Shown: piece after piece, positions 1 through 64,000 of the stretch | Layout of the letters: each line of letters begins with the position of its first letter | Numbering within the stretch: the first letter of the stretch is position 1 | NCBI GenBank assembly: GCA_009784275.1 | Contig: WRCA01000001.1 | Location: 129,783-193,782 of the forward strand | Source of the DNA: Alphaproteobacteria bacterium | Lineage (GTDB): Bacteria > Pseudomonadota > Alphaproteobacteria > Rs-D84 | Reading direction: 5' to 3' | DNA: 64,000 nucleotides | The notes under the pieces: generated by a model | Seen by the model: only the letters and a program-made list of their open reading frames with translations | The model's database searches: none | Told to the model about the DNA's origin: nothing | Translations under genes and position numbers: made by a program

Positions 1-1
1 C

Positions 2-403
2 GCACAGGAGCTTGTTCAAACTTGCCAGGATGCTTTGAACAGCGCGATTGCAGTTTGCGCCCCTGGTGTACCTTTATCCGAAATCGGCCGCACCATCGAA
101 GCGATCGTTCGTCCGCACGGGTTCAGCATTTCCGAAGACTTTGTCGGGCATGGCATCGGCAAGGTTATGCATGACGATCCGCAGATTTATCATTGGCATG
201 ATAAAAAATTCGACAGTATGAAAATGGTGCCGGGTTTGGTTTTCACCATCGAACCGATAATCTGCGAATGCGGCAATAAATGCAAAATTGATGAAGACGG
301 CTGGACCGCACGGACTGTGGACGGTTGCTTGTCTGCGCAATGGGAACATACCATCGGCATCACCGAAGACGGCGCCGTAATATTTACGGAGCAGCAATAT
401 TGA
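2..403 (+). CDS. map: methionine aminopeptidase type I, C-terminal part (5' end lies outside the window)
   Basis: Translation ...GHGIGKVMHDDPQIYHW...GWTARTVDGCLSAQWEHTIGITEDG matches the MetAP-I C-terminal metal-binding region. The frame is open from the window start. Confidence 0.85.
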   Translation, partial: AQELVQTCQDALNSAIAVCAPGVPLSEIGRTIEAIVRPHGFSISEDFVGHGIGKVMHDDPQIYHWHDKKFDSMKMVPGLVFTIEPIICECGNKCKIDEDGWTARTVDGCLSAQWEHTIGITEDGAVIFTEQQY

Positions 404-1071
404 TTTCAGATTACAAAATCGGTCATCGTCAAAGGCTGCGCGATAAATTCTTGGAAACTCGCCTGGTGGATGCAGAACTGATAGAGCTTTTGATGACTTA
501 CGCGATTCCCAGAATTGATGTAAAGCCGGCCATTCGCGAGATGCTTCACAAGTTTGGAGGATTTCATAATGCGATAGCCGCACCAGTCGAAGAGCTTATG
601 AAGGTTCCCGGCATTGGCAAAAATTCCGCCATATTTTTAAAAGCTTTGCATGAGCTTACTTTGCGCGAATATATTCTTCAGATGAAGGATGCGCCTGTTT
701 TTCACAAGTTCGAGATTCTTGAAAATTACTGCAAACAGCTTTTTGCGGGAAAAACCATAGAAGAATTTCACATTTTATATTTGGATAAAAATAACCAATT
801 AATCGAAGAAAAAATTCATTCTGTCGGCACAATAGACCAAGCGGCGATTTATCCGAGAGAAATTGTAAAACATGCGCTGAATATAAATGCACGCAGCATC
901 GTCTTAACTCACAATCATCCGAATGAAACACCAACTTTTTCATTTGAAGATATCAGTCTGACGACAGTATTGCGGGATATGCTGAAAGCAGTGGGGATAG
1001 AACTGTTCGATCATCTTTTGGTGGCGAATGGATTAGTATTTTCTGCAAAAGCGCAGAATTTGCTTAAATAG
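400..1071 (+). CDS. radC: RadC-family JAMM protein (DNA repair protein RadC homolog)
   Basis: GHRQRLRDKF N-terminus, helix-hairpin-helix GIGKNSA motif, C-terminal HNHPN JAMM motif. The likely TTG start at 400 overlaps the map stop; the longer ORF from 325 is probably an artefact. Confidence 0.7.
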   Translation: MISDYKIGHRQRLRDKFLETRLVDAELIELLMTYAIPRIDVKPAIREMLHKFGGFHNAIAAPVEELMKVPGIGKNSAIFLKALHELTLREYILQMKDAPVFHKFEILENYCKQLFAGKTIEEFHILYLDKNNQLIEEKIHSVGTIDQAAIYPREIVKHALNINARSIVLTHNHPNETPTFSFEDISLTTVLRDMLKAVGIELFDHLLVANGLVFSAKAQNLLK

Positions 1072-1345
1072 TAATTTTTTTCTTAATTTCTTGGATTCTT
1101 TTTAAAATTTCGCTCAATTCGGAATTGTCTTGCGCGTTTGCCGCCGATTTTGACATTATTTCATCCGCCAAGACTATGCATAATGTCGCTAACAGAGAGC
1201 CCTCGGGAAGCGGCCCAATTTTTGCTTGGATTTCTTTCGCCCGGGAATCAACCATTTTGCCAATTTCTATCAGCCGGGCTTCCTGGCCGTCTTCGCATCC
1301 CATGGCATAATTCTTGTTCAAGATAGGAATTGCAACAACGCTCAT
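1064..1345 (-). CDS. zapA: ZapA-like cell division protein
   Basis: 93 aa. The V-I-L-K-Y...C-EDG...E...A..VD pattern is typical of ZapA. A small coiled-coil gene lies directly upstream, as in alphaproteobacteria. Confidence 0.5.
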   Translation of the reverse strand: MSVVAIPILNKNYAMGCEDGQEARLIEIGKMVDSRAKEIQAKIGPLPEGSLLATLCIVLADEIMSKSAANAQDNSELSEILKRIQEIKKKITI

Positions 1346-1548
1346 TCAATCCCCTTTAAAACCTTTATAGACTCGTCTATCAGTTCACCAGCATGGCGGT
1401 TCTTTTTACGCTGGTCCGCCAACTGGCGCTCCAGGATTGCAACCTCCAAATCAGTTTGGTTTTTTGCGCCATGGGCTGCTATGCGCAACTTGTCTGCTGC
1501 AGCCTCTAATTCCCTCAATTCCTGAAAGATTTTCTCTTTAATTTCCAT
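1342..1548 (-). CDS. small coiled-coil protein (DUF4164/ZapB-like), translationally coupled to zapA
   Basis: 68 aa predicted all-helical heptad-like sequence. It overlaps the zapA start by 4 nt. Confidence 0.35.
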   Translation of the reverse strand: MEIKEKIFQELRELEAAADKLRIAAHGAKNQTDLEVAILERQLADQRKKNRHAGELIDESIKVLKGIE

Positions 1549-1627
1549 TATATCGTCATATTAAGACATTTTCTTTATGCGTTCAACATTAAATATGGTA
1601 TAATTATGGTTTGTTTGGGGGGCTGTT

Positions 1628-2419
1628 GTGAAGACGAAAATAGTTTATATTTCTGGCGGGGAAACCTTTGATGTAGCGGATGTACGCCGCGCTTTCGATG
1701 AAGTACGCAAGACATTGGCATTAAGCGAAGACACTGTTTTATTCGGTGTTCCGGTAGACAGCGATGGTGTGGAGCAAAAAGCCGACTTGTTTGCTGAATT
1801 GCCTGTCACAGAAAAAGTAGAAGAAGAGATAGTTGAAAAACCAAAAAGAACCCGCAAACCAAAGGCTGAAAAGCCAGAAATAAAAGAAGAGCCAGTATCA
1901 GAGCTTGAACCTGAACGCGTTATTCCTATTTTATCAGTTCTGTCGGGTGGGAAAGCGGAAGAATCGAAACCTGCGCCAGAACCGGTCGAAATCGTTGCTG
2001 CTGAAGAGGTTGAACCAGTCGATGCTTTTGATGAAATTGCTGTTGCTTTGGGCGAAGATTTGCCGATCGATGATGATAAGACGCCAAAGACCATAGAAGA
2101 TATTTTTGAAAACCTGACCCCCCTGCCCGAAGAAAAAATCATAGAAAGCACGCATTCCGCTGACCGTGATGACCGTGCAGATTTGGATGACGATGCGACC
2201 CTTTCAAAGCTGGCGGCCGAATTCGTAGAATCCCAAGGGATAAGCGAACCGGCGCCCACGGCACGTGGCACAAGAATGGGCAAGCTGAAAAACATTTTGC
2301 CATTTAAAAAAGCCAAGAAAGACGATACATCGATGCTGGGGGATTTATTCGGTTGGGCAGGCATCGCCGCGAACGAAGATGAAGCGACAACCCAAAGTTT
2401 TTTCAGGGCCAGCAATTAA
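1628..2419 (+). CDS. hypothetical acidic protein (Glu/Asp/Pro-rich middle, conserved-looking termini)
   Basis: 263 aa ORF with a GTG/TTG-type start context. It is strongly acidic. The antisense Ser-rich ORF 1645-2415 is treated as a shadow. Confidence 0.4.
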   Translation: MKTKIVYISGGETFDVADVRRAFDEVRKTLALSEDTVLFGVPVDSDGVEQKADLFAELPVTEKVEEEIVEKPKRTRKPKAEKPEIKEEPVSELEPERVIPILSVLSGGKAEESKPAPEPVEIVAAEEVEPVDAFDEIAVALGEDLPIDDDKTPKTIEDIFENLTPLPEEKIIESTHSADRDDRADLDDDATLSKLAAEFVESQGISEPAPTARGTRMGKLKNILPFKKAKKDDTSMLGDLFGWAGIAANEDEATTQSFFRASN

Positions 2420-2421
2420 AA

Positions 2422-2456
2422 AACTGATAATTAGTTATCAGTTTTAGTTATCAGTT
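2422..2456. promoter_or_regulatory. palindromic element AACTGATAA-TTA-GTTATCAGTT plus a third half-site GTTATCAGTT (candidate operator, or a weak AT-only hairpin)
   Basis: Perfect 9/10 bp inverted repeat at 2422-2443 and a direct copy of the half-site at 2447-2456. It ends 4 nt before the ATG of the 362 aa gene. Confidence 0.4.
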
Positions 2457-2459
2457 CTC

Positions 2460-3548
2460 ATGTATAATATAGACCAGATTCTTCGCCTGCTTGAAAATTC
2501 TGGATTCCAGAGGGTGACTTCTGATGGGGTATATATTTTTATGGAAGACCCCACTTGTTTTGTCCGCAGCTTGGAAGGTTTTGTTAATATCGCTTGGATC
2601 GCGATCACTGCTTTTGCAGGAATACTGCTGTTCGGATGGGGCATATCTTTAATTCGCGGCGCAAAAAATGATTTAAAAAGCGTTGCTGTGAACATCCGCA
2701 ACCTTTTTCTGATATTCGGAATTCTGGCGCTATCAAGACCCATCGCGAATGCGATTTGGGGCGGCGATGTATTTGCCCTGGGGTGCAATACCATCCAAGT
2801 GCCTGTTGCGAAAGTTAATGAGCTTATCGCTACTTCAAAACTTACTTTGAAAATGCGCAATGAAAATGACCTTTATGAAGACTTCGATATTTATGACACT
2901 GCGGTCAGTGGCGAAACCATGGGTCCCGAAAGCTATACCGGTATTACGGGCGCAGTTGGCATTAATATGCCGGAGATGCCGATAGAATCCACGGGAATAA
3001 TATCATATGGCAATGCGACCGGTGCAACAGGCACCACCCCTCTGCCCAGCGAAATTTCAGGCAGCGCCGGACGCGCGGTCATAAGCGCGAATGGTAAAAG
3101 TGTTACTTATTACGATGCTTATGGAAATGTTCTGGGGACAAAAATCGAAGGTTCGGCATCATGGAGGAATAATAATCCTGGGAATATGACTTGCAGCAGC
3201 GGCAAAGGACTTTATCTGGGCGCCATCGCATGCAACGGAAGGTTTCTTGTATTCGCCAACGAAGAAGCAGGAATGGACGCGCATGTTGCGAGATTAAAAC
3301 AATCTCGATATCAAAATGCTTGGCATAAAGAATGTCCGGACTTGCCCAAAGGCAGCCTGGGGTCTGCAATTTGCGTTTGGGCGCCACCATCGGATAATAA
3401 TTCGACCAGAAGCTATATGAATGCAGTGTCAAGCCGTACAGGAATACCACTGCATACACAAATGTCATCGCTTAACGATTCACAATTGCGAAGCATAGCA
3501 AAAGTGCAAAAAGAAAGAGAAGGCTGGACAGTAGGGAGGACGCAATAA
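2460..3548 (+). CDS. membrane-anchored hypothetical protein (2-3 N-terminal TM helices, C-terminal soluble domain with a WRNNNPGNM motif and conserved Cys)
   Basis: 362 aa ORF. Hydrophobic segments IAWIAITAFAGILLFGWGISLI and LFLIFGILALS. No recognisable catalytic motif. Confidence 0.45.
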   Translation: MYNIDQILRLLENSGFQRVTSDGVYIFMEDPTCFVRSLEGFVNIAWIAITAFAGILLFGWGISLIRGAKNDLKSVAVNIRNLFLIFGILALSRPIANAIWGGDVFALGCNTIQVPVAKVNELIATSKLTLKMRNENDLYEDFDIYDTAVSGETMGPESYTGITGAVGINMPEMPIESTGIISYGNATGATGTTPLPSEISGSAGRAVISANGKSVTYYDAYGNVLGTKIEGSASWRNNNPGNMTCSSGKGLYLGAIACNGRFLVFANEEAGMDAHVARLKQSRYQNAWHKECPDLPKGSLGSAICVWAPPSDNNSTRSYMNAVSSRTGIPLHTQMSSLNDSQLRSIAKVQKEREGWTVGRTQ

Positions 3549-4240
3549 TGTCAGATTTAGAAAATTCAAAAATTATAAGCGGAAGCTCTTTCGACACGGG
3601 TTCAAAAATCCCATGGGTTATGATAATACTGATAGTATTAATTGTCGGGGTGGCGATCGTTATCTTTGGAAGGTTAGGCAAAAAAAGTGAAGTAGTTGGC
3701 ACCGAAAAGCTGGGCGCAAAATATCTGCCGGAATTAAGCGGAAATGTCCCGGCACCAAAAATCGTACAAAAGGCGGAAGAGTTCAACGAAAACTATGAAT
3801 TTAATGACGGATTGGGGAACCCGGATAATATTCAGCGTTTTGAATTAGATGAAGATGGCACGGGTCTGGCCAGCATTGAAACCTTTAATGTTGATATCAA
3901 TGGCGATGGGATAAAAGATAAGATCACAAAAAGCAGATTTGAAAACGGTACTGCTCATTTTCACTATGACTACAAAATAGAATTAAATTTGGATGGACAA
4001 TTTACAGATATCACCCCCGCAGGTTTCAGGACTGTCGAAGGCGCCGATTGTTCGCTACAAAAATTAAGATTCTCCTTTTATCCGGATTTCCAAGTTATAA
4101 AAATTTCTCGCGATTGGGAAGATACTTGGGTTACGCCAACTATGGCGACAAAGACCATCTATAGGTTAAAAGATAACAAATTGGAAATTGCATCGACTTC
4201 AGCACTGAAAAAAATCTGCAACGTTTCGGATTTGTTTTAA
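3548..4240 (+). CDS. membrane-anchored hypothetical protein (single TM then about 170 aa domain), start overlaps the previous stop (TAATG)
   Basis: 230 aa ORF with TM IPWVMIILIVLIVGVAIVIFG. Translationally coupled to 2460-3548. Confidence 0.45.
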   Translation: MSDLENSKIISGSSFDTGSKIPWVMIILIVLIVGVAIVIFGRLGKKSEVVGTEKLGAKYLPELSGNVPAPKIVQKAEEFNENYEFNDGLGNPDNIQRFELDEDGTGLASIETFNVDINGDGIKDKITKSRFENGTAHFHYDYKIELNLDGQFTDITPAGFRTVEGADCSLQKLRFSFYPDFQVIKISRDWEDTWVTPTMATKTIYRLKDNKLEIASTSALKKICNVSDLF

Positions 4241-5718
4241 TCGCATTTCGGGCTTGTTTCACCGGCTTCTTTCAGCTCTGCACAGGCGGCATCGCGAACC
4301 CTCTTTGCGGATTCATATCTCTGCCATTCTACTTCGCCACCAGGACCGGCAAGTATCTGTGACCGCAATAATTCTTCTTCGCCCAGCGCCTTTTGGCCCA
4401 TCACTTTGCCGCCGATTGCCTTGTTACCGAACAGCTCCATAGCCCCAACGCCAACCGCTGCGCCACCAACAGCACCCGCGACAGTTATTCCGGTACGCGC
4501 GCCTTTCTTGGCATCAAGAATTTGCTTTTCTATGTTTTTTTCATTCAGCCATCCGCCGCAAGTCACCGTGCTGCCCACCATAAAGTACCGCGCCGGCATA
4601 TCATAAGTTTTTATACGCGAATCTTCACTGGCGATTCCTATGCGCACCCAGCATGCATTATTATCCGGGTTCTGTATATCTTCGGTCAAGTCCATATAAG
4701 ATATTCCAGTATTGTTTTTGGACGCCCAGACGAAAATATTGCTTCGCGCATCACCGCAGTCTTCTTTTTTATTCGGGCCAGATATTTGAAACTCGTCGCC
4801 CCAGTCCGCAATTTTCTCGCCGGATAAAGTACAATTTAAATCTTCAAAACCTTTTTTGATTTGATGCTTTTTTGTTACAACTGCGCTGACAATTCCGCCA
4901 ACAGCACCAAGGGTCGCACCCGCGATAGAATCGGAAGCCAAGCGCGCGGTGTTGAATTTTCCTTCGGCGTTTTTCCAAGCCGAGGCTTTTTCGCCAGCAT
5001 ACTGGGATTTGATAGAATCCATCAATTGCGATGATGTGTCAATCCTGAACTGCAGACCGGAAAGATCATCATTATCAAATTCCACTTCCTGGGCAACCAC
5101 GCATTCTTCTATATCGACAACTTCTTCCTGCGTTTCCAGATTGATAAGTTGCCCCATATCATTTTCTTCGCATTTAGTTTCTACAGGCTTTGATTTTGCT
5201 GGTTGTTTTGGTTTCGTAAGCTCTGGAGCAATCTTGGATAATTCCGGATATTTGTCATATACTACTTTCAGATATTTATCGCGTTTTTTTGCATCTGTTA
5301 TTCTTTTTGCCCTTACTGCTACAGAATACGGGCTAGTAACCTTCATATATTTTCTTTCTGTGAGAAGGTCAAAGATTTCCATATTATCATTATCCATCGC
5401 TACATATATCGGATATTTGCCTTGAAAATCTACGCCGGAATAGCCTGCATCAGCCAACTTTTTTATCACTCTTATGTCCGGCCAATCACTCACTGCGATA
5501 TACAGTGGGTTAAGCTTGCTATACCCATATTCATCCGCTTTTACTGTATCAATCTTTTCATTCAAACAATTGAAGTCTTTATTTTTGATACAAGTATTCA
5601 GTGCGCTCAACCTGTTATTATCAGCATTTATCGAAGCCATAGTAGTGAAAGAGGACGGGCCTGAATACGCAGGAGACACGCAAGGTAATAGAAAAAGTAA
5701 TAAATAAAATTTCCGCAT
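4237..5718 (-). CDS. secreted protein: signal peptide, ankyrin-like repeats, C-terminal glycine zipper resembling the 17-kDa-antigen/Gly-zipper OMP family
   Basis: Start at the ATG (MRKFYLLLFLLPCVSPAYS signal peptide). LNPLYIAVSD...GKYPIYVAMDNDNMEIFDLL is ankyrin-like. GITVAGAVGGAAVGVGAMELFG is a GxxxG zipper. The G9 tract is immediately 5' of the ATG. Confidence 0.55.
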   Translation of the reverse strand: MRKFYLLLFLLPCVSPAYSGPSSFTTMASINADNNRLSALNTCIKNKDFNCLNEKIDTVKADEYGYSKLNPLYIAVSDWPDIRVIKKLADAGYSGVDFQGKYPIYVAMDNDNMEIFDLLTERKYMKVTSPYSVAVRAKRITDAKKRDKYLKVVYDKYPELSKIAPELTKPKQPAKSKPVETKCEENDMGQLINLETQEEVVDIEECVVAQEVEFDNDDLSGLQFRIDTSSQLMDSIKSQYAGEKASAWKNAEGKFNTARLASDSIAGATLGAVGGIVSAVVTKKHQIKKGFEDLNCTLSGEKIADWGDEFQISGPNKKEDCGDARSNIFVWASKNNTGISYMDLTEDIQNPDNNACWVRIGIASEDSRIKTYDMPARYFMVGSTVTCGGWLNEKNIEKQILDAKKGARTGITVAGAVGGAAVGVGAMELFGNKAIGGKVMGQKALGEEELLRSQILAGPGGEVEWQRYESAKRVRDAACAELKEAGETSPKCD

Positions 5719-5723
5719 CACGA

Positions 5724-5732
5724 CCCCCCCCC
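5724..5732. repeat. homopolymeric C9 tract on the plus strand (G9 on the coding strand), 5 nt upstream of the start codon of the 4237-5718 gene
   Basis: cgaccccccccccgtc read directly. On the minus strand it reads ACGGGGGGGGGTCGTGATG. Confidence 0.9.
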
Positions 5733-5828
5733 GTCTTGACAACTTGAATTATAACATAAAATGAGAAATATAAAAATGGCAAAAATGCCGCAATGCGGCA
5801 GCGTAGATTAGTAATTAATTTGTCGATT

Positions 5829-6695
5829 TTACATATCCAGTAATTTTTTCAGATACTCAACCACATCAAATGGGCGCAGATCGCCTATTTTTTCCCCGCA
5901 TCCGATTACCGCGATTGGCAACGGGGATTTTTCCTTTGCCGCGTAAGAAATCAAAAACCCGCCCTTTGATGTTGAATCCATTTTAGTGATTATTAACCCA
6001 GTTAGTTTTGCAGATTTATCAAAATGCTCTATTTGCGCGGTCGCATTTTGTCCCGTCATTCCATCCAAAACCAGCAGGGTTTCATGGGGCGCATCCGGGA
6101 CGATTTTCTTTATCACGCGTGTAATTTTCGACAGTTCGTCCATCAAATCGCTGCGATTATGCAGGCGTCCCGCAGTGTCCAAGATCACTATGTCCGCATT
6201 ATCTTCGATCCCCTTTTGAACCGCCGCATAAGCCGTTGCCGCCGTGTCATTCGACACTCCGCATACCAGTTCTGCCCCGCCGCGACGCGCCCATTCGCCC
6301 AGTTGCTCCCCTGCTGCCGCACGGAAAGTATCACATGCGCCGACAATAACTTTCTTGCCACTGTCTGTCCACTGCCTGGCCAGCTTCCCAATCGTAGTGG
6401 TTTTTCCCGCGCCGTTAACGCCGATCACCAACAAAACCGCGGGTTTTTCCTGAACAGAAAACAAAGAATCATGAACTGAAAGTTTATTTGCGATCGGTAA
6501 CATTGCGTCAAAGAGAATCTGCTTTGCCTCCGCCGCGTCAACGGTTCCGCGTGCGCGTAATTTTGATACCAATGATTCCGCCAAATCTGGCGCGATATCC
6601 GCAGCAATCAAGGCATCCGACAAAGATTCCGCCGTTGCGACATCCAGCTCTTTCTTGCCCGTAAAAAACGAAGAAATTTTAGAAAATATGCCCAT
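5829..6695 (-). CDS. ftsY: signal recognition particle receptor FtsY (NG domain only, 288 aa)
   Basis: GVNGAGKTTTIGKLA P-loop, DTAGR, and the SRP GTPase motifs. Confidence 0.85.
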   Translation of the reverse strand: MGIFSKISSFFTGKKELDVATAESLSDALIAADIAPDLAESLVSKLRARGTVDAAEAKQILFDAMLPIANKLSVHDSLFSVQEKPAVLLVIGVNGAGKTTTIGKLARQWTDSGKKVIVGACDTFRAAAGEQLGEWARRGGAELVCGVSNDTAATAYAAVQKGIEDNADIVILDTAGRLHNRSDLMDELSKITRVIKKIVPDAPHETLLVLDGMTGQNATAQIEHFDKSAKLTGLIITKMDSTSKGGFLISYAAKEKSPLPIAVIGCGEKIGDLRPFDVVEYLKKLLDM

Positions 6696-6696
6696 T

Positions 6697-8508
6697 TTAT
6701 TTTACACCCATAAATCCGCCGCTTTGATTTCTCCACATTCTTGCATACTTACCGCGCGGATTATCCAGCAGTTGTTTGTGTGTTCCCACCTCTACTATCT
6801 TTCCTTTATCCAGCACTATGATTCTATCCATTCTCATCAATGTCGACAAGCGATGCGCAATCACCAGCATCGTTTTACCCTTTGATATTTTCGTAATGCT
6901 TTTCTGAATAATTTCTTCGGTTTTACTATCAAGGCTGCTGGTCGCTTCGTCCACCAGTAAAATCGGCGCTTGTTGCAAGAACGCGCGCGCGATCGCAATT
7001 CTCTGCCGCTGACCACCGCTCAATTTTACCCCGCGATCCCCGACAACTGTATCATATCCGCATGACTGCTGGGTAATAAATTCATGCGCGCCCGCGAATT
7101 CTGCGGCCTTTGCCACCTGCTGCATCGTCGCTTTGTCGCAAGCATAGCGCAGATTTTCAAATATCGTTCTATTAAACAATGCGGTATCCTGTGGGATAAA
7201 CGCAATATTTCTGCGCAGCGAATTCAGTGATACATTTTCAATATTTTGACCGTCGATTTTAATGTTGCCTGCGTTTGTGTCATACAGCCTCATTAACAAT
7301 TTTATAATCGTCGTTTTGCCGCTGCCAGATACGCCGACAATTCCGACATGTTCGCCTGCGCTGACCGACAAATTAAAGTTCTTTAACACCAGCGGCGATT
7401 TTCTATCGTACTTGAAATTCACCTTTTCAAAATCGATTTTGCCGTGCGATACAGCCAATGCTGGCGCATTGCTTTTATCCTTTATGGAGATTTTACCATT
7501 CATCTCTGCATAATTTTGCATCAACTCTGTTCCGCTTTCAAACAGCTCTGTGCTTTTATCAATCAATCCCCACACGGCGGCATTAATAGACGCATATGCG
7601 CCGACCATAAATACAACAGCGCCCAAATTCATTTCACCGCTGTGAAAATACATTATGCACAAGAATACCACCGTGCTGAATACCAACGCTTCCAACACAG
7701 CCAATGGTGCCCAAAATTTACGTTCCGCATACATATGCGCGGAATACCGCATTCTCCATTTCGCCAAGACACGCGACAACAGACCAAGCTCTTTTTCGCG
7801 GCCGGAAAAAGCCCGGACATTCATGCTGCCGCCAATCGTATCTGTCGTTGCGCCATGTATCTGGCTTACCATTGCGGCATTGCGCTTGTGCGTCAAAACT
7901 ATATTTTTGAAATTGAATCTAAACCATGCAAGTCGTACAAGCATTTCTGATGCCAATATAACGGCGATAGACCAATGAAGCCCCGCAACCAATCCCAACG
8001 CCACAACCAACGTCACAAGATTAGTCGCAATATGACAGAATATTTTCGCAAGAACACTCAAAGAAGATGTCGCGATATTATTAACTTGCTGGTTCAGTTT
8101 GCCCAGCATCTTGTCATTAATAAATCCTATCGATTGGCAATGCAGGTAATTTATAAGATCCAAGGTCATCAAAGTTCTTGCCTTTGCGCGAACTTTTTTC
8201 CAGGTATAGTGGTGCATGATATATGCTATTTCGAAAATCATATTCACAATCAGAATAGTTCCCAAAACAATCAATGCCGAATGCCAAAAATTATCATGCG
8301 CCGAATCCAATAAATTCGTTAGCATTTGCATTTGAACAGCCGCAAAAATACTAAAGCCCGAACGGCTTATTACAAAAAGCAGGCTGGTGATGATAAAACT
8401 CCAACCAAAAAACTTCCAAAAATTTTTGCGCAGATATCCAAAGATAGTTTTAGGATTTTCTATCAAACTGCATTCCAATGGAAAAGTTTCTGGTATGAAT
8501 TTTTTCAA
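6697..8508 (-). CDS. ABC transporter fused permease/ATP-binding protein (exporter type)
   Basis: Six-TM N-terminal half, GVSGSGKTT Walker A, LSGGQRQRIAIARA signature, LLVDEATSSLD Walker B. Confidence 0.85.
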   Translation of the reverse strand: MKKFIPETFPLECSLIENPKTIFGYLRKNFWKFFGWSFIITSLLFVISRSGFSIFAAVQMQMLTNLLDSAHDNFWHSALIVLGTILIVNMIFEIAYIMHHYTWKKVRAKARTLMTLDLINYLHCQSIGFINDKMLGKLNQQVNNIATSSLSVLAKIFCHIATNLVTLVVALGLVAGLHWSIAVILASEMLVRLAWFRFNFKNIVLTHKRNAAMVSQIHGATTDTIGGSMNVRAFSGREKELGLLSRVLAKWRMRYSAHMYAERKFWAPLAVLEALVFSTVVFLCIMYFHSGEMNLGAVVFMVGAYASINAAVWGLIDKSTELFESGTELMQNYAEMNGKISIKDKSNAPALAVSHGKIDFEKVNFKYDRKSPLVLKNFNLSVSAGEHVGIVGVSGSGKTTIIKLLMRLYDTNAGNIKIDGQNIENVSLNSLRRNIAFIPQDTALFNRTIFENLRYACDKATMQQVAKAAEFAGAHEFITQQSCGYDTVVGDRGVKLSGGQRQRIAIARAFLQQAPILLVDEATSSLDSKTEEIIQKSITKISKGKTMLVIAHRLSTLMRMDRIIVLDKGKIVEVGTHKQLLDNPRGKYARMWRNQSGGFMGVK

Positions 8509-8571
8509 TTTTAACCTTCCTTCAAAATATATGACTTATTCCAGAGAGCGGGCCAGAAGCCAGCGGTGGCT

Positions 8572-10812
8572 TCACCGCCCAAATTTTCCGCTGCGGGGAA
8601 AGCCCACCGGAACTGTATGTCCCTGTGTGGCGCGTTTTCCGATCCATGGCGCCCAATCTTCCAACACCGTGCGGCCGCGGCCGGTTACCCAGCCAAAACC
8701 TTCACCCTTTGTAAAGAACATTGCGTCCATGACATAAGTTCTTTCAGCATTATACTTTTGCAAGATTACGCCTTTGCCGCGTGCCATCTCTGGAATTTCA
8801 TTTGCAGGGAAAATCAAAAGCTTATCGTTGCTGCCAACCATTGCGATGAATAATTCTTCCGCCATCGCTGGGCAATCGATGCACAGCGACGCCGGATTTT
8901 TTGCATCCGTGTTCATTACCTGTTTTCCGTTCTTGGTCTGCGCGAGGCAATTTTCGCCGGCCACAATAAAGCCAGTTCCACGACGCGCCACCAATAAATA
9001 TTTCGCGCTCATATCCAACACGAATACATTAACGATTGTTTCATTCGCCGCAATATCCGCCATCATTCGCACGCTTTCACCAAAGCCACGCGCACCCGGC
9101 AAGCCATTCGCCGCAATCGTGAACATCTTTCCTCCTGACGTAAACAGATTGATTTTATCCGTGCTCTGCGCATGAAACGCAAATGCAAGATCATCGCCTT
9201 CTTTGAATTTCATATCCAATGCGCCCATATCCAGATGGCCCTTGGCCGCACGAATCCAACCCATCTGCGATAAGATAATCGTCAATGGTTCTTTTTCAAT
9301 AAAGTCATCCGGATTAACCGCGACTTCTTCGCCGGCCGCCGCCCAGATTGTGCGTCGCCGCCCCAGTGCAGTTTTTTTATCGTACTGTTTTTTAATATCT
9401 GCGAACCAAGCCTTTAACTGCTCATTTTGCAATTCATCAGATGCCAGCAATTCTTTCAATTGTTTTTGTTCCGCACGCAACGCTTTATCTTCCTTGCGGA
9501 TTTCCATTTCTTCCAATTTACGGAGGCTGCGCAGTCTTGTATTTAAAATCGCTTCGACTTGAATTTCAGTCAGCGAAAATTCTTCCATTAACACCGCTTT
9601 CGCATCATCTTCAGTTCTGATAATTTCAATTACTCTATCCAGATTCAGATATACAACCAGCAATCCACCCAGGATCTCCAACCGACGCGCGATATTATCC
9701 AGACGCCAATTAGTTCGCCGCCGCAGAACAGTTTTCTGATGCGCCAAGAATTCTAATAATACATCACCAATTTTCATAACCCTGGGTGCGCCAGAAGAAT
9801 CAATAACATTGAAATTCATATTGAATCGCGATTCTAAATTCGTCGTTGCAAACAAGTGCGCCATTACCATATCAGCAACCGCATTACGATTTTTCGGCGT
9901 AATCACAATACGAATATCCGTTGTGGATTCATCAACAATATCATCGACCAATGGCAATTTCTTTGCATCGATAAGCGTTGCGATTTGCTCCACCAATTTC
10001 TGCTTTTCAAGACCATAAGGAATTTCTGTTATAACAATCTGATACTGCCCGCGGCCAAGTTCTTCGGTTTCCCATTTCGCACGGATTCTAAAGGCACCCC
10101 TGCCCGTTTCATAATTCTTTACAATCGTTTCAAAATCATCAATCAGAATTCCACCGGTTGGCATATCGGGCCCGATCATTTTCTTCATAATCTGCGCGGT
10201 TGTGCTTTCCGGCTTATCAATCATTAAATTCAATGCATCGCAAATTTCTGCAACATTATGAGTCGGAATATTCGTTGCCATACCAACGGCAATTCCAATA
10301 GAACCATTCGCCAACAAGTTCGGAAATGCGCCCGGCATCACGGTCGGTTCCATCGTCGTCCCATCAAAGTTCGGCATCATGTCGACTGAATTTTCATCAA
10401 GGCCTTCCATAATTAACATCGCGGCATTGGTCATTTTTGATTCAGTATAACGATATGCTGCCTGGGGGTCACCGTCAATATTTCCAAAATTTCCTTGGCC
10501 ATCAATCAACGGATAACGTACGGAAAAGTCTTGCGCAAGACGCACCATCGCATCATAGACGGATGTATCGCCATGCGGATGATAATGACCCAGCACATCA
10601 CCGACCACTGTCGCACATTTGCGAAAAGCCGCTGCTGGGGATAACCTTTGTCGCAACATGGAATAGAGTATTCGACGGTGCACGGGCTTTAACCCGTCAC
10701 GCACATCAGGCAAAGCACGCGCAACAATCGTGCTGACCGCATACGATAAATAACGCTCGCCCAAGGCATCCGCCAGCTGTTGCTTTTCAATATTCTCTAT
10801 TAGTTCTTTCAT
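8572..10812 (-). CDS. parC: type IIA topoisomerase subunit A, most likely DNA topoisomerase IV subunit A (746 aa)
   Basis: ALPDVRDGLKPVHRRILYSM active-site region. The length fits ParC rather than GyrA (about 850-900 aa). gyrA cannot be excluded. Confidence 0.65.
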   Translation of the reverse strand: MKELIENIEKQQLADALGERYLSYAVSTIVARALPDVRDGLKPVHRRILYSMLRQRLSPAAAFRKCATVVGDVLGHYHPHGDTSVYDAMVRLAQDFSVRYPLIDGQGNFGNIDGDPQAAYRYTESKMTNAAMLIMEGLDENSVDMMPNFDGTTMEPTVMPGAFPNLLANGSIGIAVGMATNIPTHNVAEICDALNLMIDKPESTTAQIMKKMIGPDMPTGGILIDDFETIVKNYETGRGAFRIRAKWETEELGRGQYQIVITEIPYGLEKQKLVEQIATLIDAKKLPLVDDIVDESTTDIRIVITPKNRNAVADMVMAHLFATTNLESRFNMNFNVIDSSGAPRVMKIGDVLLEFLAHQKTVLRRRTNWRLDNIARRLEILGGLLVVYLNLDRVIEIIRTEDDAKAVLMEEFSLTEIQVEAILNTRLRSLRKLEEMEIRKEDKALRAEQKQLKELLASDELQNEQLKAWFADIKKQYDKKTALGRRRTIWAAAGEEVAVNPDDFIEKEPLTIILSQMGWIRAAKGHLDMGALDMKFKEGDDLAFAFHAQSTDKINLFTSGGKMFTIAANGLPGARGFGESVRMMADIAANETIVNVFVLDMSAKYLLVARRGTGFIVAGENCLAQTKNGKQVMNTDAKNPASLCIDCPAMAEELFIAMVGSNDKLLIFPANEIPEMARGKGVILQKYNAERTYVMDAMFFTKGEGFGWVTGRGRTVLEDWAPWIGKRATQGHTVPVGFPRSGKFGR

Positions 10813-10818
10813 TTGAAG

Positions 10819-12609
10819 TTACTTCGTTTTTTTGAATTGAATATCGCGTAATTTTTTATATTCGCCGCCGAGCGCCACCAGTTGCGTATCCGTTCCGTGC
10901 TCTATTATTTTCCCGCCCATCACTACACAGATTTGATCGGCGTCAAGAATAGTGCTCAATCTATGCGCAATTACAAAAGTCGTGCGCCCCCTCATCAATT
11001 CTTTCAATGCTGCCTGTATCAGCTTTTCACTGTGAGTATCCAGCGCACTGGTTGCTTCATCCAGCAGCAATATCGGCGCGTCTTTCAATACCGCGCGCGC
11101 GATTGCAATTCTCTGTTTCTGTCCGCCGGACAATAATGCACCACGTTCCCCAACCTGGGTATTATATTTCTGCGGCAGTTTCATTATAAAATCATGGGCA
11201 TTCGCCGCCTGCGCTGCAGCTTCTATCTGTGCCTTGGTCGCATTTGGATTTGCGTACTTGATATTATCCGCGATTGTACCATTAAATAAGAACACATCTT
11301 GCGAAACCTCTGCTATATTTTTTCTTAACGATTCCAAGGTATAGCTTTTCAGCGATTTTCCATTGATCAAGACTTTACCTTTTTGCGGGTCATAAAATCT
11401 TTCCAGTAGATTGAATATGGTCGTTTTGCCACCGCCCGATGGACCTACAAAAGCACATACTGTCCCAGGCTTTACATGCAGCGACACGCCATGCAAGACT
11501 TCCCCATCCGCGGTATTATATGCAAAATGAACATTTTCCAATTTGACATCCATCTTGCCGCGCTTCAGTTCCGTCGCATTTTTCGCATTTTTAATTTCCG
11601 GCTGGGCATCCAGGAAATCGAACAGCTGTTCCGCGCCAATCAAACCGCTTTGAATACCGCCATTAATGCTGCTGATTTTCTTTGCCGGCTGATACGCCGC
11701 GGTCAGCGCCAGGATAAACGCCGTAAAGTCACCGACCGAAATTGTGCCATTCGCAATAAAGTGACCGCCGAAAATCAAAGATATAAACAGTCCCACAGAA
11801 ATCACTACTTCCAGCAGCGGTGACTGTATTCCGTTCAATTGTACGGTTTTATACCCATTACGGATTGCGGCATTTTCAATCGTGTTAAATTTCTCGCCTT
11901 CGGTATTTTCCGTACCAAAAGACTGTATCGTTTTAATCCCCTGTATGGTTTGATTCACATGGCTGGTGGAATCATTAGAAATCCCAAAGGACTGCCTTGT
12001 CAGCTTCCTCCGCTTCCGGGTAATAATTATCAATGGTATGAAAATCGCAGGTATCAGGAACAGCAGCAAGGCCACCATTTGCGGCGCGTAATAAATCATC
12101 AGCCCCAACATCATTAATATAGTCGCACCGTTATGCACTGCGTTTATAACCGTATCTGTAACCAAGGTCAGTACCGCCCCCGCTTGGACACTGTAATAAT
12201 TCATCAGCTTGCCCGTGCGGGAAGTATGAAACTGCCCGATATGCATGCGAACCATATGTCGGTAAATCCGACGACGCAGGCCGGTCGCAGCCAGCAAGCC
12301 TGCCTTGGCCATCGACAAGGTTTTCGAATAAGTAAAAATAGCCTTAAACCCGAATGCAGCGACAATCTGCAGACCTATGAAAAATAAGGTATCTACGCTT
12401 TTTTCAATAAACGCCTGGTCTATGATTTTCTTTACCAGGGTAATCGAAAAAGCCTCTGCCCCCGCAGCAATAATGGTAAACAGAACGCCCGCCGCCAGCC
12501 ATTTCCACTGGGGCTGGCCGATTTCGCGCCATACGCGCCCATAAAGATTCCATTTAATCTGGGCATCTTTATCATCGTTTTTTATAAAAGATTTGATTTT
12601 TTTCAGCAT
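10819..12609 (-). CDS. ABC transporter fused permease/ATP-binding protein, MsbA-like lipid exporter family
   Basis: GPSGGGKTT Walker A, LSGGQKQRIAIARA, LLLDEATSALD, N-terminal 6 TM. Confidence 0.8.
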   Translation of the reverse strand: MLKKIKSFIKNDDKDAQIKWNLYGRVWREIGQPQWKWLAAGVLFTIIAAGAEAFSITLVKKIIDQAFIEKSVDTLFFIGLQIVAAFGFKAIFTYSKTLSMAKAGLLAATGLRRRIYRHMVRMHIGQFHTSRTGKLMNYYSVQAGAVLTLVTDTVINAVHNGATILMMLGLMIYYAPQMVALLLFLIPAIFIPLIIITRKRRKLTRQSFGISNDSTSHVNQTIQGIKTIQSFGTENTEGEKFNTIENAAIRNGYKTVQLNGIQSPLLEVVISVGLFISLIFGGHFIANGTISVGDFTAFILALTAAYQPAKKISSINGGIQSGLIGAEQLFDFLDAQPEIKNAKNATELKRGKMDVKLENVHFAYNTADGEVLHGVSLHVKPGTVCAFVGPSGGGKTTIFNLLERFYDPQKGKVLINGKSLKSYTLESLRKNIAEVSQDVFLFNGTIADNIKYANPNATKAQIEAAAQAANAHDFIMKLPQKYNTQVGERGALLSGGQKQRIAIARAVLKDAPILLLDEATSALDTHSEKLIQAALKELMRGRTTFVIAHRLSTILDADQICVVMGGKIIEHGTDTQLVALGGEYKKLRDIQFKKTK

Positions 12610-12655
12610 GGGCGGAGTTTAGCCGAAAAAAAAATGCAAATCAAGTGCTTTGCAT

Positions 12656-12684
12656 TTGACTTTTGCCGTCTGGGGCTGTAAACT
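12656..12684 (+). promoter_or_regulatory. sigma70-like promoter for the tRNA-Ala/rpsU unit: TTGACT - 17 nt - TAAACT
   Basis: -35 at 12656-12661 and -10 at 12679-12684. The mature tRNA starts 12 nt downstream. Confidence 0.5.
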
Positions 12685-12695
12685 GGCGGAGCTTT

Positions 12696-12771
12696 GGGGC
12701 TGTAGCTCAGTTGGTAGAGCACCTGCTTTGCAAGCAGGGGGTCGTCGGTTCGAGTCCGATCAGCTCCACCA
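12696..12771 (+). tRNA. tRNA-Ala (anticodon UGC)
   Basis: GGGGCTGTAGCTCAGTTGGTAGAGC...CTTTGCAAG anticodon loop, G3:U70 pair, TTCGAGTCC T-loop, encoded CCA. Confidence 0.9.
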
Positions 12772-12796
12772 AAAATTTGTAAAGGGGGTGATTTTT

Positions 12797-13003
12797 ATGG
12801 TCAAAGTTTTGGTTCGCGACAATAATGTGGAACAGGCTCTGCGCGTGTCAAAGCGCAAGTCCCAGAAAGAAGGATTGTATCGCGAAATGAAAGAACGTCA
12901 GCGTTATGAAAAGCCGACGACAAAGCGCAAGCGCTTGAAAGAAGAAGCCGTACGTAATGAAAAAAAACGCCAATCCAAACAACGAATGGTGTTCGGATTC
13001 TAA
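12797..13003 (+). CDS. rpsU: 30S ribosomal protein S21
   Basis: [21 protein letters not shown]...RQRYEKPT. The AAAGGGGG ribosome binding site is 7 nt upstream. The upstream part of the ORF overlaps the tRNA and is discarded. Confidence 0.85.
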
Positions 13004-13029
13004 AAAAACCGCCTAAAGGCGGTTTTTTT
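13003..13029. terminator. bidirectional rho-independent terminator AAAAAACCGCCTAAAGGCGGTTTTTTT
   Basis: GC stem, 4 nt loop, flanking A and T tracts. Sits between convergent rpsU and the M23 peptidase gene. Confidence 0.65.
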
Positions 13030-14320
13030 ACATCGGAATTGATAATCTTGGATTTTTTTCCAGCGCAATCATCGCTTCATCAATTTTCTCGCGCACCTTC
13101 AAGAAGCTTTCTTTCTGCAACGCAGTCAAGTCATCTATACGCGGGAATGTCACAGTCATCGGATTCACGTGTACCCCGTTCTTTATAATTTCATAATGCA
13201 AGTGCGGCCCCGTCGATAACCCCGTGCTGCCCACATATCCGATAATTTGCCCCTGGGCCACCGTTGTGCCTACATTTACGCCCGCTTGAAATTTCGACAT
13301 GTGCGCATAAACCGTTTCGAATCCATTCGCATGTCGAATTCTTACGAAATTACCATATCCTTTATCAAAGGCGCGCTTTACGACCCGACCCGATCCTGCA
13401 GCCGGAATTTTGGTTCCCGATGCCGCACGGAAGTCTACACCCTTGTGCGCGCGGGTAAAGCCCAGCACCGGATGCTTTCTGTTTGGATTAAATTTGCTGG
13501 ATATACTGGCGCCGTCAATCGGGGTTCTTTTTAATGATTTAATTGCACCCTTGCCTTCTTCATCATAATACCCGAACTTTCCATCTGTTTTCTCATACCG
13601 ATACATTTTCAGTTTTCCACGACGATCAAGATGAGTATCGAAAGAAATCGCAATTACTCGTCCGCCATCTATGACTTTGCCATCTATCATGTTTTCTTCA
13701 TACAGCACTGCGAATTCTTGCCCTGGCTGAATATCACGTTCAAAGTCAATTTCAAACGCCAAGTAATTAATAATGTCATAGACTGTGCCAATCGGAATAT
13801 TAGATTCTATTGCCGTTTGGCTGAAAGTTCCGCCCGATGATATTTTTCCAGCGCGGCGAACTATGCGGGTATCTTTTTCAATGCTAACGATTTCCGCACC
13901 CCATTGTCCATCGGTGCAAGTCAGTTCTATCCGTTTCCATGCTCCGCTTGATAAAGTTATTTTTTCCACCGGCGCATCATTAGTTTTCTGTTGCAAAACC
14001 AACACATCCGAATTCGCGCGCAAGCCTGAAACCCCACAATCTTTCTTCAATAGCGCCGCGATAGTATTTATATCATTGCCAGATATATTATGGTCCGACA
14101 AAATCTTGGATAGAGTATCGCCCGCTTCTACTTGGATATGAGTTTCCACCGGCGGGCTGGAAATAATGCGACGGCCAGGCTTTGTTGCAAATAGAGCGGC
14201 CGCAACAACTATCAATATTCCTACCAAAATAATAGCTATGCGCGTCAGATTACGAGCTTTAAATATATTTTTTGCTTTTGCCATGGGGTGGATTATACTG
14301 TTTTTATGGATATGAATCAA
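13028..14320 (-). CDS. M23 family peptidoglycan metalloendopeptidase with LysM-like domain
   Basis: HKGVDF...GTKIPAAGSGRV...YGNFVRIRH...STGPHLHYEI (HxxxD and HxH motifs). N-terminal TM. LysM-like VEAGDTLSKIL. Confidence 0.8.
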   Translation of the reverse strand: MIHIHKNSIIHPMAKAKNIFKARNLTRIAIILVGILIVVAAALFATKPGRRIISSPPVETHIQVEAGDTLSKILSDHNISGNDINTIAALLKKDCGVSGLRANSDVLVLQQKTNDAPVEKITLSSGAWKRIELTCTDGQWGAEIVSIEKDTRIVRRAGKISSGGTFSQTAIESNIPIGTVYDIINYLAFEIDFERDIQPGQEFAVLYEENMIDGKVIDGGRVIAISFDTHLDRRGKLKMYRYEKTDGKFGYYDEEGKGAIKSLKRTPIDGASISSKFNPNRKHPVLGFTRAHKGVDFRAASGTKIPAAGSGRVVKRAFDKGYGNFVRIRHANGFETVYAHMSKFQAGVNVGTTVAQGQIIGYVGSTGLSTGPHLHYEIIKNGVHVNPMTVTFPRIDDLTALQKESFLKVREKIDEAMIALEKNPRLSIPM

Positions 14321-15070
14321 GCATTTGAGATATTAAGAAAAGCTGGTGGCGCACAAGCGGCACGGATTATCCTGCAAAATAAGAAAAAAATCAGCAGATT
14401 AAGGGTCTTTTTAATGGCGCGACAACTGCGACGCAGCATGCCGGTTGCAAAGATCATTGGCGAGAAATGGTTTTATGGATTAAAATTTCACACGACACGG
14501 CACACACTGGACCCGCGACCGGACAGCGAGACGCTGGTAGAGGCGGTGCTGAAGAATAAAAAGCAAAAAATAATTTTAGATATGGGTACCGGGACAGGTT
14601 GTTTAATTTGTTCCATTGTAAAAAACATGCCAGGGACGACAGGAGTTGGGATTGATAAATCATTTGCTGCTTGTCGCATTGCACGCAAGAATGTGAAAGA
14701 TTTGGGATTACAAGATAAAATTAAAATTATCAGAAGTGATTTTACCAATCATAAATCATCAATTTCCGGCTTCGACATCATTATTTCCAATCCGCCATAT
14801 ATTGCAACCAGTGATAATCGTGTGGATGCCGGCGCTTTGCATGATCCAAAGATTGCTTTGTTTGCCGGGGCGGATGGATTGGATGCTTATCGCGCAATTG
14901 CAAAGAATGCAAAAAATTGGCTGCGTGCTGGCGGCAAGATTTTCCTCGAAATCGGTGCGGGACAAGGCAACGCTGTGCGTAAGATTTTCACCGGAGCTGG
15001 CTGGCGTTTTGTCGCTTCTTATAAAGATTTGGGCAGCATTGAACGAGTTTTGGAATTTAGTCTTGTATAG
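14288..15070 (+). CDS. prmC: release factor glutamine N5-methyltransferase PrmC/HemK
   Basis: DMGTGTGC SAM motif and IISNPPYI catalytic NPPY. Confidence 0.8.
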   Translation: MDYTVFMDMNQAFEILRKAGGAQAARIILQNKKKISRLRVFLMARQLRRSMPVAKIIGEKWFYGLKFHTTRHTLDPRPDSETLVEAVLKNKKQKIILDMGTGTGCLICSIVKNMPGTTGVGIDKSFAACRIARKNVKDLGLQDKIKIIRSDFTNHKSSISGFDIIISNPPYIATSDNRVDAGALHDPKIALFAGADGLDAYRAIAKNAKNWLRAGGKIFLEIGAGQGNAVRKIFTGAGWRFVASYKDLGSIERVLEFSLV

Positions 15071-15082
15071 ACCTAAAAATTA

Positions 15083-15868
15083 TTGCCTTTTGATTTTTCT
15101 ATTATTAAAGTGTTTGCAACAAAGAGGCATGTCATGGCTGTATTCACACAGAATTTCAAAAAAACTATTCCTTGGGTGATTTTGTTTTTCATTCTAATCG
15201 GGGTAATTGCGTTTCAATGGTTTGCTTCGACAACCGCGATACGCAACCGTTCCGTTGCCGTGGTCGGCGAATGTATCGGGCGCACAGTAAAGGATACAAC
15301 TGCGATAACCCTGCGTATTCAGACGATGGGGGCAACAGGTGCGGAATCTATGGCGATGGCACGAAGCGCTTATAACATAACAGCCGCAATGCTGAATCAA
15401 TTCGACGGGTTGGAAATTCAAACCAATCGCTGGGAATCTTTTGAAAGGACAGAATGGGAAGGCAACAGCCAGAGGACAATCGGGATTCAGACCACAATCG
15501 GAATTGATGTATCCAGCAAAAATACCAATGACATCGAAGAAGTTCTGGCAAAAGCCGAAAAGATTGAAAACGTTTTTCCAGAGAACTTGCGGATGTTCGC
15601 TTCTAATGAAAAGCTGAAACCTGCATTAGAGGCCTGCATAAACGATGCAGTTCAGAATGCTCGGGCAAAAGCAGAGACTATTGCGGAAAGCGAAGGTGCG
15701 CGCGTTGGCGAAATGATTTCTGCTGAATATGGAAGAACTGCGGATGAAGCAATGCCACGTCCGATGTTGATGAGGGTAATGGCTGCGGACAGCGTGGCTG
15801 GCGCTGGATTCTTTGCAACTGATGCTGAATTTTCTGTAACGGTTCGCGCTGTATTTCAGATCAAATAA
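15083..15868 (+). CDS. periplasmic SIMPL/DUF541-like protein
   Basis: TM or signal peptide then a domain whose composition resembles the SIMPL family. Weak call. Confidence 0.4.
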   Translation: MPFDFSIIKVFATKRHVMAVFTQNFKKTIPWVILFFILIGVIAFQWFASTTAIRNRSVAVVGECIGRTVKDTTAITLRIQTMGATGAESMAMARSAYNITAAMLNQFDGLEIQTNRWESFERTEWEGNSQRTIGIQTTIGIDVSSKNTNDIEEVLAKAEKIENVFPENLRMFASNEKLKPALEACINDAVQNARAKAETIAESEGARVGEMISAEYGRTADEAMPRPMLMRVMAADSVAGAGFFATDAEFSVTVRAVFQIK

Positions 15869-15875
15869 GTTCGCC

Positions 15876-15890
15876 GGGCATATGGCGAAT
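15876..15890 (+). repeat. fragment matching the 5' acceptor/D-stem start of tRNA-Leu(UAG) (GGGCATATGGCG)
   Basis: Compared by eye with 16002-16016. Confidence 0.6.
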
Positions 15891-15960
15891 CCGAGTATAT
15901 GAAATCGAGCAAAGCGAAGATTGAATAACTACGAAGATACGCGCAGACGCGAAGCGGCAA

Positions 15961-15990
15961 GCGAAATTGGCAGACGCGCGGCGCGGATTG
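15961..15990 (+). repeat. fragment matching the D-arm region of tRNA-Leu(UAG) (GCGAAATTGGCAGACGCGC)
   Basis: 18 of 19 identity to 16010-16028, then divergence. Confidence 0.6.
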
Positions 15991-16001
15991 CATCTTTTTA
16001 C

Positions 16002-16086
<85 letters not shown>

Positions 16087-16201
16087 CGAATTTAGTGTAT
16101 GTGAACCTTGTAACCTCACAATGCGCGTCAACCGCTCGCGGCTTACACCGCCGCTCTCGGGACGCTTATACGCTCGGTTTCAAGTCCCTCTATGCCCACC
16201 A
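16087..16201 (+). repeat. tRNA-Leu tail module: about 90 nt conserved spacer ending in an imperfect 26 nt copy of the tRNA 3' end (GGTTTCAAGTCCCTCTATGCCCACCA)
   Basis: The 3' 26 nt have one mismatch against 16061-16086. The spacer is homologous to 47145-47232. Confidence 0.75.
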
Positions 16202-16253
16202 TTTATGACAAATTTATATTTTACATACTCCCTATTATTTTTTGACAAAATAC

Positions 16254-16281
16254 TTGACAAATTAATATATTACTCTATAAT
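16254..16281 (+). promoter_or_regulatory. near-consensus sigma70 promoter TTGACA - 16 nt - TATAAT, only 6 nt before the ATG at 16288 (possible leaderless transcript)
   Basis: -35 at 16254-16259, -10 at 16276-16281. A second TTGACA lies at 16242-16247. Confidence 0.5.
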
Positions 16282-16287
16282 ATTGGT

Positions 16288-16635
16288 ATGAAAATAAAGC
16301 AAAATTATTCAATATCAAACCATTCGCCATATAGTTGTGGGCCGGGAAAGACAGCTTTTAAATGGATAAAAGCCGTGGTTATTGTCGGCGGGTTGACGCT
16401 TGCGGGACTGGGTATAAATAAATTCGTAGAAGGATATATAGAAAATCGTGACGGCACAGGCATGACCCATGGAAAAGCGACCACGATTCTTATCTCCGAA
16501 GGTAAGCCCGAGCATCTGATGTATTCAGACCCAAGGTTTTTCGGGCCAACTGATAAAATGTTTTTCGGCGGTGGTATGACGATCGCTGGAGTGCTCATAA
16601 CTTTGATTGGAATTATAGTTCAAAGAAAAAGGTAA
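16288..16635 (+). CDS. small membrane protein (two TM helices), hypothetical
   Basis: 115 aa ORF with hydrophobic AVVIVGGLTLAGLGI and MTIAGVLITLIGIIV. Confidence 0.35.
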   Translation: MKIKQNYSISNHSPYSCGPGKTAFKWIKAVVIVGGLTLAGLGINKFVEGYIENRDGTGMTHGKATTILISEGKPEHLMYSDPRFFGPTDKMFFGGGMTIAGVLITLIGIIVQRKR

Positions 16636-17184
16636 TTGAAAATGAAAGACGGCTTGAAACAATTTTTCATGGGGACACTGGGCGGACGAGTACTGCGCGA
16701 TCAAGCTATTGTGTTTTCCTTATTGTTTATACTGGGCAGCGGATGGTATTTGCTGTATGAGAACGATAATAACGGTTGGCGAGATAGAGATTTGAAGAAA
16801 TTACCCAAAAGGTCCGAAGTATTAAAGCAAACCGAACAGCCGCCGGAAACTTTGCCTCCTTATATTGCAAGTCCATATTGGCGTTCGCTAAAGGAAGCAT
16901 ACACATTCAAAAATGCTGATATAGAATTGTTTGACTACAAAGACAAAAAAATTCTTAAAAAGAATCCCGAATTTGTGACGGCTGTCCATACTTGCGTACC
17001 TAGTGCTGGGCGGATATATGAAGAAGAGGAGAAAAGTTTTCATCTTCCCTTTATAATCATGAAGGGTTTCGCTACTTATGGTGCGCATATTTACACATTG
17101 TTGCTCAGCCTGGGGCTGTTTGATGAAAGAAAAAGAAAAGCTTTTCTAAATAATATCAATTCGGCGTTTAGAGCTTTGCGGTAG
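16636..17184 (+). CDS. hypothetical protein with N-terminal TM, coupled to the previous gene (stop and start adjacent)
   Basis: 182 aa ORF, no recognisable motif. Confidence 0.35.
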   Translation: MKMKDGLKQFFMGTLGGRVLRDQAIVFSLLFILGSGWYLLYENDNNGWRDRDLKKLPKRSEVLKQTEQPPETLPPYIASPYWRSLKEAYTFKNADIELFDYKDKKILKKNPEFVTAVHTCVPSAGRIYEEEEKSFHLPFIIMKGFATYGAHIYTLLLSLGLFDERKRKAFLNNINSAFRALR

Positions 17185-17267
17185 ATTTCCCATCATTTAA
17201 CTTTTTTTGTAACCTTTTTGTTCTTGCTTACGTATATATGGGTGAGCAACCAAAAAGGAAAGCAAAA

Positions 17268-17591
17268 ATGAAGAAACTTCTCTCTATCTCTCTGACTACC
17301 ATTATTATCGCTGCGGGGGCGACCGCCGCCGATGCTGCGGTGTACACTAACAAGACTGCACCGCATAACAAGCCTGGCGCCGTTGTTCAACGTGGCCCCT
17401 CGTTCGCCCGTCCTGCGCATAACCCACGCGCAAAGACTGTTGTTGTTCAGGCCGCCCCTTGCCAGCAACATCACAACTATAAATACAATTCTGGCTGTGG
17501 TTGTAACCATAATCATGGCGTCAACGATACGGTGGCATTGGTGACTTTGGGGCTGGTCGGCGCTGGGGTAATTTACGCCCTGGCGAAATAA
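17268..17591 (+). CDS. small His/Cys-rich exported protein with C-terminal TM anchor (possible metal-binding)
   Basis: MKKLLSISLTTIIIAAGATAADA signal peptide. CQQHHNYKYNSGCGCNHNHG cluster. C-terminal LVTLGLVGAGVIYAL. AAAAGGAAAG ribosome binding site. Confidence 0.4.
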   Translation: MKKLLSISLTTIIIAAGATAADAAVYTNKTAPHNKPGAVVQRGPSFARPAHNPRAKTVVVQAAPCQQHHNYKYNSGCGCNHNHGVNDTVALVTLGLVGAGVIYALAK

Positions 17592-17651
17592 TCATGGCGC
17601 GGTTACGGCCGCGCTTGATTTAATCATTCACTGATTTATAATAGAGCCAAC

Positions 17652-18203
17652 ATGGAATCATTCGACGATATATCATTGATGCAGGAAATTCAGAACGGAA
17701 ATCGCGGCGCGTTTTCTATTCTGGTAAATCGTCATTCGCAATATTTCTTCGCGATTGCTTATCGTTTTGCGAACAATCGCGATACGGCCGAAGATATTTT
17801 GCAAAACGCTTTTTTGAAATTATGGGAACGACCGTATAAGTTCGACCCAGACGGCGCGGCCGGATTCAAGACTTGGTTTGCAAAGGTTGTTATAAATTTA
17901 TGCCTTGATGACCGGCGGGCACGAAAGCCTATTGTTGTTCTGGACGATTCAGAAATTCCAGATGATCGTGATTCGGCGGCAGACATAATAGACAGGCAGA
18001 GAAAATATATCGCGTTGAACAATGCTATCAAGAAACTGCCCGCCGCCCAACAGACCGCGATTAATCTTGGCTGCATAGAAGACCTTAAATACGAAGATGT
18101 TGGAAAGATTATGAAAAAATCGACCAGCGCGGTGAAAGTATTAATCATGCGCGCAAAAGAACAATTAAAAATCTCAATGAAGGAGTACGGATATGCAGCT
18201 TGA
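17652..18203 (+). CDS. ECF (sigma-70 family group 4) RNA polymerase sigma factor
   Basis: Region 2 (AEDILQNAFLKLW) and region 4 HTH (LKYEDVGKIMKKSTSAVKVLIMRAK). Confidence 0.8.
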   Translation: MESFDDISLMQEIQNGNRGAFSILVNRHSQYFFAIAYRFANNRDTAEDILQNAFLKLWERPYKFDPDGAAGFKTWFAKVVINLCLDDRRARKPIVVLDDSEIPDDRDSAADIIDRQRKYIALNNAIKKLPAAQQTAINLGCIEDLKYEDVGKIMKKSTSAVKVLIMRAKEQLKISMKEYGYAA

Positions 18204-18447
18204 ACGCGAAAATATTCCAAAATTATCCGCAGATTTTTGCGACCGTGTAGTGGCGGCTTCGCGAAATGTACCCCAACGTCGGCCGATTTCATTGCGCGTC
18301 TTGTGGGAGCGCGCCGCAAATATCCTGCCAATTCGCCCGAACTGGGCAATCGCAATGATGGCCGCGGTATTTGTAATCGGCTTTGTCGCGGGCTTCGAAA
18401 CATACACCATTGACAATGTAGTCGAACTTATGGAGGTAGTATTATGA
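18193..18447 (+). CDS. putative anti-sigma factor (84 aa, single TM), overlaps the sigma gene stop
   Basis: Position and size typical of ECF anti-sigma partners. TM WAIAMMAAVFVIGFVAGF. Confidence 0.4.
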   Translation: MQLERENIPKLSADFCDRVVAASRNVPQRRPISLRVLWERAANILPIRPNWAIAMMAAVFVIGFVAGFETYTIDNVVELMEVVL

Positions 18448-18824
18448 CCAAAAATATCAAAATCATTCTAATCGTATCATTACTGTTGAACACGCTGATG
18501 ATCGGAATGTTCGCTGGACACTGGATGCAGAGCCATCGATATCGGCCGATTGCGGAACTAAATGATATTCGACCGAAACAGCGTAATGCGATTGCAGCTG
18601 AACGTACTCGCTTGTTCGTACTGATGAAGGAAGGTGCGCCGAATGCAGAAATCGAAGCGCAGTTGGAAAAATTAAACGATATTCAATGCAAATTCAATCG
18701 GGATTTTATGATTTCGATGAATGAAAAACTACAAAAAATGTCTCCAGAAGAACGCGCCCGAATGATTGATAAGATGATGCAGCAACGCGGTCCACGCGGT
18801 AAAGGCCAGAAAATGCGCCATTAA
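18444..18824 (+). CDS. periplasmic CpxP/Spy/ZraP-like (Metal_resist / LTxxQ family) protein
   Basis: Signal/TM then helical domain with LNDIRPKQRNAI and LNDIQCKF repeats and a Gln/Arg/Gly-rich tail. Classic third gene of ECF envelope-stress modules. Confidence 0.5.
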   Translation: MTKNIKIILIVSLLLNTLMIGMFAGHWMQSHRYRPIAELNDIRPKQRNAIAAERTRLFVLMKEGAPNAEIEAQLEKLNDIQCKFNRDFMISMNEKLQKMSPEERARMIDKMMQQRGPRGKGQKMRH

Positions 18825-18851
18825 AAAACGCCCGATTGGGCGCTTTTTTTT
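18824..18851. terminator. bidirectional terminator AAAAAACGCCCGATTGGGCGCTTTTTTTT
   Basis: Hairpin plus T-tract. It overlaps the stop codon of the convergent minus-strand gene. Confidence 0.65.
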
Positions 18852-19620
18852 ATTTCGCGGATAATTCCACAGACCATAGTTTGCTTTCCATGGAATCAGA
18901 ACGAGATGTAAGAATAACCGGCGGCATCTTTTCATTTCCAACCACAAACCCCGCTACTGAAAAACCACCGAAGATAGTCAATGCTTTATAAAGCGAATTT
19001 CCCTGATCGATATTATCCATTATCAAGATATCCGGGCGTTCTGCATTTTCGATATTCTTATCCTTTGCCGAATCAGTAAAGCACACATCAAGCGCATTAT
19101 GCATTGCGCGGATACCAGGGAAATTTTCATGAACATAATTTTCCAGATAGCATGCATCCACGGAAGATTTTATATTCGAAACTATGCGCGATGAAGGCGT
19201 TAAAAAATTCACAACCGGATTCTTGCTGATACCCGTACGCCGCGCCAGGAATATAGCATTCTTTGTAATTCCTTCCTTGTCGCGCAGATTTGGCGCGATA
19301 TTTAATGCGCTGTCGGTTACGATAAACGGACGCTCGCCGGCGCGTTGAAAAACACCGCACTGGGATATAAATCCGCCACCATAATTCTTATTAATTTGTA
19401 AAACGCGGCGCATAAAGTCGCTGGTTTCAGCCAAGCCTTTCATAATAATCGAATCATCGAACTCATCCGCGTTATTAAATTCTTCCATAGTCAGATTACG
19501 AATTTCACCGACATCGAATTTTTCTACGTCCGCCAGCTTTATTTTTGATTCACTTTCACCAATTATTAATAACTTTTTCATTCTTACCTTCCTGGGTTCC
19601 GATTTTAACCCATCTTGCAA
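18850..19620 (-). CDS. phosphate acyltransferase family protein (Pta/Ptb-like, 256 aa)
   Basis: The C-terminal ...ILTSRSDSMESKLWSVELSA resembles the Pta/Ptb SR(x)DS motif. The N-terminus IIGESE...IKLAD resembles the Ptb fold. Short for the family. Confidence 0.45.
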   Translation of the reverse strand: MQDGLKSEPRKVRMKKLLIIGESESKIKLADVEKFDVGEIRNLTMEEFNNADEFDDSIIMKGLAETSDFMRRVLQINKNYGGGFISQCGVFQRAGERPFIVTDSALNIAPNLRDKEGITKNAIFLARRTGISKNPVVNFLTPSSRIVSNIKSSVDACYLENYVHENFPGIRAMHNALDVCFTDSAKDKNIENAERPDILIMDNIDQGNSLYKALTIFGGFSVAGFVVGNEKMPPVILTSRSDSMESKLWSVELSAK

Positions 19621-19721
19621 CCCAGGACAACCATAAATTAAATACCTATTATTTTATTTGTCCTGATTGACAAAAGTTAACATTATGTTAGAATGCCTCC
19701 AATTTAAAAAGGAAGGCAATA

Positions 19722-20285
19722 ATGGGCGACTGGTTAAGCACACAATACATAACTTCTCAAGTCTTTGTCAGTATCGCATACTTATTGCTGGCTTCTACTT
19801 ATTTTATAACTCAAAGACGCAGGCTGCTTTTGACAGTCATAACCAGCAACACTTCTATGGGCATAGGATTTGCCTTGCTGGGCGGATGGGTTGCGGTTGG
19901 CATGTGCATTATCGCGATTTGCCGGGATATAGTCAGCGACATTATAAATTCGCGCCGCAGTCCTGCTGACAAGATGAAAATCACAAAGTCCGACTGGTGG
20001 TGGCTGGCGTTATGGATTTCTTTATTCACAACCGTGATGGCATTCACGCAAACCGGATTCATGACTTTGTTCGCGTATTTCGCAACTATGACATTTACGA
20101 TTTCAATCTGGCAGAAAAATCAATTCATTTACAGATTCCTTGGGATTTTCGTTGGAATATTCTGGATAACTTATAATGTTGTTGTAAAAAGCTTTATGGG
20201 CATAACCCTGGAATCAGCATTGCTGATATTTGTGATAGCCGGACTTATCCAATATTGTATAAAAGAAAGAAAATCGAAAAGGTAA
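19722..20285 (+). CDS. inner membrane protein, YgjV-like (about 5 TM)
   Basis: 187 aa, multiple hydrophobic helices. Family assignment is tentative. Confidence 0.35.
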   Translation: MGDWLSTQYITSQVFVSIAYLLLASTYFITQRRRLLLTVITSNTSMGIGFALLGGWVAVGMCIIAICRDIVSDIINSRRSPADKMKITKSDWWWLALWISLFTTVMAFTQTGFMTLFAYFATMTFTISIWQKNQFIYRFLGIFVGIFWITYNVVVKSFMGITLESALLIFVIAGLIQYCIKERKSKR

Positions 20286-20315
20286 TAAAAATCCGCCCGA
20301 AGGCGGATTTTTTTT
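20286..20315. terminator. bidirectional terminator AAAAATCCGCCCGAAGGCGGATTTTTTTTT
   Basis: Hairpin between the convergent genes. Confidence 0.65.
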
Positions 20316-21180
20316 ATTTCAGCGCTTGCTGTATCTGCGCCGCAGGGACTGCGCCCGGGAACGCCTGATCTTGTATGATCAAGAACGGAGTACCTTGGAT
20401 TCCAAACTGTTGCGCCAATTCGCCAACCTGTGCCAATTCATTGTTGACGGTTTCGCTTTTCATATCGGCTTCCAGTTTATCGGCATCCAAGCCAACTTTC
20501 TTTGCCGCCGTCAGGATATTCTTCAAGATCGCTTTTTCCAGCGCTTCTTGGGACTGGCCTTTCAGATCATCCGGCCAATATGGCTTTTCAATCAACAGCT
20601 TATCCAATTCCGCAGCTTTGGTATTGTCTTGGATTTTCGCAGCAATCACTGCACGCGCGGCACCATCTGACAAGACGCCATGGATCGAGAAGTTTTTGAT
20701 GACAACGCGAACGTCTTTGTTGTTTCCCAAGACGGTTAACAACTCTTTATGAACGCGCGCGCAATACGGGCAAGAATAATCAGTGAACAAGAATATTGTT
20801 TTCTTTGCATTCACATCGCCCAGGATCGGAGCATTCGCGACCATTTCTGCCATATGCTTTTTAACATATTTTTTAACTTCCTTGCTAGATTTGCCTTGTT
20901 CCGCATTCTGTGCACCTTTCACCATTTCCATAACGATGCCAGGATTTACATCCGTCAGATAATACGGAGTCCACAAACGCGCAACGCCGATTATCAACAA
21001 AACAATCGATAGCAATTTTATCGATTTTTTCGCGATCATCACGCCAATCGTTGCCGGTTTTTTCATATCATGTTTGATCAGCATTCCGCCGAACAAGTAA
21101 AGAGCGACTGCAATAATCAGCGCCAGGATTGCCCAAGTCATTTTTTCTCCTTTATGTTTGAACGGTATTGAGAGTAGCAA
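20314..21180 (-). CDS. membrane-anchored DsbA-family thiol:disulfide oxidoreductase
   Basis: Two N-terminal TM helices. Thioredoxin-fold domain with DYSCPYCARVH (CPYC active site). Confidence 0.65.
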   Translation of the reverse strand: MLLSIPFKHKGEKMTWAILALIIAVALYLFGGMLIKHDMKKPATIGVMIAKKSIKLLSIVLLIIGVARLWTPYYLTDVNPGIVMEMVKGAQNAEQGKSSKEVKKYVKKHMAEMVANAPILGDVNAKKTIFLFTDYSCPYCARVHKELLTVLGNNKDVRVVIKNFSIHGVLSDGAARAVIAAKIQDNTKAAELDKLLIEKPYWPDDLKGQSQEALEKAILKNILTAAKKVGLDADKLEADMKSETVNNELAQVGELAQQFGIQGTPFLIIQDQAFPGAVPAAQIQQALK

Positions 21181-21234
21181 AGTTCTAGGAATGATTGCAA
21201 GAGGTTTTTTAATGAATCTATCATGTGATTTATG

Positions 21235-21263
21235 TTGACAATAAATGTGATTATGTAATAATG
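21235..21263 (+). promoter_or_regulatory. candidate promoter TTGACA - about 16 nt - TAATAAT upstream of the 527 aa gene
   Basis: Hexamers read by eye. Lower confidence. Confidence 0.3.
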
Positions 21264-21302
21264 CGCCCGCCAGGAGAGAGATAAACTCAAAGGATTGAAA
21301 AT

Positions 21303-22886
21303 ATGGCAGGCCGCGATCTTATTAATGCTGACAAGACACGCAACCCAAAGAATGATGACAAGCGCTGTTCCAAAAGAACCCTGAAGCCAAAGGCGACCAA
21401 GGAATTTCCTTTTCGATTTCGGGAAACTACACATCTCAAATCCAGAGATGTTTCATACTCCGTATCACTGATGAATATGGATAGCAGAAAACCAATCAAA
21501 AGCATCATACAAGGAGCTTTGGAACCGATCGAGATCATCGCCAAATTCAAAGAAACCCCTGTCGCTATTTTACGTAGCACACGAAACAGTAAGAGATTAA
21601 AGCTCGTAGATTTCAATACCACAGAAATACCGTTCGAACAAGGGGCAGCGTTCATAGATTTTGATTCGGAAAACCGTATTTTTTATGCAATGCCTTTGAA
21701 TGCCTCGGGTAAAGTTATGTCCGAAACAATCAGGAAATATGATCCGAAAGATGGAACTGTAACTCCTATACCTGCCAAAGACTATTTCGACAATATCGCA
21801 TCTGAATCAAGACAGCCATGGTGCGCAGACGAAGCGATAGAACAAAGATTCTTTAATAAGACCGAAATAATAGAAAAAAATACACTGGAAGTTATCGAGG
21901 AAGAATCAGAGAATGAAAAAGAAGAGGTCCCTGTGACTGAATCCCAACCGATTATTCCTATTAAAACCGAAATGGAGGTCGAGCCAACCATTCTTGCCAA
22001 GACCGAAACAGAAGAAATCAAAGATTTCGAAGCTCTTAACAATTTAATAAACTCTAATAAGATGTTCGCTACATTGTTGGCTAAGGAGGTAGCAAATCTT
22101 CTTGTCAACGGAAAGAAAATTGAAACCGTCAAAGAGATCACTCCAAAGGCCAAGCCGGTCAAGATAGTAGAAATTATCGAGGATACGCCTGCCCCAAAGA
22201 TTGAGAAAATTCAAAAGAGATCCAAAAGAGATATCCCTCTTGAAGAGACGACTTTGCCGCAAGCGTTAAATAAAAGACGTAATTGGAAGCCCGGTAAAAA
22301 AGAATCTCTACAAGACATATTAGATAGAATTGCATTCCTGAAAAGCCAAGAACCAAAAAAGCAAAGAACGCGGACAAAGAAAGAGAAAGACACGACCGCT
22401 GCAATCAAACCACTGTCACAGACAACCGCCATAGAAGAAAAACAGATAGTTAAGCTTGATACGCCCGTTACGCTGATTCTGCCACCTGAAAAACCAAAAT
22501 CAGTAACAGTTGTAGAAATTCGGAATGATAACAAATCAAAATCTTTGAAAATCGGCAATCAAATCGTATTGAAAGATGTATTTGGCCTTAACTATGTCCT
22601 TAAAGAAAATAACCAGATATTACATGCTTGGTTCGCTAATAAAGACAACAGCAGAGTGACTGAACACAAATTATTTTATCCCGATGCAAAGCCGGTATAT
22701 ACCCCAAAGGATCCCAAGGCTTTTATCGAGAAGATAGAGATCGAACTTTCTTTCGCAAATTTCTACAGCGTCAGCTATGAACTGAATCCATTAAATCCAA
22801 CCAGATATCAAAAGAAAGATTTTTATTTGGAACTTGAAAATTATAAGAATCTTTTCATGACTATTGATGTACAAAATAAAAAATAA
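21303..22886 (+). CDS. hypothetical Lys/Glu-rich protein, no signal peptide (527 aa)
   Basis: Long ORF, charged low-complexity middle (EEESENEKEEVPVTE..., KIVEIIEDTPAPKIEKIQKRSKR). No known motif. Confidence 0.4.
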   Translation: MAGRDLINADKTRNPKNDDKRCSKRTLKPKATKEFPFRFRETTHLKSRDVSYSVSLMNMDSRKPIKSIIQGALEPIEIIAKFKETPVAILRSTRNSKRLKLVDFNTTEIPFEQGAAFIDFDSENRIFYAMPLNASGKVMSETIRKYDPKDGTVTPIPAKDYFDNIASESRQPWCADEAIEQRFFNKTEIIEKNTLEVIEEESENEKEEVPVTESQPIIPIKTEMEVEPTILAKTETEEIKDFEALNNLINSNKMFATLLAKEVANLLVNGKKIETVKEITPKAKPVKIVEIIEDTPAPKIEKIQKRSKRDIPLEETTLPQALNKRRNWKPGKKESLQDILDRIAFLKSQEPKKQRTRTKKEKDTTAAIKPLSQTTAIEEKQIVKLDTPVTLILPPEKPKSVTVVEIRNDNKSKSLKIGNQIVLKDVFGLNYVLKENNQILHAWFANKDNSRVTEHKLFYPDAKPVYTPKDPKAFIEKIEIELSFANFYSVSYELNPLNPTRYQKKDFYLELENYKNLFMTIDVQNKK

Positions 22887-22921
22887 ATAGCGCGGTTAAA
22901 TAATCCCTCTTCTATGGGGGA

Positions 22922-24034
22922 TTATGCCGCTTTCTTCATACCCTGCTTTGCTTCGCGGACGAGTTTGCGCAAGGCATCTATCGATACCAGTGTTCCATCC
23001 CGTTTTTCTGCCGACCAATAATCCCAACCGTTAAAGCTGACCGCGCGCTGTATCCTTGCCGCCATAACATGTATAGAACCTTTGCCATACAAAGCATGCG
23101 ACAGTTGGCCGTCCTTGGTAATCATAACCCTGTCGCCGCGCGGCCCCACCAGGGTTTGTCCCGCATACAACAGTCCGCCATCCAACAATTCCATAAATGA
23201 AACTTTGACTTCTTCGCGTTTCGCCGGCACTTCTATTTCAGACAGATCAATCGGCACAACCGCCGAGATACGACTTTGTGCAGGGGCTATATATTTTCCT
23301 TCCTGCTCTATCCCTATCCAATTCCGCCCCAGTTCCTTTGCAACCGCGCCCGTAGTGCCGCTGCCAAAGAATGGATCAAGTATTACATCGCCCGCGCGTG
23401 TCGATGCCAGGATTATTCTTCGCAGCATATCTGATGGCTTTTGCGTAGTATGCAGGCTCTTCCCGTCATCATCTTTCAACCTTTCCGCCCCCAAGCAGAT
23501 ATCCATTGCCCAATCAGACCGCATTTGCTTGCCACCATTGAACTTTTTCATAGTATCGTAATTAAAGGTATATTTGCCGGTTTTTTCCGGTGTCGCCCAG
23601 ACCAAAGTTTCATGGGCATTTGTAAATCTGGTTCCGCGGAAATTCGGCATAGGATTGGTTTTCACCCAGATTATATCATTCAGAATCCAGAACCCCAAGT
23701 CTTGCATCATAACGCCTACACGGAATATGTTATGATAGCTGCCGATCACCCATAATGATCCGGTTGGTTTAAGAACTCTGCGAACTTCTGTCAGCCACCC
23801 ACGAGTGAAATCATCATATTCCGCCAATGATTCGAAAGAATCCCAATCGTCGCGGACCGCCCGCGCTGCGGTTTGGTCTTCGGGCCTATAGAGTGTTTTA
23901 CGCCCAAGTTGCAGGTTAAACGGGGGATCGGCAAATACTGCATCGACACAACCATCAGGCAGCTTTTTCATCTGCGTAACACAGTCGCCGTGCAAAATCC
24001 GGTTCAGACATTCTCTCACCTCGCATTTTATCAT
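22922..24034 (-). CDS. ccrM: CcrM-like N6-adenine DNA methyltransferase (beta class, GANTC-type family)
   Basis: N-terminal LHGDC...VDAVFADPPFNL, downstream DPFFGSGTTGAVA SAM motif, C-terminal non-catalytic domain as in CcrM. Confidence 0.8.
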   Translation of the reverse strand: MIKCEVRECLNRILHGDCVTQMKKLPDGCVDAVFADPPFNLQLGRKTLYRPEDQTAARAVRDDWDSFESLAEYDDFTRGWLTEVRRVLKPTGSLWVIGSYHNIFRVGVMMQDLGFWILNDIIWVKTNPMPNFRGTRFTNAHETLVWATPEKTGKYTFNYDTMKKFNGGKQMRSDWAMDICLGAERLKDDDGKSLHTTQKPSDMLRRIILASTRAGDVILDPFFGSGTTGAVAKELGRNWIGIEQEGKYIAPAQSRISAVVPIDLSEIEVPAKREEVKVSFMELLDGGLLYAGQTLVGPRGDRVMITKDGQLSHALYGKGSIHVMAARIQRAVSFNGWDYWSAEKRDGTLVSIDALRKLVREAKQGMKKAA

Positions 24035-24123
24035 AAAACAGGGGTTAATGGTTAGCGGTTAGTGATTAGATTTATGAAAATAAATCACTTGATTTTTTTA
24101 TTTTTTTCAATTTCCCTGGGAGT

Positions 24124-24885
24124 ATGAGAATAATAATTTCATTTACTTCATATCCGCCCCGGATGGACGCAGTCCCAGCTATGGTGCAAACCTTGTTGAC
24201 ACAGGTTCCTGCGCCGGATTTAGTTGTTCTATATCTGGCAGAAAGTCAATTTCCCGGGAAAAAGCTGCCGGCTTCAACAACCGATCTGATGGCAAAGGAA
24301 AAGAAATTCGAAGTCAGGTGGGTTCCCAAGGATACCCGCGCTCATAAAAAATTAACCCCAGCATTGATAGATTTCCCGGACGATATTATCATAACCGCTG
24401 ATGACGATGTTCTGTATCCCGCAGACTGGCTGGCACGCCTTATGACTGCGCATAAGAAATATCCCAATGCTGTTATCGGGCATCATGTTTATCGGATGAG
24501 GCCGGACAAGCCTTATAGAAAATGGCGGAAAATTCAAAATCATTGGCGGCGTAGGGTTTTGTTCGGGCGTCCCAGCTTTAAAAATTTCGCAACCGGCTGC
24601 GGCGGGATTTTATACCCTCCGCATGCGCTGTATAAAGACGTTTTAAAAGAAGAATTATTCATGGATCTTGCGCCGACCGCAGACGACGTATGGTTCTGGG
24701 CCATGGCGGTTTTGAACGGCACGAAAATCGCCATCGTTTCGAATCCTATAAAACATTTGGAAGAGCAGGAAAACACTCAAGATTGCGCGCTGTGGGCTGA
24801 TAATGCGGTCGATGATAGAAACAATAAATTTTTGGCCGCTATTATGGAAAGATATCCAGAAATTAAAAGAAATTACCGTGGTTGA
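24124..24885 (+). CDS. putative glycosyltransferase-like protein (DxD-type)
   Basis: IIITADDDVLYP motif and FTSYPPR N-terminus resemble GT-A type transferases. Family uncertain. Confidence 0.3.
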   Translation: MRIIISFTSYPPRMDAVPAMVQTLLTQVPAPDLVVLYLAESQFPGKKLPASTTDLMAKEKKFEVRWVPKDTRAHKKLTPALIDFPDDIIITADDDVLYPADWLARLMTAHKKYPNAVIGHHVYRMRPDKPYRKWRKIQNHWRRRVLFGRPSFKNFATGCGGILYPPHALYKDVLKEELFMDLAPTADDVWFWAMAVLNGTKIAIVSNPIKHLEEQENTQDCALWADNAVDDRNNKFLAAIMERYPEIKRNYRG

Positions 24886-24918
24886 CACTTTATTGTTTTT
24901 TTGCTAGGTTTTTTGGTT

Positions 24919-25428
24919 ATGAGATGCCCTTATTGCAACAGTTCAGAATCCCAGGTCAAGGATTCCCGTCCTAATGAAGAAGACGCTACTATTCGTCGTC
25001 GCCGTGTCTGTAATGATTGCGGGGCAAAATTCACAACACTTGAACGCGTGCAGCTGCGCGATCTAATGGTGCGGAAAAGCAATGGAATATTACAGCCTTT
25101 TGACCGCGAAAAGCTGGCAAGATCCGTAAAAATCGCCTGTCGCAAGCGCGATATTAGCGATGACAGGGTCGATAAATTCATAACCAGCATACATCGCAGG
25201 TTAGAAGCTGAAAATACCGACGATATAATTTCCAGTGAAACAATCGGACAGATGGTGTCAGAATCTCTGTTACACCTGGATCCAATCGCATTCGTGCGGT
25301 TTGCAAGCGTTTATCGCAAATTTTCAAAGCTCGCGGACTTTAAGAAAATCATCAATCAAGTACCCGAAGCAGAAGAAGGCGCGAAAGTTTGCGAGCTGCC
25401 AAAAAAATACAAAAATTCGTTGTTCTGA
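24919..25428 (+). CDS. nrdR: transcriptional repressor NrdR
   Basis: MRCPYCNSSESQVKDSRP...RRRRVCNDCGAKFTTLE zinc ribbon plus ATP-cone. Confidence 0.85.
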   Translation: MRCPYCNSSESQVKDSRPNEEDATIRRRRVCNDCGAKFTTLERVQLRDLMVRKSNGILQPFDREKLARSVKIACRKRDISDDRVDKFITSIHRRLEAENTDDIISSETIGQMVSESLLHLDPIAFVRFASVYRKFSKLADFKKIINQVPEAEEGAKVCELPKKYKNSLF

Positions 25429-27146
25429 TGAAAAAATTACTATTCCTTATTCCTTTTTCCTTGTTCCTTTGCGCTGCGCGCGCGTCAAGTTTGCCGCAGA
25501 TTTTAAGCGAATCCGATGTTGCGGTTTATACGGAAATTTTCCAGCTGCAAACGGCTGAAAAAATCGATGCGGCGAAAAAATTGGATGCGACTATCGAAGA
25601 CAAGATTTTAATGCAGGAAGTTTTATTCCAAAGATATACTTCCAAGACTTACAAATCACGCGGCGTGGAAATTGTCGAATGGATGAAGAGCTATTACGAC
25701 CAACCCGGCGCCGACAGAATGCATAAGCTGGCGCAAATAAAAAAAACTTCTGCTCGTGCGCCAAAGTTGCCTACGCTTGCGATCGGCACAGGGGACACGG
25801 CTGCGAAATCCGAAACTTGGACCACGAAAAATTATGGTGGTGATGCAGGCGTAAAAATTAAAAAATTCAAGAACTCCCTGACACATGGAAATACAAAGAA
25901 CGCGCGGCTAATTCTGGAAGAAAAAGGATTTAAGAAATCCGTATCGAACGCGGATTGGGGACGGCTGGCGGGACGTTTGGCTTTCGTTTACTACACCAAC
26001 GGGGAATTCGATTGGGCCAAAAAATTCGGGGAACAATCGGCAGAACAGTTATCAGAATACGGCCTGTGGACCATGGGGTTGATGGCGTTCAAGGATGGAG
26101 AATTTTCTGATTCTTTGGCGCACTTTGAAAGCTTGACCGAATTGCAACATATCAATGATGCACGAAAGATAGAAGCTGCGTTCTGGGCGGGACGCGCAGC
26201 AGAGATGTCAGGCAGCCGAGATATTGCAAAAAAACACTGGAAGACAGCGGCAGAAAAACCACAGATGTTTTACGGCGCGTTAAGCGCGGCTATGCTGGGG
26301 CAAACGCCAAAGTACAAGTTCTTTGACAAGGAATATTCGGATGAAGACATCGAAGAACTTTCAAATACCGGATATGGAAAAACCGCGCTGGCGCTGCTGC
26401 AAATCGGGGATAAAGTCGCGGCAGAAAAATACCTGCGCTTGCTGCTGACTCATAATGCATCTGATAAGTTGCTGCATGCTGTTTATTCCGTGGCTTCCAG
26501 TGAAGAACTACCGCGCGTATCCATGCAGGCCGCAGGATTAGTGCGTGATCGCGGTATTATGGAAATTGATAATAATGTAATTTTCTCTGCCCAGTACCCT
26601 TTGCCCGACTGGGAACCGATGGGCGGATGGAGCATCGACCGCGCTCTGCTATTTGCAATTACTCGCCAGGAATCTGGATTCAAGGCCACAGCTGAATCCA
26701 ACAAAGGCGCAAAAGGGGTAATGCAATTAATGCCCAAAACCGCCAAACAAGTTGCAAAACGCAATGATGTATCTATGTCGGACTTAAATATTTCAAAGCC
26801 TGAACACAACATGTTCCTGGGTCAGCAATATATTGTGGACTTGCTGGGGCTGCCGAATGTCGAAAATAACATTATAAAAATGCTGGCGTCTTATAACTCT
26901 GGAAACGGAGCAATGGCAAAATTCGAAAAGAATTTTGAAACGAGCGATCCGCTGCTTTATATCGAAAGTTTTCCAAATGTCGAAACAAGAAATTATATCA
27001 AAAGGGTGATTTCAAATTTGTGGCTGTATCGCGCAAGGTTGAAGCAGCCATTGACCAGCCTTGAAGACCTGGCGAACGGCAAGTGGCCGCTATATTCCAG
27101 CGAAGATGAATTCGTGCGGAACCAAATCGCACGCAGAACAATATGA
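25428..27146 (+). CDS. slt: soluble lytic murein transglycosylase (Slt family 1)
   Basis: Signal peptide MKKLLFLIPFSLFLCAARA, superhelical repeats, catalytic ESGF...GAKGVMQLMPKTA. The start overlaps the nrdR stop (TGATG). Confidence 0.75.
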   Translation: MKKLLFLIPFSLFLCAARASSLPQILSESDVAVYTEIFQLQTAEKIDAAKKLDATIEDKILMQEVLFQRYTSKTYKSRGVEIVEWMKSYYDQPGADRMHKLAQIKKTSARAPKLPTLAIGTGDTAAKSETWTTKNYGGDAGVKIKKFKNSLTHGNTKNARLILEEKGFKKSVSNADWGRLAGRLAFVYYTNGEFDWAKKFGEQSAEQLSEYGLWTMGLMAFKDGEFSDSLAHFESLTELQHINDARKIEAAFWAGRAAEMSGSRDIAKKHWKTAAEKPQMFYGALSAAMLGQTPKYKFFDKEYSDEDIEELSNTGYGKTALALLQIGDKVAAEKYLRLLLTHNASDKLLHAVYSVASSEELPRVSMQAAGLVRDRGIMEIDNNVIFSAQYPLPDWEPMGGWSIDRALLFAITRQESGFKATAESNKGAKGVMQLMPKTAKQVAKRNDVSMSDLNISKPEHNMFLGQQYIVDLLGLPNVENNIIKMLASYNSGNGAMAKFEKNFETSDPLLYIESFPNVETRNYIKRVISNLWLYRARLKQPLTSLEDLANGKWPLYSSEDEFVRNQIARRTI

Positions 27147-27150
27147 AGCT

Positions 27151-27867
27151 ATGAAGTCTTTTCCGACATTCGATATTGAAAATGAAATCATAGATAATTT
27201 TTATTTATCTCCACTAGTTACGCATGATCGGGAATTGATAATCGCCGGCGTTGATGAAGCTGGACGCGGTCCCCTGTGCGGACCCGTGGTTGCTGCAGCG
27301 GTTATATTTAAATCTGATGCGCAATATCCACAGATCAATGATTCAAAACAGATGACCCATGCGCAGCGATCGCTGGCGTATGACTGGATTATGGAAAATT
27401 GCCTCGTTGGCATTGGGCAATGCAGTCCGGTAGAGATTGATGAGTTAAATATTTTGCATGCATCTATGTTAGCAATGAAGCGCGCAATTGCGGATTTATC
27501 GAAAAAGCCTGACTTTTGTTTGGTCGATGGAAACAGAATGCCGGACAATTTGATAAGCGCGCCATTGCGCAAGGGTAATATATCTTCACTGGCACAATTT
27601 GATTATATATCGCAAATGTCGGGAAATACTATTATTGGTCGCGCGGTTGTAAAGGGTGATTCAAAGTCCTTATCTATCGCCGCCGCCAGCATTATCGCAA
27701 AAGAAACTCGTGATAAAATTATGCATGAGTTGGCCGCGCAATTCCCACAATACGGATGGGATAAGAATGCGGGATATCCGACCGCAGCGCACTTGCAGGC
27801 AATCAAAGAATTTGGTATAAATCAACATTACAGGAAGAGTTACAAGCCAGTAAAGGATTTATTATGA
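27151..27867 (+). CDS. rnhB: ribonuclease HII
   Basis: IIAGVDEAGRGPLCGPVVAAAVI active site (DEAGRG). Confidence 0.85.
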   Translation: MKSFPTFDIENEIIDNFYLSPLVTHDRELIIAGVDEAGRGPLCGPVVAAAVIFKSDAQYPQINDSKQMTHAQRSLAYDWIMENCLVGIGQCSPVEIDELNILHASMLAMKRAIADLSKKPDFCLVDGNRMPDNLISAPLRKGNISSLAQFDYISQMSGNTIIGRAVVKGDSKSLSIAAASIIAKETRDKIMHELAAQFPQYGWDKNAGYPTAAHLQAIKEFGINQHYRKSYKPVKDLL

Positions 27868-28160
27868 AAGTCATAACCATGTGTGGTTCATTAAAGTTTG
27901 AATCTGATATTAGATATTGGTCAGAAAAGCTAGCGTTAGAAGGTAACTGTGTCTTATCAATTATCTATCCAACCGCTGACGATAAGGATGCGTACACTCC
28001 CGAGCAACACAAACAATTGGATACCGAACATAAAAAGAAAATAGATATGTCGGATGCTATCTTCGTAGTGAATAAAAATGGATACATCGGCAGCAGTACA
28101 AAAGACGAAATTGATTATGCGAAAGCACGCGGTAAGGAAATATTATTTTTAGAAAATTAA
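27864..28160 (+). CDS. nucleoside 2-deoxyribosyltransferase-like small protein (Nuc_deoxyri_tr2 / DNPH1-like fold)
   Basis: 98 aa. ITMCGSL N-terminus and GSSTKDEIDYAKARGKEILFL resemble the GTxxExGxAxAxGKPV core of this family. Confidence 0.4.
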   Translation: MKVITMCGSLKFESDIRYWSEKLALEGNCVLSIIYPTADDKDAYTPEQHKQLDTEHKKKIDMSDAIFVVNKNGYIGSSTKDEIDYAKARGKEILFLEN

Positions 28161-28191
28161 AAAACAGGGATGCGTATAAAAAGGAAGGAAG

Positions 28192-29379
28192 ATGCAAATA
28201 CATACTATTGATGAAATTGGTGATGTCCGCGGAAAATATATTTTGCTGCGCGATGATTTTAATGTTCAAATCGTCGATGGAAAAATTACTGACGCATTTC
28301 GTATAGAGCAAAGCATGCCGACCATTCGGCGGTTAGTGGCGGCGGGCGCACGTATTGCAATTTGTGCCCATTTGGGGCGGCCGGATGGAAAAATCGACCC
28401 GAATTACTCGCTGAAACCGATTGCGGAATATATGAAAATTCCATTGATTCCCGACTGTTTGGATAAAAGTTTTTTGCCCGGTATGAAGGATGGTGAAATT
28501 GTTTTGCTAGAGAACGTGCGCTTTCATGCGGGCGAAGAAGAAGACAATCCGGAATTTGCGGCAAAGCTGGCGGCTGGATTTGATATTTTCATAAATGATG
28601 CATTTGCTGTGTCACATCGCGCGCATGCTTCCGTTGTCGGCATTACGAAAATTCTGCCTTCTTACGCGGGGGAATTGCTGGCTTCGGAAATCGAACATCT
28701 TTCGCGCGTTATGGGAAATCCAAATCGACCGTTATTGGGGTTGGTATCCAGTGCAAAGATCAAATCTAAAATCGGCGTCATCAAGGCCTTTGGAAAACTC
28801 TGCGACAAGATTATTTGCGCAGGTGGAATCGGAACCAGCATTCGCATCGCTATGGGCATGACGAACATAGTTATGGACGAAGGGAATTTGGAAAAATCTT
28901 GGGATGATGCCGCCGTCAAAGAACAAATTTTGGAAATTATGCGGGATTATGGCGATAAAATCATTCTTCCTCTTGAAAAAGGCGTCGGCCCCGCATGGGA
29001 AAAAGATGTGCCCAGGGTAGATAAAATGATGGGCGACATAAGGCCGAATGACGTCATTATGGACGAAGGACCAGCATCAATTATTGAATACGAGCGTGCG
29101 ATTGCGAACGCTAAAACGATTGTCTGGAACGGCACGGTCGGAATGGCCGAATGGCAGCCAACATGGAGCATCGGCACATTCGCCCTGGCCCGCTATATAG
29201 CAAACAGAACCAAGGCTGGCGAGCTGGAATCAATCGTCGGTGGCGGCGACACTGTTGCGGCGTTGGAGGCCACCGGAACAAAGGATGATATGACTTATGT
29301 ATCCACTGGTGGCGGCGCATTCTTGGAATTTATAGAAGGCCGCAAACTGCCAGGAATCGTTGCGTTGGAAAAAGCATAA
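28192..29379 (+). CDS. pgk: phosphoglycerate kinase
   Basis: LLRDDFNV, ICAHLGRPDG, GGGDTVAA, STGGGAFLE motifs. Confidence 0.9.
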   Translation: MQIHTIDEIGDVRGKYILLRDDFNVQIVDGKITDAFRIEQSMPTIRRLVAAGARIAICAHLGRPDGKIDPNYSLKPIAEYMKIPLIPDCLDKSFLPGMKDGEIVLLENVRFHAGEEEDNPEFAAKLAAGFDIFINDAFAVSHRAHASVVGITKILPSYAGELLASEIEHLSRVMGNPNRPLLGLVSSAKIKSKIGVIKAFGKLCDKIICAGGIGTSIRIAMGMTNIVMDEGNLEKSWDDAAVKEQILEIMRDYGDKIILPLEKGVGPAWEKDVPRVDKMMGDIRPNDVIMDEGPASIIEYERAIANAKTIVWNGTVGMAEWQPTWSIGTFALARYIANRTKAGELESIVGGGDTVAALEATGTKDDMTYVSTGGGAFLEFIEGRKLPGIVALEKA

Positions 29380-29393
29380 ATAAATAACAACAA

Positions 29394-29424
29394 TAAAAAA
29401 ATCCGCCGATTGGCGGATTTTTTA
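29394..29424. terminator. bidirectional terminator AAAAAAATCCGCCGATTGGCGGATTTTTTA
   Basis: Between convergent pgk and the 717 aa gene. Overlaps the latter's stop codon. Confidence 0.65.
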
Positions 29425-31575
29425 TGGAATACAAGCACCACTGACAGTATCCCAGAATGGCGTTGCACTGGGGCAACAAATCTTTCCACCTACTGTTGCT
29501 GGATTGGTTCCCCCCCATTCATATCCTACGGCACACTCACATTCGCCGGTTTCATAGCTCCATGTAGAGTTTTTCGGACAATTACAGGTTTTCGTAGCCA
29601 TGCTCCATGTAGAACGTATCGGGCAATTACAACCAAATGCTGTCGAAGCTGTTCCTGGGACACTCCATGCATTATATGGAGGTTCAGCGCTGCCTTCTCC
29701 TGCGGTATAACACGCGATATCAACGACAAGCGATTCTTTACCGATTCCTAAAGTAGTGGCACAACTTTTAATCACCGACAAGCACGCGTTATATACAGCA
29801 TTTGAAACATATCCGATATCGGTTCCACTGCTGCCGATTATCGCGCCATTTGTTATCAGACATGACTGGACATCGGACTTACAACCTGCCCTGTATTCCG
29901 CAATAATATTATCTTGCCGCGCTTTTATCTGGGTTAACGCTTGGGTCAGGTATTCTTTAACAACCTGATTTTGCGGGTCATAACGTTTGTTGGCCCCGGT
30001 GCTGTAAGTATAAGCCTGGCATCTGTTCAACACGGACATACACATTCCGTAATCTCTGCCATTTTCATTTCTGCCAATCTTTGATACCAAGAAGCTGACC
30101 ATATTGGCGCTGTTGGAATTAAAGTTAGTTATATTCGAACTGATAAATTCGGAAAGCGAACCAGAGTTACCCCATACGCCCCACATGGAGGTAAAGCCCG
30201 GGGCGGTGAAATCGCTGCCAGGGATAACTTCGCCATTAACAATAAACTTGCCGGTCGGATCCAAGCACAATTCGTAATCATTTCCGCAAACAGAATCATT
30301 CTGCATACATGCATCCAACGCGCTGACGCATCCGCGCATATCATAAGAATTCCGGTTTTGCGCCACGACCAAGCGCGCCTTTTGCAGCACTGCCGTCGCA
30401 TTGCGCACTGTCCGTCTCATTTGGGTATTTGAATCATCCAATGCGCGCTCATACTCTATGCACTGTCTGTCGATTTCCAAGTCATAAGAATTTGTTATCA
30501 AGGCCGTATCCACGCCTTGTTTTTTGCAAGTATCCAAAACAGACGCTTTGCAACGGGTCGATGCTGTTTTAAACAATTCTGCCCCGCGCTGGTTCGATAT
30601 AGTGCTGCTGCCCATTCCGAACAACGAACTCAAATCAAACCCGCTTCCGAAATTCAAATCCAAGCTGGCGAAATCCAAGAACCCGTTTTCAAAACCCGTG
30701 CTGCTGCCGCCTTTTACATCCAGAACCAGTTTTTTAATTTTATCCAAATCATTTTTAAGCTGGCTGGTATCCTGGGTTCTTTGCATTTCCTGTTCTGCTT
30801 CGGTTTGAGTGAACAGAGAATTCACTTCGTCCTTGGTAAGACCCAGGTATTGAATTTTCATGGCGACATCTTGCAAGTCTTCGGTCGCCTGCTTTAACGC
30901 ATCTTCGCTCTTTTTGTAATTAGCAATATTGGCGGAACAACTGCACCGGCCCTGGTTATCATCCAGAACATCGCAGAAATTATCCATACAAGCAAAAAAC
31001 TGCGCTTTGCAGAAATCTTCCAGCTGTGCAATTTCTTCCATGCTTACGCCCGTATCAACCGGCGTAGCAGGAGAACTTCCAAACAGCGGCGTTCCCGCCA
31101 TACGTGTTGCGGAAAGCTGCCCTATGGCACTGCCACGAACGCCGACACGCGCATTATACAAAGGTGCTGTCACAGTATCTGACTGCACAATTCCGGCACG
31201 CGCTGTATTTACATTATTCGTGCCACTAGACCGCGTAGCGAGCGTTTTTTCGGGACCTGTCAAAGACATAGAACGAATACTGGTCGCCGCATTGCGTGAA
31301 GCAACCGCGCGGCTGGTCGCCGCTGCGCGTGGCGCAGTTTGCGCGCCCGCCGCCGGAACAGCACGCGTAGCGGAACGCGCCGTCACCGGGGTACGCGCAT
31401 TAAGCGCGGGTTGCCTTAAAATCGGCGCAGTTGCGGGTGCAGAAACTTCTTCGGGGTTTTCGTCATAGAACGGGCTTTCGACCACATCCGTTTCAGACTC
31501 GTAATAGACCGGTGCAACCTCTGCAAACGCGGGCATGCACAGCAGTCCGAACAATACGGGCAAGATTTTCTTCAT
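29422..31575 (-). CDS. large secreted cysteine-rich protein, paralog A (717 aa): signal peptide, Arg/Ser/Ala/Thr-rich repeats, Cys-rich core, C-terminal CxC repeats
   Basis: MKKILPVLFGLLCMPAFA signal peptide. AQFFACMDNFC...RCSCS block shared with the 822 aa protein. About 40 Cys. Confidence 0.6.
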   Translation of the reverse strand: MKKILPVLFGLLCMPAFAEVAPVYYESETDVVESPFYDENPEEVSAPATAPILRQPALNARTPVTARSATRAVPAAGAQTAPRAAATSRAVASRNAATSIRSMSLTGPEKTLATRSSGTNNVNTARAGIVQSDTVTAPLYNARVGVRGSAIGQLSATRMAGTPLFGSSPATPVDTGVSMEEIAQLEDFCKAQFFACMDNFCDVLDDNQGRCSCSANIANYKKSEDALKQATEDLQDVAMKIQYLGLTKDEVNSLFTQTEAEQEMQRTQDTSQLKNDLDKIKKLVLDVKGGSSTGFENGFLDFASLDLNFGSGFDLSSLFGMGSSTISNQRGAELFKTASTRCKASVLDTCKKQGVDTALITNSYDLEIDRQCIEYERALDDSNTQMRRTVRNATAVLQKARLVVAQNRNSYDMRGCVSALDACMQNDSVCGNDYELCLDPTGKFIVNGEVIPGSDFTAPGFTSMWGVWGNSGSLSEFISSNITNFNSNSANMVSFLVSKIGRNENGRDYGMCMSVLNRCQAYTYSTGANKRYDPQNQVVKEYLTQALTQIKARQDNIIAEYRAGCKSDVQSCLITNGAIIGSSGTDIGYVSNAVYNACLSVIKSCATTLGIGKESLVVDIACYTAGEGSAEPPYNAWSVPGTASTAFGCNCPIRSTWSMATKTCNCPKNSTWSYETGECECAVGYEWGGTNPATVGGKICCPSATPFWDTVSGACIP

Positions 31576-31650
31576 TCGAATTCCCTTCCTTATTACAGAA
31601 TTCTATCATTTTTTGCCAATAATGTAAATAGGAAATAGCGCTGACGACGT

Positions 31651-31681
31651 GATAAAAAGGGCGCAAGAAGCGCCCCCTGCT
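31651..31681 (-). terminator. rho-independent terminator of proS (GGGCGCTTCTTGCGCCC + T-tract on the minus strand)
   Basis: Hairpin immediately after the proS stop. Confidence 0.6.
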
Positions 31682-33106
31682 TTAATACGATTTTGCAACA
31701 AATACGAAACTGGGATCTTTTTCATCCAAGCAACGGCGAGAGATTTTATATTTTTCCATTAATCCCTCAAATTCCGGCGCAAGGGTCTCCTTGTACGGCA
31801 ATCGGAAAAATCCAATTTTTCCTTTTTCCAGATTTTTTGATAATTCAGCCAAATCCTTGACCTCTGTTATCATGGTTTTGTTAAACGCAGTGTTAGCAAC
31901 CAGCATATCAGACTGCATTTTACCCAAAAGCTCTTGAATCAAAGAATGAGCTGTTTTGACTGGTACCGTCGTTTTGCTTGCCTTTCCAATATCACGACGA
32001 GTTAATGTTATCGTGTTATCCGTGACTTCTTTTTCGCCTATTTCGACACGGATTGGCACGCCACGCTTTATCCATTTCCACATTTTATCGCTACTGCGCA
32101 TATCGCTGTCATCAAGCCAGACACGGATTCCAGCGTCTTTAAATTGTTTTTCAATTTTACGAGCGTACTCATTCTGTTCCGGCAAGATTGGAATTATCAC
32201 AACCTGATAAGGCGCAATGCTGGGGGGCAATACCAACCCATCATCATCACCATGTATCATAATGACCGAACCCATCATTCGGCTGGATGTTCCCCAACTG
32301 GTAGTATAAGCATATTGTAGCTTTCTATCCGGCCCCAAGAACTTTATATCAAACGATTTAGAAAAATGCTGACCCAAATCATGAGAAGTTCCGACCTGCA
32401 GCGCTTTTCCGTCCTGCGCTATTTGCTCACGCGTGTAAGTATGATCTGCACCGGCAAATCTTTCTTCCGGTGTCTTTTCCCCAACAATAGAATCAATCGC
32501 CAAGACATCGCGCATATACTTTGTATAAACATCATGCATTTTTTTCGCATCGGCGGATGCTTCTTCGGCAGTTGCAAAGACATTATGCCCTTCCTGCCAG
32601 AAAAACTCCCGTGTGCGCAAAAATATACGCGGGCGCATTTCCCACCGAAATACGCTTGTCCACTGATTTAACAGCAAAGGAAGATCACGATAAGACTGCA
32701 CCCAGCGCGACATAGCTTCGCCAATAATCGTTTCCGATGTCGGGCGCAATATATACGGGTCGGTTAACTTTGAATCCGGATCTGGTTGCAGTTTCCCATC
32801 AACCATTTTTAATCTGTGATGGGTAACCACTGCGCATTCTTTTGCAAAGCCTTCTACATGTTCGGCTTCCTTGTTAAAATACTCCAACGGGATAAGGGTA
32901 GGAAATTGCACGTTTTGAACTTTTTCGGCTTTTATCCGTTTATCCAATTCATCCCGCATAAGTTCCCATATCGCCCAACCGTACGGCTTTACAGTCATGC
33001 TGCCCGCAGAAGGTGAAGTTTCCGCCAAGTCAGCGGCAACTATGACATTCTGATACCACTCGCTGAAATTTTCAGCCCTTGTTGGCGTAATTGCTGTTTT
33101 TGACAT
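31682..33106 (-). CDS. proS: proline--tRNA ligase (class II, archaeal/eukaryote-like short form)
   Basis: Class II motifs (FRWEMRPRIFLRTREF, GDDDGLVLPPSIAP). 474 aa, lacking the bacterial insertion domain. Confidence 0.85.
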   Translation of the reverse strand: MSKTAITPTRAENFSEWYQNVIVAADLAETSPSAGSMTVKPYGWAIWELMRDELDKRIKAEKVQNVQFPTLIPLEYFNKEAEHVEGFAKECAVVTHHRLKMVDGKLQPDPDSKLTDPYILRPTSETIIGEAMSRWVQSYRDLPLLLNQWTSVFRWEMRPRIFLRTREFFWQEGHNVFATAEEASADAKKMHDVYTKYMRDVLAIDSIVGEKTPEERFAGADHTYTREQIAQDGKALQVGTSHDLGQHFSKSFDIKFLGPDRKLQYAYTTSWGTSSRMMGSVIMIHGDDDGLVLPPSIAPYQVVIIPILPEQNEYARKIEKQFKDAGIRVWLDDSDMRSSDKMWKWIKRGVPIRVEIGEKEVTDNTITLTRRDIGKASKTTVPVKTAHSLIQELLGKMQSDMLVANTAFNKTMITEVKDLAELSKNLEKGKIGFFRLPYKETLAPEFEGLMEKYKISRRCLDEKDPSFVFVAKSY

Positions 33107-33107
33107 T

Positions 33108-34364
33108 TTATATTTCCTTTATCGCAAGAACCTTTTTCAGAGGATACAATATTGCAACCAACATTACAAGTGTTACAGCCATCGTCCATCCAATTCCAAA
33201 TCCATCCATCAAAGGCTTCATCAATATCATCATGCCGCCGCTGATAAATGTAGCGTACATTGAACTAACTGATAAGACTGTGCCACGCTCTGACGATTTA
33301 ATTCTATGATGAATCAAAGTGTTGAATATTAACGAGCTCATTTTCTGACAGGCCGGAACAATCGCGATTATGACACACATAACATATACTATCCACATAT
33401 GTTCGGCGCCCGCAAACAGCGCACCAAACACAGCGGCAATAGCGATAACAACTGCAGCAATGCATGCATACAGAGTTTTTCTTACGCCAAATGATTCATA
33501 AACTTTATGTGCGTATTTCGCAAATAATATTCGCGAAAACTGATTAATCCCGACAAAGATTCCAAACAAGGCGACAGACACTCCAACCGCTTCCATCGTC
33601 GGCTGTAATATCCACATCATGATTAAAGTAAATGACCCAAATATCGCGGGAAACAGCATAAGCCATTTTATCTCTGGATGCTTTACTGACATCTTTACTA
33701 TACCCATTACATCCTTCCAAGGGCTTGTTTCCGGGAATACTTTGCGCCTGACTTCTTGCAATTCAGGCAACGCCAAAATGCACAAGACGCCAAAGAACGC
33801 CACCATGGCTTCTATTGCAACAACCCAATTCCCAATCACTGCATAAAGCGATCCACCTATGACTGCTGCGATGAATCCTGCGGATTGTCCGTATGTGCTG
33901 ATGCTGCCATTTTCTTTCAGGAATTGTTTTTCACGCTTCATGCGTTTCAGCAAGTCATATGCATATGCTTCCTTGGTTCCTGAAAACAATGCTCCGGCCA
34001 GGCCAAGCCCCGCTTCTGCCAGCATAATTTCCCAAAATCCATATGCAAAAAATAGCCCAACCATGGCAAGAAACCACATTATGCTGCCAAGTAAAAGTAC
34101 TTTCTTGCGACTGAATACATCTGACATATATCCGCTGGGGATTTCAAATAGAAATGTGGCGATTAAGAATATTCCCTGGATAAGGAAGAAATCCCCGGTG
34201 GTTATTCCTTTTTCTTGATAAAGCAAAACAATAATTGGGGTGATTATCATAAAATAGATAAAAAACTCGCTCCACTTCAATAAAGATAATGCAGTTTTAT
34301 CTGATACGGTAAACATTTTTATAACCTTTTGTCGGGATTGCATTCGAATCCCGAACGCAATCAT
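33108..34364 (-). CDS. MFS transporter
   Basis: 12 predicted TM helices. MFS motif-A-like loop. Confidence 0.7.
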   Translation of the reverse strand: MIAFGIRMQSRQKVIKMFTVSDKTALSLLKWSEFFIYFMIITPIIVLLYQEKGITTGDFFLIQGIFLIATFLFEIPSGYMSDVFSRKKVLLLGSIMWFLAMVGLFFAYGFWEIMLAEAGLGLAGALFSGTKEAYAYDLLKRMKREKQFLKENGSISTYGQSAGFIAAVIGGSLYAVIGNWVVAIEAMVAFFGVLCILALPELQEVRRKVFPETSPWKDVMGIVKMSVKHPEIKWLMLFPAIFGSFTLIMMWILQPTMEAVGVSVALFGIFVGINQFSRILFAKYAHKVYESFGVRKTLYACIAAVVIAIAAVFGALFAGAEHMWIVYVMCVIIAIVPACQKMSSLIFNTLIHHRIKSSERGTVLSVSSMYATFISGGMMILMKPLMDGFGIGWTMAVTLVMLVAILYPLKKVLAIKEI

Positions 34365-35164
34365 TTTAATTTTTTAAATTCATCATTAATAATTTTATGC
34401 AACTCTGTCGCGATTTCTTTTCTGTCTTTACCCGCCAATGGCGGTGGCGGCAAGATAAACACTTCTACCATAAATCCGCCAATCGAAAAGACATGAAATA
34501 TTTGTCCTATCAAGTTGCGCTCTACCTTGCAATACGGCGGCTGGGTCATTTTGCAATTATCAAAGAATGCATAATCATCCGCCATTATTTGATCCGGTAT
34601 CATGCTGCCATCGCGATAACGATAGAACTGAACAACCGGCTGAACCGTCACATCTTCGCCATTTTCCATAAAATTAAACAAGGTACTTTTAAATGGCAGA
34701 ACATAAGTGCCGCTGGTTGTAGTGCCTTCTGGAAACAAAAACATCGGATAATCTGCCTTGGCCATTTCCTTGCGTAACTTTTCTATGCCTTCCAGCGCAT
34801 GACTGGGGCGGCGATCAATGAAAATCACGCCGAACTTTTTGCACATCCAGCCAACCAAAGGATAACTTTCTATTTCTTTCTTTCCAAAGAAACTGCCGCC
34901 GAATGCAACCGGGAATGTTACCATTTCAAATACTGAAATATGATTGCCGACCACTAATAATGGACGCTTTTTTGATAACTGACCATGCACCTTTATACGT
35001 ATTCCGGCAATCAGCATCACCCCGTTCATAAAGAAACGCAAAGCCCAAAGGCCCAGCCGCGAACCCGTTGGTACAAACAATACAAATATCGCGTTCGGCA
35101 AAATCCACAGCACGAAAAGCAGAAACCGCACAGGTGCAAATAAAATATTAAATATCTTTTTCAT
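34361..35164 (-). CDS. olsA: lysophospholipid acyltransferase (PlsC family), probable lyso-ornithine lipid O-acyltransferase OlsA
   Basis: VVGNHISVFE (HX4D/E-type motif) and FPEGTTTSG motif. Sits directly downstream of the olsB-like gene. Confidence 0.55.
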   Translation of the reverse strand: MKKIFNILFAPVRFLLFVLWILPNAIFVLFVPTGSRLGLWALRFFMNGVMLIAGIRIKVHGQLSKKRPLLVVGNHISVFEMVTFPVAFGGSFFGKKEIESYPLVGWMCKKFGVIFIDRRPSHALEGIEKLRKEMAKADYPMFLFPEGTTTSGTYVLPFKSTLFNFMENGEDVTVQPVVQFYRYRDGSMIPDQIMADDYAFFDNCKMTQPPYCKVERNLIGQIFHVFSIGGFMVEVFILPPPPLAGKDRKEIATELHKIINDEFKKLK

Positions 35165-35166
35165 CT

Positions 35167-36117
35167 TTATTCATCCGTTTGTTTTTCTTCTTCAACCAGC
35201 TCTGCATCGTCGGCATCATCACGCAGGAAAAAATGCGCCGCCGCTTTGAACAAGGCAAATGACCCAGTGAACGGCAATAACATCGCTTTGCCGAACTTCT
35301 TCATTGCGCCCTCTTTCACCTCCAAATGAGCGAATGCCGTTTCAGAGCCAGTTATATATTTTTGATACGCACGGCTGATATTCTTGGTCTGCAAAACTAC
35401 AAATACATCATAAGTATTAAATGGCGCATCGATGAAAACTCCCTTGCCAAATGTTGCCCCCAGGCGCAAGTATCCCTTTAACACCGGTGGCATTTGCGAT
35501 TTTGCCACTGCTTCATCAATGAAATCCCGCGGCAAAATATTCATCTTCGTCAGCTTTGGATTTACCCCGTCAGGCAACTTATCTTTTTCCACCATGGTGC
35601 GCAAAGACAAAGGCGCCAGGTGGTTATAGTACAGATAAGAAATCGCCTGGGCCGATTCCGCCGGTTTTGTCCCAACCCAAGATGCCACCCCGAACAGAAC
35701 CACGATTTTTCGCTTTAATATATACTCTGCCAAGCCCATCCACAGCATGCGTATGACCAAGCCTTCTTCGCGATAATCCGCATCCACGCAAGCCCTGGAC
35801 ATTTCCGCGATATTCCCGCGAACTTTTTTGATTTTCTTTAAATCAAATTCTGTTTCGGTATAAAATCCATCCATTTTTTCAGCGGCATCACGATCGATAA
35901 TGCGATAAGTTCCAACGATTTTACCCTTGTGAAACACCCCCATATAATCTGAATAAAGGTCAAATGAATCATATTCTTCGCGCAGATTTTTCTGTTCCTC
36001 GGTCGCGCTGGCACCTTCTTCTTCAACAAAAACTTTATAGCGCAACTGTCGGACTTGTTTTCTTTCTTCCTTGTTTCTGGTCAACCGGACTTCATAGTCA
36101 CGCACCTTAATAGCCAT
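35167..36117 (-). CDS. olsB: GNAT-family N-acyltransferase, probable ornithine N-acyltransferase OlsB
   Basis: VRQLRYKVFVEEEGA hemolysin-like/OlsB N-terminal motif. Start chosen at MAIKVRDYE, which has an AAGGAG ribosome binding site. Confidence 0.6.
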   Translation of the reverse strand: MAIKVRDYEVRLTRNKEERKQVRQLRYKVFVEEEGASATEEQKNLREEYDSFDLYSDYMGVFHKGKIVGTYRIIDRDAAEKMDGFYTETEFDLKKIKKVRGNIAEMSRACVDADYREEGLVIRMLWMGLAEYILKRKIVVLFGVASWVGTKPAESAQAISYLYYNHLAPLSLRTMVEKDKLPDGVNPKLTKMNILPRDFIDEAVAKSQMPPVLKGYLRLGATFGKGVFIDAPFNTYDVFVVLQTKNISRAYQKYITGSETAFAHLEVKEGAMKKFGKAMLLPFTGSFALFKAAAHFFLRDDADDAELVEEEKQTDE

Positions 36118-36182
36118 AAATAAACTCCTTTGATGATAGGAAAGATAGCAGATAAAGCATATGCATGCAATTAAATTGTAAT

Positions 36183-37148
36183 TTACAGCTTCTCTGCAAG
36201 TTCCGCGATCGCGATCGCATACCAATTCGAATTATTCCATTTCTTTATGCGATAAAAATTCGGATAAGTCAGATATGCCAAGGCCGGACTGAAGTTAGCT
36301 GCATCACACACCAGGCCTGCTTCCATATTAGCATCCGGCACGCCCGCTATATCCATCGCAGCCCATTCGGCCAGCGATTTTTTAGTTTTTCCATCACATA
36401 AGCTAACATCGAAATTTTCTGGCAACTCAACACGACGAACTATTTTTTCATTCGGATTCCAACCCAGTCTATTCAGATAGTTTCCGGCTGAAAACATAGC
36501 ATCGCTTATATTATTTATAATATCAATTCTGCCATCGCCGTTGCCATCTGCACCGTATTGCTGCAGTGTAGTTGGGATAAACTGAAAGTGTCCCATCGCG
36601 CCCGCCCAGCTGCCCCTGACCCCTTCAATCTGAATCCTATTCTTGCTGGAGATTTTCATCAACGCAATCATCTGGTCAGTAAAGAACTGTTCGCGCCGAC
36701 CTTCATAAATCAGCGTTAAAAAAGAATCCGTTAACTTACTGCTGCCTTTGGTTTCACCATAGTTGCTTTCCAGTCCCCAGAACGCCAAGATAACCTCTGG
36801 CGAAACGCCATATTTCTGATGAACCTTGTTCAGCAACGTCGGGTATTTAGCGCGCATCTTATGCCCATTTGCGATACGCTTTTCATTTACCGTTTTTGCC
36901 AGATACTCCCCCAAAGTCAATTTAAATTCTGACTGATTTTGATCCCGCCATACGATTTTTGGAATAAATGCGGCATCTTGGATCGCGGCATTAATAGTAC
37001 GATCATCAACATTTTCCGCAACTGCACGATCTTGAATTTTATTAAGAATCATATTCCAACGATCGAAATCAAATCTTCCTTCTGCGGCATATGTCGCGCC
37101 AGAATAAAGCACAGAGCATAAATAACAGATAAGAGATAATTTTTTCAT
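36183..37148 (-). CDS. mltB: lytic murein transglycosylase, MltB family
   Basis: Signal peptide, FWGLESNYGE catalytic motif, C-terminal peptidoglycan-binding-like region. Confidence 0.7.
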   Translation of the reverse strand: MKKLSLICYLCSVLYSGATYAAEGRFDFDRWNMILNKIQDRAVAENVDDRTINAAIQDAAFIPKIVWRDQNQSEFKLTLGEYLAKTVNEKRIANGHKMRAKYPTLLNKVHQKYGVSPEVILAFWGLESNYGETKGSSKLTDSFLTLIYEGRREQFFTDQMIALMKISSKNRIQIEGVRGSWAGAMGHFQFIPTTLQQYGADGNGDGRIDIINNISDAMFSAGNYLNRLGWNPNEKIVRRVELPENFDVSLCDGKTKKSLAEWAAMDIAGVPDANMEAGLVCDAANFSPALAYLTYPNFYRIKKWNNSNWYAIAIAELAEKL

Positions 37149-37209
37149 ATTTGCATTATAGCATAAAAAAAACTTCGCGCAACGCACGAAGCTGTCTATG
37201 CCTTATGCC

Positions 37210-38685
37210 TTAAAACGCATATTTAACGCCCAAATGAACACCGAATGACTGCCAATTCGCGTACTTCAATGAATCCGGGATGTTCACCGTATGCGCCTCT
37301 ACCGTTTCCAGCACAGGATAACATCCCGCCTGGACTGTCGGATCACAAGGTAGTCCGCTGACATCATTAAATACATACTGGCCAAATTCATCCATCAAAT
37401 AAGTCGTATATGATGCTACAAACAACTTCCCACCAATATTGCCTACATGGAAAAAGTTCGTATCCACTTTCAACGACAGATTCATTCGGTCTGACAGCTT
37501 GTAATTATACTCCATTTCCGCAAGATATGAATATGCGCCGGTGTTGCCTTCGTCGATAAAGCTGGGATTTTGCTGCCAGTCCGTTCTGTTCGGCCATATG
37601 CCTTCGGATGAATAGTGAGGCATTCCGACCTGAACATAAAAACGCAACTTATCCTTGAAAGTCATTTGTTTTTCGACTTCCAGTCCCAGGAAAAGCCCGC
37701 TCCATGTCGTATTATAAATATGCGTTACCCCAGGGACTATTATCGGTCCATCCCCGCCAATAATCACGCACTCGCCCGGTCCGACACCCCATGGCAAATA
37801 CATCCACAGCGGATCATAATCTGTTGTATTTAACGAACCATCAAGATTAACACTGGGCGATCCATCCGGATTTACCGCCGCAACTTTGATATCTTCTGGC
37901 GACAAACAAACTTGATACCAACCATTTTCAGCATATTCTTTGGCCAGACCTTGTGGCACGCTGATAAAAGCGCCAGCCGCATCACCGAAAACATAGTTTC
38001 CGTCCGGTGTTAACAGAGGAAGGTATACCGCAGGGTTCGGATAATAATGATCCGACATTCTTAAATCATGTTTGAAAATTTCGTACCCGATTGACGGCGA
38101 CAGCTTCCATCCCGCCACATCCCACATATGTTTCGCACCAAAACCAAATTTAATATTATTTGTTTTTCCAGTTTGGTTTCCGACTGAAATTGTGAAAATT
38201 CCTATATCAGGTTCTGACCAATTGTATGGTTCCAAGTCATAGTCGATGGAAAATCCAGCGCTGGCCATTGTACCCATGCGATATTCGCCATAAGCGAACA
38301 GGTCATAATTTCTCATAGTGAAATTACTATCCAAACGAACGCCGATTTCGTTATAGACCATATTGCTCCATTCCAAAACCGAATTCACCCCGGTTTTGAA
38401 AGAAAAATCTGCGTATCTTCGGGCATAATCCGCCGACAACACCCATGGCGGTTTTTCATCGGTTGCAACGCCAGCCGGTGTCATTGTTCCGCCAATACCT
38501 GGCGGTAATTCCTGGCGCGGGACTTGATAAGTATAGCTTCGTTGGGCCACTATTTGAGGTTGACGCTGGGTTCCGACATATGTATTTGGCCCAGCTTGGT
38601 AATAAGTCGGCGTTCCTTCACGCGCAGCAAACACCGCCAAAGGCGCAAAAATCCCAAGTAAAACGGCGAAAAAGCCCATTCTCAT
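37210..38685 (-). CDS. outer membrane beta-barrel protein (porin/MOMP-like), 491 aa
   Basis: Signal peptide MRMGFFAVLLGIFAPLAVFAA, alternating amphipathic strands, C-terminal ...GVHLGVKYAF ending in aromatic Phe. Confidence 0.5.
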   Translation of the reverse strand: MRMGFFAVLLGIFAPLAVFAAREGTPTYYQAGPNTYVGTQRQPQIVAQRSYTYQVPRQELPPGIGGTMTPAGVATDEKPPWVLSADYARRYADFSFKTGVNSVLEWSNMVYNEIGVRLDSNFTMRNYDLFAYGEYRMGTMASAGFSIDYDLEPYNWSEPDIGIFTISVGNQTGKTNNIKFGFGAKHMWDVAGWKLSPSIGYEIFKHDLRMSDHYYPNPAVYLPLLTPDGNYVFGDAAGAFISVPQGLAKEYAENGWYQVCLSPEDIKVAAVNPDGSPSVNLDGSLNTTDYDPLWMYLPWGVGPGECVIIGGDGPIIVPGVTHIYNTTWSGLFLGLEVEKQMTFKDKLRFYVQVGMPHYSSEGIWPNRTDWQQNPSFIDEGNTGAYSYLAEMEYNYKLSDRMNLSLKVDTNFFHVGNIGGKLFVASYTTYLMDEFGQYVFNDVSGLPCDPTVQAGCYPVLETVEAHTVNIPDSLKYANWQSFGVHLGVKYAF

Positions 38686-38796
38686 AATTCCAATTATAGC
38701 ATAAAAGCATCTTTAAAAAAACACTTTTGAAAAAGGTGCTTGCAAATTGCTTGAAATTTAATAAAATGTGCGTCTGAACATAAAAGGACTTTAAAA

Positions 38797-38946
38797 ATGG
38801 CAGTTCCAAAGAAAAAAACCAGCGCAGCTCGCAGCAAACAACGGCGTGCTCATGACGCACTGCCGGTTATGCCGGCCTCTACCTGCAAAAAATGTGGCGA
38901 AAAAAAACGCCCACATCATGTTTGCGCAGCGTGCGGAACGAAATAA
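38797..38946 (+). CDS. rpmF: 50S ribosomal protein L32
   Basis: MAVPKKKTSAARSKQRRAHDAL...CKKCGEKKRPHHVCAACG. 49 aa, below the ORF-track cutoff. Found by direct translation. Confidence 0.8.
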   Translation: MAVPKKKTSAARSKQRRAHDALPVMPASTCKKCGEKKRPHHVCAACGTK

Positions 38947-38988
38947 AAGAATGGGGAAGAATAATTTTCTAACCCGTCTTTTCATCCA

Positions 38989-40062
38989 ATGTCAAACGCA
39001 AAAAAAATTATCGCTATCGATGCAATGGGGGGGGATAAAGCCCCGCGCTCTGTCTTGGGCGGTATGAATCAATTTTTATTTCAATATGGCGGAGATAATG
39101 TTCTATTCCGTGTTTTCGGGGACGAGCCGCGAATTCGCCGCTTGCTTCGGAAATATCCCCGCGTAGCCCGCCATTCGGAAATCATTCACGCGCCAGGTAA
39201 AATAAAATCTACCGACAAGGTTGTCGAAGTTATTCGTCATTCCGGCGACACATCCATGTATATGGCAATAAAAGATGTTCGCGAAGGCAATTCCTGCGCG
39301 GTTGTTTCTGCCGGAAATACGGGCGTTCTTATGGCTTTGTCAAAACTGGCGCTGAAAACTGTCGAGGGGATTTCCAGGCCTGCGATCACAACCATGCTGC
39401 CCAGCGGCGGTGGCGATCAACGTGTTGTAATCCTCGACCTGGGTGCGAATGTTATATGCGACGAGGAGAACTTATTCGATTTTGCTCTGATGGGAAGCGT
39501 GTATGCCGAAAAAATCGGAAAGATGCCACGCCCAAAAGTTGGCATTCTAAACATCGGGGAAGAAGACACCAAAGGCGACGAAGTTTTACAACGGCTGAAC
39601 AAAGTGTTATCCGAGCATAAGGAAGAATTGCCTTATGAATACATCGGTTTTGTAGAGGGCACAGATATCAGCGGTGGAAATGTTCAGGTTGTGGTAACAG
39701 ACGGATTTACCGGCAATATTGTTTTAAAGACTGTCGAAGGTACGGCAAAGCTGATAAAACGAGTGTTAATGGACACCTTTAAAAAATCTTGGGTTGCGGT
39801 GGCGGTTTCATTCCTATTGATTCATGTCTTCAAACGGCTTAAAAACAAGCTGGATCCACGTGCTTATGCTGGCGCAATATTTTTGGGACTAAATGGGTTT
39901 TCGGTAAAGACTCATGGCAACAGCGATGCCTTGGCTTTTTCGAACGCGATAAAATACGCGTCAGACCTGGCGGATGCCAGCTTTAACGACCAGATAAAAG
40001 CCAGTGCGGAAAAGTTGAAAAATGTGAAGGGTTTATTAAGGGAGAAGACGGATGGGGAATAG
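38989..40062 (+). CDS. plsX: phosphate acyltransferase PlsX
   Basis: IAIDAMGGDKAP and GNTG motifs. Position after rpmF. Confidence 0.85.
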   Translation: MSNAKKIIAIDAMGGDKAPRSVLGGMNQFLFQYGGDNVLFRVFGDEPRIRRLLRKYPRVARHSEIIHAPGKIKSTDKVVEVIRHSGDTSMYMAIKDVREGNSCAVVSAGNTGVLMALSKLALKTVEGISRPAITTMLPSGGGDQRVVILDLGANVICDEENLFDFALMGSVYAEKIGKMPRPKVGILNIGEEDTKGDEVLQRLNKVLSEHKEELPYEYIGFVEGTDISGGNVQVVVTDGFTGNIVLKTVEGTAKLIKRVLMDTFKKSWVAVAVSFLLIHVFKRLKNKLDPRAYAGAIFLGLNGFSVKTHGNSDALAFSNAIKYASDLADASFNDQIKASAEKLKNVKGLLREKTDGE

Positions 40063-40990
40063 ATTAATCGGCTATGGTTCTTATTTGCCGGAAAAGATTA
40101 TGACTAATGCTGATTTCGAAAAAATTTTGGATACTACTGATGAATGGATTTTATCGCGTACCGGAATAAAGCAACGACATTTCGCGCGTGAAGACGAAAC
40201 AGTTTCTGATATGGCGACGATCGCAGCGCGGCGCGCACTTGAAAATGCAAATTTACAGCCCGATGATATTGATCTGATTATTGTCGCGACGACTTCGGCA
40301 GAGATGGCTTTCCCATCTGTCGGCGCAATGGTATCGCGCGATTTGGGAATGACTAATAATGCGCCGGCGTTTGATGTTCGCGCTGCTTGCACCGGATATG
40401 TTTATGCGCTGCATTGCGCACGGGCTTTTTTCAATGCCGGAATGCATAACAGAATTATGGTTATCGGTGCGGAAAAAATGTCACGCTATATAGATTGGCG
40501 CGAGCGCAGTACCGCTGTTTTATTTGGCGATGGCGCAGGCGCAATGATTTTTGAGCATTCTTCGTCAAACTATTCAGGAATCATCGATACAGTCGTAGAT
40601 GCCGACGGACACGGTTATGGAATGCTGCATGAAAGCAATCATCAATCTGTCGAAATGAACGGTCCGGAAACTTACAAGCATGCCGTGCAATTAATGCCAG
40701 AGGCTGCGAACTATATCATGGATCATGCTGGCATTCAGGCTGAGAATATCGATTGGATTATCCCACACCAGGCAAACCTGCGCATTATTGAAAGCGGAGC
40801 GCAAAGGTTGGGTTTTCCGTTGGAAAAAATTATCATTACTGTGGATCAACATGCGAATACCAGCGGCGCATCAGGCGCATTAGCATTTGCATGGGGCATG
40901 GATAATGGTAAGATAAAGCATGGTCAATTAATAATGTATCCAGCGTTCGGGTCGGGTTTGACTTGGGGCGCAGCAATGATAAGGGTGTAA
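40052..40990 (+). CDS. fabH: 3-oxoacyl-ACP synthase III
   Basis: Active-site AACTG (Cys), HQANLRI (His), GSGLTWG. Confidence 0.9.
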   Translation: MGNRLIGYGSYLPEKIMTNADFEKILDTTDEWILSRTGIKQRHFAREDETVSDMATIAARRALENANLQPDDIDLIIVATTSAEMAFPSVGAMVSRDLGMTNNAPAFDVRAACTGYVYALHCARAFFNAGMHNRIMVIGAEKMSRYIDWRERSTAVLFGDGAGAMIFEHSSSNYSGIIDTVVDADGHGYGMLHESNHQSVEMNGPETYKHAVQLMPEAANYIMDHAGIQAENIDWIIPHQANLRIIESGAQRLGFPLEKIIITVDQHANTSGASGALAFAWGMDNGKIKHGQLIMYPAFGSGLTWGAAMIRV

Positions 40991-40992
40991 AA

Positions 40993-41277
40993 ATGGCAAC
41001 TGTTTCAAGAATAGATTTTTCAAAAAGATTAAGCGCGACAACCGGATTAAGCATGGCAGAAGCCGGCAAGCTGGTAGATCTTGTGTTTTCAGAAATCGCG
41101 GAATCATTAATTCGCGGGGAAGAAGTGAAAATCGCAAATCTGGGGACTTTCAAAATCTTGGAAAAAAACGCACGCATGGGACGCAATCCAAAGACCGGCG
41201 AGACCGCAGTAATTTCTGCCCGTCGTGTTGCATCATTTAAACCCAGCGCAGAATTAAGAAAAAAAATGGCTAATTAA
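40993..41277 (+). CDS. ihfA: integration host factor alpha subunit
   Basis: MATVSRIDFSKRL...GLS..EA..LVD.VF.EI...GE.V...GTF....ARMGRNPKTGE. Follows fabH as in alphaproteobacteria. Confidence 0.75.
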   Translation: MATVSRIDFSKRLSATTGLSMAEAGKLVDLVFSEIAESLIRGEEVKIANLGTFKILEKNARMGRNPKTGETAVISARRVASFKPSAELRKKMAN

Positions 41278-41302
41278 AATCCCGCTTTCGCGGGATTTTT
41301 TA
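41277..41302. terminator. bidirectional terminator AAAATCCCGCTTTCGCGGGATTTTTT
   Basis: Between convergent ihfA and pepO. Confidence 0.65.
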
Positions 41303-43282
41303 CCACACTTTCACCCTCTCTTCCGGAGAAATATAAAGTTTGTCCGTTGGCACTACATCAAATGCTTCATACCATTTATCAATATGCGGCAAAATTCCAT
41401 TAACACGCCACTCGGATAAAGAATGCGGATCGACTTTGGTAAGACGCACAACTTCTTCTGGACGTATGTTCTGATTTTCGCATGCCGCATAACCCAGGAA
41501 AAATATTTGTTCTGGCGTGAATTCGGATTTCGCCGCACCGCTACCCGCCAGTTTCCATGCATCAAATGAAATCATGATTCCACCATAGTCTGCCAAATTC
41601 TCACCCAATGTAAATTTTCCGTTCGCATACAATCCTGGCGCGACTTCAATTTTATTGAAAAAGTCTTCCATGACTTTCGCACGCGTTTCGAACGCTTTGG
41701 CATCCGATGGTTTCCACCAGTCTTTCAGATTACCATCCTTGTCAAACTTTCTTCCTTGGTCATCAAAGCCATGTGTCATTTCGTGTCCGATGACGCTGCC
41801 GATCGCGCCATAGTTTATGGCATCCGGAGCATTGAAATCAAAAAACGGGGGCTGCAAAATCCCTGCAGGAAAACAAATCTCGTTCGTTGGCGGATTATAA
41901 TAAGCATTAACTGTTTGCGGATACATATGCCAATGATCTCTATCAACAGGACCATCAGCTTTTTCTATCCAGAACGCATCTTCAAAAGCTGCTGCCGCTC
42001 GCAAATTCTCATACAGCGAAACCTTTTCGGAAATTTCCAGCTTTGAATAATCACGCCATTTATCCGGATAGCCGATTTTCACGCGGAAAGTTCCCAATTT
42101 TTCCAATGCCTGCTTCTTTGTTTCTGGCGACATCCATTCAAGGTTTTCAATTCTTATGGCATATGCACGACGCAGATTTTCAACCAGGTTCAGCATTTTT
42201 TCTTTTGCCGCGGGCGGGAAATATTTTTCTACATAAACCTGTCCCACGGCCTCGCCCATCACACCCTCTGCCAATGACACCGCGTCTTTCCAGCGTGGGC
42301 GCCGTTCGGTTTTTCCCGATAATGTTTTGCTGTAGAATTCGAACTGCAGTTCGTACTGCGCATCGCCCAACACGGCCATCGCGCTATTTGCAACCCGCCA
42401 TTTCATATAAGCGCGCAGATTTTCCAATGGCTCTTTTTTGATGATCTCAAGCGCAGCTGCAATCGCTTCGGGTTGTGCGACATTGATGTTTTTCGGGTTC
42501 GCCATACGCAATTCGAAATAATTTTTCCAATTAAGGCCCGCGTATTTTTTAACAAGCTCCGCACGAGTCATTTTGTGATAATTCGCATGTGGATCACGCA
42601 ACTTTTCTTTTTTATAATGCGCCTTGGCAAGTTTTTCTTCGATCTGATAAACAGCCTTTGGGTCGCCTGGGATTGAAAACATTACGAAAACATCGCCCAT
42701 ATACTTCTTATACTTTTCGCGAATTTCTTGTGACCGCTCATCAGTATCAAAATAATATTCGCGTTCCGGCAGGCCGATTCCGCCTTGGCCCATGGAATAA
42801 ATATAATGATCGCTGTCCATTATGTCTTCTTCGACGCCATTGCTCCAAAAAGCGCCGCCAAAACGATGAAAGTCCGCCAGCACACCCCAGAACTCTTCCG
42901 CATTTTTAATCATATCTATCAGTTCGAATTCTTTTGATACAGGCGCGACCCCGTCCTTGTTCAAACGATTTGCATCCATGGCTTGTTTATAAATCGTTGC
43001 GATTTTTTTATTGCTGGTATCGCGGACAATTTTATGAAGCTTTTCTGAATTTTCCTGACGTAGCTTGTCAAAAACGCCATAACGAGCATACTCGCCAGTC
43101 AGCGGATTCTTGCGGCGCCATCCCGCGCCCGCATAGCTGTAAAAATCGTCGCCCGGACGAATAGTCAAATCCATATTTGTAATATCAATCATGCTTCTGG
43201 GTTCCTTTCTTATATAATAAATTGTCACGGCTGTAATCACTACCGCGAGTATTCCAATGATGTTGAGTAGTTTGCTCTTCAT
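41300..43282 (-). CDS. pepO: M13 family zinc metallopeptidase (PepO / endothelin-converting-enzyme-like), membrane anchored
   Basis: N-terminal TM IIGILAVVITAVTIYYI. HEMTHGFD zinc motif and ENLADYGG downstream motif. Confidence 0.8.
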   Translation of the reverse strand: MKSKLLNIIGILAVVITAVTIYYIRKEPRSMIDITNMDLTIRPGDDFYSYAGAGWRRKNPLTGEYARYGVFDKLRQENSEKLHKIVRDTSNKKIATIYKQAMDANRLNKDGVAPVSKEFELIDMIKNAEEFWGVLADFHRFGGAFWSNGVEEDIMDSDHYIYSMGQGGIGLPEREYYFDTDERSQEIREKYKKYMGDVFVMFSIPGDPKAVYQIEEKLAKAHYKKEKLRDPHANYHKMTRAELVKKYAGLNWKNYFELRMANPKNINVAQPEAIAAALEIIKKEPLENLRAYMKWRVANSAMAVLGDAQYELQFEFYSKTLSGKTERRPRWKDAVSLAEGVMGEAVGQVYVEKYFPPAAKEKMLNLVENLRRAYAIRIENLEWMSPETKKQALEKLGTFRVKIGYPDKWRDYSKLEISEKVSLYENLRAAAAFEDAFWIEKADGPVDRDHWHMYPQTVNAYYNPPTNEICFPAGILQPPFFDFNAPDAINYGAIGSVIGHEMTHGFDDQGRKFDKDGNLKDWWKPSDAKAFETRAKVMEDFFNKIEVAPGLYANGKFTLGENLADYGGIMISFDAWKLAGSGAAKSEFTPEQIFFLGYAACENQNIRPEEVVRLTKVDPHSLSEWRVNGILPHIDKWYEAFDVVPTDKLYISPEERVKVW

Positions 43283-44370
43283 TTTAATAACCTTACTATC
43301 AAATTGTCCAAAAGCAAAAAATTTTTCGCGACTAATCTATTATCTTTAATCGTCAATTCCGCAGAATTCCAATTAGTGATTTCTTTGATTTCCGGCGTCA
43401 GTTTAACGCCCTGCGTTGTGCGCAACCCAGTAAGCAGGACTTCCAAAGCGCGTTCGCGGTTTTGTAGGGGCGCTTCACGAAGCACCCCTATGGAATCGTA
43501 TTTAGTCTCATACCACTGATTATTTATAAAAACTCTGCCTGCGGCGCCGTCACCCAGACCCAGATAAGGCTGACCATCCCACACATTCGCATTATGCTGG
43601 CACGGGGTTCCATAGTTTGACACTTCGTATCGTTGCAAATTTAATGTTTCGCCCACTGCCTCGTACATCTGCGCCATCGTTTCATTGTCGGGCATTTTTA
43701 GATTTTGTTTTGCAAGCGCCGTACCAGATTCGATAGATAACTCATACATAGAACAATGTTCCAATCCCAATTCATTTATTTGCTGGCAGAGTTTTTTTAC
43801 ATCCGCCACAGTTTGATCCGGCAGTCCATAAATAAAATCTGCGCTGACGCGAATACCCGCGTTTTGCGCGTCCGCAATAAATTTTCGCGCATCTGTCGCA
43901 TTATGAATTCGTCCCAAGAATTTTAGTTCTTCATCATTTAATGACTGCACACCAATAGAAATTCTATTGACGCCTGCGGCGATAAATTCTTGCAAACGCT
44001 GTGTATCGATTGTTCCAGGATTTGCTTCGATTGTAATTTCTGTATCTGGCGCGACATCGAATGCACTGCGGATTGCATTCATGATTTCCGCAAAGATTTT
44101 TGTCGGCATCAAGCTGGGCGTGCCGCCGCCGAAAAAGATCGTTGGCACGGCGGCGCGCCCGATCTTCCCGACCCAAAAATTAATTTCTGATAAGATTTGA
44201 TTTTTATAATCCAGCCAATCGGGCGCACCGCAAACCTTGGAATAAAACGCGCAATAATTACATTTCTTTACGCAGAATGGAACATGGATATAGATATTAT
44301 GCGGTGATACAGTCATACGATTATTGCAGAGCTTTTGGAACATATCCAAAAGTTTCATCATTGATACCAT
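43279..44370 (-). CDS. hemW: radical SAM heme chaperone HemW (HemN-like, oxygen-independent coproporphyrinogen oxidase family); true start probably the ATG at 44316
   Basis: IYIHVPFCVKKCNYCAF CxxxCxxC cluster. 4 nt overlap with the pepO start. The longer ORF overlaps the upstream gene by 50 nt. Confidence 0.75.
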   Translation of the reverse strand: MVSMMKLLDMFQKLCNNRMTVSPHNIYIHVPFCVKKCNYCAFYSKVCGAPDWLDYKNQILSEINFWVGKIGRAAVPTIFFGGGTPSLMPTKIFAEIMNAIRSAFDVAPDTEITIEANPGTIDTQRLQEFIAAGVNRISIGVQSLNDEELKFLGRIHNATDARKFIADAQNAGIRVSADFIYGLPDQTVADVKKLCQQINELGLEHCSMYELSIESGTALAKQNLKMPDNETMAQMYEAVGETLNLQRYEVSNYGTPCQHNANVWDGQPYLGLGDGAAGRVFINNQWYETKYDSIGVLREAPLQNRERALEVLLTGLRTTQGVKLTPEIKEITNWNSAELTIKDNRLVAKNFLLLDNLIVRLLK

Positions 44371-46789
44371 TACAGTATGTTTGACTACCGGTAATTCCAG
44401 ATGTACCAGTAGTCTTCAAACCAAATGGACATACTTTATTATTGAAATCTGCGAAACTTACATCGTCGAGAGGAAGGCTTACTACACTGCGCTGACAGCT
44501 GGTACTATTGCAAAGATCCGGATCATTGCTTGCAACTGCATTTGGATCTGGCTGCAGTATTGCTGGAGTACTTGGATAAGTATTATACCGCTCTGGACTG
44601 CAACCCAACGAAGTACCATTAGCACTACGCCGCCCCCCATTTTCCCAACAGCTGCATATCCCCCAAGATGTCGTGTCTATTTTCTTCCCGTAATCCATCG
44701 GGCACATATTTTCTTCAAATACGCCATTCGCAGAAACTATGTCATACAATACAGCCAGCATTGTGATAAAGCCGCCGGGCGTAGAGAAATCCGCCACGCA
44801 GAATTGAGAATACATATCTGGCGATAAAAATCTTTTTTGAACAAATCTGCCGCCATAGTTCTGACATTCGGAAGACAACCTGTTTGTTATCTGATTATAA
44901 ATTTCCGTCGCGACACCCCGGCTATGCATCGATTTTGGATTAAATGTAGTTCCTTCTTCCAACCCATACGTGCCATTCATTTTGTCGAACCCGCCAAATA
45001 CTTCAAGCGCAAAATCAGCATTGTCATCGGTCTTGAAGTTGCAGGCAGTAACATCAATTAGCTGCCTTGCGCATGGCGATATAACAGACCCGCTTTCATC
45101 CTTGAATGTAAACCAATCCAATGCTCTGCCAGTCGAAAAGATTCCGCTGATCGGATTATAAAAGTTGTTATATCCAACGCCACCGAAGTTATCAAAGCAC
45201 TGCTTAACCACCGCGCGGCAGGAATCCATCAGGTCTTGATTCTTTCTATTTTCAATATACTGCGCGATTATTCCCTGCCCTTCGCCGCGGCTGAACATAT
45301 AATCGCATGCGGTCACATATTTCTGACAAGTTGCATCCTGCAGATCGATCATGCCGGGGGTCAAATCTACCGCGCTGTTAATCAATCCAGCCATTGCCGC
45401 GGTTATCGCATGTGACCCATTCATATAACAAGCCGACACGAAGTCCATGCATCCGGTTTTGATTTCATCGACCTTTTCCCTTTGCGAGTAATAGATTTCC
45501 AGCATCGCTTTATCCAAATAATCCGCCCAGACTTGATCTGCTATCTCGGTACATTTATCCAGCGAAGGTTGAGCAAACTGTCTGACCTTTTTTTCAAATG
45601 TAGTCACAAACGTACGATTGTTCGGATTCCTTGCCAGTTTTTGTTCCCCCAGCGATATATTGCTTGTAAATGACAGCATTTCTTGCAATCTGAAAAACTC
45701 TACTACACCCTCCAACGGTCTGCCTGTTGTTACATCTATGAATTTTCCATTATCAAGACACTTGCGGTATCCCAAACCGCAAACTTCTTCAGACTGCACC
45801 GCTTTCTCAACATTGCGCAAGCATTCTGTCGCGTCCGAAGAATTTCGTTCTTGGCGATCCTGAACGCGCGCCAGGTTCAGCATAGCGCCGCCTTCGCGCA
45901 CAGCAGCAGCCATCTTCTTTTTATTTTCATCTATTTGTCTTTGCACTGTGTTGCAATCTTGCTCCACCGCCATCAAATATGCCGTAACCGCGCGCTGCAA
46001 GGCCGCATCGTTGCAATCACCGCGTACAGCTTCGCGACATTTTCCATAAATCGCGGTATAAAGATTTTTTCCGTTGTATGCCGCAATCGCTTGACCGCTG
46101 TCCATAAAGCCAAATCCCGCGGACTCATCCATTTTTATATTGATGCTGTTCAGGCCTTCGTACGCGCCGCCAACCGTGGCATTTTCACCCTTTATTGAAT
46201 TCATAATCGCTTGCAGCAAAGCCTTGGATGCGGACTTGTCGCCGGTCAGTGCCAGCTCTCCCTCGCTGGCCTTGCGCATGGCTTCTGCTTGGGCGGCGCT
46301 CATCCCGACTACATCCAAAGACTCGGTAAAAGTCGTCAGCTGCGCACCAGCATCCCTCATTACGCCTTGCGCCGCAGTAATGTCATAGATTTTATCCGAG
46401 CAAGAACAACGTTGATAAGTTGGATCTTTTATCGCGCAAAATTGGTCCATACAGGCAAAATAAGCGGACTTGCATTGATCGTACTCCATGCCGGTGCGCG
46501 TGCCGACTGATTGAGTTTCCGTTGCAGCGCGCGCCCTTACCAAAGGTTGTTGCGTTGCGGAACGTGTTGTTTGGACTTGCGTTGCACTGCGTGCAGGTGT
46601 TGATGTTGCAGAGCGTGCTGCAACCTGGGGCGCTGCGCCACGCGTAGAAATATTGGTGGTTGCGCTGCGGCTGACAACCTCTGCCGACGTTGCAGGGCGC
46701 GCAGACCTGGTGACATCACGCGGTGCGGCATCTGCATGATGCGCACAAAACAGCGTCAATCCGATAAAAATCAGAGAAATTTTTTTCAT
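44321..46789 (-). CDS. large secreted cysteine-rich protein, paralog B (822 aa)
   Basis: MKKISLIFIGLTLFCAHHADA signal peptide, RSAT-type repeats, SAYFACMDQFC...RCSCS block and further colinear Cys and motif conservation with the 717 aa protein. Confidence 0.6.
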   Translation of the reverse strand: MKKISLIFIGLTLFCAHHADAAPRDVTRSARPATSAEVVSRSATTNISTRGAAPQVAARSATSTPARSATQVQTTRSATQQPLVRARAATETQSVGTRTGMEYDQCKSAYFACMDQFCAIKDPTYQRCSCSDKIYDITAAQGVMRDAGAQLTTFTESLDVVGMSAAQAEAMRKASEGELALTGDKSASKALLQAIMNSIKGENATVGGAYEGLNSINIKMDESAGFGFMDSGQAIAAYNGKNLYTAIYGKCREAVRGDCNDAALQRAVTAYLMAVEQDCNTVQRQIDENKKKMAAAVREGGAMLNLARVQDRQERNSSDATECLRNVEKAVQSEEVCGLGYRKCLDNGKFIDVTTGRPLEGVVEFFRLQEMLSFTSNISLGEQKLARNPNNRTFVTTFEKKVRQFAQPSLDKCTEIADQVWADYLDKAMLEIYYSQREKVDEIKTGCMDFVSACYMNGSHAITAAMAGLINSAVDLTPGMIDLQDATCQKYVTACDYMFSRGEGQGIIAQYIENRKNQDLMDSCRAVVKQCFDNFGGVGYNNFYNPISGIFSTGRALDWFTFKDESGSVISPCARQLIDVTACNFKTDDNADFALEVFGGFDKMNGTYGLEEGTTFNPKSMHSRGVATEIYNQITNRLSSECQNYGGRFVQKRFLSPDMYSQFCVADFSTPGGFITMLAVLYDIVSANGVFEENMCPMDYGKKIDTTSWGICSCWENGGRRSANGTSLGCSPERYNTYPSTPAILQPDPNAVASNDPDLCNSTSCQRSVVSLPLDDVSFADFNNKVCPFGLKTTGTSGITGSQTYCNGINDETFGYVPKALQ

Positions 46790-46884
46790 TCCTGATGAAA
46801 TTATACAGAATTTTGCAAAGCCCGGTCAATCAGTATTTAATTCTTGCAAAGGGGATTTTTTTGGGATAATATTGCTGTCGCTTG

Positions 46885-46968
46885 CGGATATGGCGGAATT
46901 GGTAGACGCGCTAGTTTCAGGTACTAGTGGGGCGACCCTTGGAAGTTCGAGTCTTCTTATCCGCACCA
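46885..46968 (+). tRNA. tRNA-Leu (anticodon CAG)
   Basis: GCGGATATGGCGGAATTGGTAGACGCGCTAGTTTCAGGTACTAG... long variable arm ...TTCGAGTCTTCTTATCCGCACCA. Confidence 0.85.
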
Positions 46969-46975
46969 TTTTTTA

Positions 46976-47051
46976 GGGGTTGTAGCTCAGTTGGTAGAGC
47001 GCTACGTTCGCATCGTAGAGGTCGTGAGTTCGAGTCTCATCAGCTCCACCA
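46976..47051 (+). tRNA. tRNA-Cys (anticodon GCA)
   Basis: GGGGTTGTAGCTCAGTTGGTAGAGCGCTACGTTCGCATCGTAG...GTTCGAGTCTCATCAGCTCCACCA. Anticodon loop TTCGCAT. Confidence 0.75.
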
Positions 47052-47057
47052 GTTTCT

Positions 47058-47144
47058 GGTCTTGTGGCGGAATGGTAGACGCTGAGGACTTAAAATCCTT
47101 TGGTTATTGCAACCGTGTGGGTTCGAGTCCCACCAAGACCACCA
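47058..47144 (+). tRNA. tRNA-Leu (anticodon UAA)
   Basis: GGTCTTGTGGCGGAATGGTAGACGCTGAGGACTTAAAATCCTT... long variable arm ...GGGTTCGAGTCCCACCAAGACCACCA. Confidence 0.85.
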
Positions 47145-47258
47145 TGAACTTTGTTCCTATAAACCTTGCAACCTTACGACGCGCACATCTGCTCGTTGCT
47201 AATAACGCTCCTCGCAGTGTGCTTTTACGCTCGGTTTCGAGTCCCACCAAGACCACCA
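47145..47258 (+). repeat. tRNA-Leu tail module (homolog of 16087-16201) ending in an imperfect copy of the tRNA-Leu(UAA) 3' end (GGTTTCGAGTCCCACCAAGACCACCA)
   Basis: 3' 26 nt have one mismatch against 47119-47144. Shared spacer motifs are AACCTTG(T/C)AACCT.AC.A.GCGC and TTACGCTCGGTTTC. Confidence 0.75.
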
Positions 47259-47354
47259 AAAAATTCCCCGCGATCTTCGTAATTTTATTTCATGCTAAGT
47301 GAAATAAAAAAACCAGCACAAAGTATGCTTTACGCTGGTTAATTTTGAACTTAC

Positions 47355-48020
47355 TTATCTATTTTTAATATTCCGATTGATGACCGCCATTGCGCGGGCG
47401 TGGTCTTTCGGATTATCCGGAAAGTTAACTAATGCCTTCTTTGCGCCAGCGCCATCACGGCTGGGTTCTACTATTACTTCTGGAACGCTCGATGTTTCTT
47501 TGCCTATATCTTCCAAAACAAAACACCCATCAAATGAAACTCGTTTTGCTTTGAAGCACAATGCTTCATGTTCGCAACGGTCGCAATCAAGCAATAATGG
47601 TCCATGCATCGCTAACTCGGCACATGCCTCTTTGAAAATGTTTTTGGCAGTTTTTTCATCCATACCTATCGCTTTCCCCACCGTCGAGATCGTCAATGCA
47701 ATCGCTTTCTCTGCTTCTGTAGGAGTAATCTCAATTTTATCAAAAAGCTGGTGGGTAACTCGGAAAATATATTTCGACACATTTTGCATTTGGACTAACG
47801 GCGTGGCTTTTTTATATTCTTCGACCTTGTTTCTGGGAACATTCAGAATATCACCAGGCTGGTGCATCGCAGCAACCAAATAATTCGTTTCCGGATATAT
47901 TTTTGCACATTCTTCTGCAAGCGCGGCTTTTTCAAGCAACTGTTCAAACCAATGCTTCATCGAACGCGCATTGCCAATGATCAATCTATTAAATTCTTTT
48001 TCAAATTTTTCAAAAGACAT
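47355..48020 (-). CDS. hypothetical protein with C-terminal Cys cluster (DCDRCEHEALC...C)
   Basis: 221 aa ORF, no family recognised. Possible metal-binding site. Confidence 0.4.
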   Translation of the reverse strand: MSFEKFEKEFNRLIIGNARSMKHWFEQLLEKAALAEECAKIYPETNYLVAAMHQPGDILNVPRNKVEEYKKATPLVQMQNVSKYIFRVTHQLFDKIEITPTEAEKAIALTISTVGKAIGMDEKTAKNIFKEACAELAMHGPLLLDCDRCEHEALCFKAKRVSFDGCFVLEDIGKETSSVPEVIVEPSRDGAGAKKALVNFPDNPKDHARAMAVINRNIKNR

Positions 48021-48186
48021 CTTAAACTCCTATTATTTTGACACCAATATAACACAACTTTATTATTTGTCAATAAATAATATTCATTCTTGCTTATAAT
48101 GGTATTATAATACCCGTCTGATTTTCCTTGACTTTCTGGTGGCTACAAGGCATAATTGCCTCGCTTTTTAATAAAAGGTTAAAAAT

Positions 48187-48669
48187 ATGCAACTCACTAA
48201 ATCAACCAAATCGCTGAAAGCGAAGGAATTGGAGTCCAAATGGATTCTAATCGACGCAACCGGCGTTACCCTGGGACGTTTGGCCGCTTATGTCGCCACC
48301 GTTCTGCGCGGAAAGAATAAGCCGACTTTCACACCCAACATGGACTGCGGCGATCATGTCGTCATCATCAATGCTGAAAAAATCGCTTTGTCCGGTCAAA
48401 AAGCTGACAAAACAAAATTCTTTTGGCATACCGGTTGGACCGGCAGCATCAAAGAACGCACTTTTGGTCAGATGCGCGCTGAAAAACCTGAACAGTTTGT
48501 TTTCAATGCCGTTAAACGCATGATGGGACGTCGCACTTCGGTCGCTTTGGCTAACCAACGTTTGAAAAAACTGCACGTTTATGCTGGACCAGAACACAAA
48601 CATGCCGCGCAAAACCCAGTCGTCGTCGACTTTGCAAACATGAATCCGAAAAATAAAAGGGGCGAATAA
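48187..48669 (+). CDS. rplM: 50S ribosomal protein L13
   Basis: [32 protein letters not shown]...[13 protein letters not shown]. Confidence 0.9.
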
Positions 48670-49250
48670 TGGCAGAAGCTACTAAAAAAACTACTACGAC
48701 TGCGAAAAAAGCGGCCCCAGTGAGAAAAGAAGCTGCGCCGAAAGCAGTAGCAGAAAAAAAGACAACTGCACCAAAGGCAGCGGCCCCAAAGGCTGCCGCA
48801 CCAAAAGCGGCACCGAAGGTGGCAGCGGCGAAAGCCCCTGTTGCAGGTGCCAGCGCAAAGCTGAATAAAGCCACTTATGCCACTGGCAAGCGCAAGGATT
48901 CCGTTGCACGCGTATATTTGATTCCAGGCAAAGGCAACATCACTGTAAACAACAAACCGATTGCTGAATATTTCCGCCGTCCTGTGTTACAGATGATCAT
49001 TGCCCAACCATTTGGCGTTACAAAGCGTGATGGTTCTTATGATGTTGTTGCTATGTGCAGCGGCGGCGGATTATCAGGTCAAGCAGGCGCAGTAAAGCAC
49101 GGTATTTCCAAGGCCTTGGTCTTGGTTGAACCGGATTTGCGCAAACCTCTGAAAGCCGCCGGATTCCTGACGCGCGACAGCCGTGTTGTGGAACGTAAGC
49201 ACTATGGCTTCCACAAGGCGCGTCGTTCGACTCAATTCTCGAAACGTTAA
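48669..49250 (+). CDS. rpsI: 30S ribosomal protein S9 with about 60 aa N-terminal Ala/Pro/Lys-rich extension
   Basis: C-terminal ...[20 protein letters not shown]...[17 protein letters not shown] is canonical S9. N-terminal [13 protein letters not shown] repeats. The start overlaps the rplM stop (TAATG). Confidence 0.85.
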
Positions 49251-49307
49251 TTCGTGAATGTGTCCGTGATTTTTCACGGACACAAACCACGGGTACGGAG
49301 TTGTCTT

Positions 49308-50594
49308 ATGATTACAAAAGAAAAAATTAAAGAATTGCATTATTCATTAAACGGAGTTTTGACCGCAGCGGATATCACCACAGCGGCGGATGAAATTCTG
49401 TTGGAACACGGCAAAAAGGCAAAGATGCCGGGATTTCGTCCCGGGAAAATTCCTTTGTCGATTCTGCGCCAAAAGTTCGGCGCATCTGCGACCGGTGAAT
49501 CCGCCGACAAGATGATAAATGCTGACTTGGAAAAATTTGTCGCCGATAAAAAAATCCGCTTGGCAGGTTCTCCGCGTGCAAACATTGCAAAGTTCGAAGC
49601 CGGAAAAGATTTGGAATATACTTTGGAATTCGATATTTTGCCATTCTTGCCACCAATTGAATTAGATAAATTTACCGTTACCAAAAAGGTTGCAAAGGTC
49701 GAAGATTCCGAAGTTGAAAAGTCTTTGGAAAATCTGCGTAAGTCACGCGCACAGGCTGAAAAACAAGATGAGAACTATAAAGCCGCTGATGGCGATATCG
49801 TAGTTATCGACTTCAAAGGATTTATCGGGAAAGAAGCATTCGAAGGCGGCGAAGCGAAAAAGCATCGTTTGATTCTGGGCAGCGGTTCATTCATTCCTGG
49901 CTTTGAAGAAAAACTGATCGGGCATAAGGTTGGCGAAGAGTTCGACATAAAGGTTAAATTCCCGAAAGAATATCACAGCGAAAAGCTGGCCGGGAAAGAT
50001 GCCAAATTCGAAATCAAGATTCATGAAATCCGCCACCATGTTTTGCAAGAGTTGAATGATGAATTAGCGAAAGAAGTCGGACAAGAATCTGTCGAAGCCT
50101 TGAAGACCCATATCCGTGAAATTCTGGAAGAACAATTTGCAGAGGCTGCGAAGCGTGATATGCGGAACGAGCTGTTAGACATTCTGGGTGAAAAAGTGAA
50201 ACTTGACCTGCCGGAATGTTTGGTAGAGCAAGAATTGGAAATGGCGAAGAATGAGCACAAACGCTCTGGAAAAAACGATAAATTCGACGAAAAGCAAGAG
50301 CGTAAAGAAGCCGAGCATCGCGTGAAGTTGGGACTTATTCTGGCGGAATGGGGTACGGCGAACAAGGTTGCCGTCACGAATGAGGATTTGCAACGTGCGA
50401 TTTGGGCCGAAGCTGGCCGTTATCCAGATCCCAATGTGGTGTTTGATTTTTATAATAAAAATCCGAATGCTTTGGCGATGCTGCGCGGAATGCTGTACGA
50501 GCAAAAATCGCTGGACGCCATGCTGGAACAAGTAAAGACAAAAGAAAAAATCGTAAAACCAGAAGAGCTGTTTAAACAAGCAGAGCCTAAATAA
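49308..50594 (+). CDS. tig: trigger factor
   Basis: GFRPGKIP ribosome-binding motif, FKBP-like middle (GFIGKEAFEGGEA), C-terminal arm. ACGGAG ribosome binding site before the ATG at 49308. Confidence 0.85.
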   Translation: MITKEKIKELHYSLNGVLTAADITTAADEILLEHGKKAKMPGFRPGKIPLSILRQKFGASATGESADKMINADLEKFVADKKIRLAGSPRANIAKFEAGKDLEYTLEFDILPFLPPIELDKFTVTKKVAKVEDSEVEKSLENLRKSRAQAEKQDENYKAADGDIVVIDFKGFIGKEAFEGGEAKKHRLILGSGSFIPGFEEKLIGHKVGEEFDIKVKFPKEYHSEKLAGKDAKFEIKIHEIRHHVLQELNDELAKEVGQESVEALKTHIREILEEQFAEAAKRDMRNELLDILGEKVKLDLPECLVEQELEMAKNEHKRSGKNDKFDEKQERKEAEHRVKLGLILAEWGTANKVAVTNEDLQRAIWAEAGRYPDPNVVFDFYNKNPNALAMLRGMLYEQKSLDAMLEQVKTKEKIVKPEELFKQAEPK

Positions 50595-50595
50595 G

Positions 50596-50619
50596 AATCG
50601 CCCATTTCGGGCGTTTTTA
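50596..50619. terminator. bidirectional terminator AATCGCCCATTTCGGGCGTTTTTA (near-identical to the one after ppdK)
   Basis: Hairpin plus T-tract between the convergent genes. Confidence 0.6.
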
Positions 50620-51510
50620 TAAATCCCCAACTGGGACTTTTTCGATGATGAAATCAATGCGCGCGCCGATTTTTTCCCCGGCGGCAATAATATTTTCTTC
50701 GGTAAGTTTGATGCCGGCGGAGGTTAAACCTTGCGCGCTGATTCCACTATCTAATGTCAGGCAAGTTTTAATACCCGCACGCGTTGCGCCCAAGATATCT
50801 GTATCCAATGTATCACCCACCATCAAGGTATGTTCAGGATCAAAATCGCCCAGCGCAGACATAGCCGATGTATATATCTCCGGATAAGGTTTACCATAGT
50901 AAATTACTTTCAAACCACGTTGTTCCCAGATTTTACATGGCAGTCCTGGAGTTATAATAAACTCACTCTTATAAAATGCATGCAAATCAGGATTTGGACA
51001 TACAACCGGCAGACCCGATGCGATAACTTTTTCTAACTCCGGCGCCAACAGTTTTTCATCCGGGAACTGGGAATCATTATAATTCGGCTGGCCGCAAAAT
51101 ACAAAATCCGCATCACTAATAGAATCTACCCTTTGAAAACCCAGGCCGTCGAGTGCGCTTTGATAAGGTCCGAAAGCGGGATTATCATTATACCAAGCGA
51201 TATAAAATTTCTTCCCAGGTATCGGCAATTCGCTCTTTTGCGCGACATCTCTGCATAACTGGCCCGCGGTGAAAACTTGTTCGTAATGCACGCCTTGGAT
51301 CAGATCTTCCTTGCTATATTTTTTGATAACATCATCAGCAGGTTGCGCGGTATTCGATACCAAAGATACGGATTTGCCGGCCTTAACCAATTCAGCCATA
51401 ACCGCGACTGCAGATTGCGAAAGGCTGCCGCCTATATTAAATACCCCCCACGCATCAAAGAAAAATGTATCGAAATTATCTGCGATGTCATGCAAAGACT
51501 TGTATATCAC
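50617..51510 (-). CDS. HAD superfamily class IIA hydrolase (TIGR01459-like)
   Basis: FFFDAWGV N-terminal motif I (DxxG), GDTLDTDILGA motif. Confidence 0.6.
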   Translation of the reverse strand: MIYKSLHDIADNFDTFFFDAWGVFNIGGSLSQSAVAVMAELVKAGKSVSLVSNTAQPADDVIKKYSKEDLIQGVHYEQVFTAGQLCRDVAQKSELPIPGKKFYIAWYNDNPAFGPYQSALDGLGFQRVDSISDADFVFCGQPNYNDSQFPDEKLLAPELEKVIASGLPVVCPNPDLHAFYKSEFIITPGLPCKIWEQRGLKVIYYGKPYPEIYTSAMSALGDFDPEHTLMVGDTLDTDILGATRAGIKTCLTLDSGISAQGLTSAGIKLTEENIIAAGEKIGARIDFIIEKVPVGDL

Positions 51511-51582
51511 TGCCGGTTCCTTTATTATCGAAATAGCATAACATATGCTTACAGTTTGTCCAACAACGAAGTTTACGGAAGC

Positions 51583-52173
51583 TTATTTTATAACTGTCAA
51601 TAATTCTGGAAAATCGCGGCCTATGCAGCCCCAAGAGAAATGCTCTTTATCATCAAATTCGTGATATTTGATTTTATCCCCATAAACTTCTTTAATTTTT
51701 TCAACGGACGTTAATACTATATTCATATCATCAGAAGATACGAACAAGTCAATCTGTCCGCAACGCGACGGCAGATTTTTATCGAATTCCCAATTTGTAA
51801 AGAAAGTCGGATGTTCGCGCTCTATATCTATCCATGGCGCAACCAATATCAACTGCCCTACCTTTATTTGTGGATTCAAAGACAGGTATTTAAGCCAAAA
51901 TCCTGCACCGCAGGAATGGCCTATTAAAAGAGTGTCTTCATTGATTTCGCACCTGGAAATCATGGCGACCCATTCATCATAATTCATATCAGGTAAATAC
52001 GGGTTCGGCATTTCTGGGGTTTGTGTCAGAATGCCGCGCTTTGTCAGTTCCCACTGCACTATTGGATACCAACCAAGGTTTGATGGGCTTTCGGATAAAC
52101 CAGTATAATCCTTTCGATTTTCTTCAATTCCGTGGAGGATAATTCCGTTTTTCATGTCGCTTTTTCCTTTCAA
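51583..52173 (-). CDS. alpha/beta-fold serine hydrolase, RBBP9/YdeN-like
   Basis: GHSCGAG nucleophile elbow (GxSxG). About 190 aa. Confidence 0.5.
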   Translation of the reverse strand: MKGKSDMKNGIILHGIEENRKDYTGLSESPSNLGWYPIVQWELTKRGILTQTPEMPNPYLPDMNYDEWVAMISRCEINEDTLLIGHSCGAGFWLKYLSLNPQIKVGQLILVAPWIDIEREHPTFFTNWEFDKNLPSRCGQIDLFVSSDDMNIVLTSVEKIKEVYGDKIKYHEFDDKEHFSWGCIGRDFPELLTVIK

Positions 52174-52374
52174 TATGGGAGCGACCGGACTATAACATAA
52201 TCAAATTATCTGTCAACGTAAAAACTAGCCAAATCATGGATATAGCTATAAATTTATTTGCTTTTCTGAATTTTATTGGCTATAATCCCCTGGCTTTCGC
52301 GGGGCGGCGCGTCAGCAATCAGAATAACCCGCCAAGACCGCGTATCATACGCAGGCAAGCTTTGTTTATTTTCT

Positions 52375-54063
52375 ATGAAAGATTTATCCAAAGATTTATT
52401 TAACCCAATTTCAGGCGAAAACTTCGCCGAATTGTTCGATACCTCATATGGCAAGCAAGAGACCTTGCAAGGCTATGCAACCAAGGGCACCGTCAAAGAT
52501 ATTCGTGTCGACTTCGTTCTGGTTGATGTTGGCTTGAAATCCGAAGGTCGCGTGCCGCTGAAAGAATTCGGTGCGAATCCCCCGAAAGTCGGCGATATTA
52601 TCGACGTTTTCGTCGAACGCTATGAATCACGCGAAGGCACTGCAATTCTGTCTTATACCAAAGCTCGTGCAGAAAAGGCTTGGAAAGAATTGGAAAAAGC
52701 CGTTGCTGAAGGTATTGACCCGGAAGGAACCATTATGGAAGCCGTTCGTGGCGGATACACTGTCGACATCAACGGCGTATTTGCATTTATGCCATCGTCC
52801 CAAGCGGACAGCCGTCCAATTCGCGACGCGAAGTCCCTTGTTGGCGTTACAGACAAATTCCGCGTTTTGAAGATGGACGCCTTGCGCACCAACGCAATCG
52901 TTTCACGTCGCGCGATTCAGTCTGACTCCATCGCTGCCGCGCAGAAAGAAGCTATGAAAAATATTTCGCTGGGCGCTGTATTAGAAGGCACCGTTAAAAA
53001 CATCACCGATTACGGCGTGTTCGTTGACCTGGGCGGAATCGACGGCTTGCTGCACGTTACCGACCTGTCTTGGAAGCGTGTTAATCACCCGCGTGAACTC
53101 GTTCATGTTGGCCAAAAGATTCAAGTCAAAGTCATTCAATTCGATCCGGAATCTCACCGCGTTTCGCTGGGCGTAAAACAGTTGGAAGAAGATCCTTGGA
53201 ACACCGCGTCCCGCGCGTTCAATATCGGAGATACTGTTACCGGAAAGGTTACTTCGTTGACTGATTATGGTGCATTTGTCGACCTGGGCAGTGGAATCGA
53301 AGGCCTTGTTCACATGTCTGAACTGTCTTGGACGAACAAGAACATTCACCCCAGCAAAGTTTTGCAAAACGGCCAAGAAATCAGCATCATTGTTTTGGGA
53401 ATCGATCAGGACAAGCGTCGCATCTCGCTGGGATATAAACAGCTGCGCGCTAATCCTTGGAAAGAATTTGCCGAAGCTCATAACGTTGGCGATGTTGTCA
53501 CAGGACCGATTAAGAACACCACTGAATTCGGCTTGTTCGTACAATTGACCCCAGACCTTGATGGAATGGTTCATATCTCTGACTTGTCTTGGGATAAGTT
53601 GGATGAGGAAGAACTGAAAAAATTCGTTCGTGGCCAGGAAGTCACTGCGAAGATTCTGGATATCAACCCGGAAAAAGAACGCATCACTCTGGGAATAAAA
53701 CAGATGACCGCAGGTTCGGGCGATGGCAAGATTGCACTGAAGAAAGGCGCGGTTGTTTCCGGCACTGTTTCCGAAGTTACCCCGGATGAAATTATCGTTA
53801 CACTGCAAGGCGATGCACGTGGAATAGTCCGCAAGACTGACTTGTCGCGCGACAAAGAAGGTCAGAACACCACGAAGTTCAAAGTCGGTGATATGATCGA
53901 GGCTTCGGTTGTATCTATCGAAGGCAACGAAGTAAAGCTTTCTGTTCGTGCATTGCAAGTTGCGATGGAAAAGCAAGCGGTCAAAGATTACGCAAATCAA
54001 GCCGACAGCGGTTCGGTCCTTGGCGATATCTTGGGCGCTGCGATAGAACAGAGCAAAAAATAA
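52375..54063 (+). CDS. rpsA: 30S ribosomal protein S1 (six S1 domains)
   Basis: Repeated S1-domain pattern (G..V.G.V..I.D.GAFVDLG...GL.H.S). Start at MKDLSKD. Confidence 0.9.
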   Translation: MKDLSKDLFNPISGENFAELFDTSYGKQETLQGYATKGTVKDIRVDFVLVDVGLKSEGRVPLKEFGANPPKVGDIIDVFVERYESREGTAILSYTKARAEKAWKELEKAVAEGIDPEGTIMEAVRGGYTVDINGVFAFMPSSQADSRPIRDAKSLVGVTDKFRVLKMDALRTNAIVSRRAIQSDSIAAAQKEAMKNISLGAVLEGTVKNITDYGVFVDLGGIDGLLHVTDLSWKRVNHPRELVHVGQKIQVKVIQFDPESHRVSLGVKQLEEDPWNTASRAFNIGDTVTGKVTSLTDYGAFVDLGSGIEGLVHMSELSWTNKNIHPSKVLQNGQEISIIVLGIDQDKRRISLGYKQLRANPWKEFAEAHNVGDVVTGPIKNTTEFGLFVQLTPDLDGMVHISDLSWDKLDEEELKKFVRGQEVTAKILDINPEKERITLGIKQMTAGSGDGKIALKKGAVVSGTVSEVTPDEIIVTLQGDARGIVRKTDLSRDKEGQNTTKFKVGDMIEASVVSIEGNEVKLSVRALQVAMEKQAVKDYANQADSGSVLGDILGAAIEQSKK

Positions 54064-54090
54064 AAATCCGGCGAAAGCCTGATTTACATC

Positions 54091-54114
54091 GGGGGCGGAA
54101 GATATTCCGCCCCC
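54091..54114 (+). terminator. GC-rich hairpin GGGGGCGGAAGATATTCCGCCCCC followed by a T-rich stretch (rpsA terminator)
   Basis: 8 bp G/C stem. Confidence 0.5.
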
Positions 54115-54152
54115 TGTAATTTTCCCAAACTTTATGCTATAATGTTCTCGCT

Positions 54153-54710
54153 ATGCAAAACATAACCATTATCATGGGCGGGCCGGGAAGTGGCAAGGGG
54201 ACCATTGCCCGAATGCTGACGCAGCAACATAAATTCAAATATATAGAAACCGGCGCCTTATTCCGCAGTTTATCCGACAATTCCGAAATTATGAAAATTA
54301 TGAGGACTGGCGAGCTGATTCCAGACAATCTCATTTTTCCCCTTATCAAAAGCAAAATAAAGGGAATGCGCGACATTCTTCTGGATGGATTTCCGCGTGA
54401 TTTGAAGCAGTCGAAATGGCTGCTTGCGAACTTTCATGTGCATATCGAAGTCGTTTTCTTAAACATTCCTCAATCTGTGATGATAGAAAGGGTTCATAAT
54501 CGTTTATCCGAAGGTTCTGATCGCGTGGATGACGCGAAAGACCAAATCATTCGCCGCAGGATCGAGACTTTTGAAAAACTTACTATGCCGGCGGTCGAGT
54601 TTTTGCGCGATGCGCCCGGGATAGAATTTTTCGAAATAGACGGCACCCATACGCCCGAAGAAATCTTTGAAAAGATAACCCATCATTTACTTCTGTTTAA
54701 ACAATCCTAA
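54153..54710 (+). CDS. adk: adenylate kinase (short form)
   Basis: GGPGSGKGT P-loop and LLDGFPR NMP-binding motif. 185 aa. Confidence 0.65.
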   Translation: MQNITIIMGGPGSGKGTIARMLTQQHKFKYIETGALFRSLSDNSEIMKIMRTGELIPDNLIFPLIKSKIKGMRDILLDGFPRDLKQSKWLLANFHVHIEVVFLNIPQSVMIERVHNRLSEGSDRVDDAKDQIIRRRIETFEKLTMPAVEFLRDAPGIEFFEIDGTHTPEEIFEKITHHLLLFKQS

Positions 54711-54757
54711 AGTTTACCTTGATTTCATATACCGCCAATGTATAATTGCTTTCGCGT

Positions 54758-54834
54758 CGGGGTGTAGCTCAGCCTGGTAGAGTACTTGCATGGGGTGCAA
54801 GGGGTCGCAAGTTCGATTCTTGTCACCCCGACCA
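54758..54834 (+). tRNA. tRNA-Pro (anticodon GGG)
   Basis: CGGGGTGTAGCTCAGCCTGGTAGAGTACTTGCATGGGGTGCAAG...GTTCGATTCTTGTCACCCCGACCA. Confidence 0.85.
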
Positions 54835-54984
54835 AATGTTTCCAAATAAAAAGCATACTTTTACAAAAAACTTGTTTTTTCAATTTTCATAAGCTATAGT
54901 TTTCTTTGAATCCACAGGGATGTGGTTTCGGGACGTAGAAAATCCCATAGAAACGCGGCGCGGTTGCGTCGTAATCCGCAAAAG

Positions 54985-55133
54985 GCTTGCGGCGCGATTG
55001 CGCCTCTGTTTTTACCCGGCTTTATAGTCGGGAAGTCGCAGCTATACAACAGGCTATGCCAAAAACTGCGAGGTCATTCGTTTCTATGATTTTTCTAACT
55101 TCCCGACCGCCATTCCTTGGCGGTTTCTTTTCG
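54985..55133 (+). promoter_or_regulatory. structured leader of the flotillin gene with two terminator-like hairpins (GGCGCGATTGCGCC+TCTGTTTTT at 54991-55013; CCGCCATTCCTTGGCGG+TTTCTTTT at 55107-55133) and a 10 bp inverted repeat GTCGGGAAGT/ACTTCCCGAC (55028-55037 / 55098-55107)
   Basis: Read directly. 340 nt with no ORF between tRNA-Pro and the flotillin ATG. Confidence 0.4.
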
Positions 55134-55171
55134 TCCAACCGGAGAGAGAAGAAAAAAAAAGGAAAAGAAAA

Positions 55172-56752
55172 ATGAACTTCGCAGAATTGAATTATGTTTT
55201 GATCTCCTCCGTTGGTGTGGGATCCATCGCCGCTTTATGGATCGGCAGAAAGATACTCTCTTGGCGTACAATCGTGGAACCGGAAACTGTGCACGTTGTG
55301 ATGACCGCAAACAAAGCGACATCCTATGGTAAAGATACCGGAAACGGAAACGTTTACTATGAATGGCCGAAATGGATTCCAGGTCTTGGTGTTCGTAAAA
55401 AATCACTTTCTGTTGCTAACTTTACTATCCCAATTGATGGTTATGACGCTTATGACAAAGACCGTGTTCCATTCCTTGTTGATATCCGCACCTTCTTCCG
55501 TATTGAAAATACAAATCGCGCAGCGGAAAGAATCACAACAGAAAATGAAATGAAAGATCAAATTAAGGAAATTGTCAGGGGTGCTGTCCGTAACCTGCTT
55601 GCCAAGGCAAAGATCGCCGAAATTATGGAAGAACGTTCTAAATACGGTGAAGACTTCACAAATTCTATCAAAGAACAATTAGAAGAATGGGGTGTCGTTC
55701 CTGTTAAAAATATCGAGCTCATGGACATTCGCGACGTTCAACAAAAAACAGACCCAAAGACAGGGATAGCTGAAGTTGGACCGATTGGAAGAATTATGGC
55801 AATGAAGCAGGCGGAAATCGAAAAAGAATCCAGAATGAAAGTTGCCGTATCTAATCAGGAAGCACGAGAAAAGGAAATTGAAGCAGAACGACAAGTTGCC
55901 ATTAAAGAAGCTGAAAAAGAAGAGCATGTTGGCAAAAGAAATGCTGAAAAAGATCAGACTGTCGGTATCGCGGAAGAAAAATCCAAGCAAAAAGTCGCGG
56001 AAGAAGCCAAAGTGACCATGGAAAAGAACTTGGCTGTTGAGCAAGTCAACCAGGTTACGAATGCCGAAATCACCCAGAAAAAAGCTGTTATTGACGCCGA
56101 AACCACAAAGAAGACCACGATCATCCAAGCCGAACAGGACAAAGAAAAACGGATTATCGACACTGGTGCGGAAAAAGAACAGATCAAAATCCAGACTGAT
56201 GCGGAAAAGTATAACATCGAAACGATTGCGGATGCGAATCTTGATGCTGCAAAGAAGGGTGCTGACGCGGTTATCGCTGCGAAAACAGCCGAAGCAAAGG
56301 GTGTCAGGGAAGTCGGAACTGCTGCTGCGGATGCCGAAAAGCAGATGCAGTTGGCGCGTGTGACCGCGGAAACGACCCTTGCGGAAAAGATTGGAAAAAT
56401 CCCGGAATATCAGGATTACTTGGTTAAAATCGAAACGGTCAAGCAGAACGCGAATGTTGAAATCAAACGTGCCGAATTTGGCGCAACCGTTGGAATAGAG
56501 CAAGCGAAAGCGCTCGAAAAAGCCAATGTAAGCGTTGTTGCAAATACCGGCGGCAGCGTTCAGTCAGGCTTGAAATCAGTCGGTGATTTATTCACACCTG
56601 AATTTGCGACCAAGCTGGGGGCTGCGGATACTGCGCTTAAGAATGCAACCGGCGGTACCGGTTTGATCGATACTGTCAAAGAAGCGCTTGATAAGTTCGC
56701 TTTGGCAAAGGGCAACCTTCCAAATAACGCACGGCCACAAGCCACAAAATAA
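55172..56752 (+). CDS. flotillin-like SPFH/Band-7 protein (FloT/YqiK family)
   Basis: N-terminal TM, SPFH domain, long Glu/Ala/Lys-rich coiled-coil (EA repeats), C-terminal flotillin tail. Confidence 0.8.
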   Translation: MNFAELNYVLISSVGVGSIAALWIGRKILSWRTIVEPETVHVVMTANKATSYGKDTGNGNVYYEWPKWIPGLGVRKKSLSVANFTIPIDGYDAYDKDRVPFLVDIRTFFRIENTNRAAERITTENEMKDQIKEIVRGAVRNLLAKAKIAEIMEERSKYGEDFTNSIKEQLEEWGVVPVKNIELMDIRDVQQKTDPKTGIAEVGPIGRIMAMKQAEIEKESRMKVAVSNQEAREKEIEAERQVAIKEAEKEEHVGKRNAEKDQTVGIAEEKSKQKVAEEAKVTMEKNLAVEQVNQVTNAEITQKKAVIDAETTKKTTIIQAEQDKEKRIIDTGAEKEQIKIQTDAEKYNIETIADANLDAAKKGADAVIAAKTAEAKGVREVGTAAADAEKQMQLARVTAETTLAEKIGKIPEYQDYLVKIETVKQNANVEIKRAEFGATVGIEQAKALEKANVSVVANTGGSVQSGLKSVGDLFTPEFATKLGAADTALKNATGGTGLIDTVKEALDKFALAKGNLPNNARPQATK

Positions 56753-56840
56753 GAAAGCAAAAATGTCAAAAACAATCCAGAAAGGTTATTAAACCTTTGG
56801 ATTGTTTTGACATACCCATCAGCAATAAAGAGGTATCCAC

Positions 56841-57881
56841 ATGAATAATTCAGGATATGATGCACTTCGTAAAAAATATGGTATTGGAAACTCATCGACA
56901 GATACTAAACCGGCACAAAAGCAAACTGTTGAAAAGCAGACTGTCGTTGCGCCTGAACCTGGCGCAAAACCAGTTACACCACCAGTTATGCCGCGTCCTG
57001 TCGAAGTCCAAAAACCCATTATTCCGACATACGAGAAACCAAAACCGCAAGCTCCGGTTCCTGTAAAACCACAATTGCCCAGCCAATTAAAATTATTCAA
57101 GAAATTAAAAGAAGATGCAGAAATAGATGATGAATGTGAATTTCTGGAAAAATTATTGGAAAAAGTGGAGCTGTTGAATGAATCCGACGCTAAAACAATG
57201 ATGCGCGATTCTTTTAACGATAACGATGAAGGCGAATTCTCATTCGATTACAACGGTTATAATTTCAATATCAAGTACAGTTCAGAAGATGATTTATATA
57301 CCATTACATTGTCGAATGATGACCTGTCGGAAGAAGTCGAACAAGAATTCAAATATGATCCGAAGTCTGAAACGCCGGCGCTTCTTAAAGTTTTGGAACA
57401 AAGATATATTGAATCATTAAATGATGGGGCAAAGAAAGATTTCGAAATTATGCAGAATGTTGAGAAAAACCTTGGAACTAAAATAAAGCATTATTATTCG
57501 GAATCTATCAACTATGGCGAGAATGGCGGCGAGTATTATCTGAAAACCGAGTCAAAACAAAATAAATACATATGCGTCAAAGATACTCAAGATGAAAATG
57601 AAGATATCGCTGATTTCAATAGCATGGATGTGTCCTTCACTAATATTGACCCGGCCATAGATGGCTTTGATATAAGCGACTGCGCACATCACACGATTGA
57701 AATTAATAATTATGAAGTGCCTTATTGGCGCATTGCAAAAAAAATTATTGATTATATCGGCAACGAATATGACAAAGATAGCAATGCCGCTGCAACATCG
57801 CATAATCAGTTGCTGGAAACTCGGAATAAACCCGCCGATGTTCGCCAAAAAATCGTTTTAGATGGAATTAGGCAAATGTAA
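56841..57881 (+). CDS. hypothetical Pro-rich N-terminus / acidic C-terminal domain protein downstream of flotillin
   Basis: 346 aa ORF, GAGGTATCC ribosome binding site-like context. Not an NfeD. Confidence 0.4.
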   Translation: MNNSGYDALRKKYGIGNSSTDTKPAQKQTVEKQTVVAPEPGAKPVTPPVMPRPVEVQKPIIPTYEKPKPQAPVPVKPQLPSQLKLFKKLKEDAEIDDECEFLEKLLEKVELLNESDAKTMMRDSFNDNDEGEFSFDYNGYNFNIKYSSEDDLYTITLSNDDLSEEVEQEFKYDPKSETPALLKVLEQRYIESLNDGAKKDFEIMQNVEKNLGTKIKHYYSESINYGENGGEYYLKTESKQNKYICVKDTQDENEDIADFNSMDVSFTNIDPAIDGFDISDCAHHTIEINNYEVPYWRIAKKIIDYIGNEYDKDSNAAATSHNQLLETRNKPADVRQKIVLDGIRQM

Positions 57882-57887
57882 ATATGA

Positions 57888-57917
57888 TAAAATCCCGCTT
57901 TTGCGGGATTTTTTTAT
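57888..57917. terminator. bidirectional terminator AAAATCCCGCTTTTGCGGGATTTTTTT
   Basis: Between convergent genes. Confidence 0.65.
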
Positions 57918-57922
57918 AACAT

Positions 57923-58723
57923 TTAAAACCTTGCCCCTATATTAATTCCAAGTTCTCTGGTTATATTTGCGGGTTCCATCATCTCAATTTCTATTTGTTT
58001 TCCATTCGATAAAGTTACTTTCTCTACAGATCTTTCCGAATTACCAAATTGTTGATATTTAAAATAAGGTTCTAACCAAAAATAACCATATTCGTAAGAT
58101 ACAGAAAATTCGAACAGAGATCCTTCTTTTTGTTTATATACAACATCTACATCTTTTTTTGACACAGTTCTTGAATATACTACTGTTCCTGACTTAACCG
58201 CGGGAGTGATTATATGTCCCCCTATTTTCCATATATATTTGGTTCCAAAAGTCCAAAAAATCGAATTACGAATACGGCGATGTCCATAATCTGTATTTTT
58301 ATCATTCGAATCATCAAATCCTTTATAATTAGAGCCCGTAAAAAGCACCCAATAATCATCGCCTAACTCATAAAAATTAAAGGCTACGCCAACCTGGGCA
58401 TCTGCGCCAAGATTAACTTGCGATCCATTGAATTCATACGGACTTTTAGCGCTGGTTAGCATATTTACTAGGGAACCGTTATACGAATACTCTTTATGGG
58501 AATAATCTGCCGTAGCATTAAGATAAAGATTGGCTTCATTGCCATTTCCATAGTGTTGAAATCTTACAATAGCCCCCAGAAGGTACCCTGCTTGCTGCAT
58601 ATAACCGGATTCTTTATAAAGGTGATGTCCGACCGTACCGCCAAGATAAAAATTAGTATCTGCATTTGCCTCAAATGGAAGCAACACAGCGGGTATTAAA
58701 AATACAAAGTTAGATTTTTTCAT
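57923..58723 (-). CDS. outer membrane beta-barrel protein (OmpA-like/OmpW-like barrel, about 260 aa)
   Basis: Signal peptide MKKSNFVFLIPAVLLPFEANA. Alternating Tyr/Gly-rich strands. C-terminal ...GINIGARF. Confidence 0.5.
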   Translation of the reverse strand: MKKSNFVFLIPAVLLPFEANADTNFYLGGTVGHHLYKESGYMQQAGYLLGAIVRFQHYGNGNEANLYLNATADYSHKEYSYNGSLVNMLTSAKSPYEFNGSQVNLGADAQVGVAFNFYELGDDYWVLFTGSNYKGFDDSNDKNTDYGHRRIRNSIFWTFGTKYIWKIGGHIITPAVKSGTVVYSRTVSKKDVDVVYKQKEGSLFEFSVSYEYGYFWLEPYFKYQQFGNSERSVEKVTLSNGKQIEIEMMEPANITRELGINIGARF

Positions 58724-58833
58724 TTTTTCCACATTATGCGAAAATAGGGAAATTCTGCCCATAGGTATGAAATCGCTTTTCAGTCAGGTCACAAAAACTT
58801 GTAAAAGCTTAAAATTAATAGTACAATCTTTCT

Positions 58834-59352
58834 ATGTCAGTTATCGATGATATAATTCAATTCAATACCAAATTTGTGGAAAGTAAGGAATACATTCCGC
58901 ATTTATCTGAAAAGATCCCAAAGAAAAAACTAGCTATCCTTTCTTGCATGGATACCAGATTAACACAACTGCTGCCTGCTGCGCTGAATATAAAAAACGG
59001 CGAGGCAAAGATTATAAAAAATGCCGGCGCGATTATATCCCATCCATATGGCAGTGTCATGCGTAGCTTGCTGGTTGCTGTTTATAATTTGGGCGTGCGC
59101 GACATAATGGTAATCGGGCATACAGACTGCGGCATGGAAAAGTTAAATCTGCCAGAGCTTATTAATAAGATGGAACAAAGAGGCATATCCCCAAACATCG
59201 AAAACTATGAATGGCTGCGCGGATTCGATAACACTAATGAATCCATTATGGCCGGTGTGAACATCATAAAGAATCATCCCCTGATGCCAAAGGACATAAC
59301 AGTTCGCGGATTTTTAATGGATATAAATACTGGTAAAATCAACGAGATTTAA
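58834..59352 (+). CDS. beta-class carbonic anhydrase
   Basis: CMDTRL (CxDxR) and GHTDCG (HxxC) zinc-ligand motifs. Confidence 0.7.
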   Translation: MSVIDDIIQFNTKFVESKEYIPHLSEKIPKKKLAILSCMDTRLTQLLPAALNIKNGEAKIIKNAGAIISHPYGSVMRSLLVAVYNLGVRDIMVIGHTDCGMEKLNLPELINKMEQRGISPNIENYEWLRGFDNTNESIMAGVNIIKNHPLMPKDITVRGFLMDINTGKINEI

Positions 59353-59426
59353 GTCATTATTTTTTTTCTTGCACGAATCGGAATGTTGTGATTAGTATGG
59401 CGGCATAATCAAGATGGAGTCTTGTT

Positions 59427-59801
59427 ATGCTGGTTGGTCTGGGATTAGACTTGGTCGAATGCGGGCGGTTCTTGGATTGGTCGCCGTTTAAAAAATCTCG
59501 CATATTCACAAAGAAAGAACTGGAATTCGCGGAAAACGATTCTGCAAACAGCGAACGGCATCTTGCTAACTTTTGGGCCGCGCGCGAAGCTTTTCTTAAA
59601 GCACTGGGTTGCGGGTTTGGCGATAACATAAATTTTTCCGATGTTTCTGTAACTCATGACGAAGCGGGCAAACCAGATTTGATTATAGCCGGCGGCGCCA
59701 AGGCCGTGCTTAAAACCATCGCCGGCGCAGATGCCAGAATTCATGTTTCTATTACCGACCAAGGTGACTATTGCGCTGCGGTGGTAATCATTGAAAAATA
59801 G
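59427..59801 (+). CDS. acpS: holo-ACP synthase
   Basis: MLVGLGLDLVECGRF N-terminus and the FAAREAFLKALG motif. Confidence 0.8.
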   Translation: MLVGLGLDLVECGRFLDWSPFKKSRIFTKKELEFAENDSANSERHLANFWAAREAFLKALGCGFGDNINFSDVSVTHDEAGKPDLIIAGGAKAVLKTIAGADARIHVSITDQGDYCAAVVIIEK

Positions 59802-59828
59802 GCAGAGAAGGCGTCGCTGCCCCCTAGT

Positions 59829-59859
59829 TTTTACTCCCCGTTTCTACGGGGATTTTTTT
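59829..59859. repeat. hairpin element TTTTTACTCCCCGTTTCTACGGGGATTTTTTT (family shared with 63776-63811)
   Basis: Same TTTACTCCCCGT...CGGGGATTTTT flanks at both loci. Confidence 0.55.
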
Positions 59860-59912
59860 GTTGCCTTACCCTTCCCTTTTCCTTATATTCCATTGGCTTA
59901 AAAGGAGTAAAA

Positions 59913-62564
59913 ATGAAATGGGTATATACCTTTGGAAACGGTGCGGCAGAAGGTACCGCAAAGGATAAAAACTTACTGGGTGGCAAGGGCGCAAATTTGG
60001 CAGAGATGAACTTGATTGGTCTACCGGTGCCTGCGGGTTTTACTGTTACCACGGATGCTTGTGTTCACTATTATTCAAATAATAAATCTTATCCGGCCGG
60101 ATTAATTGACCAGGTAAAAGCCGGGGTTGCATATGTAGAATCCATTATGGGACATAAATTCGGCGATATGGAAAATCCATTATTGTTCTCTGTTCGTTCC
60201 GGCGCGCGCGTTTCTATGCCAGGCATGATGAACACCGTTTTAAATTTGGGCCTTAATGACGAAACTGTAAAAGCCCTCGCGAAATTCACCAACAACGAAC
60301 GCATGGCATATGATTCTTATCGCCGATTTCTGATGATGTTCAGCGATGTTGTTCTGGGTGCGGATATGGATTTATTTGAACACACTCTGGAACGCATGAA
60401 GGAAGACAAAGGCTATAAGTTCGATACAGAACTAACCGTTGCCGACCTGCAAGAACTGATCGTGAAGTTCAAAGAAATTGGCGTGAAGATTGGAAAGATT
60501 GTTCCACAGGATCCTTGGGTGCAATTAGAGGCTGGTATCGGCGCAGTATTTGATTCTTGGATGTCAAAGAAGGCCATCATTTATCGCAAGCTGAACAATA
60601 TTCCAGGTGACTGGGGCACTGCGGTTAATGTCCAGGCGATGGTGTTTGGAAACTCTGGTGATAATTCTGCGACTGGCGTATGTTTCAGCCGTGACCCTTC
60701 CACCGGAGAAAACAAATTCTATGGCGAATATCTTATTAACGCCCAGGGCGAAGACGTCGTTGCCGGAATTCGCACTCCGCAGCCAATGGCAAAGGATGAT
60801 TCTGGACGTATGTCGCTGGAAGAAGCGATGCCCGTGGTTTATGCCGAACTGGTTGCTGCGCGCGACAAATTGGAAAAGCACTATAAAGACATGCAAGATA
60901 TGGAATTTACCATAGAGCATGGAAAGCTGTGGATGCTGCAGACCCGTAATGGAAAACGCACCGCAACCGCAGCTGTTCGCATCGCGGTAGAAATGGTTGA
61001 AGAAAATCTGCTTAACAAAGAAGAAGCGATTTTGCGTGTTGGTGCAGACCAATTAAATCACTTGCTGCATCCGATGCTTGATCCAAAAGCGACCAAGAAA
61101 GTTATCGCGACCGGCTTGCCTGCAAGTCCAGGCGCAGCCGTTGGACGTGCGGTATTCAATGCCGACGACGCAGTTGAATGGGCGTCGCGCGGCGAAAAGG
61201 TTATGTTGATTCGCATAGAGACTTCACCAGAAGATATCGCAGGAATGGACGCCGCCCAGGGAATCATAACTGCGCGTGGTGGGATGACATCACACGCAGC
61301 AGTGGTGGCGCGCGGAATGGGAACACCTTGCGTTTCAGGTTCCGCCGACATAAAAATCGATTATGTTTCAAAAACGATGAAGACTACATCCGGCGCAGTG
61401 ATTAATGAAGGCGACTGGATTTCCATTGATGGCGGCAAAGGCGAAATCATTGAAGGTCAGGTTCCGACCGTATCTGTGGAATTAACCGGAAACTTTGGCA
61501 AGCTGATGGAATGGGTTGACAGTATCAAGACTTTGGAGATTCGCGCGAATGCCGAAACTCCGCGAGATGCAAAACAAGCACGTGAATTCGGATGTGAAGG
61601 AATTGGCCTGGCACGTACAGAGCATATGTTCTTTGACCCGGCACGCATCATGGACATGCGCGAAATGATTTTGGCCGATACTGTTGAAGGTCGCCGCAGC
61701 GCGCTTAACAAACTGTTGCCTTATCAACGCGCGGACTTTGTAGAGCTATTTAAAATTATGGATGGATTGCCAATTACTGTTCGTTTGATTGACCCGCCGC
61801 TGCATGAATTCTTGCCGCATACCACCGAAGACATCAAAGCGTTGGCGATTCATGCCGGGAAGACGGTTGAGTTCGTGAACGAGCGCGCGTCAGCACTGCA
61901 CGAACAAAACCCGATGTTGGGTCACCGCGGCTGCCGCTTGTGCATCACTTATCCGGAAATTGCAGAGATGCAGACCCGCGCAATTTTGGAAGCCGCATTG
62001 GAATGCAAAAAAGCCGGAATCAAAGTTTTGCCTGAAATTGAAATTCCCCTTATCGGTTCCAGAAAAGAACAAGACATTGTCAAAGCCGTAATCGATGCGA
62101 CCGCGAAACAAATTTTTGCTGAAAAAGGCGCAACTGTTGACTACAAGGTTGGTTCAATGATAGAGCTGCCGCGTGCGGCATTGCTGGCTGATGAAATTGC
62201 AGAAAGCGCAGAATTCTTTGGCTTTGGCACAAATGACCTGACGCAAACTACTTTGGGCATGTCGCGCGATGATACTGGAAAAATCTTGGATGAATATCGC
62301 GCGCGTGGTGTTTATGTTGCCGACCCGTTCGCCAGCATCGATGTACCAGGCGTTGGCGCAATGGTCGATATGGCTGTGCAAAAAGCCCGCAAGACCAAGG
62401 GACATGACATACACCTGGGCGTTTGTGGCGAACATGGCGGAGACCCGGAATCTATCCAATTCTTTCATAAGGTCGGAATGGATTTCGTATCCTGCAGCCC
62501 GTTCCGCGTGCCAATCGCACGCCTCGCCGCCGCCCAGGCTGCGGTTAAAAACCCACGCAAGTAA
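59913..62564 (+). CDS. ppdK: pyruvate, phosphate dikinase
   Basis: Phosphohistidine region GGMTSHAAVVARGMG. PEP-utilising C-terminal domain. 883 aa. Confidence 0.9.
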   Translation: MKWVYTFGNGAAEGTAKDKNLLGGKGANLAEMNLIGLPVPAGFTVTTDACVHYYSNNKSYPAGLIDQVKAGVAYVESIMGHKFGDMENPLLFSVRSGARVSMPGMMNTVLNLGLNDETVKALAKFTNNERMAYDSYRRFLMMFSDVVLGADMDLFEHTLERMKEDKGYKFDTELTVADLQELIVKFKEIGVKIGKIVPQDPWVQLEAGIGAVFDSWMSKKAIIYRKLNNIPGDWGTAVNVQAMVFGNSGDNSATGVCFSRDPSTGENKFYGEYLINAQGEDVVAGIRTPQPMAKDDSGRMSLEEAMPVVYAELVAARDKLEKHYKDMQDMEFTIEHGKLWMLQTRNGKRTATAAVRIAVEMVEENLLNKEEAILRVGADQLNHLLHPMLDPKATKKVIATGLPASPGAAVGRAVFNADDAVEWASRGEKVMLIRIETSPEDIAGMDAAQGIITARGGMTSHAAVVARGMGTPCVSGSADIKIDYVSKTMKTTSGAVINEGDWISIDGGKGEIIEGQVPTVSVELTGNFGKLMEWVDSIKTLEIRANAETPRDAKQAREFGCEGIGLARTEHMFFDPARIMDMREMILADTVEGRRSALNKLLPYQRADFVELFKIMDGLPITVRLIDPPLHEFLPHTTEDIKALAIHAGKTVEFVNERASALHEQNPMLGHRGCRLCITYPEIAEMQTRAILEAALECKKAGIKVLPEIEIPLIGSRKEQDIVKAVIDATAKQIFAEKGATVDYKVGSMIELPRAALLADEIAESAEFFGFGTNDLTQTTLGMSRDDTGKILDEYRARGVYVADPFASIDVPGVGAMVDMAVQKARKTKGHDIHLGVCGEHGGDPESIQFFHKVGMDFVSCSPFRVPIARLAAAQAAVKNPRK

Positions 62565-62588
62565 AATCGCCCATACGGGCGATTTTTT
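62561..62588. terminator. terminator AAAATCGCCCATACGGGCGATTTTTT
   Basis: Hairpin plus T-tract right after the ppdK stop. Confidence 0.65.
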
Positions 62589-62624
62589 ATTGTGATTGGA
62601 GGTTTTTGGGCTATAATTCCTTTT

Positions 62625-63041
62625 ATGTTGGCTGGAATAACATTTTGGACGGATGATATTATATGGCGGCATATTTTGACCGACCTGGGGGCAGAGTTTG
62701 TCGAACGACAGCTGGCCGATGTAATTTTCTCGTCAAATAAAAAACTTTCGCCTATAGAGCTGAAAGCAGAAATATTACAGCAGATTGATGCACGCGAAAA
62801 CAAGATCATAGAAAAACTCTGTGGGGGCGGGCAGCTTACAGGATCACAAAGGAAAATAATAATCGCGCTGCACCGCGGCGGCAATCTGGGTGTCAGTGCG
62901 GATCAACTGCAGCAACAGTTGGGGTATTCTTCCGGTGCGACAACAAATACTGCGAATACTGCTATTTATCAGCTGCGGAAAATTTTCGGTAAGGATTTTA
63001 TAACAAACAAAAATGGAAGATTTCAACTTGGCAAGCTATAA
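62625..63041 (+). CDS. membrane-anchored protein with C-terminal OmpR/PhoB-type winged-helix DNA-binding domain (no receiver domain)
   Basis: N-terminal TM (WAIIPFMLAGITFW). C-terminus RKIIIALHRGGNLGVSADQL...NTANTAIYQLRKIFG...GRFQLG fits the trans_reg_C pattern. The alternative GTG start at 62592 sits inside the terminator. Confidence 0.4.
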   Translation: MLAGITFWTDDIIWRHILTDLGAEFVERQLADVIFSSNKKLSPIELKAEILQQIDARENKIIEKLCGGGQLTGSQRKIIIALHRGGNLGVSADQLQQQLGYSSGATTNTANTAIYQLRKIFGKDFITNKNGRFQLGKL

Positions 63042-63696
63042 ACTGCTTTCTTTTGATAAAATCCCCAGTACTCAAACCCATGCCCAAGGTTTAGTAGCCA
63101 GCGGCAATGCCGTTGATCGCATGATAGTTTTGGCAGAAGCACAGAGTGCGGGACGCGGTCGCTATCGCCGTGCTTGGGTTTCGCACCATGGAAATCTTTA
63201 TGCCAGCTTTATTTACAAGGCTGGGCGACGCGACCCCAGGCTGTCTTATGCGGTGGCAGTGGCAGTTGCCGAGACCTTGATCGCGTTCGACATGGCGCCG
63301 CAAATAAAATGGCCGAACGATATTCTGATAGATGGTAAAAAAATCAGCGGAATTTTAATCGAATATGCCAAAGATTTCGTAATCGTCGGGATTGGGATAA
63401 ATATAAAGACTAATCCGACTATACGCTCCTACCAAACGACAAAGATCGCAGATTATGCCCCGAAAGTTACGCGCGATGCATTGCTGGCAATGCTGATGAA
63501 CAAGATGGACCTTTGGCTGCCGCACAATTTTTCCGCGGTAAGAAAACGCTGGACGGAACTGGCGGCAAATTTGAATGAAACGATTGTTTATCATGGGCGA
63601 GATGCGGTGCTTTGCGGGTTGGGCGATGATGGCGCGCTAGTTCTGCGCCGCGGGAAAGAATACATTATGGCATATGGCGATGAAATTAGTATTTGA
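63013..63696 (+). CDS. birA: biotin--[acetyl-CoA-carboxylase] ligase, group I (no N-terminal HTH)
   Basis: GRGRYRRAWVSHHGNLYAS (GRGRxxRxW motif) and KWPNDILIDGKKISGIL. Confidence 0.75.
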   Translation: MEDFNLASYKLLSFDKIPSTQTHAQGLVASGNAVDRMIVLAEAQSAGRGRYRRAWVSHHGNLYASFIYKAGRRDPRLSYAVAVAVAETLIAFDMAPQIKWPNDILIDGKKISGILIEYAKDFVIVGIGINIKTNPTIRSYQTTKIADYAPKVTRDALLAMLMNKMDLWLPHNFSAVRKRWTELAANLNETIVYHGRDAVLCGLGDDGALVLRRGKEYIMAYGDEISI

Positions 63697-63747
63697 CTTT
63701 TGCCTCGATTTTTGATATGCTATTTAACATTCAGAAATGGAAATCTA

Positions 63748-63772
63748 ATCGCGCGCTGCGCGTTTTTTTATT
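63748..63772 (+). terminator. hairpin GCGCGCTGCGCG + T7 after birA
   Basis: Read directly. Confidence 0.45.
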
Positions 63773-63775
63773 CGC

Positions 63776-63811
63776 TTTTTTTTACTCCCCGTCATTCCGA
63801 TGGGGATTTTT
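63776..63811. repeat. hairpin element TTTTTTTACTCCCCGTCATTCCGATGGGGATTTTTC (second member of the 59829 family)
   Basis: Shared flanks. Confidence 0.55.
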
Positions 63812-63834
63812 CTTGCAACCAAAAGGAAAATTGC

Positions 63835-64000
63835 ATGCAATTGATGCTGATTAAAAATAATGACGATGCAAAAATCGCTCTGTATAAGCTTGCACGGATA
63901 ATTTATGCGGAAACGCACGCGTCGTCATTACCTGCGGTTGAAGCATTGGCATCAATGATTGGCAACCTTTGCGCAAAATCTACTCGACAGTTGGCCGATA
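63835..64000 (+). CDS. cell wall hydrolase, SleB/CwlJ-like (Hydrolase_2 family), 5' part only (runs off the window)
   Basis: MQLMLIKNNDDAKIALYKLARIIYAETHASSLPAVEALASMIGN resembles the ...YAEARGE...VAV..V..NR motif. AAAAGGAAAA ribosome binding site. Confidence 0.4.
   Translation, partial: MQLMLIKNNDDAKIALYKLARIIYAETHASSLPAVEALASMIGNLCAKSTRQLAD

What the first reader, a model, noticed from the sequence alone, without database searches (positions are those of the whole stretch)
2422..4240. Triple half-site palindrome in front of a coupled pair of membrane-anchored unknown proteins
AACTGATAA-TTA-GTTATCAGTT plus a further direct half-site (GTTATCAGTT) ends 4 nt before the ATG of a 362 aa protein. 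That protein has N-terminal TMs and a C-terminal WRNNNPGNM/Cys domain, and its stop overlaps the start of a 230 aa single-TM protein. The element looks like an operator for a dimeric or tandem-binding regulator, with GATA-like TGATAA cores. The AT-only stem makes it a poor terminator. This is a two-gene accessory unit of unknown function under apparently tight control.
Basis: seen in the sequence. Interest (0 to 1): 0.55.

Follow-up and report, generated by a model that had tools for sequence, protein, structure and literature searches.

The report
Anchored cell-wall hydrolase, partner, junction hairpin
The two "unknown" genes encode a membrane-anchored cell-wall-cutting enzyme of a phage-endolysin type and a dedicated partner protein that is probably its inhibitor, at the end of a three-gene operon next to the cell-division gene zapA, and the palindrome in front of them is a lineage-specific hairpin repeat between genes rather than a regulator's docking site.

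Summary
A perfect 11+11 nt inverted repeat plus a third direct copy fills the 40-nt gap before a 362-aa ORF, whose stop overlaps the start of a 230-aa ORF.

The operator reading does not hold.
- The gap lies inside an operon, between a conserved acidic protein gene and ORF1.
- In about 60 related species this gap is 0-19 nt.
- Only termite-gut relatives have it expanded. Most of those expansions are hairpins of short tandem repeats (6 of 7 fold far better than shuffles), each with a different sequence.
- The same class of element sits in other intergenic sites of those relatives.

ORF1 has a clade-specific two-helix membrane anchor, a disordered linker and an Enc34-type (PHA02564) lysozyme-like peptidoglycan glycosidase domain. 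The catalytic Glu, Tyr and aromatic residue are conserved. In other species the catalytic domain is replaced by GH24, GH108 or M23, or is absent.

zapA is the divergent neighbour in 70 of 70 loci. This is a new variant of known kinds, of moderate interest.

The parts
1549..1627 (.). Divergent intergenic region between the small coiled-coil gene/zapA (minus strand) and the first operon gene. It is the likely promoter of the three-gene operon.
   Evidence: TGgTATAAT extended -10-like site at about 1597-1605, then a G-run before GTG 1628. The motif TATGCGTTCAAC is shared with the equivalent region of L025. This is inferred; no transcript data exist.
1628..2419 (+). First operon gene: a 263-aa acidic protein with no TM helix and conserved short motifs. 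It is a clade-specific protein of unknown function and a putative cytoplasmic scaffold.
   Evidence: Invariant blocks MKTKIIYISGGE, PILSVLSG, GKLKNILPFKK and DLFGWAGIAAN.D..FF. It lies immediately upstream of ORF1 in every locus. It has 1334 homologues, all unnamed. No Pfam or PDB match.
2420..2459 (+). Intercistronic hairpin/repeat element: arm 1 at 2420-2430, arm 2 at 2435-2445, and tandem 13-mers at 2431-2443 and 2444-2456 (four heptamers AGTTATC-like at 2433-2460).
   Evidence: It is unique in the window and not conserved in orthologous loci.
2460..2870 (+). ORF1 N-terminal module (aa 1-137): acidic N-tail, TM1 (aa 41-65), short basic loop (aa 66-81), TM2 (aa 82-102), then a small strand+helix segment. 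Cys33 and Cys109 are invariant.
   Evidence: Alignments A1 and A6. AlphaFold helices 32-67 and 73-100. Charge and Cys counts. The module is shared by all variants, including 15 species that have nothing after it.
2871..3071 (+). ORF1 disordered linker (aa 138-204). It is the boundary at which C-terminal domains are exchanged or deleted.
   Evidence: pLDDT below 50 for aa 138-204. Length and sequence vary. BLASTP matches to the GH24, GH108 and M23 variants stop at aa 161-191. The deletion breakpoint in L066 falls here.
3072..3548 (+). ORF1 catalytic domain (aa 205-362), an Enc34-type (PHA02564) lysozyme-like peptidoglycan glycosidase. WRNNNPGN is at 3162-3185, W307 at 3378-3380, Y319 at 3414-3416 and E354 at 3519-3521.
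   Evidence: Foldseek to PDB 7q47: E 1.5e-5, probability 1.0. Profile against PDB sequences: 9vvp Gp29 at 1.4e-18 and 7q47 at 3e-11. PHROG hits to tape-measure, ejection and 'endolysin' families. Catalytic residues mapped against PMC8943055.
3534..3540 (+). Shine-Dalgarno sequence GGGAGGA of ORF2, lying inside the 3' end of ORF1.
   Evidence: Read from the sequence.
3548..4240 (+). ORF2, 230 aa: N-terminal TM anchor (aa 22-41), variable linker, and a CarG-like beta-sandwich (aa ~83-230) with a DINGDGxxD loop and invariant Cys168 and Cys224.

Best explanation
The region 2422-4240 is the distal part of a three-gene operon (1628-4240). The operon is conserved next to zapA in Enterousia-like, uncultured gut Alphaproteobacteria.

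ORF1 is a peptidoglycan glycosidase held at the inner membrane.
- A clade-specific two-helix hairpin anchors it, probably with both ends in the periplasm.
- A disordered linker follows.
- The catalytic domain is Enc34-type (PHA02564), lysozyme-like.

ORF2 is made by translational coupling from the same mRNA. It is a membrane-tethered periplasmic CarG-like beta-sandwich that serves as the enzyme's dedicated partner. Most likely it is a stoichiometric inhibitor or regulator that keeps the tethered glycosidase from damaging the cell's own wall.

The enzyme domain and ORF2 form one exchangeable cassette. It is plugged into a conserved core made of the acidic protein and the membrane anchor, and that core's constant zapA neighbourhood suggests a role at the division site.

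The palindrome is not an operator. It is a small, lineage-specific hairpin built from heptamer-like repeats, inserted into a gene junction that is normally 0-19 nt long. If it does anything, it acts on the mRNA. Folding leaves the upstream stop codon and the Shine-Dalgarno-less ORF1 start about 5 unpaired nt apart, so it could preserve or tune coupled translation or transcript stability.

Shown: the domain identities, the synteny, the cassette behaviour, and the non-conservation of the palindrome.
Inferred: the topology, the inhibitor role, the division link, and any RNA-level effect.
For: Enzyme identity:
- Foldseek to the Enc34 endolysin catalytic domain 7q47 gives E 1.5e-5, probability 1.0, about 133 columns.
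- A profile of 40 homologues hits 7q47 at 3e-11 and phage Gp29 (9vvp) at 1.4e-18, through the RNNNPGN...APP.ENNT..Y...E signature.
- Enc34 Trp79, Tyr95 and Glu131 (PMC8943055) align with W307, Y319 and E354. Y319 and E354 are invariant in 40 sequences.
- Homologues sharing the N-terminal about 160 aa instead carry GH24, GH108+PG_binding_3 or M23.

ORF2:
- The CarG-like link is also reached transitively by sequence.

Cassette behaviour:
- ORF2 lies directly downstream in 54 of 54 species in the deduplicated tally with an Enc34-type enzyme, in the further Enc34-type loci L013, L088 and L089, and in 3 of 3 species with a GH24 enzyme.
- It is absent in 0 of 18 species with GH108, M23 or no catalytic domain.
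- Losses fall on at least 8 branches of the tree.
- In L066, compared with L069, one 1.15-kb deletion removes the linker, the domain and ORF2 together.

Operon and coupling:
- The upstream gene's stop lies 0-19 nt from the ORF1 ATG in most species, with no Shine-Dalgarno sequence.
- ORF1 and ORF2 overlap by 1 nt.

zapA is the divergent upstream neighbour in 70 of 70 loci.

Topology:
- The N-tail has a net charge of -2.2 and the TM1-TM2 loop +2.1.
- Cys33 is present in 40 of 40 sequences and Cys109 in 39 of 40.
- ORF2 has two invariant Cys.

Palindrome:
- It is unique in the window.
- It is absent from all orthologues.
- Expanded junctions in relatives are hairpins with different sequences, z from -3.3 to -13.
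- Similar heptamer-array hairpins occur at other intergenic sites in relatives.
Against: - No biochemical evidence exists for activity, binding or inhibition.
- Because the domain and ORF2 are adjacent, one deletion removes both. Co-loss is therefore weaker evidence of functional dependence than the raw counts suggest.
- A standalone secreted Enc34-type paralogue in many relatives has no ORF2-like neighbour, so not every such enzyme needs this partner.
- ORF2 has basic residues after its TM helix (RLGKK), which does not fit the positive-inside rule cleanly.
- The division link rests on gene neighbourhood alone.
- Only 64 kb of this genome, plus about 7.5 kb of upstream flank, was searched for further palindromes.
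- The closest relative with an upstream region (L088) has direct heptamer repeats but no hairpin. Structure is therefore not universally kept.
Confidence: 0.6

Rival explanations
1. The triple half-site is a DNA operator for a dimeric or tandem-binding transcription factor that tightly controls a two-gene unit.
For: Perfect dyad symmetry with an extra direct half-site. The exact half-site TTATCAGTT is somewhat over-represented in the window: 32 matches with up to 1 mismatch against 17 expected. The same 9+9 palindrome is used as a multi-copy intergenic motif in unrelated aquatic phage-like contigs, so proteins or structures that use this sequence exist somewhere.
Against: The element lies between cistrons of a tight operon, and no promoter-like site is found in or near it. 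There is no sequence conservation in any of about 75 orthologous loci. No second palindrome occurs in 64 kb. It does not match a Fur-type box. Relatives keep the structure but not the sequence. No regulator gene is adjacent.
Confidence: 0.08
2. ORF1 and ORF2 are a polymorphic toxin and immunity pair for killing competitors. The N-terminal module is a delivery or anchoring part, the C-terminal cell-wall hydrolase is the toxin, and ORF2 is the cognate immunity protein.
For: The C-terminal domain and the downstream gene are exchanged as a unit after a conserved junction motif (..LYEEFDIYDSG). There are four enzyme types and three unrelated downstream proteins. The ORF2 fold family includes the hydrolase-immunity protein XAC2610.
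Against: The locus is fixed in the core genome next to zapA in 70 of 70 species. There is one copy per locus and no orphan cassettes. No secretion-system genes appear in the window or the loci. The protein is small, with an internal membrane hairpin, and lacks any known trafficking domain. Fifteen species keep the N-module alone, which argues that it has a role of its own.
Confidence: 0.12
3. ORF2 is not an inhibitor. It is an activator, adaptor or substrate-binding partner, for example one that positions or switches on the tethered glycosidase much as EnvC or NlpD activate amidases.
For: The same perfect co-occurrence and translational coupling fit an obligatory cofactor equally well. The CarG mechanism is unknown. 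ORF2 is kept when the Enc34-type domain is replaced by GH24, so it is not tied to one active-site geometry.
Against: Known proteins with related beta-sandwich or propeller-like folds that pair with cell-wall hydrolases (PliI, Tsi1, X-Tfi) are inhibitors (PMC10933484). Enc34's isolated domain is active without any partner (PMC8943055). The 134-141 strand-loop of ORF2 differs systematically between Enc34-linked copies (GTAHFYY) and GH24-linked copies (GTxPGYW or similar). That fits a direct, enzyme-specific contact but does not tell inhibition from activation.
Confidence: 0.2
4. The palindrome has no function at all. It is a slippage product or a remnant of a small repeat element that happens to sit in a tolerant spot.
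For: It consists of a 13-nt perfect tandem duplication plus one inverted copy. Related genomes carry many heptamer-array hairpins, and MITE-like insertions, in assorted intergenic sites. One sits between ORF1 and ORF2 in L013. L011, L016 and L017 manage with a gap of -1 to 3 nt.
Against: The junction is occupied by hairpins in at least six termite-gut lineages. The stem bases lie next to the stop and start codons. L045 and L089 share a central 20-nt palindrome at this same site. This hints at persistence rather than random hits.
Confidence: 0.35

Closest known systems
Enc34 endolysin catalytic domain (family PHA02564; PDB 7Q47; Cernooka et al. 2022, PMC8943055)
   Same: Same domain by sequence profile and by fold. 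It has the same RNNNPGN motif and the same Trp/Tyr/Glu active-site signature. Enc34 is also a membrane-anchored form, with two TM helices.
   Different: Enc34 is a phage lysis-cassette gene with the anchor at the C-terminus. Here the domain is C-terminal to a clade-specific N-terminal anchor, in a chromosomal operon conserved across an order-level bacterial clade, and it is paired with a CarG-like protein.
Virion-associated cell-wall hydrolase domains in phage tape-measure, ejection and head proteins (PHROGs 2276, 873, 7182, 992; PDB 9vvp Gp29)
   Same: The same about 110-aa domain is embedded in them.
   Different: Those are very large structural proteins of phage particles. ORF1 is a 362-aa bacterial membrane protein.
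CarG, carbapenem intrinsic resistance protein (PDB 4O7J; Pfam PF21955)
   Different: There is no carbapenem gene cluster here. ORF2 has a TM tether and is coupled to a glycosidase. CarG's mechanism is unknown. My recollection that its fold was compared with the lysozyme inhibitor PliI comes from memory of Tichy et al. 2014 and was not checked here.
Cell-wall hydrolase and inhibitor pairs: X-Tfe/X-Tfi (XAC2609/XAC2610), Tse1/Tsi1, i-type lysozyme/PliI
   Different: Those pairs are effectors of secretion systems or defences against host lysozyme. Here the enzyme is tethered in the producer's own membrane at a fixed core-genome locus. Inhibition is untested.
Division-linked control of cell-wall hydrolases (FtsEX with EnvC/amidases, PcsB, CwlO, RipC)
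   Same: A membrane component encoded with division genes is coupled to a periplasmic hydrolase whose enzyme type differs between lineages.
   Different: There is no homology to FtsE or FtsX. The division link here rests on zapA neighbourhood only.
Intergenic palindromic repeats (REP/BIME elements; cyanobacterial STRR heptamer repeats; named from memory)
   Same: Short repeats that form hairpins in intergenic and intercistronic positions. The sequence varies and the structure is kept. Heptamer periodicity resembles STRR.
   Different: The copy in this window is minimal (40 nt) and single in 64 kb. Relatives' elements have long arms and, in three species, a shared core TGTCCAWTATATTGGACA that is absent here.

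Membership tests
Enc34-type endolysin domain (PHA02564) | Significant sequence similarity to family members | tested here: met
   A profile of 40 homologues against PDB sequences gives 7q47 at E 3e-11 and 9vvp Gp29 at E 1.4e-18. PHROG hits go down to 1.2e-11 for the window protein and 2e-22 for a homologue.
Enc34-type endolysin domain (PHA02564) | Fold of the Enc34 catalytic domain | tested here: met
   The AlphaFold model has pLDDT above 90 over aa 210-362. Foldseek to 7q47 gives E 1.5e-5, probability 1.0, TM 0.55 normalised to the target; every other hit has E above 1.
Enc34-type endolysin domain (PHA02564) | Catalytic Glu with conserved Tyr and aromatic residue (Glu131, Tyr95, Trp79 in Enc34) | tested here: met
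   E354, Y319 and W307 align with them. E354 and Y319 are invariant. Position 307 is W or Y across the family.
Enc34-type endolysin domain (PHA02564) | Muralytic activity on peptidoglycan | not testable with these tools
   Needs purified protein and a turbidity or muropeptide assay.
CarG-like (Pfam PF21955) | Score above the Pfam gathering cutoff (28 bits) | tested here: not met
   The window protein scores 19.6 bits, E 0.001. Sixteen of 37 family members give hits, all below threshold.
CarG-like (Pfam PF21955) | Linked to bona fide members through intermediate sequences | tested here: met
   The ORF2 profile finds P0338, P0352, P0354, P0356, P0358 and P0361 at E 2e-14 to 9e-6 across the whole library. 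Each of these passes the CarG-like cutoff, at 33.6-44.9 bits.
CarG-like (Pfam PF21955) | CarG fold | tested here: met
CarG-like (Pfam PF21955) | Association with carbapenem biosynthesis or resistance genes | tested here: not met
   No car-like genes were found in the window or in any locus.
Cognate inhibitor or immunity protein of a cell-wall hydrolase | Encoded next to, and co-expressed with, the hydrolase | tested here: met
   1-nt overlap in the window. The gap is usually below 25 nt in the tallied species; some calls overlap ORF1, and L013 has a 277-nt gap from a MITE-like insertion.
Cognate inhibitor or immunity protein of a cell-wall hydrolase | Presence tracks the enzyme domain across genomes | tested here: met
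   60 of 60 loci with an Enc34-type or GH24 domain carry it (54 tallied Enc34-type species, plus L013, L088 and L089, plus 3 GH24 species). None of the 18 species without such a domain does. Caveat: the two are adjacent, so single deletions remove both.
Cognate inhibitor or immunity protein of a cell-wall hydrolase | Same compartment as the enzyme (periplasm) | tested here: inconclusive
   ORF2 has a TM anchor, two invariant Cys and a Ca-loop-like DxNxDGxxD motif. The flanking charges are ambiguous. There is no experimental topology.
Cognate inhibitor or immunity protein of a cell-wall hydrolase | Direct binding and inhibition of the enzyme | not testable with these tools
Needs pull-down and activity assays.
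Transcription-factor operator | Overlaps or adjoins the promoter of the regulated gene | tested here: not met
   The position is intercistronic and the gap is 0-19 nt in most species. The scan finds no promoter-like site at 2300-2460.
Transcription-factor operator | Sequence conserved at orthologous loci | tested here: not met
   None of about 75 loci carries it. Even the closest relatives differ.
Transcription-factor operator | Further copies in the genome (regulon) | tested here: inconclusive
   None in 64 kb. The rest of the genome was not available, and the metagenome scan was truncated.
Intrinsic terminator | G+C-rich stem followed by a U tract | tested here: not met
   2 of 11 stem pairs are G-C. 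The scan does not call it. Genuine terminators in this window look different.
Polymorphic toxin system | C-terminal domain and downstream gene exchanged as a unit after a conserved motif | tested here: met
Polymorphic toxin system | Linked secretion or delivery apparatus, variable genomic location, orphan cassettes | tested here: not met
   The locus is fixed and zapA-linked in 70 of 70 loci. No secretion genes or orphan cassettes were found in the loci or the window.

The most novel reading that the evidence does not exclude
A conserved division-linked core (acidic scaffold protein plus a two-helix membrane anchor, always divergent from zapA) serves as a socket. Lineages plug, swap or drop an 'enzyme domain plus cognate partner gene' cassette into it. 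This is the cassette logic of polymorphic toxins, used here for a housekeeping autolysin. By extension, the CarG-like fold would be a family of inhibitors of lysozyme-type cell-wall glycosidases, which would also suggest how CarG protects carbapenem producers.
Probability: 0.25. Interest if true: 0.65.

Novelty: new variant of a known kind. Interest (0 to 1): 0.42.

Why it matters
- It assigns a testable function to two "hypothetical" families that are confined to abundant but uncultured gut Alphaproteobacteria (Enterousia and termite-gut relatives, with genomes of about 1 Mb).
- It shows the recently defined Enc34-type glycosidase domain working outside phages, as a chromosomal, membrane-tethered enzyme.
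- It gives the first comparative-genomic clue to what a CarG-like protein pairs with.
- The strict zapA linkage and the swap-or-drop behaviour of the enzyme cassette point to an undescribed way of attaching cell-wall hydrolases to a division-associated membrane module.
- The palindrome that triggered the finding is ordinary.

Tried and rejected
- Pfam and NCBIfam on ORF1, ORF2 and the upstream protein gave nothing above threshold.
- Profile searches of PDB sequences with the upstream protein, the N-module and ORF2 gave no meaningful hit.
- Fur-box idea: TGATAAT-TA-GTTATCA resembles the 7-1-7 Fur box but has a 2-nt spacer. The element is not among the matches with up to 3 mismatches, and such boxes are not enriched. 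Rejected.
- DnaA box, CtrA box and CcrM site were compared by eye. None matches.
- Terminator: rejected.
- TATAAT at 2463-2468, inside the first codons of ORF1, has no usable -35 at 16-18 nt. It is treated as chance.
It returned only unrelated contigs and not the locus itself, so it says nothing about this genome.
- The CarG structure paper could not be retrieved.
- The afdb50 fold library was unavailable.
- Pfam on the replacement downstream proteins of the GH108 and M23 loci gave no hits.
- A prophage origin of the locus was considered and rejected. The flanks are housekeeping genes and synteny is fixed.
Full report
OBSERVATION

The sequence is as described.
- Arms AAAACTGATAA (2420-2430) and TTATCAGTTTT (2435-2445) are perfectly complementary around the spacer TTAG.
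- The 13-mer TTAGTTATCAGTT occurs twice in tandem (2431-2456).
- CTC separates the last copy from the ATG at 2460.
- The element fills the whole 40-nt gap between the stop codon of ORF 1628-2419 and ORF1.
- Tandem Repeats Finder also reads 2433-2460 as four heptamers of the AGTTATC type.
- The palindrome is unique in the 64-kb window.
- The 46-nt gap folds better than all 200 shuffles (-11.7 kcal/mol, z -4.7). Arm 1 can pair with either of the two direct copies.
- ORF1 (2460-3548, 362 aa) and ORF2 (3548-4240, 230 aa) overlap by one base.
- ORF2 has a GGGAGGA Shine-Dalgarno sequence. ORF1 has none.

WHAT ORF1 IS

Pfam and NCBIfam gave nothing. A homologue search found 89 proteins, all from uncultured gut Alphaproteobacteria: Candidatus Enterousia, termite-gut 'Rickettsiales' and similar MAGs.

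About a dozen of them match only the first 160 or so residues. Their C-terminal halves carry GH24 lysozyme, GH108 plus PG_binding_3, or M23 peptidase domains. The WRNNNPGN domain therefore sits in a slot that other lineages fill with known cell-wall hydrolases.

The domain itself is identifiable.
- PHROG profiles of phage tape-measure, ejection and 'endolysin' proteins match it.
- A profile of 40 homologues hits two PDB sequences: phage Gp29 (9vvp, E 1.4e-18) and the Enc34 endolysin (7q47, E 3e-11).
- The AlphaFold model (pLDDT above 90 for aa 210-362) matches 7q47 with Foldseek probability 1.0. No other hit has E below 1.

The Enc34 paper shows that this domain (family PHA02564) is muralytic. 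It proposes Glu131 as the catalytic residue, with Trp79 and Tyr95, and relates the fold to GH73 and GH23 (PMC8943055). These three residues align with W307, Y319 and E354. Y319 and E354 are invariant in the family.

The N-terminal module has these features.
- Two hydrophobic helices at aa 41-65 and 82-102.
- An acidic N-tail (net charge -2.2) and a short basic connecting loop (net +2.1).
- Invariant Cys33 and Cys109, which flank the helices.

The simplest reading is a hairpin with both ends in the periplasm. That is where a cell-wall enzyme must be. It is an inference.

Residues 138-204 are disordered and variable.

WHAT ORF2 IS

The family is small: 68 homologues, and 111 representatives among 1.84 billion proteins.

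It has an N-terminal TM helix, a variable linker and a well-predicted beta-sandwich (pLDDT above 90). The sandwich has a DINGDGxxD loop and two invariant Cys.

The Pfam CarG-like model is hit below threshold by 16 of 37 members. Distant hits of the ORF2 profile pass that model's cutoff. ORF2 is therefore a divergent CarG-like protein.

XAC2610, Tsi1 and PliI are inhibitors that insert a loop into the active site of their hydrolase (PMC10933484).

CONTEXT AND COMPARATIVE GENOMICS

Loci from five distinct relatives, plus 73 species-representative genomes, were analysed with HMMs built here.

(i) The 263-aa acidic protein gene is always immediately upstream of ORF1. In most species its stop lies 0-19 nt from the ORF1 start, and no Shine-Dalgarno sequence is present. 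This indicates a three-gene operon with coupled translation.

(ii) zapA, usually with a small coiled-coil gene, is the divergent upstream neighbour in 70 of 70 loci. Genes further out differ.

(iii) ORF2 follows ORF1 in all 54 species in the deduplicated tally whose ORF1 has the Enc34-type domain, and in the further Enc34-type loci L013, L088 and L089. It also follows ORF1 in all 3 species with the GH24 domain.
- In GH108 and M23 species it is replaced by unrelated small exported proteins.
- It is absent in the 15 species whose ORF1 ends right after the anchor module.

(iv) Those 15 species fall on at least 8 branches of a tree of the anchor module.

(v) In L066, compared with L069, a single 1.15-kb deletion removes the linker, the catalytic domain and ORF2.

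Catalytic domain and ORF2 are therefore one cassette, and the acidic protein plus the anchor are the conserved core.

A strand-loop of ORF2 (aa 134-141) reads GTAHFYY in Enc34-linked copies and GTxPGYW-like in GH24-linked copies. This hints at an enzyme-specific contact. It could equally be a lineage effect.

The rest of the window is housekeeping: FtsY, ParC, ABC transporters, M23/Csd3-like, SLT, a CcrM-like methylase and tRNA synthetases. No secretion system is present.

THE PALINDROME IN CONTEXT

No orthologous locus has the window's sequence. Expanded junctions occur only in termite-gut relatives.

| Locus | Gap (nt) | Content | Fold |
|---|---|---|---|
| L088 | 67 | Direct AGCTCTC-type heptamers up to the ATG | No hairpin |
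| L089 | 129 | Inverted heptamer arrays | -64.9 kcal/mol, z -13 |
| L045 | 124 | Inverted heptamer arrays | z -5.9 |
| L025 | 182 | Inverted heptamer arrays | -103 kcal/mol, z -12.7 |
| L009 | 85 | Inverted repeat arrays | z -3.3 |
| L004 | 137 | G+C-rich inverted repeat | z -9.5 |

- The arms differ in sequence between species. L045 and L089 share a central palindrome, TTGTCCAATATATTGGACAA.
- Similar heptamer-array hairpins occur at other intergenic sites of the same relatives. One in L004 carries nearly the same core.
- A MITE-like insertion separates ORF1 from ORF2 in L013.
- The core is absent from the window.

The window's element is thus a minimal, single representative of a class of intergenic hairpin repeats. 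Structure is kept, sequence is not, and the position is inside an operon.

This argues against a sequence-specific operator. It fits an RNA-level or neutral role. In the minimum-free-energy fold the stem starts 2 nt after the stop codon and ends 3 nt before the AUG. The hairpin would therefore loop out the insertion and keep stop and start close together. Whether this matters is untested.

Promoter-like and terminator-like scans find nothing at the element. The window's true terminators have G+C stems with T runs. A likely promoter lies upstream of the first gene.

MECHANISM PROPOSED

The three genes are transcribed from about 1600 and translated in a coupled chain. ORF1 inserts as a hairpin and displays a flexible linker and an Enc34-type glycosidase at the periplasmic face. 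ORF2, tethered beside it, binds the catalytic domain and restrains or regulates it. The acidic protein and the anchor, always encoded beside zapA, may place the enzyme at the division site.

- Shown: the domain identities, the catalytic signature, the synteny, the cassette co-variation, and the non-conservation of the palindrome.
- Inferred: the topology, inhibition rather than activation, the division role, and any effect of the hairpin.

LIMITS

- No activity, binding or transcript data exist.
- Only 64 kb of the genome, plus about 7.5 kb of upstream flank, was examined for further copies of the palindrome.
- The metagenome scan was truncated and uninformative.
- The statements on CarG/PliI similarity and on cyanobacterial STRR repeats rest on memory, not on papers read here.

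Noticed in passing
window 1628-2419: The upstream 263-aa acidic protein has a string of invariant short motifs (MKTKIIYISGGE, PILSVLSG, TPKTIEDIFENLTPL, GKLKNILPFKK, DLFGWAGIAAN.D..FF) separated by variable acidic spacers. It has 1334 unnamed homologues and no Pfam or PDB match. It looks like a scaffold with short linear motifs and is always encoded divergently from zapA.
   Followed up: partly
L039, L042, L047, L051, L053, L059, L066-L068, L070, L071, L074, L077, L083, L086 (about 3998-4570 in each): Fifteen species keep only the N-terminal anchor module of ORF1 (146-190 aa), with no catalytic domain and no ORF2. The anchor therefore has a role of its own.
   Followed up: partly
L018:1572-2303, L033:1366-2322, L051:1499-2335, L059:1637-2398, L074:1633-2421 and others: Many Enterousia genomes encode a second, standalone Enc34-type protein with a signal peptide about 2.4 kb upstream of the operon. 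It has no ORF2-like neighbour and is absent from this window.
   Followed up: partly
L013:819-1095: In the closest relative (ORF2 76% identical), an insertion of about 250 bp with terminal inverted repeats of about 30 nt (GGTCTTATCGGCAATCATAGTGCCGATTTG...) separates ORF1 from ORF2 and clips the ORF1 C-terminus. It looks like a MITE.
   Followed up: no
L045:3855-3874, L089:4869-4888, L004:10991-11006: A near-identical core palindrome, TGTCCAWTATATTGGACA, flanked by inverted arrays of species-specific heptamers, occurs in three species. In two it sits at the operon junction and in one at an unrelated intergenic site. It may be a dispersed repeat family or a conserved binding site. It is absent from this window.
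   Followed up: partly
L025:2831-2861; L089:3229-3319 and 765-813; L004:12371-12437: Heptamer tandem arrays, often as inverted pairs that form strong hairpins, are common in intergenic regions of the termite-gut relatives. Each array has its own heptamer. L025's ACTGACC/ACTAACC array in the operon promoter region resembles L045's junction array.
   Followed up: partly
L093, L154, L112, L115, L133, L156, L166 (metagenome contigs): Unrelated contigs from aquatic metagenomes, about 50% G+C, carry 2-4 copies each of AACTGATAA-N4-TTATCAGTT at intergenic-looking spacings of about 570 bp. There it appears to be a recurrent regulatory or terminator motif of some phage-like genome.
   Followed up: no
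P0002 and P0008 (L088:877-1920; L089 from 4951): Two relatives have a Cys/Pro-rich insertion (CGACQSPPCPACPP or CQTAPCPSCPP) in the N-tail of ORF1. In L089 the called start (5001) is probably wrong, and the ATG at 4951 restores the conserved N-terminus.
   Followed up: no
L018-L060 junctions (about 3980-4003 in each): In vertebrate-gut Enterousia species, the 14-19-nt gap between the upstream gene and ORF1 has a conserved sequence (GCnnAATATATGAGTyCTr) containing an out-of-frame ATGA. It may be a conserved coupling signal.
   Followed up: no
window 4237-5742 (minus strand): A convergent 501-aa ORF with a signal-like N-terminus, a weak ankyrin-repeat hit (E 0.02) and a Gly-rich hydrophobic C-terminal region. 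Its function is unknown. Similar-sized unnamed genes occupy this position in L013 and L014.
   Followed up: no
window 2463-2468: A perfect TATAAT lies in codons 2-3 of ORF1 with no usable -35 box. It is probably a by-product of AT-rich Tyr-Asn codons.
   Followed up: partly
window 13001-13030, 20283-20316, 29396-29423, 57883-57918: Typical intrinsic terminators of this genome (AAAAAATCCGCC-N4-GGCGGATTTTTT type). They were useful as a contrast with the AT-rich hairpin at 2420.
   Followed up: no

Follow-up and report, generated by a model that had tools for sequence, protein, structure and literature searches.

The run of nine G residues (G9) in front of the gene for a secreted ankyrin/glycine-zipper protein of an uncultured alphaproteobacterium is probably a strong Shine-Dalgarno (SD) element that was lengthened in this lineage, mutable in principle and functionally buffered. 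It is most likely an ordinary ribosome binding site of unusual composition and is not expected to serve as an on/off switch. The anatomy of the gene start, its pattern of conservation and the identical length of the run in three assemblies were observed directly, and are described below with reference to the window, i.e. the whole 64-kb stretch of DNA that was analysed.

Position and composition of the G9 run

The G9 homopolymer is located at 5724-5732 on the minus strand (C9 on the plus strand), where it is read as an SD element within a predicted leader of about 22 nt. In the 5′ to 3′ direction the minus strand reads ...TGTTATAATTCAAGTTGTCAAGAC-GGGGGGGGG-TCGTG-ATGCGGAAA, with a run of exactly nine G residues, and the order from the promoter onwards is TGTTATAAT-TCAAGTTGTCAAGAC-GGGGGGGGG-TCGTG-ATGCGGAAA. 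The run is separated from the start codon by the 5-nt spacer TCGTG (5719-5723, minus strand), which includes an in-frame GTG at 5721-5719. The initial annotation had described nine G residues that stop 5 nt short of the ATG of the gene at 4237-5718, and this arrangement was confirmed on the minus strand.

G9 was the only G/C run of at least nine residues in the 64-kb window. About 0.13 such runs would be expected from base composition; dinucleotide shuffles contained 0.17 on average, with at least one run in 14 of 100 shuffles. Because of this last result, the presence of a G9 somewhere in 64 kb is without significance by itself, and what is notable is its placement at the ribosome binding site. 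Its length lies within the range of phase-variable loci (G/C runs of about 7-8 or more). Two other G/C runs of at least seven residues were found in the window: a G8 in plsX (39027-39034), which encodes the conserved MGGD motif, and a G7 (29510-29516) towards the 3′ end of the coding sequence of a 717-aa protein. Since these other long runs sit inside coding sequence, long G runs are tolerated here without a role in switching, as in the essential gene plsX. Within the 64-kb window, repeats were not over-represented in genes for surface or host-interaction proteins, and the two runs do not point to a genome built around surface genes under repeat control.

Promoter, leader and start codon

The gene upstream was identified as ftsY (TIGR00064, E 1.4e-86), which ends at 5829. 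A terminator scan revealed its intrinsic terminator (TGCCGCATTGCGGCA followed by TTTTT) at 5786-5800 on the minus strand, separating ftsY from the ankyrin gene. The extended -10 box of the ankyrin gene, TGTTATAAT (5748-5756, minus strand), was assigned by motif enrichment and by its conservation in the orthologue; TGNTATAAT occurred nine times in the window versus 2.96 expected. The box is followed by a 15-nt gap, G9, the 5-nt spacer and the ATG, with 29 nt between box and ATG.

In three genes of the window, TGCTATAAT was found only 6-9 nt upstream of the ATG, and the transcripts of these genes are probably leaderless. On the basis of this spacing, transcription in this organism probably starts about 7-8 nt past the -10 box. 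The same geometry would place the transcription start of the ankyrin gene at about 5740-5742, so that the G run would lie in a leader of about 22 nt. An in-frame TTG at 5740-5742 (minus strand), 6-8 nt after the -10 box, coincides with this predicted transcription start and was rejected as a start codon. The start codon of the 493-aa protein is the ATG at 5716-5718 (minus strand); the orthologue keeps ATGCGGAAATTT (MRKF) at this site and the ENA record has the same start.

Folding of the leader gave a minimum free energy of -24.5 kcal/mol (z = -0.57 versus shuffled sequences), and the corresponding value of the orthologue was z = -0.03. The computed accessibility of the SD and of the AUG was almost constant from G4 to G14. 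A switch based on RNA structure was dropped, as folding was no better than in shuffled sequences and accessibility nearly constant over this range. G9 was also considered as a promoter spacer, with TTGTCA at 5742-5737 as the -35 box, but no -10-like hexamer was present 16-19 nt further on. An Rfam scan of the window yielded six tRNAs and no other match.

The encoded protein

The gene for the ankyrin/glycine-zipper protein (493 codons) occupies 4237-5718 on the minus strand, stop codon included. A signal peptide, MRKFYLLLFLLPCVSPAYS, is encoded at 5662-5718 (minus strand), with predicted cleavage after AYS and in front of a G. The n, h and c regions of a Sec signal peptide can be read from this N-terminus, which showed a hydrophobic peak and a pLDDT of <50 for residues 1-25. 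An AlphaFold2 model, built on a 24-sequence alignment, showed a confident helical-repeat domain at residues ~30-165, corresponding to the ankyrin-repeat domain (5224-5631, minus strand). Two hydrophobic GxxxGxxxG segments were found at residues 267-275 and 415-423. The initial description of the product as a secreted ankyrin-like/glycine-zipper protein holds in view of the signal peptide, the helical-repeat model and these two segments. Secreted proteins with host-interaction-type folds are typical cargo of contingency loci, and the present protein is secreted and has a fold of this type, which is a counterpoint to the SD reading.

The conserved C-terminal domain (4240-4851, minus strand; 577 homologues) is Cys-rich and contains a glycine-zipper helix (GAVGGAAVGVGAMELFGN). 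Its ~170 residues include, besides the motif GAVGGAAVGVGAMELFGN, the invariant C321, W331, C356 and C387 and the segment G415-G431. No Pfam or NCBIfam match was obtained for this domain. The C-terminal ~170 residues define a large family without a Pfam model, whose members, those of Ca. Enterousia among them, derive from Alphaproteobacteria of gut, rumen and termites.

The protein is identical (100%) to MCL2748576.1 (FWE50_00690) from a metagenome-assembled genome (MAG) of an uncultured member of the Alphaproteobacteria. The host organism is uncultured and known solely from MAGs. In the NCBI record the protein starts at Met27, and in the JGI call for the orthologue it starts at an internal TTG; the signal peptide is lost in both. 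Look-ups of the exact proteins with a TTG start (501 aa), with a GTG start (494 aa) and with the NCBI start (467 aa) returned no record.

Relatives and the putative SD position

Among 5.8 billion proteins, the only close relative beyond identical copies was an orthologue with 78% identity, which was located in ENA ERZ27257304 and in the JGI metagenome 3300010167. The orthologue keeps the promoter box (TTATGTTATAAT), TTGTCAA and ATGCGGAAATTT. It reads AGAGAAAGCCATT versus GACGGGGGGGGGTCGTG in the window and is without the G run; a purine run, AGAGAAAG, aligns with the G residues. The ATG and the MRKF N-terminus are both conserved there, while the TTG is in another reading frame.

A genome scan based on the family alignment yielded 80 loci from Ca. 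Enterousia and related MAGs, none of them from the same species. In 64 of these 80 homologous loci TGNTANAAT was present no more than 60 nt from the ATG, at a median distance of 27.5 nt versus 29 nt here. Each of the 64 loci showed a G-rich SD (e.g. AGAGGGA, GGGGGAA or GGAGGG), and the longest stretch of G within 20 nt upstream of the ATG, scored in 64 of the 80 loci, comprised one to six residues, usually three. G/C runs of at least seven residues were absent from the gene starts of all 80 family loci. In 619 kb of related loci 19 runs of at least seven residues were found, none of which was at the start of a family gene. Nine G residues exceed what an SD needs and make the run an outlier among the 64 family loci scored, which is likewise a counterpoint to the SD reading.

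SD elements lie about 5-10 nt upstream of a genuine start, and the run ends 5 nt from the conserved ATG. Relatives carry an SD at the homologous position, i.e. AGAGAAAG in the orthologue and G-rich sequences in the family loci. A similar arrangement was observed at a second gene of the window, where TGGTATAAT (1596-1604) is followed by 12 nt, GGGGGG (1617-1622), CTGTT and a GTG start at 1628. This GTG opens a 263-aa gene with the same start in the ENA record, and the spacing of 5 nt is that seen at G9. Other genes of the window showed the SD sequences AAAGGAG or AGGAAGG, 5-9 nt before the ATG.

A pattern scan of metagenomes (TTATGTTATAATNNNNNTTGTCAA) for additional copies returned 65 stretches, of which the relevant one was the known orthologue contig (found under two labels, L060 and L002) and the rest were unrelated promoters. 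A G9 in a related locus (L099) is located just past the stop codon of a gene for a 782-aa Cys-rich protein and was therefore rejected as a parallel. A strain-to-strain inversion of the ankyrin gene block, considered in view of 68-aa ORFs on opposite sides, was rejected, as the proteins were dissimilar and flanking inverted repeats were missing.

Modelled pairing with the 16S rRNA tail

The duplex was modelled with GAUCACCUCCUUU, an assumed canonical 16S tail, the window containing no rRNA gene. The modelled energies were -7.7 kcal/mol for G4, -14.0 for G7, -14.8 for G8, -15.3 for G9, -15.5 for G10 and -15.6 for G11-G14, compared with -11.8 kcal/mol for the consensus GGAGG control and -2.9 kcal/mol for the leader of the orthologue. 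At its actual length the run is thus complementary to the 16S 3′ tail (-15.3 kcal/mol, assuming the canonical tail). At G7 and all greater lengths modelled, the duplex kept the register of its 3′ end relative to the AUG. Since the TCGTG spacer fixes the 3′ edge of the run, slippage would alter its 5′ extent alone, and changes of 1-2 nt should be buffered because the run offers more G residues than can pair with the rRNA tail. In this pairing model, which ignores possible effects of leader length, of RNA partners and of an over-strong SD, the position of the run between the -10 box and the conserved ATG was not sensitive to length.

These results bear on the two mechanisms by which the initial annotation had G9 switch the gene. 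A change in the spacing of the ribosome binding site is not supported, given that the 3′ edge is held 5 nt from the AUG and that the modelled pairing is nearly flat from G7 to G14. The second mechanism, a frameshift from an upstream TTG, rests on a correct observation, as the TTG is present at 5742-5740 in frame with an open ORF of 501 aa. It fits poorly, however, with a TTG that lies at or before the predicted transcription start, is without an SD of its own and is out of frame in the orthologue. The interpretation of the run in the initial annotation is therefore supported in part; neither of the two proposed mechanisms suits it well.

Tract length in different assemblies

G9 was also found in contig k141_2131074 of ENA ERZ27257304, which was identical to the window over the overlap of 11.7 kb, and in contig L151 of Logan SRR10512951, which was detected via FtsY and was identical to positions 6726-4966 of the window (1.76 kb). 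The tract length was G9 in all three assemblies (3/3); these are consensus sequences in which minority variants are invisible, and they possibly share reads. None of the three assemblies showed a contig break at the run. Identical contigs in ERZ27257295 / SRR5215144 stop at position 5772 of the window.

Discussion

The following course of events would account for the observations. The extended -10 promoter TGTTATAAT would drive transcription, with a putative start about 7-8 nt downstream of the box, and the G run would be the sole notable feature of the resulting leader of about 22 nt. The 16S tail, with its CCUCC core and flanking U residues, is predicted to pair with the G residues through G-C and G-U pairs; the UC in the 3′ flank would anchor the register, and the core would pair about 7 nt from the AUG. 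The run may derive from the G- or purine-rich SD of the relatives by a lengthening specific to this lineage, via A-to-G changes and/or slippage. G9 may well change by one residue with elevated frequency, but gains or losses of 1-2 nt are predicted to be near-neutral for translation, because the rRNA tail can use only part of the run. The run would accordingly be a strong constitutive ribosome binding site and not an on/off switch.

An alternative is a contingency locus or rheostat, in which slipped-strand changes in length control the secreted ankyrin protein in a graded or on/off manner, through the strength of the SD, the folding of the leader or the pairing of a C/U-rich small RNA with the run, as between RepG and tlpB. 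G runs of eight or more residues are hypermutable in many bacteria. The G9 run lies in the leader of an ankyrin protein with a signal peptide, exceeds the requirement of an SD and is unique among the 80 homologous loci, and G tracts that vary or affect expression are known in tprL, tlpB and espR (PMC7864442, PMC8295292, PMC11898584). This alternative is nevertheless unlikely: all three assemblies have G9, the orthologue is without the run, SD pairing and spacing are insensitive in the model to changes of 1-2 nt, and neither the folding of the leader (z = -0.57) nor the near-constant accessibility of SD and AUG from G4 to G14 points to control by length. Repeats are likewise not in excess in the surface-protein genes of the window, the other runs being the G8 of plsX and the G7 in the last part of the gene for the 717-aa protein. 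It appears quite improbable that the SD itself is a hypermutable G tract whose length, directly or via a C/U-rich RNA partner, sets the translation of the ankyrin protein.

A frameshift switch similar to that of pilC would arise if translation started at the TTG (5742-5740), so that the run became coding (MSRRGGVV...) and the gain or loss of a single nucleotide disrupted the reading frame. At a length of G9 the TTG shares the frame of the gene, the 501-aa ORF is open from it and poly-G in the 5′ coding sequence is the commonest known form (PMC5320596), but the switch is barely credible: the TTG follows the -10 box by 5 nt, no later than the expected transcription start, and is not preceded by an SD. 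An in-frame stop codon just upstream of the TTG falls inside the -10 box, the orthologue conserves the ATG and MRKF with its TTG out of frame, and the ATG with its strong SD would remain usable even when the TTG frame was broken. In addition, neither a 501-aa nor a 494-aa product was called in any record of the collection. An effect at the level of transcription, in which the run at about +9 to +17 tunes promoter escape or slippage of RNA polymerase and leaves translation unaffected, is very unlikely as well; the position follows from the predicted start site, and poly-G close to the start site modulates transcription in the tpr genes of Treponema pallidum (PMC7864442), but the treponemal runs either precede the start site or separate -35 from -10, whereas G9 is downstream of the -10 box and of the predicted start. 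Finally, the length itself might be a consensus error of sequencing or assembly, with a true tract that is shorter or longer. Homopolymers are error-prone in short reads and assemblies (PMC4488443, pmpG) and some of the assemblies possibly derive from the same reads; an artefact is nonetheless highly improbable with an exact G9 and perfect flanks over 1.8-11.7 kb from three pipelines, including one separately accessioned run (SRR10512951), and with a run that is surrounded by unique sequence in the interior of long contigs.

The reading of G9 as a lengthened SD was further compared with known systems. Like a canonical SD, the run is G-rich, is complementary to the CCUCC core and ends 5 nt before the start codon, and the window offers a parallel with G6. 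It differs from a canonical SD in being a pure homopolymer of nine G residues, longer than the rRNA tail uses, whereas the maximum in the 64 loci scored was G6. In Neisseria, the G/C tract of pilC lies inside the 5′ coding sequence, in the signal-peptide region, and that of fetA between -35 and -10 (PMC5320596). G9 resembles them as a G/C homopolymer at the beginning of a gene whose product is secreted or at the surface, but occupies neither of these places. In T. pallidum, the tract of tp0126 also lies between -35 and -10, those of tprE/G/J/L lie just upstream of the transcription start and the poly-G of tprL varies from 7 to 11 within isolates (PMC7864442). The present locus shares with the treponemal ones (tpr, tp0126 and tprL) a poly-G of about nine residues beside a predicted surface-protein gene and a signal peptide hidden by misannotated starts. 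The treponemal tracts, however, are upstream of the start or between -35 and -10 and act on transcription, whereas G9 is downstream of the -10 box and of the predicted start. A promoter poly-G of the Treponema type does not apply here, as the run begins 15 nt downstream of TGTTATAAT, with a start site placed by prediction.

The G-repeat in the leader of Helicobacter pylori tlpB comprises 6-16 G residues and is under graded control with the small RNA RepG (PMC8295292). Similar to G9, this repeat (tlpB-hp0102/RepG) is a G run of comparable length in the 5′ leader of a gene with an envelope or surface function. It is, however, located upstream of and apart from the ribosome binding site and pairs with the C/U-rich loop of the small RNA, whereas the run is itself the ribosome binding site here; its length varies among and within strains, in contrast to the G9 of three consensus assemblies. 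The espR leader of Mycobacterium tuberculosis also carries a G homopolymer, in which an insertion of +1 changes translation efficiency (PMC11898584). That tract opens a long structured leader, in which it refolds hairpins that mask the ribosome binding site, whereas the leader here is about 22 nt long and folds at chance level. In the literature searched, no switch was documented in which a homopolymer doubles as the SD.

As the evidence stands, the finding matters little, being a ribosome binding site of unusual composition in one MAG. Its practical value is mostly for annotation, since the start calls of NCBI and JGI truncate the signal peptide. Should the run prove to vary in length and its length to affect expression, translation initiation would join transcription and frameshifting as a route of repeat-mediated phase variation, and the finding would point to the ankyrin/glycine-zipper protein as a host- or partner-facing factor in a little-known lineage of the termite gut.

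Guanine runs in the window and in related loci

A second ribosome-binding site made up of a guanine run was found in the window at positions 1596-1630 on the plus strand, with the same geometry as the G9 site of the ankyrin gene. Here the sequence TGGTATAAT is followed by 12 nt, GGGGGG (1617-1622), CTGTT and a GTG start codon. The gene behind this site (1628-2419, plus strand) starts with this GTG and encodes an acidic protein of 263 aa. The minus-strand ORF at 1645-2364, which is the longest-ORF choice at this locus, was rejected as lying on the wrong strand.

Guanine runs were also observed within coding sequences. A G8 run at 39027-39034 (plus strand) is located in plsX, where it codes for the conserved DAMGGD motif (ATGGGGGGGGAT); it is a slippage-prone tract within an essential gene, and would be a useful internal control for length heterogeneity at the level of reads. 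At 29510-29516 a run of seven cytidines on the plus strand, i.e. G7 on the coding strand, lies about 30 codons before the end of the gene of a 717-aa protein (29422-31575, minus strand). This protein is Cys-rich, carries a signal peptide and had no match in Pfam, and a frameshift at the G7 run would swap its C-terminal tail only. The related loci, 619 kb in all, contain just one other G9 run; it lies in locus L099 (2519-2527), 2 nt past the stop codon of a gene encoding a 782-aa Cys-rich secreted protein of an Alphaproteobacteria MAG.

The ankyrin protein and its C-terminal domain

Public gene calls for the ankyrin protein differ in their start codons. The NCBI call for the gene in the window (4237-5718) begins at Met27 and yields a product of 467 aa (MCL2748576.1), and the JGI call for the orthologue (L002, 795-2300) begins at an internal TTG and yields 465 aa; the signal peptide is missing from both of these shortened products. 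Starting from the conserved MRKF, the ENA calls yield products of 493 and 501 aa.

The Cys-rich C-terminal domain (window 4240-4851, residues ~290-493), in which the glycine-zipper helix GAVGGAAVGVGAMELFGN is almost invariant, defines a large family with more than 577 matches, for which there was no model in Pfam or NCBIfam. Fold searches against the PDB were dominated by the ankyrin domain and thus gave no fold assignment for the C-terminal domain. Many members of the family, about 280 aa in length, consist of a signal peptide and this domain. They belong to Alphaproteobacteria of gut, rumen and termite, e.g. Ca. Enterousia.

Flanking regions of the ankyrin gene

A conserved gene pair (window 2460-4240, plus strand; L002 2297-4082) is convergent with the ankyrin gene. 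Its products of 362 aa and 230 aa, the genes of which overlap at ATGA, have no assigned function; the 230-aa protein has a hydrophobic N-terminal segment and showed a weak CarG-like match. In the orthologue strain the 230-aa gene still adjoins the ankyrin gene, while the opposite flank, with the upstream neighbour, differs from that of the window.

Over ftsY, two contigs from another sample set, L152 and L153 (ENA ERZ27257295 plus JGI; Logan SRR5215144), show complete identity with the window, and both stop exactly at position 5772, 16 nt upstream of the -10 box of the ankyrin gene. Close similarity to the orthologue locus begins about 10 nt beyond this position. The contig ends reflect either the branching of a strain variant or, if the assemblies share reads, a plain end of coverage.

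Extended -10 boxes and probable short leaders

The perfect extended -10 box TGCTATAAT was found directly before three further genes of the window: on the minus strand at 37155-37163, 6 nt before the ATG of the SLT_2 lytic transglycosylase gene (36183-37148), and at 38693-38701, 7 nt before the ATG of the gene of a Pom-like outer-membrane protein (37210-38685), and on the plus strand at 54135-54143, 9 nt before the ATG of the adenylate kinase gene (54153-54710). The transcripts of all three genes are probably leaderless. Among the homologous loci of the C-terminal-domain family (L069-L148), 64 of the 80 family genes have an upstream extended -10 box, with TGTGATATAAT, TGTGGTATAAT or a comparable sequence, and the median distance from box to ATG was 27.5 nt. 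It thus appears that this lineage depends on TGn-extended -10 promoters with very short leaders.

What the first reader, a model, noticed from the sequence alone, without database searches (positions are those of the whole stretch)
15869..16001. 5' fragments of tRNA-Leu upstream of the intact gene (disrupted pseudo-tRNA)
GGGCATATGGCG (acceptor/D start) recurs at 15876-15887, and the D-arm GCGAAATTGGCAGACGCGC at 15961-15979. They are separated by about 70 nt of unrelated sequence and sit immediately upstream of the intact tRNA-Leu(UAG). Together with the 3' repeat downstream, the tRNA is flanked by partial copies on both sides, consistent with repeated integration/excision or gene-conversion events at this hotspot. 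An ORF (15921-16208) spanning it is spurious.
Basis: seen in the sequence. Interest (0 to 1): 0.55.

Follow-up and report, generated by a model that had tools for sequence, protein, structure and literature searches.

The report
Relic 5' half of tRNA-Leu gene
The pieces are real: they are the broken front half of the original tRNA-Leu gene, left at its old position while a working copy sits 126 bases downstream, an ordinary rearrangement scar with no sign of a function.

Summary
CGGGCATATGGCG (15875-15887) repeats the tRNA-Leu(UAG) start exactly. GCGAAATTGGCAGACGCGC (15961-15979) repeats its D-arm at 18/19. Two smaller tRNA-derived bits also occur (15943-15951 and 15981-15989). None is expected by chance.

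In six related loci the tRNA starts 6-10 nt after the SIMPL gene stop. Here fragment A starts 7 nt after that stop, and the intact gene starts 133 nt after it. So the fragments mark the ancestral tRNA position.

Joined across a 71-nt filler flanked by GCGAA on both sides, they rebuild tRNA positions 1-28 at 28/28 identity to the allele of two relatives. The copy then runs on to U33, just before the anticodon.

The layout is identical in three independent assemblies. It has no Rfam match, no unusual folding and no promoter.

Best reading: a non-functional scar of an insertion or replacement event at a tRNA hotspot. A 5'-side integrase event is the leading mechanism. No integrase or island remains.

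Separately, 114/115-nt homologous modules follow two different tRNA-Leu genes, each ending in a copy of its own tRNA's T-loop-to-CCA. This is the less ordinary feature. Overall: a new member of a known kind, of low to moderate interest.

The parts
15875..15889 (+). Fragment A: tRNA-Leu(UAG) positions -1 to 14 (5' acceptor strand, D-stem, start of D-loop; A13 allele). It starts 7 nt after the SIMPL stop codon, which is the ancestral start of the tRNA gene.
   Evidence: 13/13 exact repeat. In relatives the tRNA starts 6-10 nt after the same stop codon. L028 has the same leader, TAA-ATTCGCC-GGGCA.
15890..15960 (+). 71-nt filler of unknown origin that splits the relic. It is flanked by GCGAA on both sides (15885-15889 and 15961-15965).
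   Evidence: No other copy in the window or fetched loci. No terminal inverted repeats. One SNP between samples.
15943..15951 (+). Extra short D-arm copy GCAGACGCG (tRNA positions 19-27) inside the filler.
   Evidence: (family D6).
15961..15979 (+). Fragment B: tRNA positions 10-28 (D-arm and start of the anticodon stem), A13 allele.
   Evidence: 18/19 to the intact gene. 19/19 to the tRNA of relatives L002 and L003.
15981..15989 (+). GCGCGGATT: continuation of the relic to tRNA position 33 (U33, just before the anticodon), after a 4-5 nt indel.
   Evidence: Local alignment GCGC-GGATT vs tRNA 25-34.
15990..16001 (+). 12-nt T-rich leader GCATCTTTTTAC of the intact gene; not tRNA-derived.
16002..16086 (+). 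Intact tRNA-Leu(UAG), G13 allele. It lies 133 nt after the SIMPL stop instead of 6-10 nt.
   Evidence: ARAGORN; Rfam tRNA 56.5 bits.
16087..16175 (+). 89-nt spacer, homologous to the spacer after tRNA-Leu(UAA). It has a central imperfect hairpin at 16125-16165.
   Evidence: Alignment. Local alignment score 37 against a shuffle maximum of 22. Same hairpin architecture in both copies.
16176..16201 (+). 3' fragment: copy of the T-loop, 3' T-stem, 3' acceptor strand and CCA of tRNA-Leu(UAG).
   Evidence: 25/26. The 23-nt core has 2 matches against 0 expected.
47145..47232 (+). Sister 88-nt spacer after tRNA-Leu(UAA) (47058-47144).
   Evidence: (family D7). Also present in Logan contig L128.
47233..47258 (+). 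3' fragment copying the T-loop to CCA of tRNA-Leu(UAA).
   Evidence: The 23-nt core is exact, 2 matches against 0 expected; (family D2).

Best explanation
The upstream pieces are the decayed 5' half (positions 1-33) of the ancestral tRNA-Leu(UAG) gene. They still sit where that gene began, right after the SIMPL gene. An event in this lineage inserted DNA into the old gene at or near the anticodon loop and brought, or re-created, a complete tRNA-Leu 126 nt further downstream. The most likely agent is a tyrosine integrase of the minority class that enters on the 5' side of a tRNA gene and carries a replacement 5' part, so that a 5' fragment is displaced upstream. This step is inferred. Almost all of the inserted DNA was later lost, leaving 12 nt. 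The relic was then split by a 71-nt insertion that duplicated GCGAA, and it picked up small indels and a stuttered D-arm bit. The relic has no function of its own. It is simply transcribed or carried as part of the SIMPL-tRNA spacer. The T-loop-to-CCA copy 89 nt downstream is a second, independent scar of the usual 3' type.
For: Shown: the repeats are real and non-random. Six related loci place the tRNA 6-10 nt after the SIMPL stop, with no fragments. Fragment A lies 7 nt after that stop, and an 85% relative has the same leader. Joining A and B across the GCGAA duplication gives GGGCATATGGCGAAATTGGCAGACGCGC, which is 28/28 identical to the L002/L003 tRNA. The copy ends at U33, inside the anticodon loop, a standard integrase crossover site. 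Fragment A alone covers the 5' acceptor strand, D-stem and D-loop. That is the same repeat reported for islands entering at the 5' end of arg2 in Klebsiella (10.1101/2020.11.02.365908). A 5' fragment upstream of the intact gene is the accepted configuration for 159 of 3919 Islander islands (PMC4383910). No function is indicated: no Rfam hit, folding z-score -0.41, no promoter, and one SNP in the filler between samples. The site is a hotspot: there is an older inversion breakpoint 3' of the tRNA, a different palindromic insertion at the same spot in L027, and non-syntenic DNA downstream.
Against: No integrase, island or attP-like sequence was found (collection scans). Only 12 nt of non-tRNA DNA separate the end of the relic from the intact gene, so the integrase step rests on geometry alone. 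At least three events are needed (entry, loss of the insert, 71-nt insertion). The filler has no inverted terminal repeats and no second copy, so its origin is unknown. No relative closer than 74% protein identity could be read across the junction, because the contigs of the 85% and 89% relatives end there.
Confidence: 0.5

Rival explanations
1. Local tandem duplication and decay. A segment holding the tRNA-Leu gene was duplicated head to tail by slippage or unequal crossing-over. The upstream copy became redundant, lost its 3' two-thirds and accumulated the 71-nt filler and indels.
For: Identity with the intact gene starts exactly at position -1. The overlapping, stuttered D-arm pieces (positions 19-27, 10-28, 25-33) look like slippage or template switching. 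No integrase is present.
Against: The leaders of the two copies differ (GTTCGCC vs GCATCTTTTTA). The 12 nt before the intact gene do not resemble the sequence after it, as a tandem junction would require. Tandem Repeats Finder reports no repeat. The relic carries the A13 allele and the intact gene G13. The model does not explain why the copy stops at U33.
Confidence: 0.25
2. Replacement by acquired DNA. A horizontally acquired segment carrying its own tRNA-Leu(UAG) and the genes to its right was joined into the old tRNA gene by illegitimate or homology-facilitated recombination. This destroyed the resident copy from position 34 onward.
For: Everything to the right of the tRNA (ORFs from 16288 on, ECF sigma factor) has no counterpart at this position in the relatives. 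The relic and the intact gene differ in allele (A13 vs G13). Nearly identical acceptor and T-arm sequences occur in phage-borne tRNA-Leu(UAG) genes, so such genes do travel.
Against: GC content to the right is unremarkable (0.42-0.45). The intact tRNA is typical of the clade; its 5' half is identical to that of L005. No mobility genes were found in the ORFs scanned.
Confidence: 0.15
3. Functional leader. The tRNA-like 5' pieces are kept because, as RNA, they pair with the 3' acceptor strand of the tRNA or of the downstream 3' fragment. In this way they modulate tRNA processing or act as a decoy.
For: The structure is fixed in three samples. The 5' acceptor copy is exactly complementary to both 3' acceptor copies (sequence).
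Against: There is no structural signal (z-score -0.41) and no Rfam match. It is absent from every relative examined. Indels and a filler disrupt the copy, and a SNP lies in the filler.
Confidence: 0.05

Closest known systems
Displaced tDNA fragments that mark genomic-island ends (Islander principle; Williams 2002; Hudson et al. 2015, PMC4383910)
   Same: An intact tRNA gene plus cognate partial copies in the same orientation, with the 5' fragment upstream and the 3' fragment downstream. Fragment boundaries fall in the anticodon loop (U33) and the T-loop, the two main crossover sublocations. 5' fragments are the rare class (159 of 3919 islands).
   Different: No island and no integrase lie between fragment and gene: only 12-113 nt upstream and 89 nt downstream. 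The 5' fragment is itself interrupted.
Islands that enter at the 5' end of a tRNA gene (arg2 in Klebsiella pneumoniae; D-loop sublocation; bioRxiv 10.1101/2020.11.02.365908)
   Same: The repeat covers the 5' acceptor strand, D-stem and D-loop, which is exactly the extent of fragment A (-1 to 14). The element lies upstream of the tRNA.
   Different: Those are kilobase islands with their own integrase. Here nothing of the element can be recognised.
Partial tRNA genes left by integrated elements, often mis-annotated as tRNAs (van der Gulik et al. 2023, PMC9897764)
   Same: The same kind of by-product, including its use as a marker of later rearrangements.
   Different: Those fragments were long enough to be called tRNA genes by software. 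These are not called by ARAGORN or by the Rfam tRNA model.
Cis-mobilizable elements (CIMEs): att-flanked remnants of integrative elements that lack recombination genes
   Same: For the 114/115-nt modules after the two tRNA-Leu genes: att-like direct repeats flank DNA that has no integrase.
   Different: CIMEs are kilobases long and lie next to or derive from identifiable ICEs. These are about 115 nt, and no parent element is known.

Membership tests
tDNA fragment from site-specific integration (Islander-type) | Intact tDNA plus a cognate fragment on the same strand in the correct configuration (5' fragment upstream, 3' fragment downstream) | tested here: met
tDNA fragment from site-specific integration (Islander-type) | Fragment boundary at a known crossover sublocation (anticodon loop, T-loop, 3' end, D-loop) | tested here: met
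   The relic ends at U33. Fragment A ends in the D-loop. The 3' fragment begins at the T-loop. Sublocations are as described in the papers read.
tDNA fragment from site-specific integration (Islander-type) | Integrase gene and island DNA between the fragment and the tDNA | tested here: not met
   Only 12-113 nt upstream and 89 nt downstream. None of the 29 ORFs scanned has a Phage_integrase hit.
tDNA fragment from site-specific integration (Islander-type) | Uninterrupted ('virgin') site in relatives | tested here: met
   L001-L005 and L029 have the tRNA 6-10 nt after SIMPL, with no fragments and no 89-nt module. These relatives are only 61-74% identical in the SIMPL protein.
tRNA pseudogene by tandem duplication | Duplicated flank at the junction and similarity over the rest of the gene | tested here: not met
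   There is no similarity beyond position 33. The leaders differ, and there is no tandem-repeat signal.
IS/MITE insertion (for the 71-nt filler) | Target-site duplication | tested here: met
   GCGAA occurs on both sides. Removing one copy and the filler restores 28/28 identity to the L002/L003 tRNA.
IS/MITE insertion (for the 71-nt filler) | Terminal inverted repeats and further copies in the genome | tested here: not met
   No inverted repeats. No other copy in the 64-kb window or the fetched loci. The whole genome was not available.
Known structured RNA (Rfam) | Match to a covariance model | tested here: not met
   Only the intact tRNA matches, at gathering threshold and at E<=10.
Miniature or cis-mobilizable integrative element (for the 114/115-nt modules) | Homologous internal sequence at different att sites, each bounded by repeats of its own target | tested here: met
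Miniature or cis-mobilizable integrative element (for the 114/115-nt modules) | Evidence of mobility (empty or occupied sites among close strains, a circular form, a cognate integrase) | not testable with these tools
   All near-identical assemblies carry the modules. No closer relatives or whole genome could be reached.

The most novel reading that the evidence does not exclude
The 114/115-nt modules after tRNA-Leu(UAG) and tRNA-Leu(UAA), and perhaps the roughly 126-nt stretch before tRNA-Leu(UAG), are not decayed islands. They are gene-less miniature integrative elements, essentially bare attP sites with a conserved hairpin. An integrase supplied in trans would insert them into tRNA-Leu genes, making them the tyrosine-recombinase counterpart of MITEs.
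Probability: 0.12. Interest if true: 0.55.

Novelty: new member of a known kind. Interest (0 to 1): 0.27.

Why it matters
On its own this matters little. It is a clean example of how a tRNA-gene hotspot records past insertions, and a reminder that gene callers place spurious ORFs (15921-16208) over such scars. It also shows that comparison with relatives can tell which copy is ancestral: here the fragment is, not the working gene. The two homologous 115-nt modules behind different tRNA-Leu genes would matter more if they prove mobile. Integrase-dependent miniature elements of this size have not, to my knowledge, been described.

Tried and rejected
- Chance or assembly artefact: rejected by the shuffle controls and by three independent assemblies.
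- A cryptic second tRNA or another known RNA: rejected.
- Upstream stretch related to the downstream 89-nt spacer, in either orientation: no similarity.
- The 89-nt spacer as a decayed tRNA copy: no similarity to either tRNA-Leu.
- Filler copied from nearby sequence: only 9-mers at chance level.
- Filler as a member of the palindromic repeat family seen in relative L027: that family is absent from the window.
- The older inversion as the cause of the fragments: rejected, because L001 shares the inversion without the fragments.
- Collection searches for the 89-nt module: metagenome and viral scans with two conserved motifs gave only chance hits, and phage and plasmid BLAST gave nothing.
- Viral hits to the tRNA 3' end: all are complete phage-borne tRNA-Leu genes, not att fragments.
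- Attempts to read the tRNA-Leu(UAA) locus in relatives failed. The 221-aa neighbour has no homologues, and exact look-ups of RplM and RpsI found nothing.
- Covariation in the spacer hairpin: with only two sequences, 4 of 6 doubly changed pairs stay paired. My hand calculation puts the chance probability at roughly 0.04-0.15, which is suggestive only. The automatic alignment shifts the register, so no formal pair count was made.

Full report
**What is there.** The window holds an intact tRNA-Leu(UAG) at 16002-16086 (ARAGORN; Rfam tRNA 56.5 bits). CGGGCATATGGCG at 15875-15887 equals 16001-16013 exactly. GCGAAATTGGCAGACGCGC at 15961-15979 matches tRNA positions 10-28 at 18 of 19. Neither is expected by chance: the 13-mer has 2 matches against 0.09 expected, and no shuffle reaches the observed counts. 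Iterated local alignment of 15869-16001 against the tRNA finds two further tRNA-derived bits: GCAGACGCG at 15943-15951 (positions 19-27) and GCGC-GGATT at 15981-15989 (positions 25-33/34). Downstream, 16176-16201 repeats the T-loop, 3' acceptor strand and CCA at 25/26.

**Not an artefact.** The SIMPL protein encoded just upstream and the small ORF just downstream were looked up by exact sequence. Contigs from ENA sample ERZ27257295 and Logan run SRR10512951 carry the same upstream stretch (one SNP, in the filler) and the same downstream stretch. Those contigs break inside the tRNA, as is common for conserved genes in metagenome assemblies.

**Comparison with relatives.** The SIMPL gene (15134-15868) was used to fetch related loci. 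They come from MAGs labelled Alphaproteobacteria, plus three labelled Muribaculaceae, at 61-71% protein identity. A further relative was reached through the protein database (P0004, 74%).
- In all six, tRNA-Leu(UAG) starts 6-10 nt after the SIMPL stop codon, with no partial copies anywhere in the locus.
- In the window, fragment A starts 7 nt after the stop and the intact gene starts 133 nt after it.
- An 85% relative has the same leader (TAA-ATTCGCC-GGGCA) before its contig ends.
- So fragment A sits at the ancestral start of the gene, and the working gene is the displaced one.

**Anatomy of the relic.**
- Fragment A ends in ...GGCGAA and fragment B begins GCGAAATT.... The five bases GCGAA occur on both sides of the intervening 71 nt.
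- Removing the filler and one GCGAA gives GGGCATATGGCGAAATTGGCAGACGCGC. This is 28/28 identical to the tRNA of relatives L002 and L003 (A at position 13) and 27/28 to the window's own gene (G13).
- After a 4-5 nt indel the copy continues as GGATT to position 33, the base before the anticodon, and then stops.
- Twelve unrelated T-rich bases (GCATCTTTTTAC) lead into the intact gene.
- The relic is therefore one 5' half (positions 1-33) that was later split, not two independent fragments.
- The filler has no inverted ends and no other copy in the window or fetched loci. It has only chance-level matches to nearby sequence. Tandem Repeats Finder reports nothing.

**No sign of function.** Nothing in Rfam matches the region even at E<=10. 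Its folding energy is ordinary (z = -0.41). No sigma-70-like promoter lies in it. It is absent from all relatives. The ORF 15921-16208 runs through the tRNA on the same strand and has no family hit on record.

**The site is a hotspot.**
- Relatives L003-L005 have M23(-), methyltransferase, SIMPL, tRNA-Leu, terminator, rpsU(-), tRNA-Ala(-), ABC(+). The window and L001 have that block inverted relative to rpsU-tRNA-Ala, with a breakpoint just 3' of tRNA-Leu. L001 shares the inversion but has no fragments, so the inversion is older and is not the cause.
- The genes to the right of the tRNA in the window have no counterpart at that place in the relatives.
- In the 89% relative L027, the same spot after the SIMPL stop is occupied by a different insertion. 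It is a very stable palindromic repeat (z = -5.9), with an inverted partial copy elsewhere in that contig. That family is not in the window.

**How it most likely arose.**
- A 5' fragment upstream of an intact tRNA gene is the accepted footprint of the minority of integrases that insert on the 5' side and bring the replacement 5' part. That class accounts for 159 of 3919 islands in Islander (PMC4383910).
- Islands entering at the 5' end of arg2 in Klebsiella have a repeat made of the 5' acceptor strand, D-stem and D-loop (10.1101/2020.11.02.365908). Fragment A has exactly that extent.
- The end of the whole relic at U33 lies in the anticodon loop, the commonest crossover sublocation.
- I therefore rank an integrase-type entry, followed by loss of the insert and a later 71-nt insertion, as the leading mechanism.
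- The mechanism is inferred from geometry only. No integrase was found in the 29 ORFs scanned, and only 12 nt of putative element remain.
- Rivals are tandem duplication with decay and replacement by an acquired segment carrying its own tRNA. The first fits the stuttered D-arm bits but not the different leaders or the stop at U33.
- That the pieces are a non-functional relic of the ancestral gene I hold at about 0.8. The integrase route I hold at about 0.4. The combined statement gets 0.5.

**The downstream side.**
- The 89 nt after tRNA-Leu(UAG) (16087-16175) are homologous to the 88 nt after tRNA-Leu(UAA) (47145-47232). The alignment runs from the base after CCA to the partial tRNA copy. The local score is 37 against a shuffle maximum of 22.
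- Each module ends in a 26-nt copy of the T-loop-to-CCA of its own tRNA. In both, the bases just 5' of the T-loop are the module's own conserved ACGCTCGGT rather than the T-stem.
- This is what attR of a T-loop-type integration looks like. Yet each 'element' is only 114-115 nt, with no genes.
- The two spacers fold into the same three-part hairpin at matching positions, with several pairs changed on both sides. With two sequences this is only suggestive.
- The second module is confirmed in an independent assembly.
- No relative of the module was found in viral contigs, JGI metagenomes, phage genomes or plasmids.
- The upstream stretch is unrelated to these spacers.
- Two colinear homologous mini-scars at different tRNA genes are hard to get by independent decay. 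A small non-autonomous integrative element is a possibility that I could not test.

**Verdict.** The finding is a scar, a new instance of a known kind. It has one instructive twist (the fragment, not the gene, marks the ancestral site) and one mildly unusual neighbour (the paired 115-nt modules). Interest 0.27.

Noticed in passing
window 16087-16201 and 47145-47258: Homologous 114/115-nt modules follow two different tRNA-Leu genes (UAG and UAA). Each has an 88/89-nt spacer, about 70% identical between the two, with a shared central hairpin. Each ends in a 26-nt copy of its own tRNA's T-loop-to-CCA. No genes, no integrase, and no relatives in any collection searched.
   Followed up: partly
L027 2116-2232 and 1232-1300 (JGI 3300010167 contig; SIMPL 89% identical): A very stable palindromic repeat (117 nt, -56 kcal/mol, z = -5.9) sits right after the SIMPL stop, where the tRNA should be. 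An inverted partial copy lies in the preceding intergenic region. This is a REP/MITE-like family in that relative, absent from the window and without an Rfam match.
   Followed up: partly
window 12696-16086 compared with L003-L005: The block M23 peptidase - methyltransferase - SIMPL - tRNA-Leu is inverted relative to rpsU - tRNA-Ala - ABC transporter in the window and in L001, but not in L003-L005. One breakpoint lies just 3' of tRNA-Leu.
   Followed up: partly
L129-L165 (IMG/VR contigs): Thirty-seven large-phage contigs carry complete tRNA-Leu(UAG) genes inside Val-Pro-Leu-Ser-Gly-Gln-Ala-Gly arrays, many with a tmRNA. Their last 23 nt (T-loop to CCA) are identical to the window's tRNA. Overall identity is 62-76 of 85.
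   Followed up: partly
window 16202-16287: An AT-rich stretch holds two overlapping consensus promoters (TTGACA at 16242 and 16254; TATAAT ending at 16281; 12/12 match). It also has a 19-nt direct repeat (16206 and 16255), in front of a small membrane-protein ORF (16288-16635) that has almost no homologues.
   Followed up: no
window 48669-49250: Ribosomal protein S9 carries an N-terminal extension of about 70 residues, rich in Ala, Lys and Pro, ahead of the Pfam domain.
   Followed up: no
window 44321-46789 (-) and 47355-48020 (-): An 822-aa cysteine-rich protein with a signal-like N-terminus and no Pfam family. Next to it is a 221-aa protein with no detectable homologue in the 5.8-billion-protein database.
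   Followed up: no
window 21000-24034 and 57000-59000: Lower-GC stretches (0.35-0.40 against about 0.45). The first lies next to an orphan N6/N4 DNA methylase with a RAMA domain (22922-24034, - strand). These may be acquired DNA.
   Followed up: no
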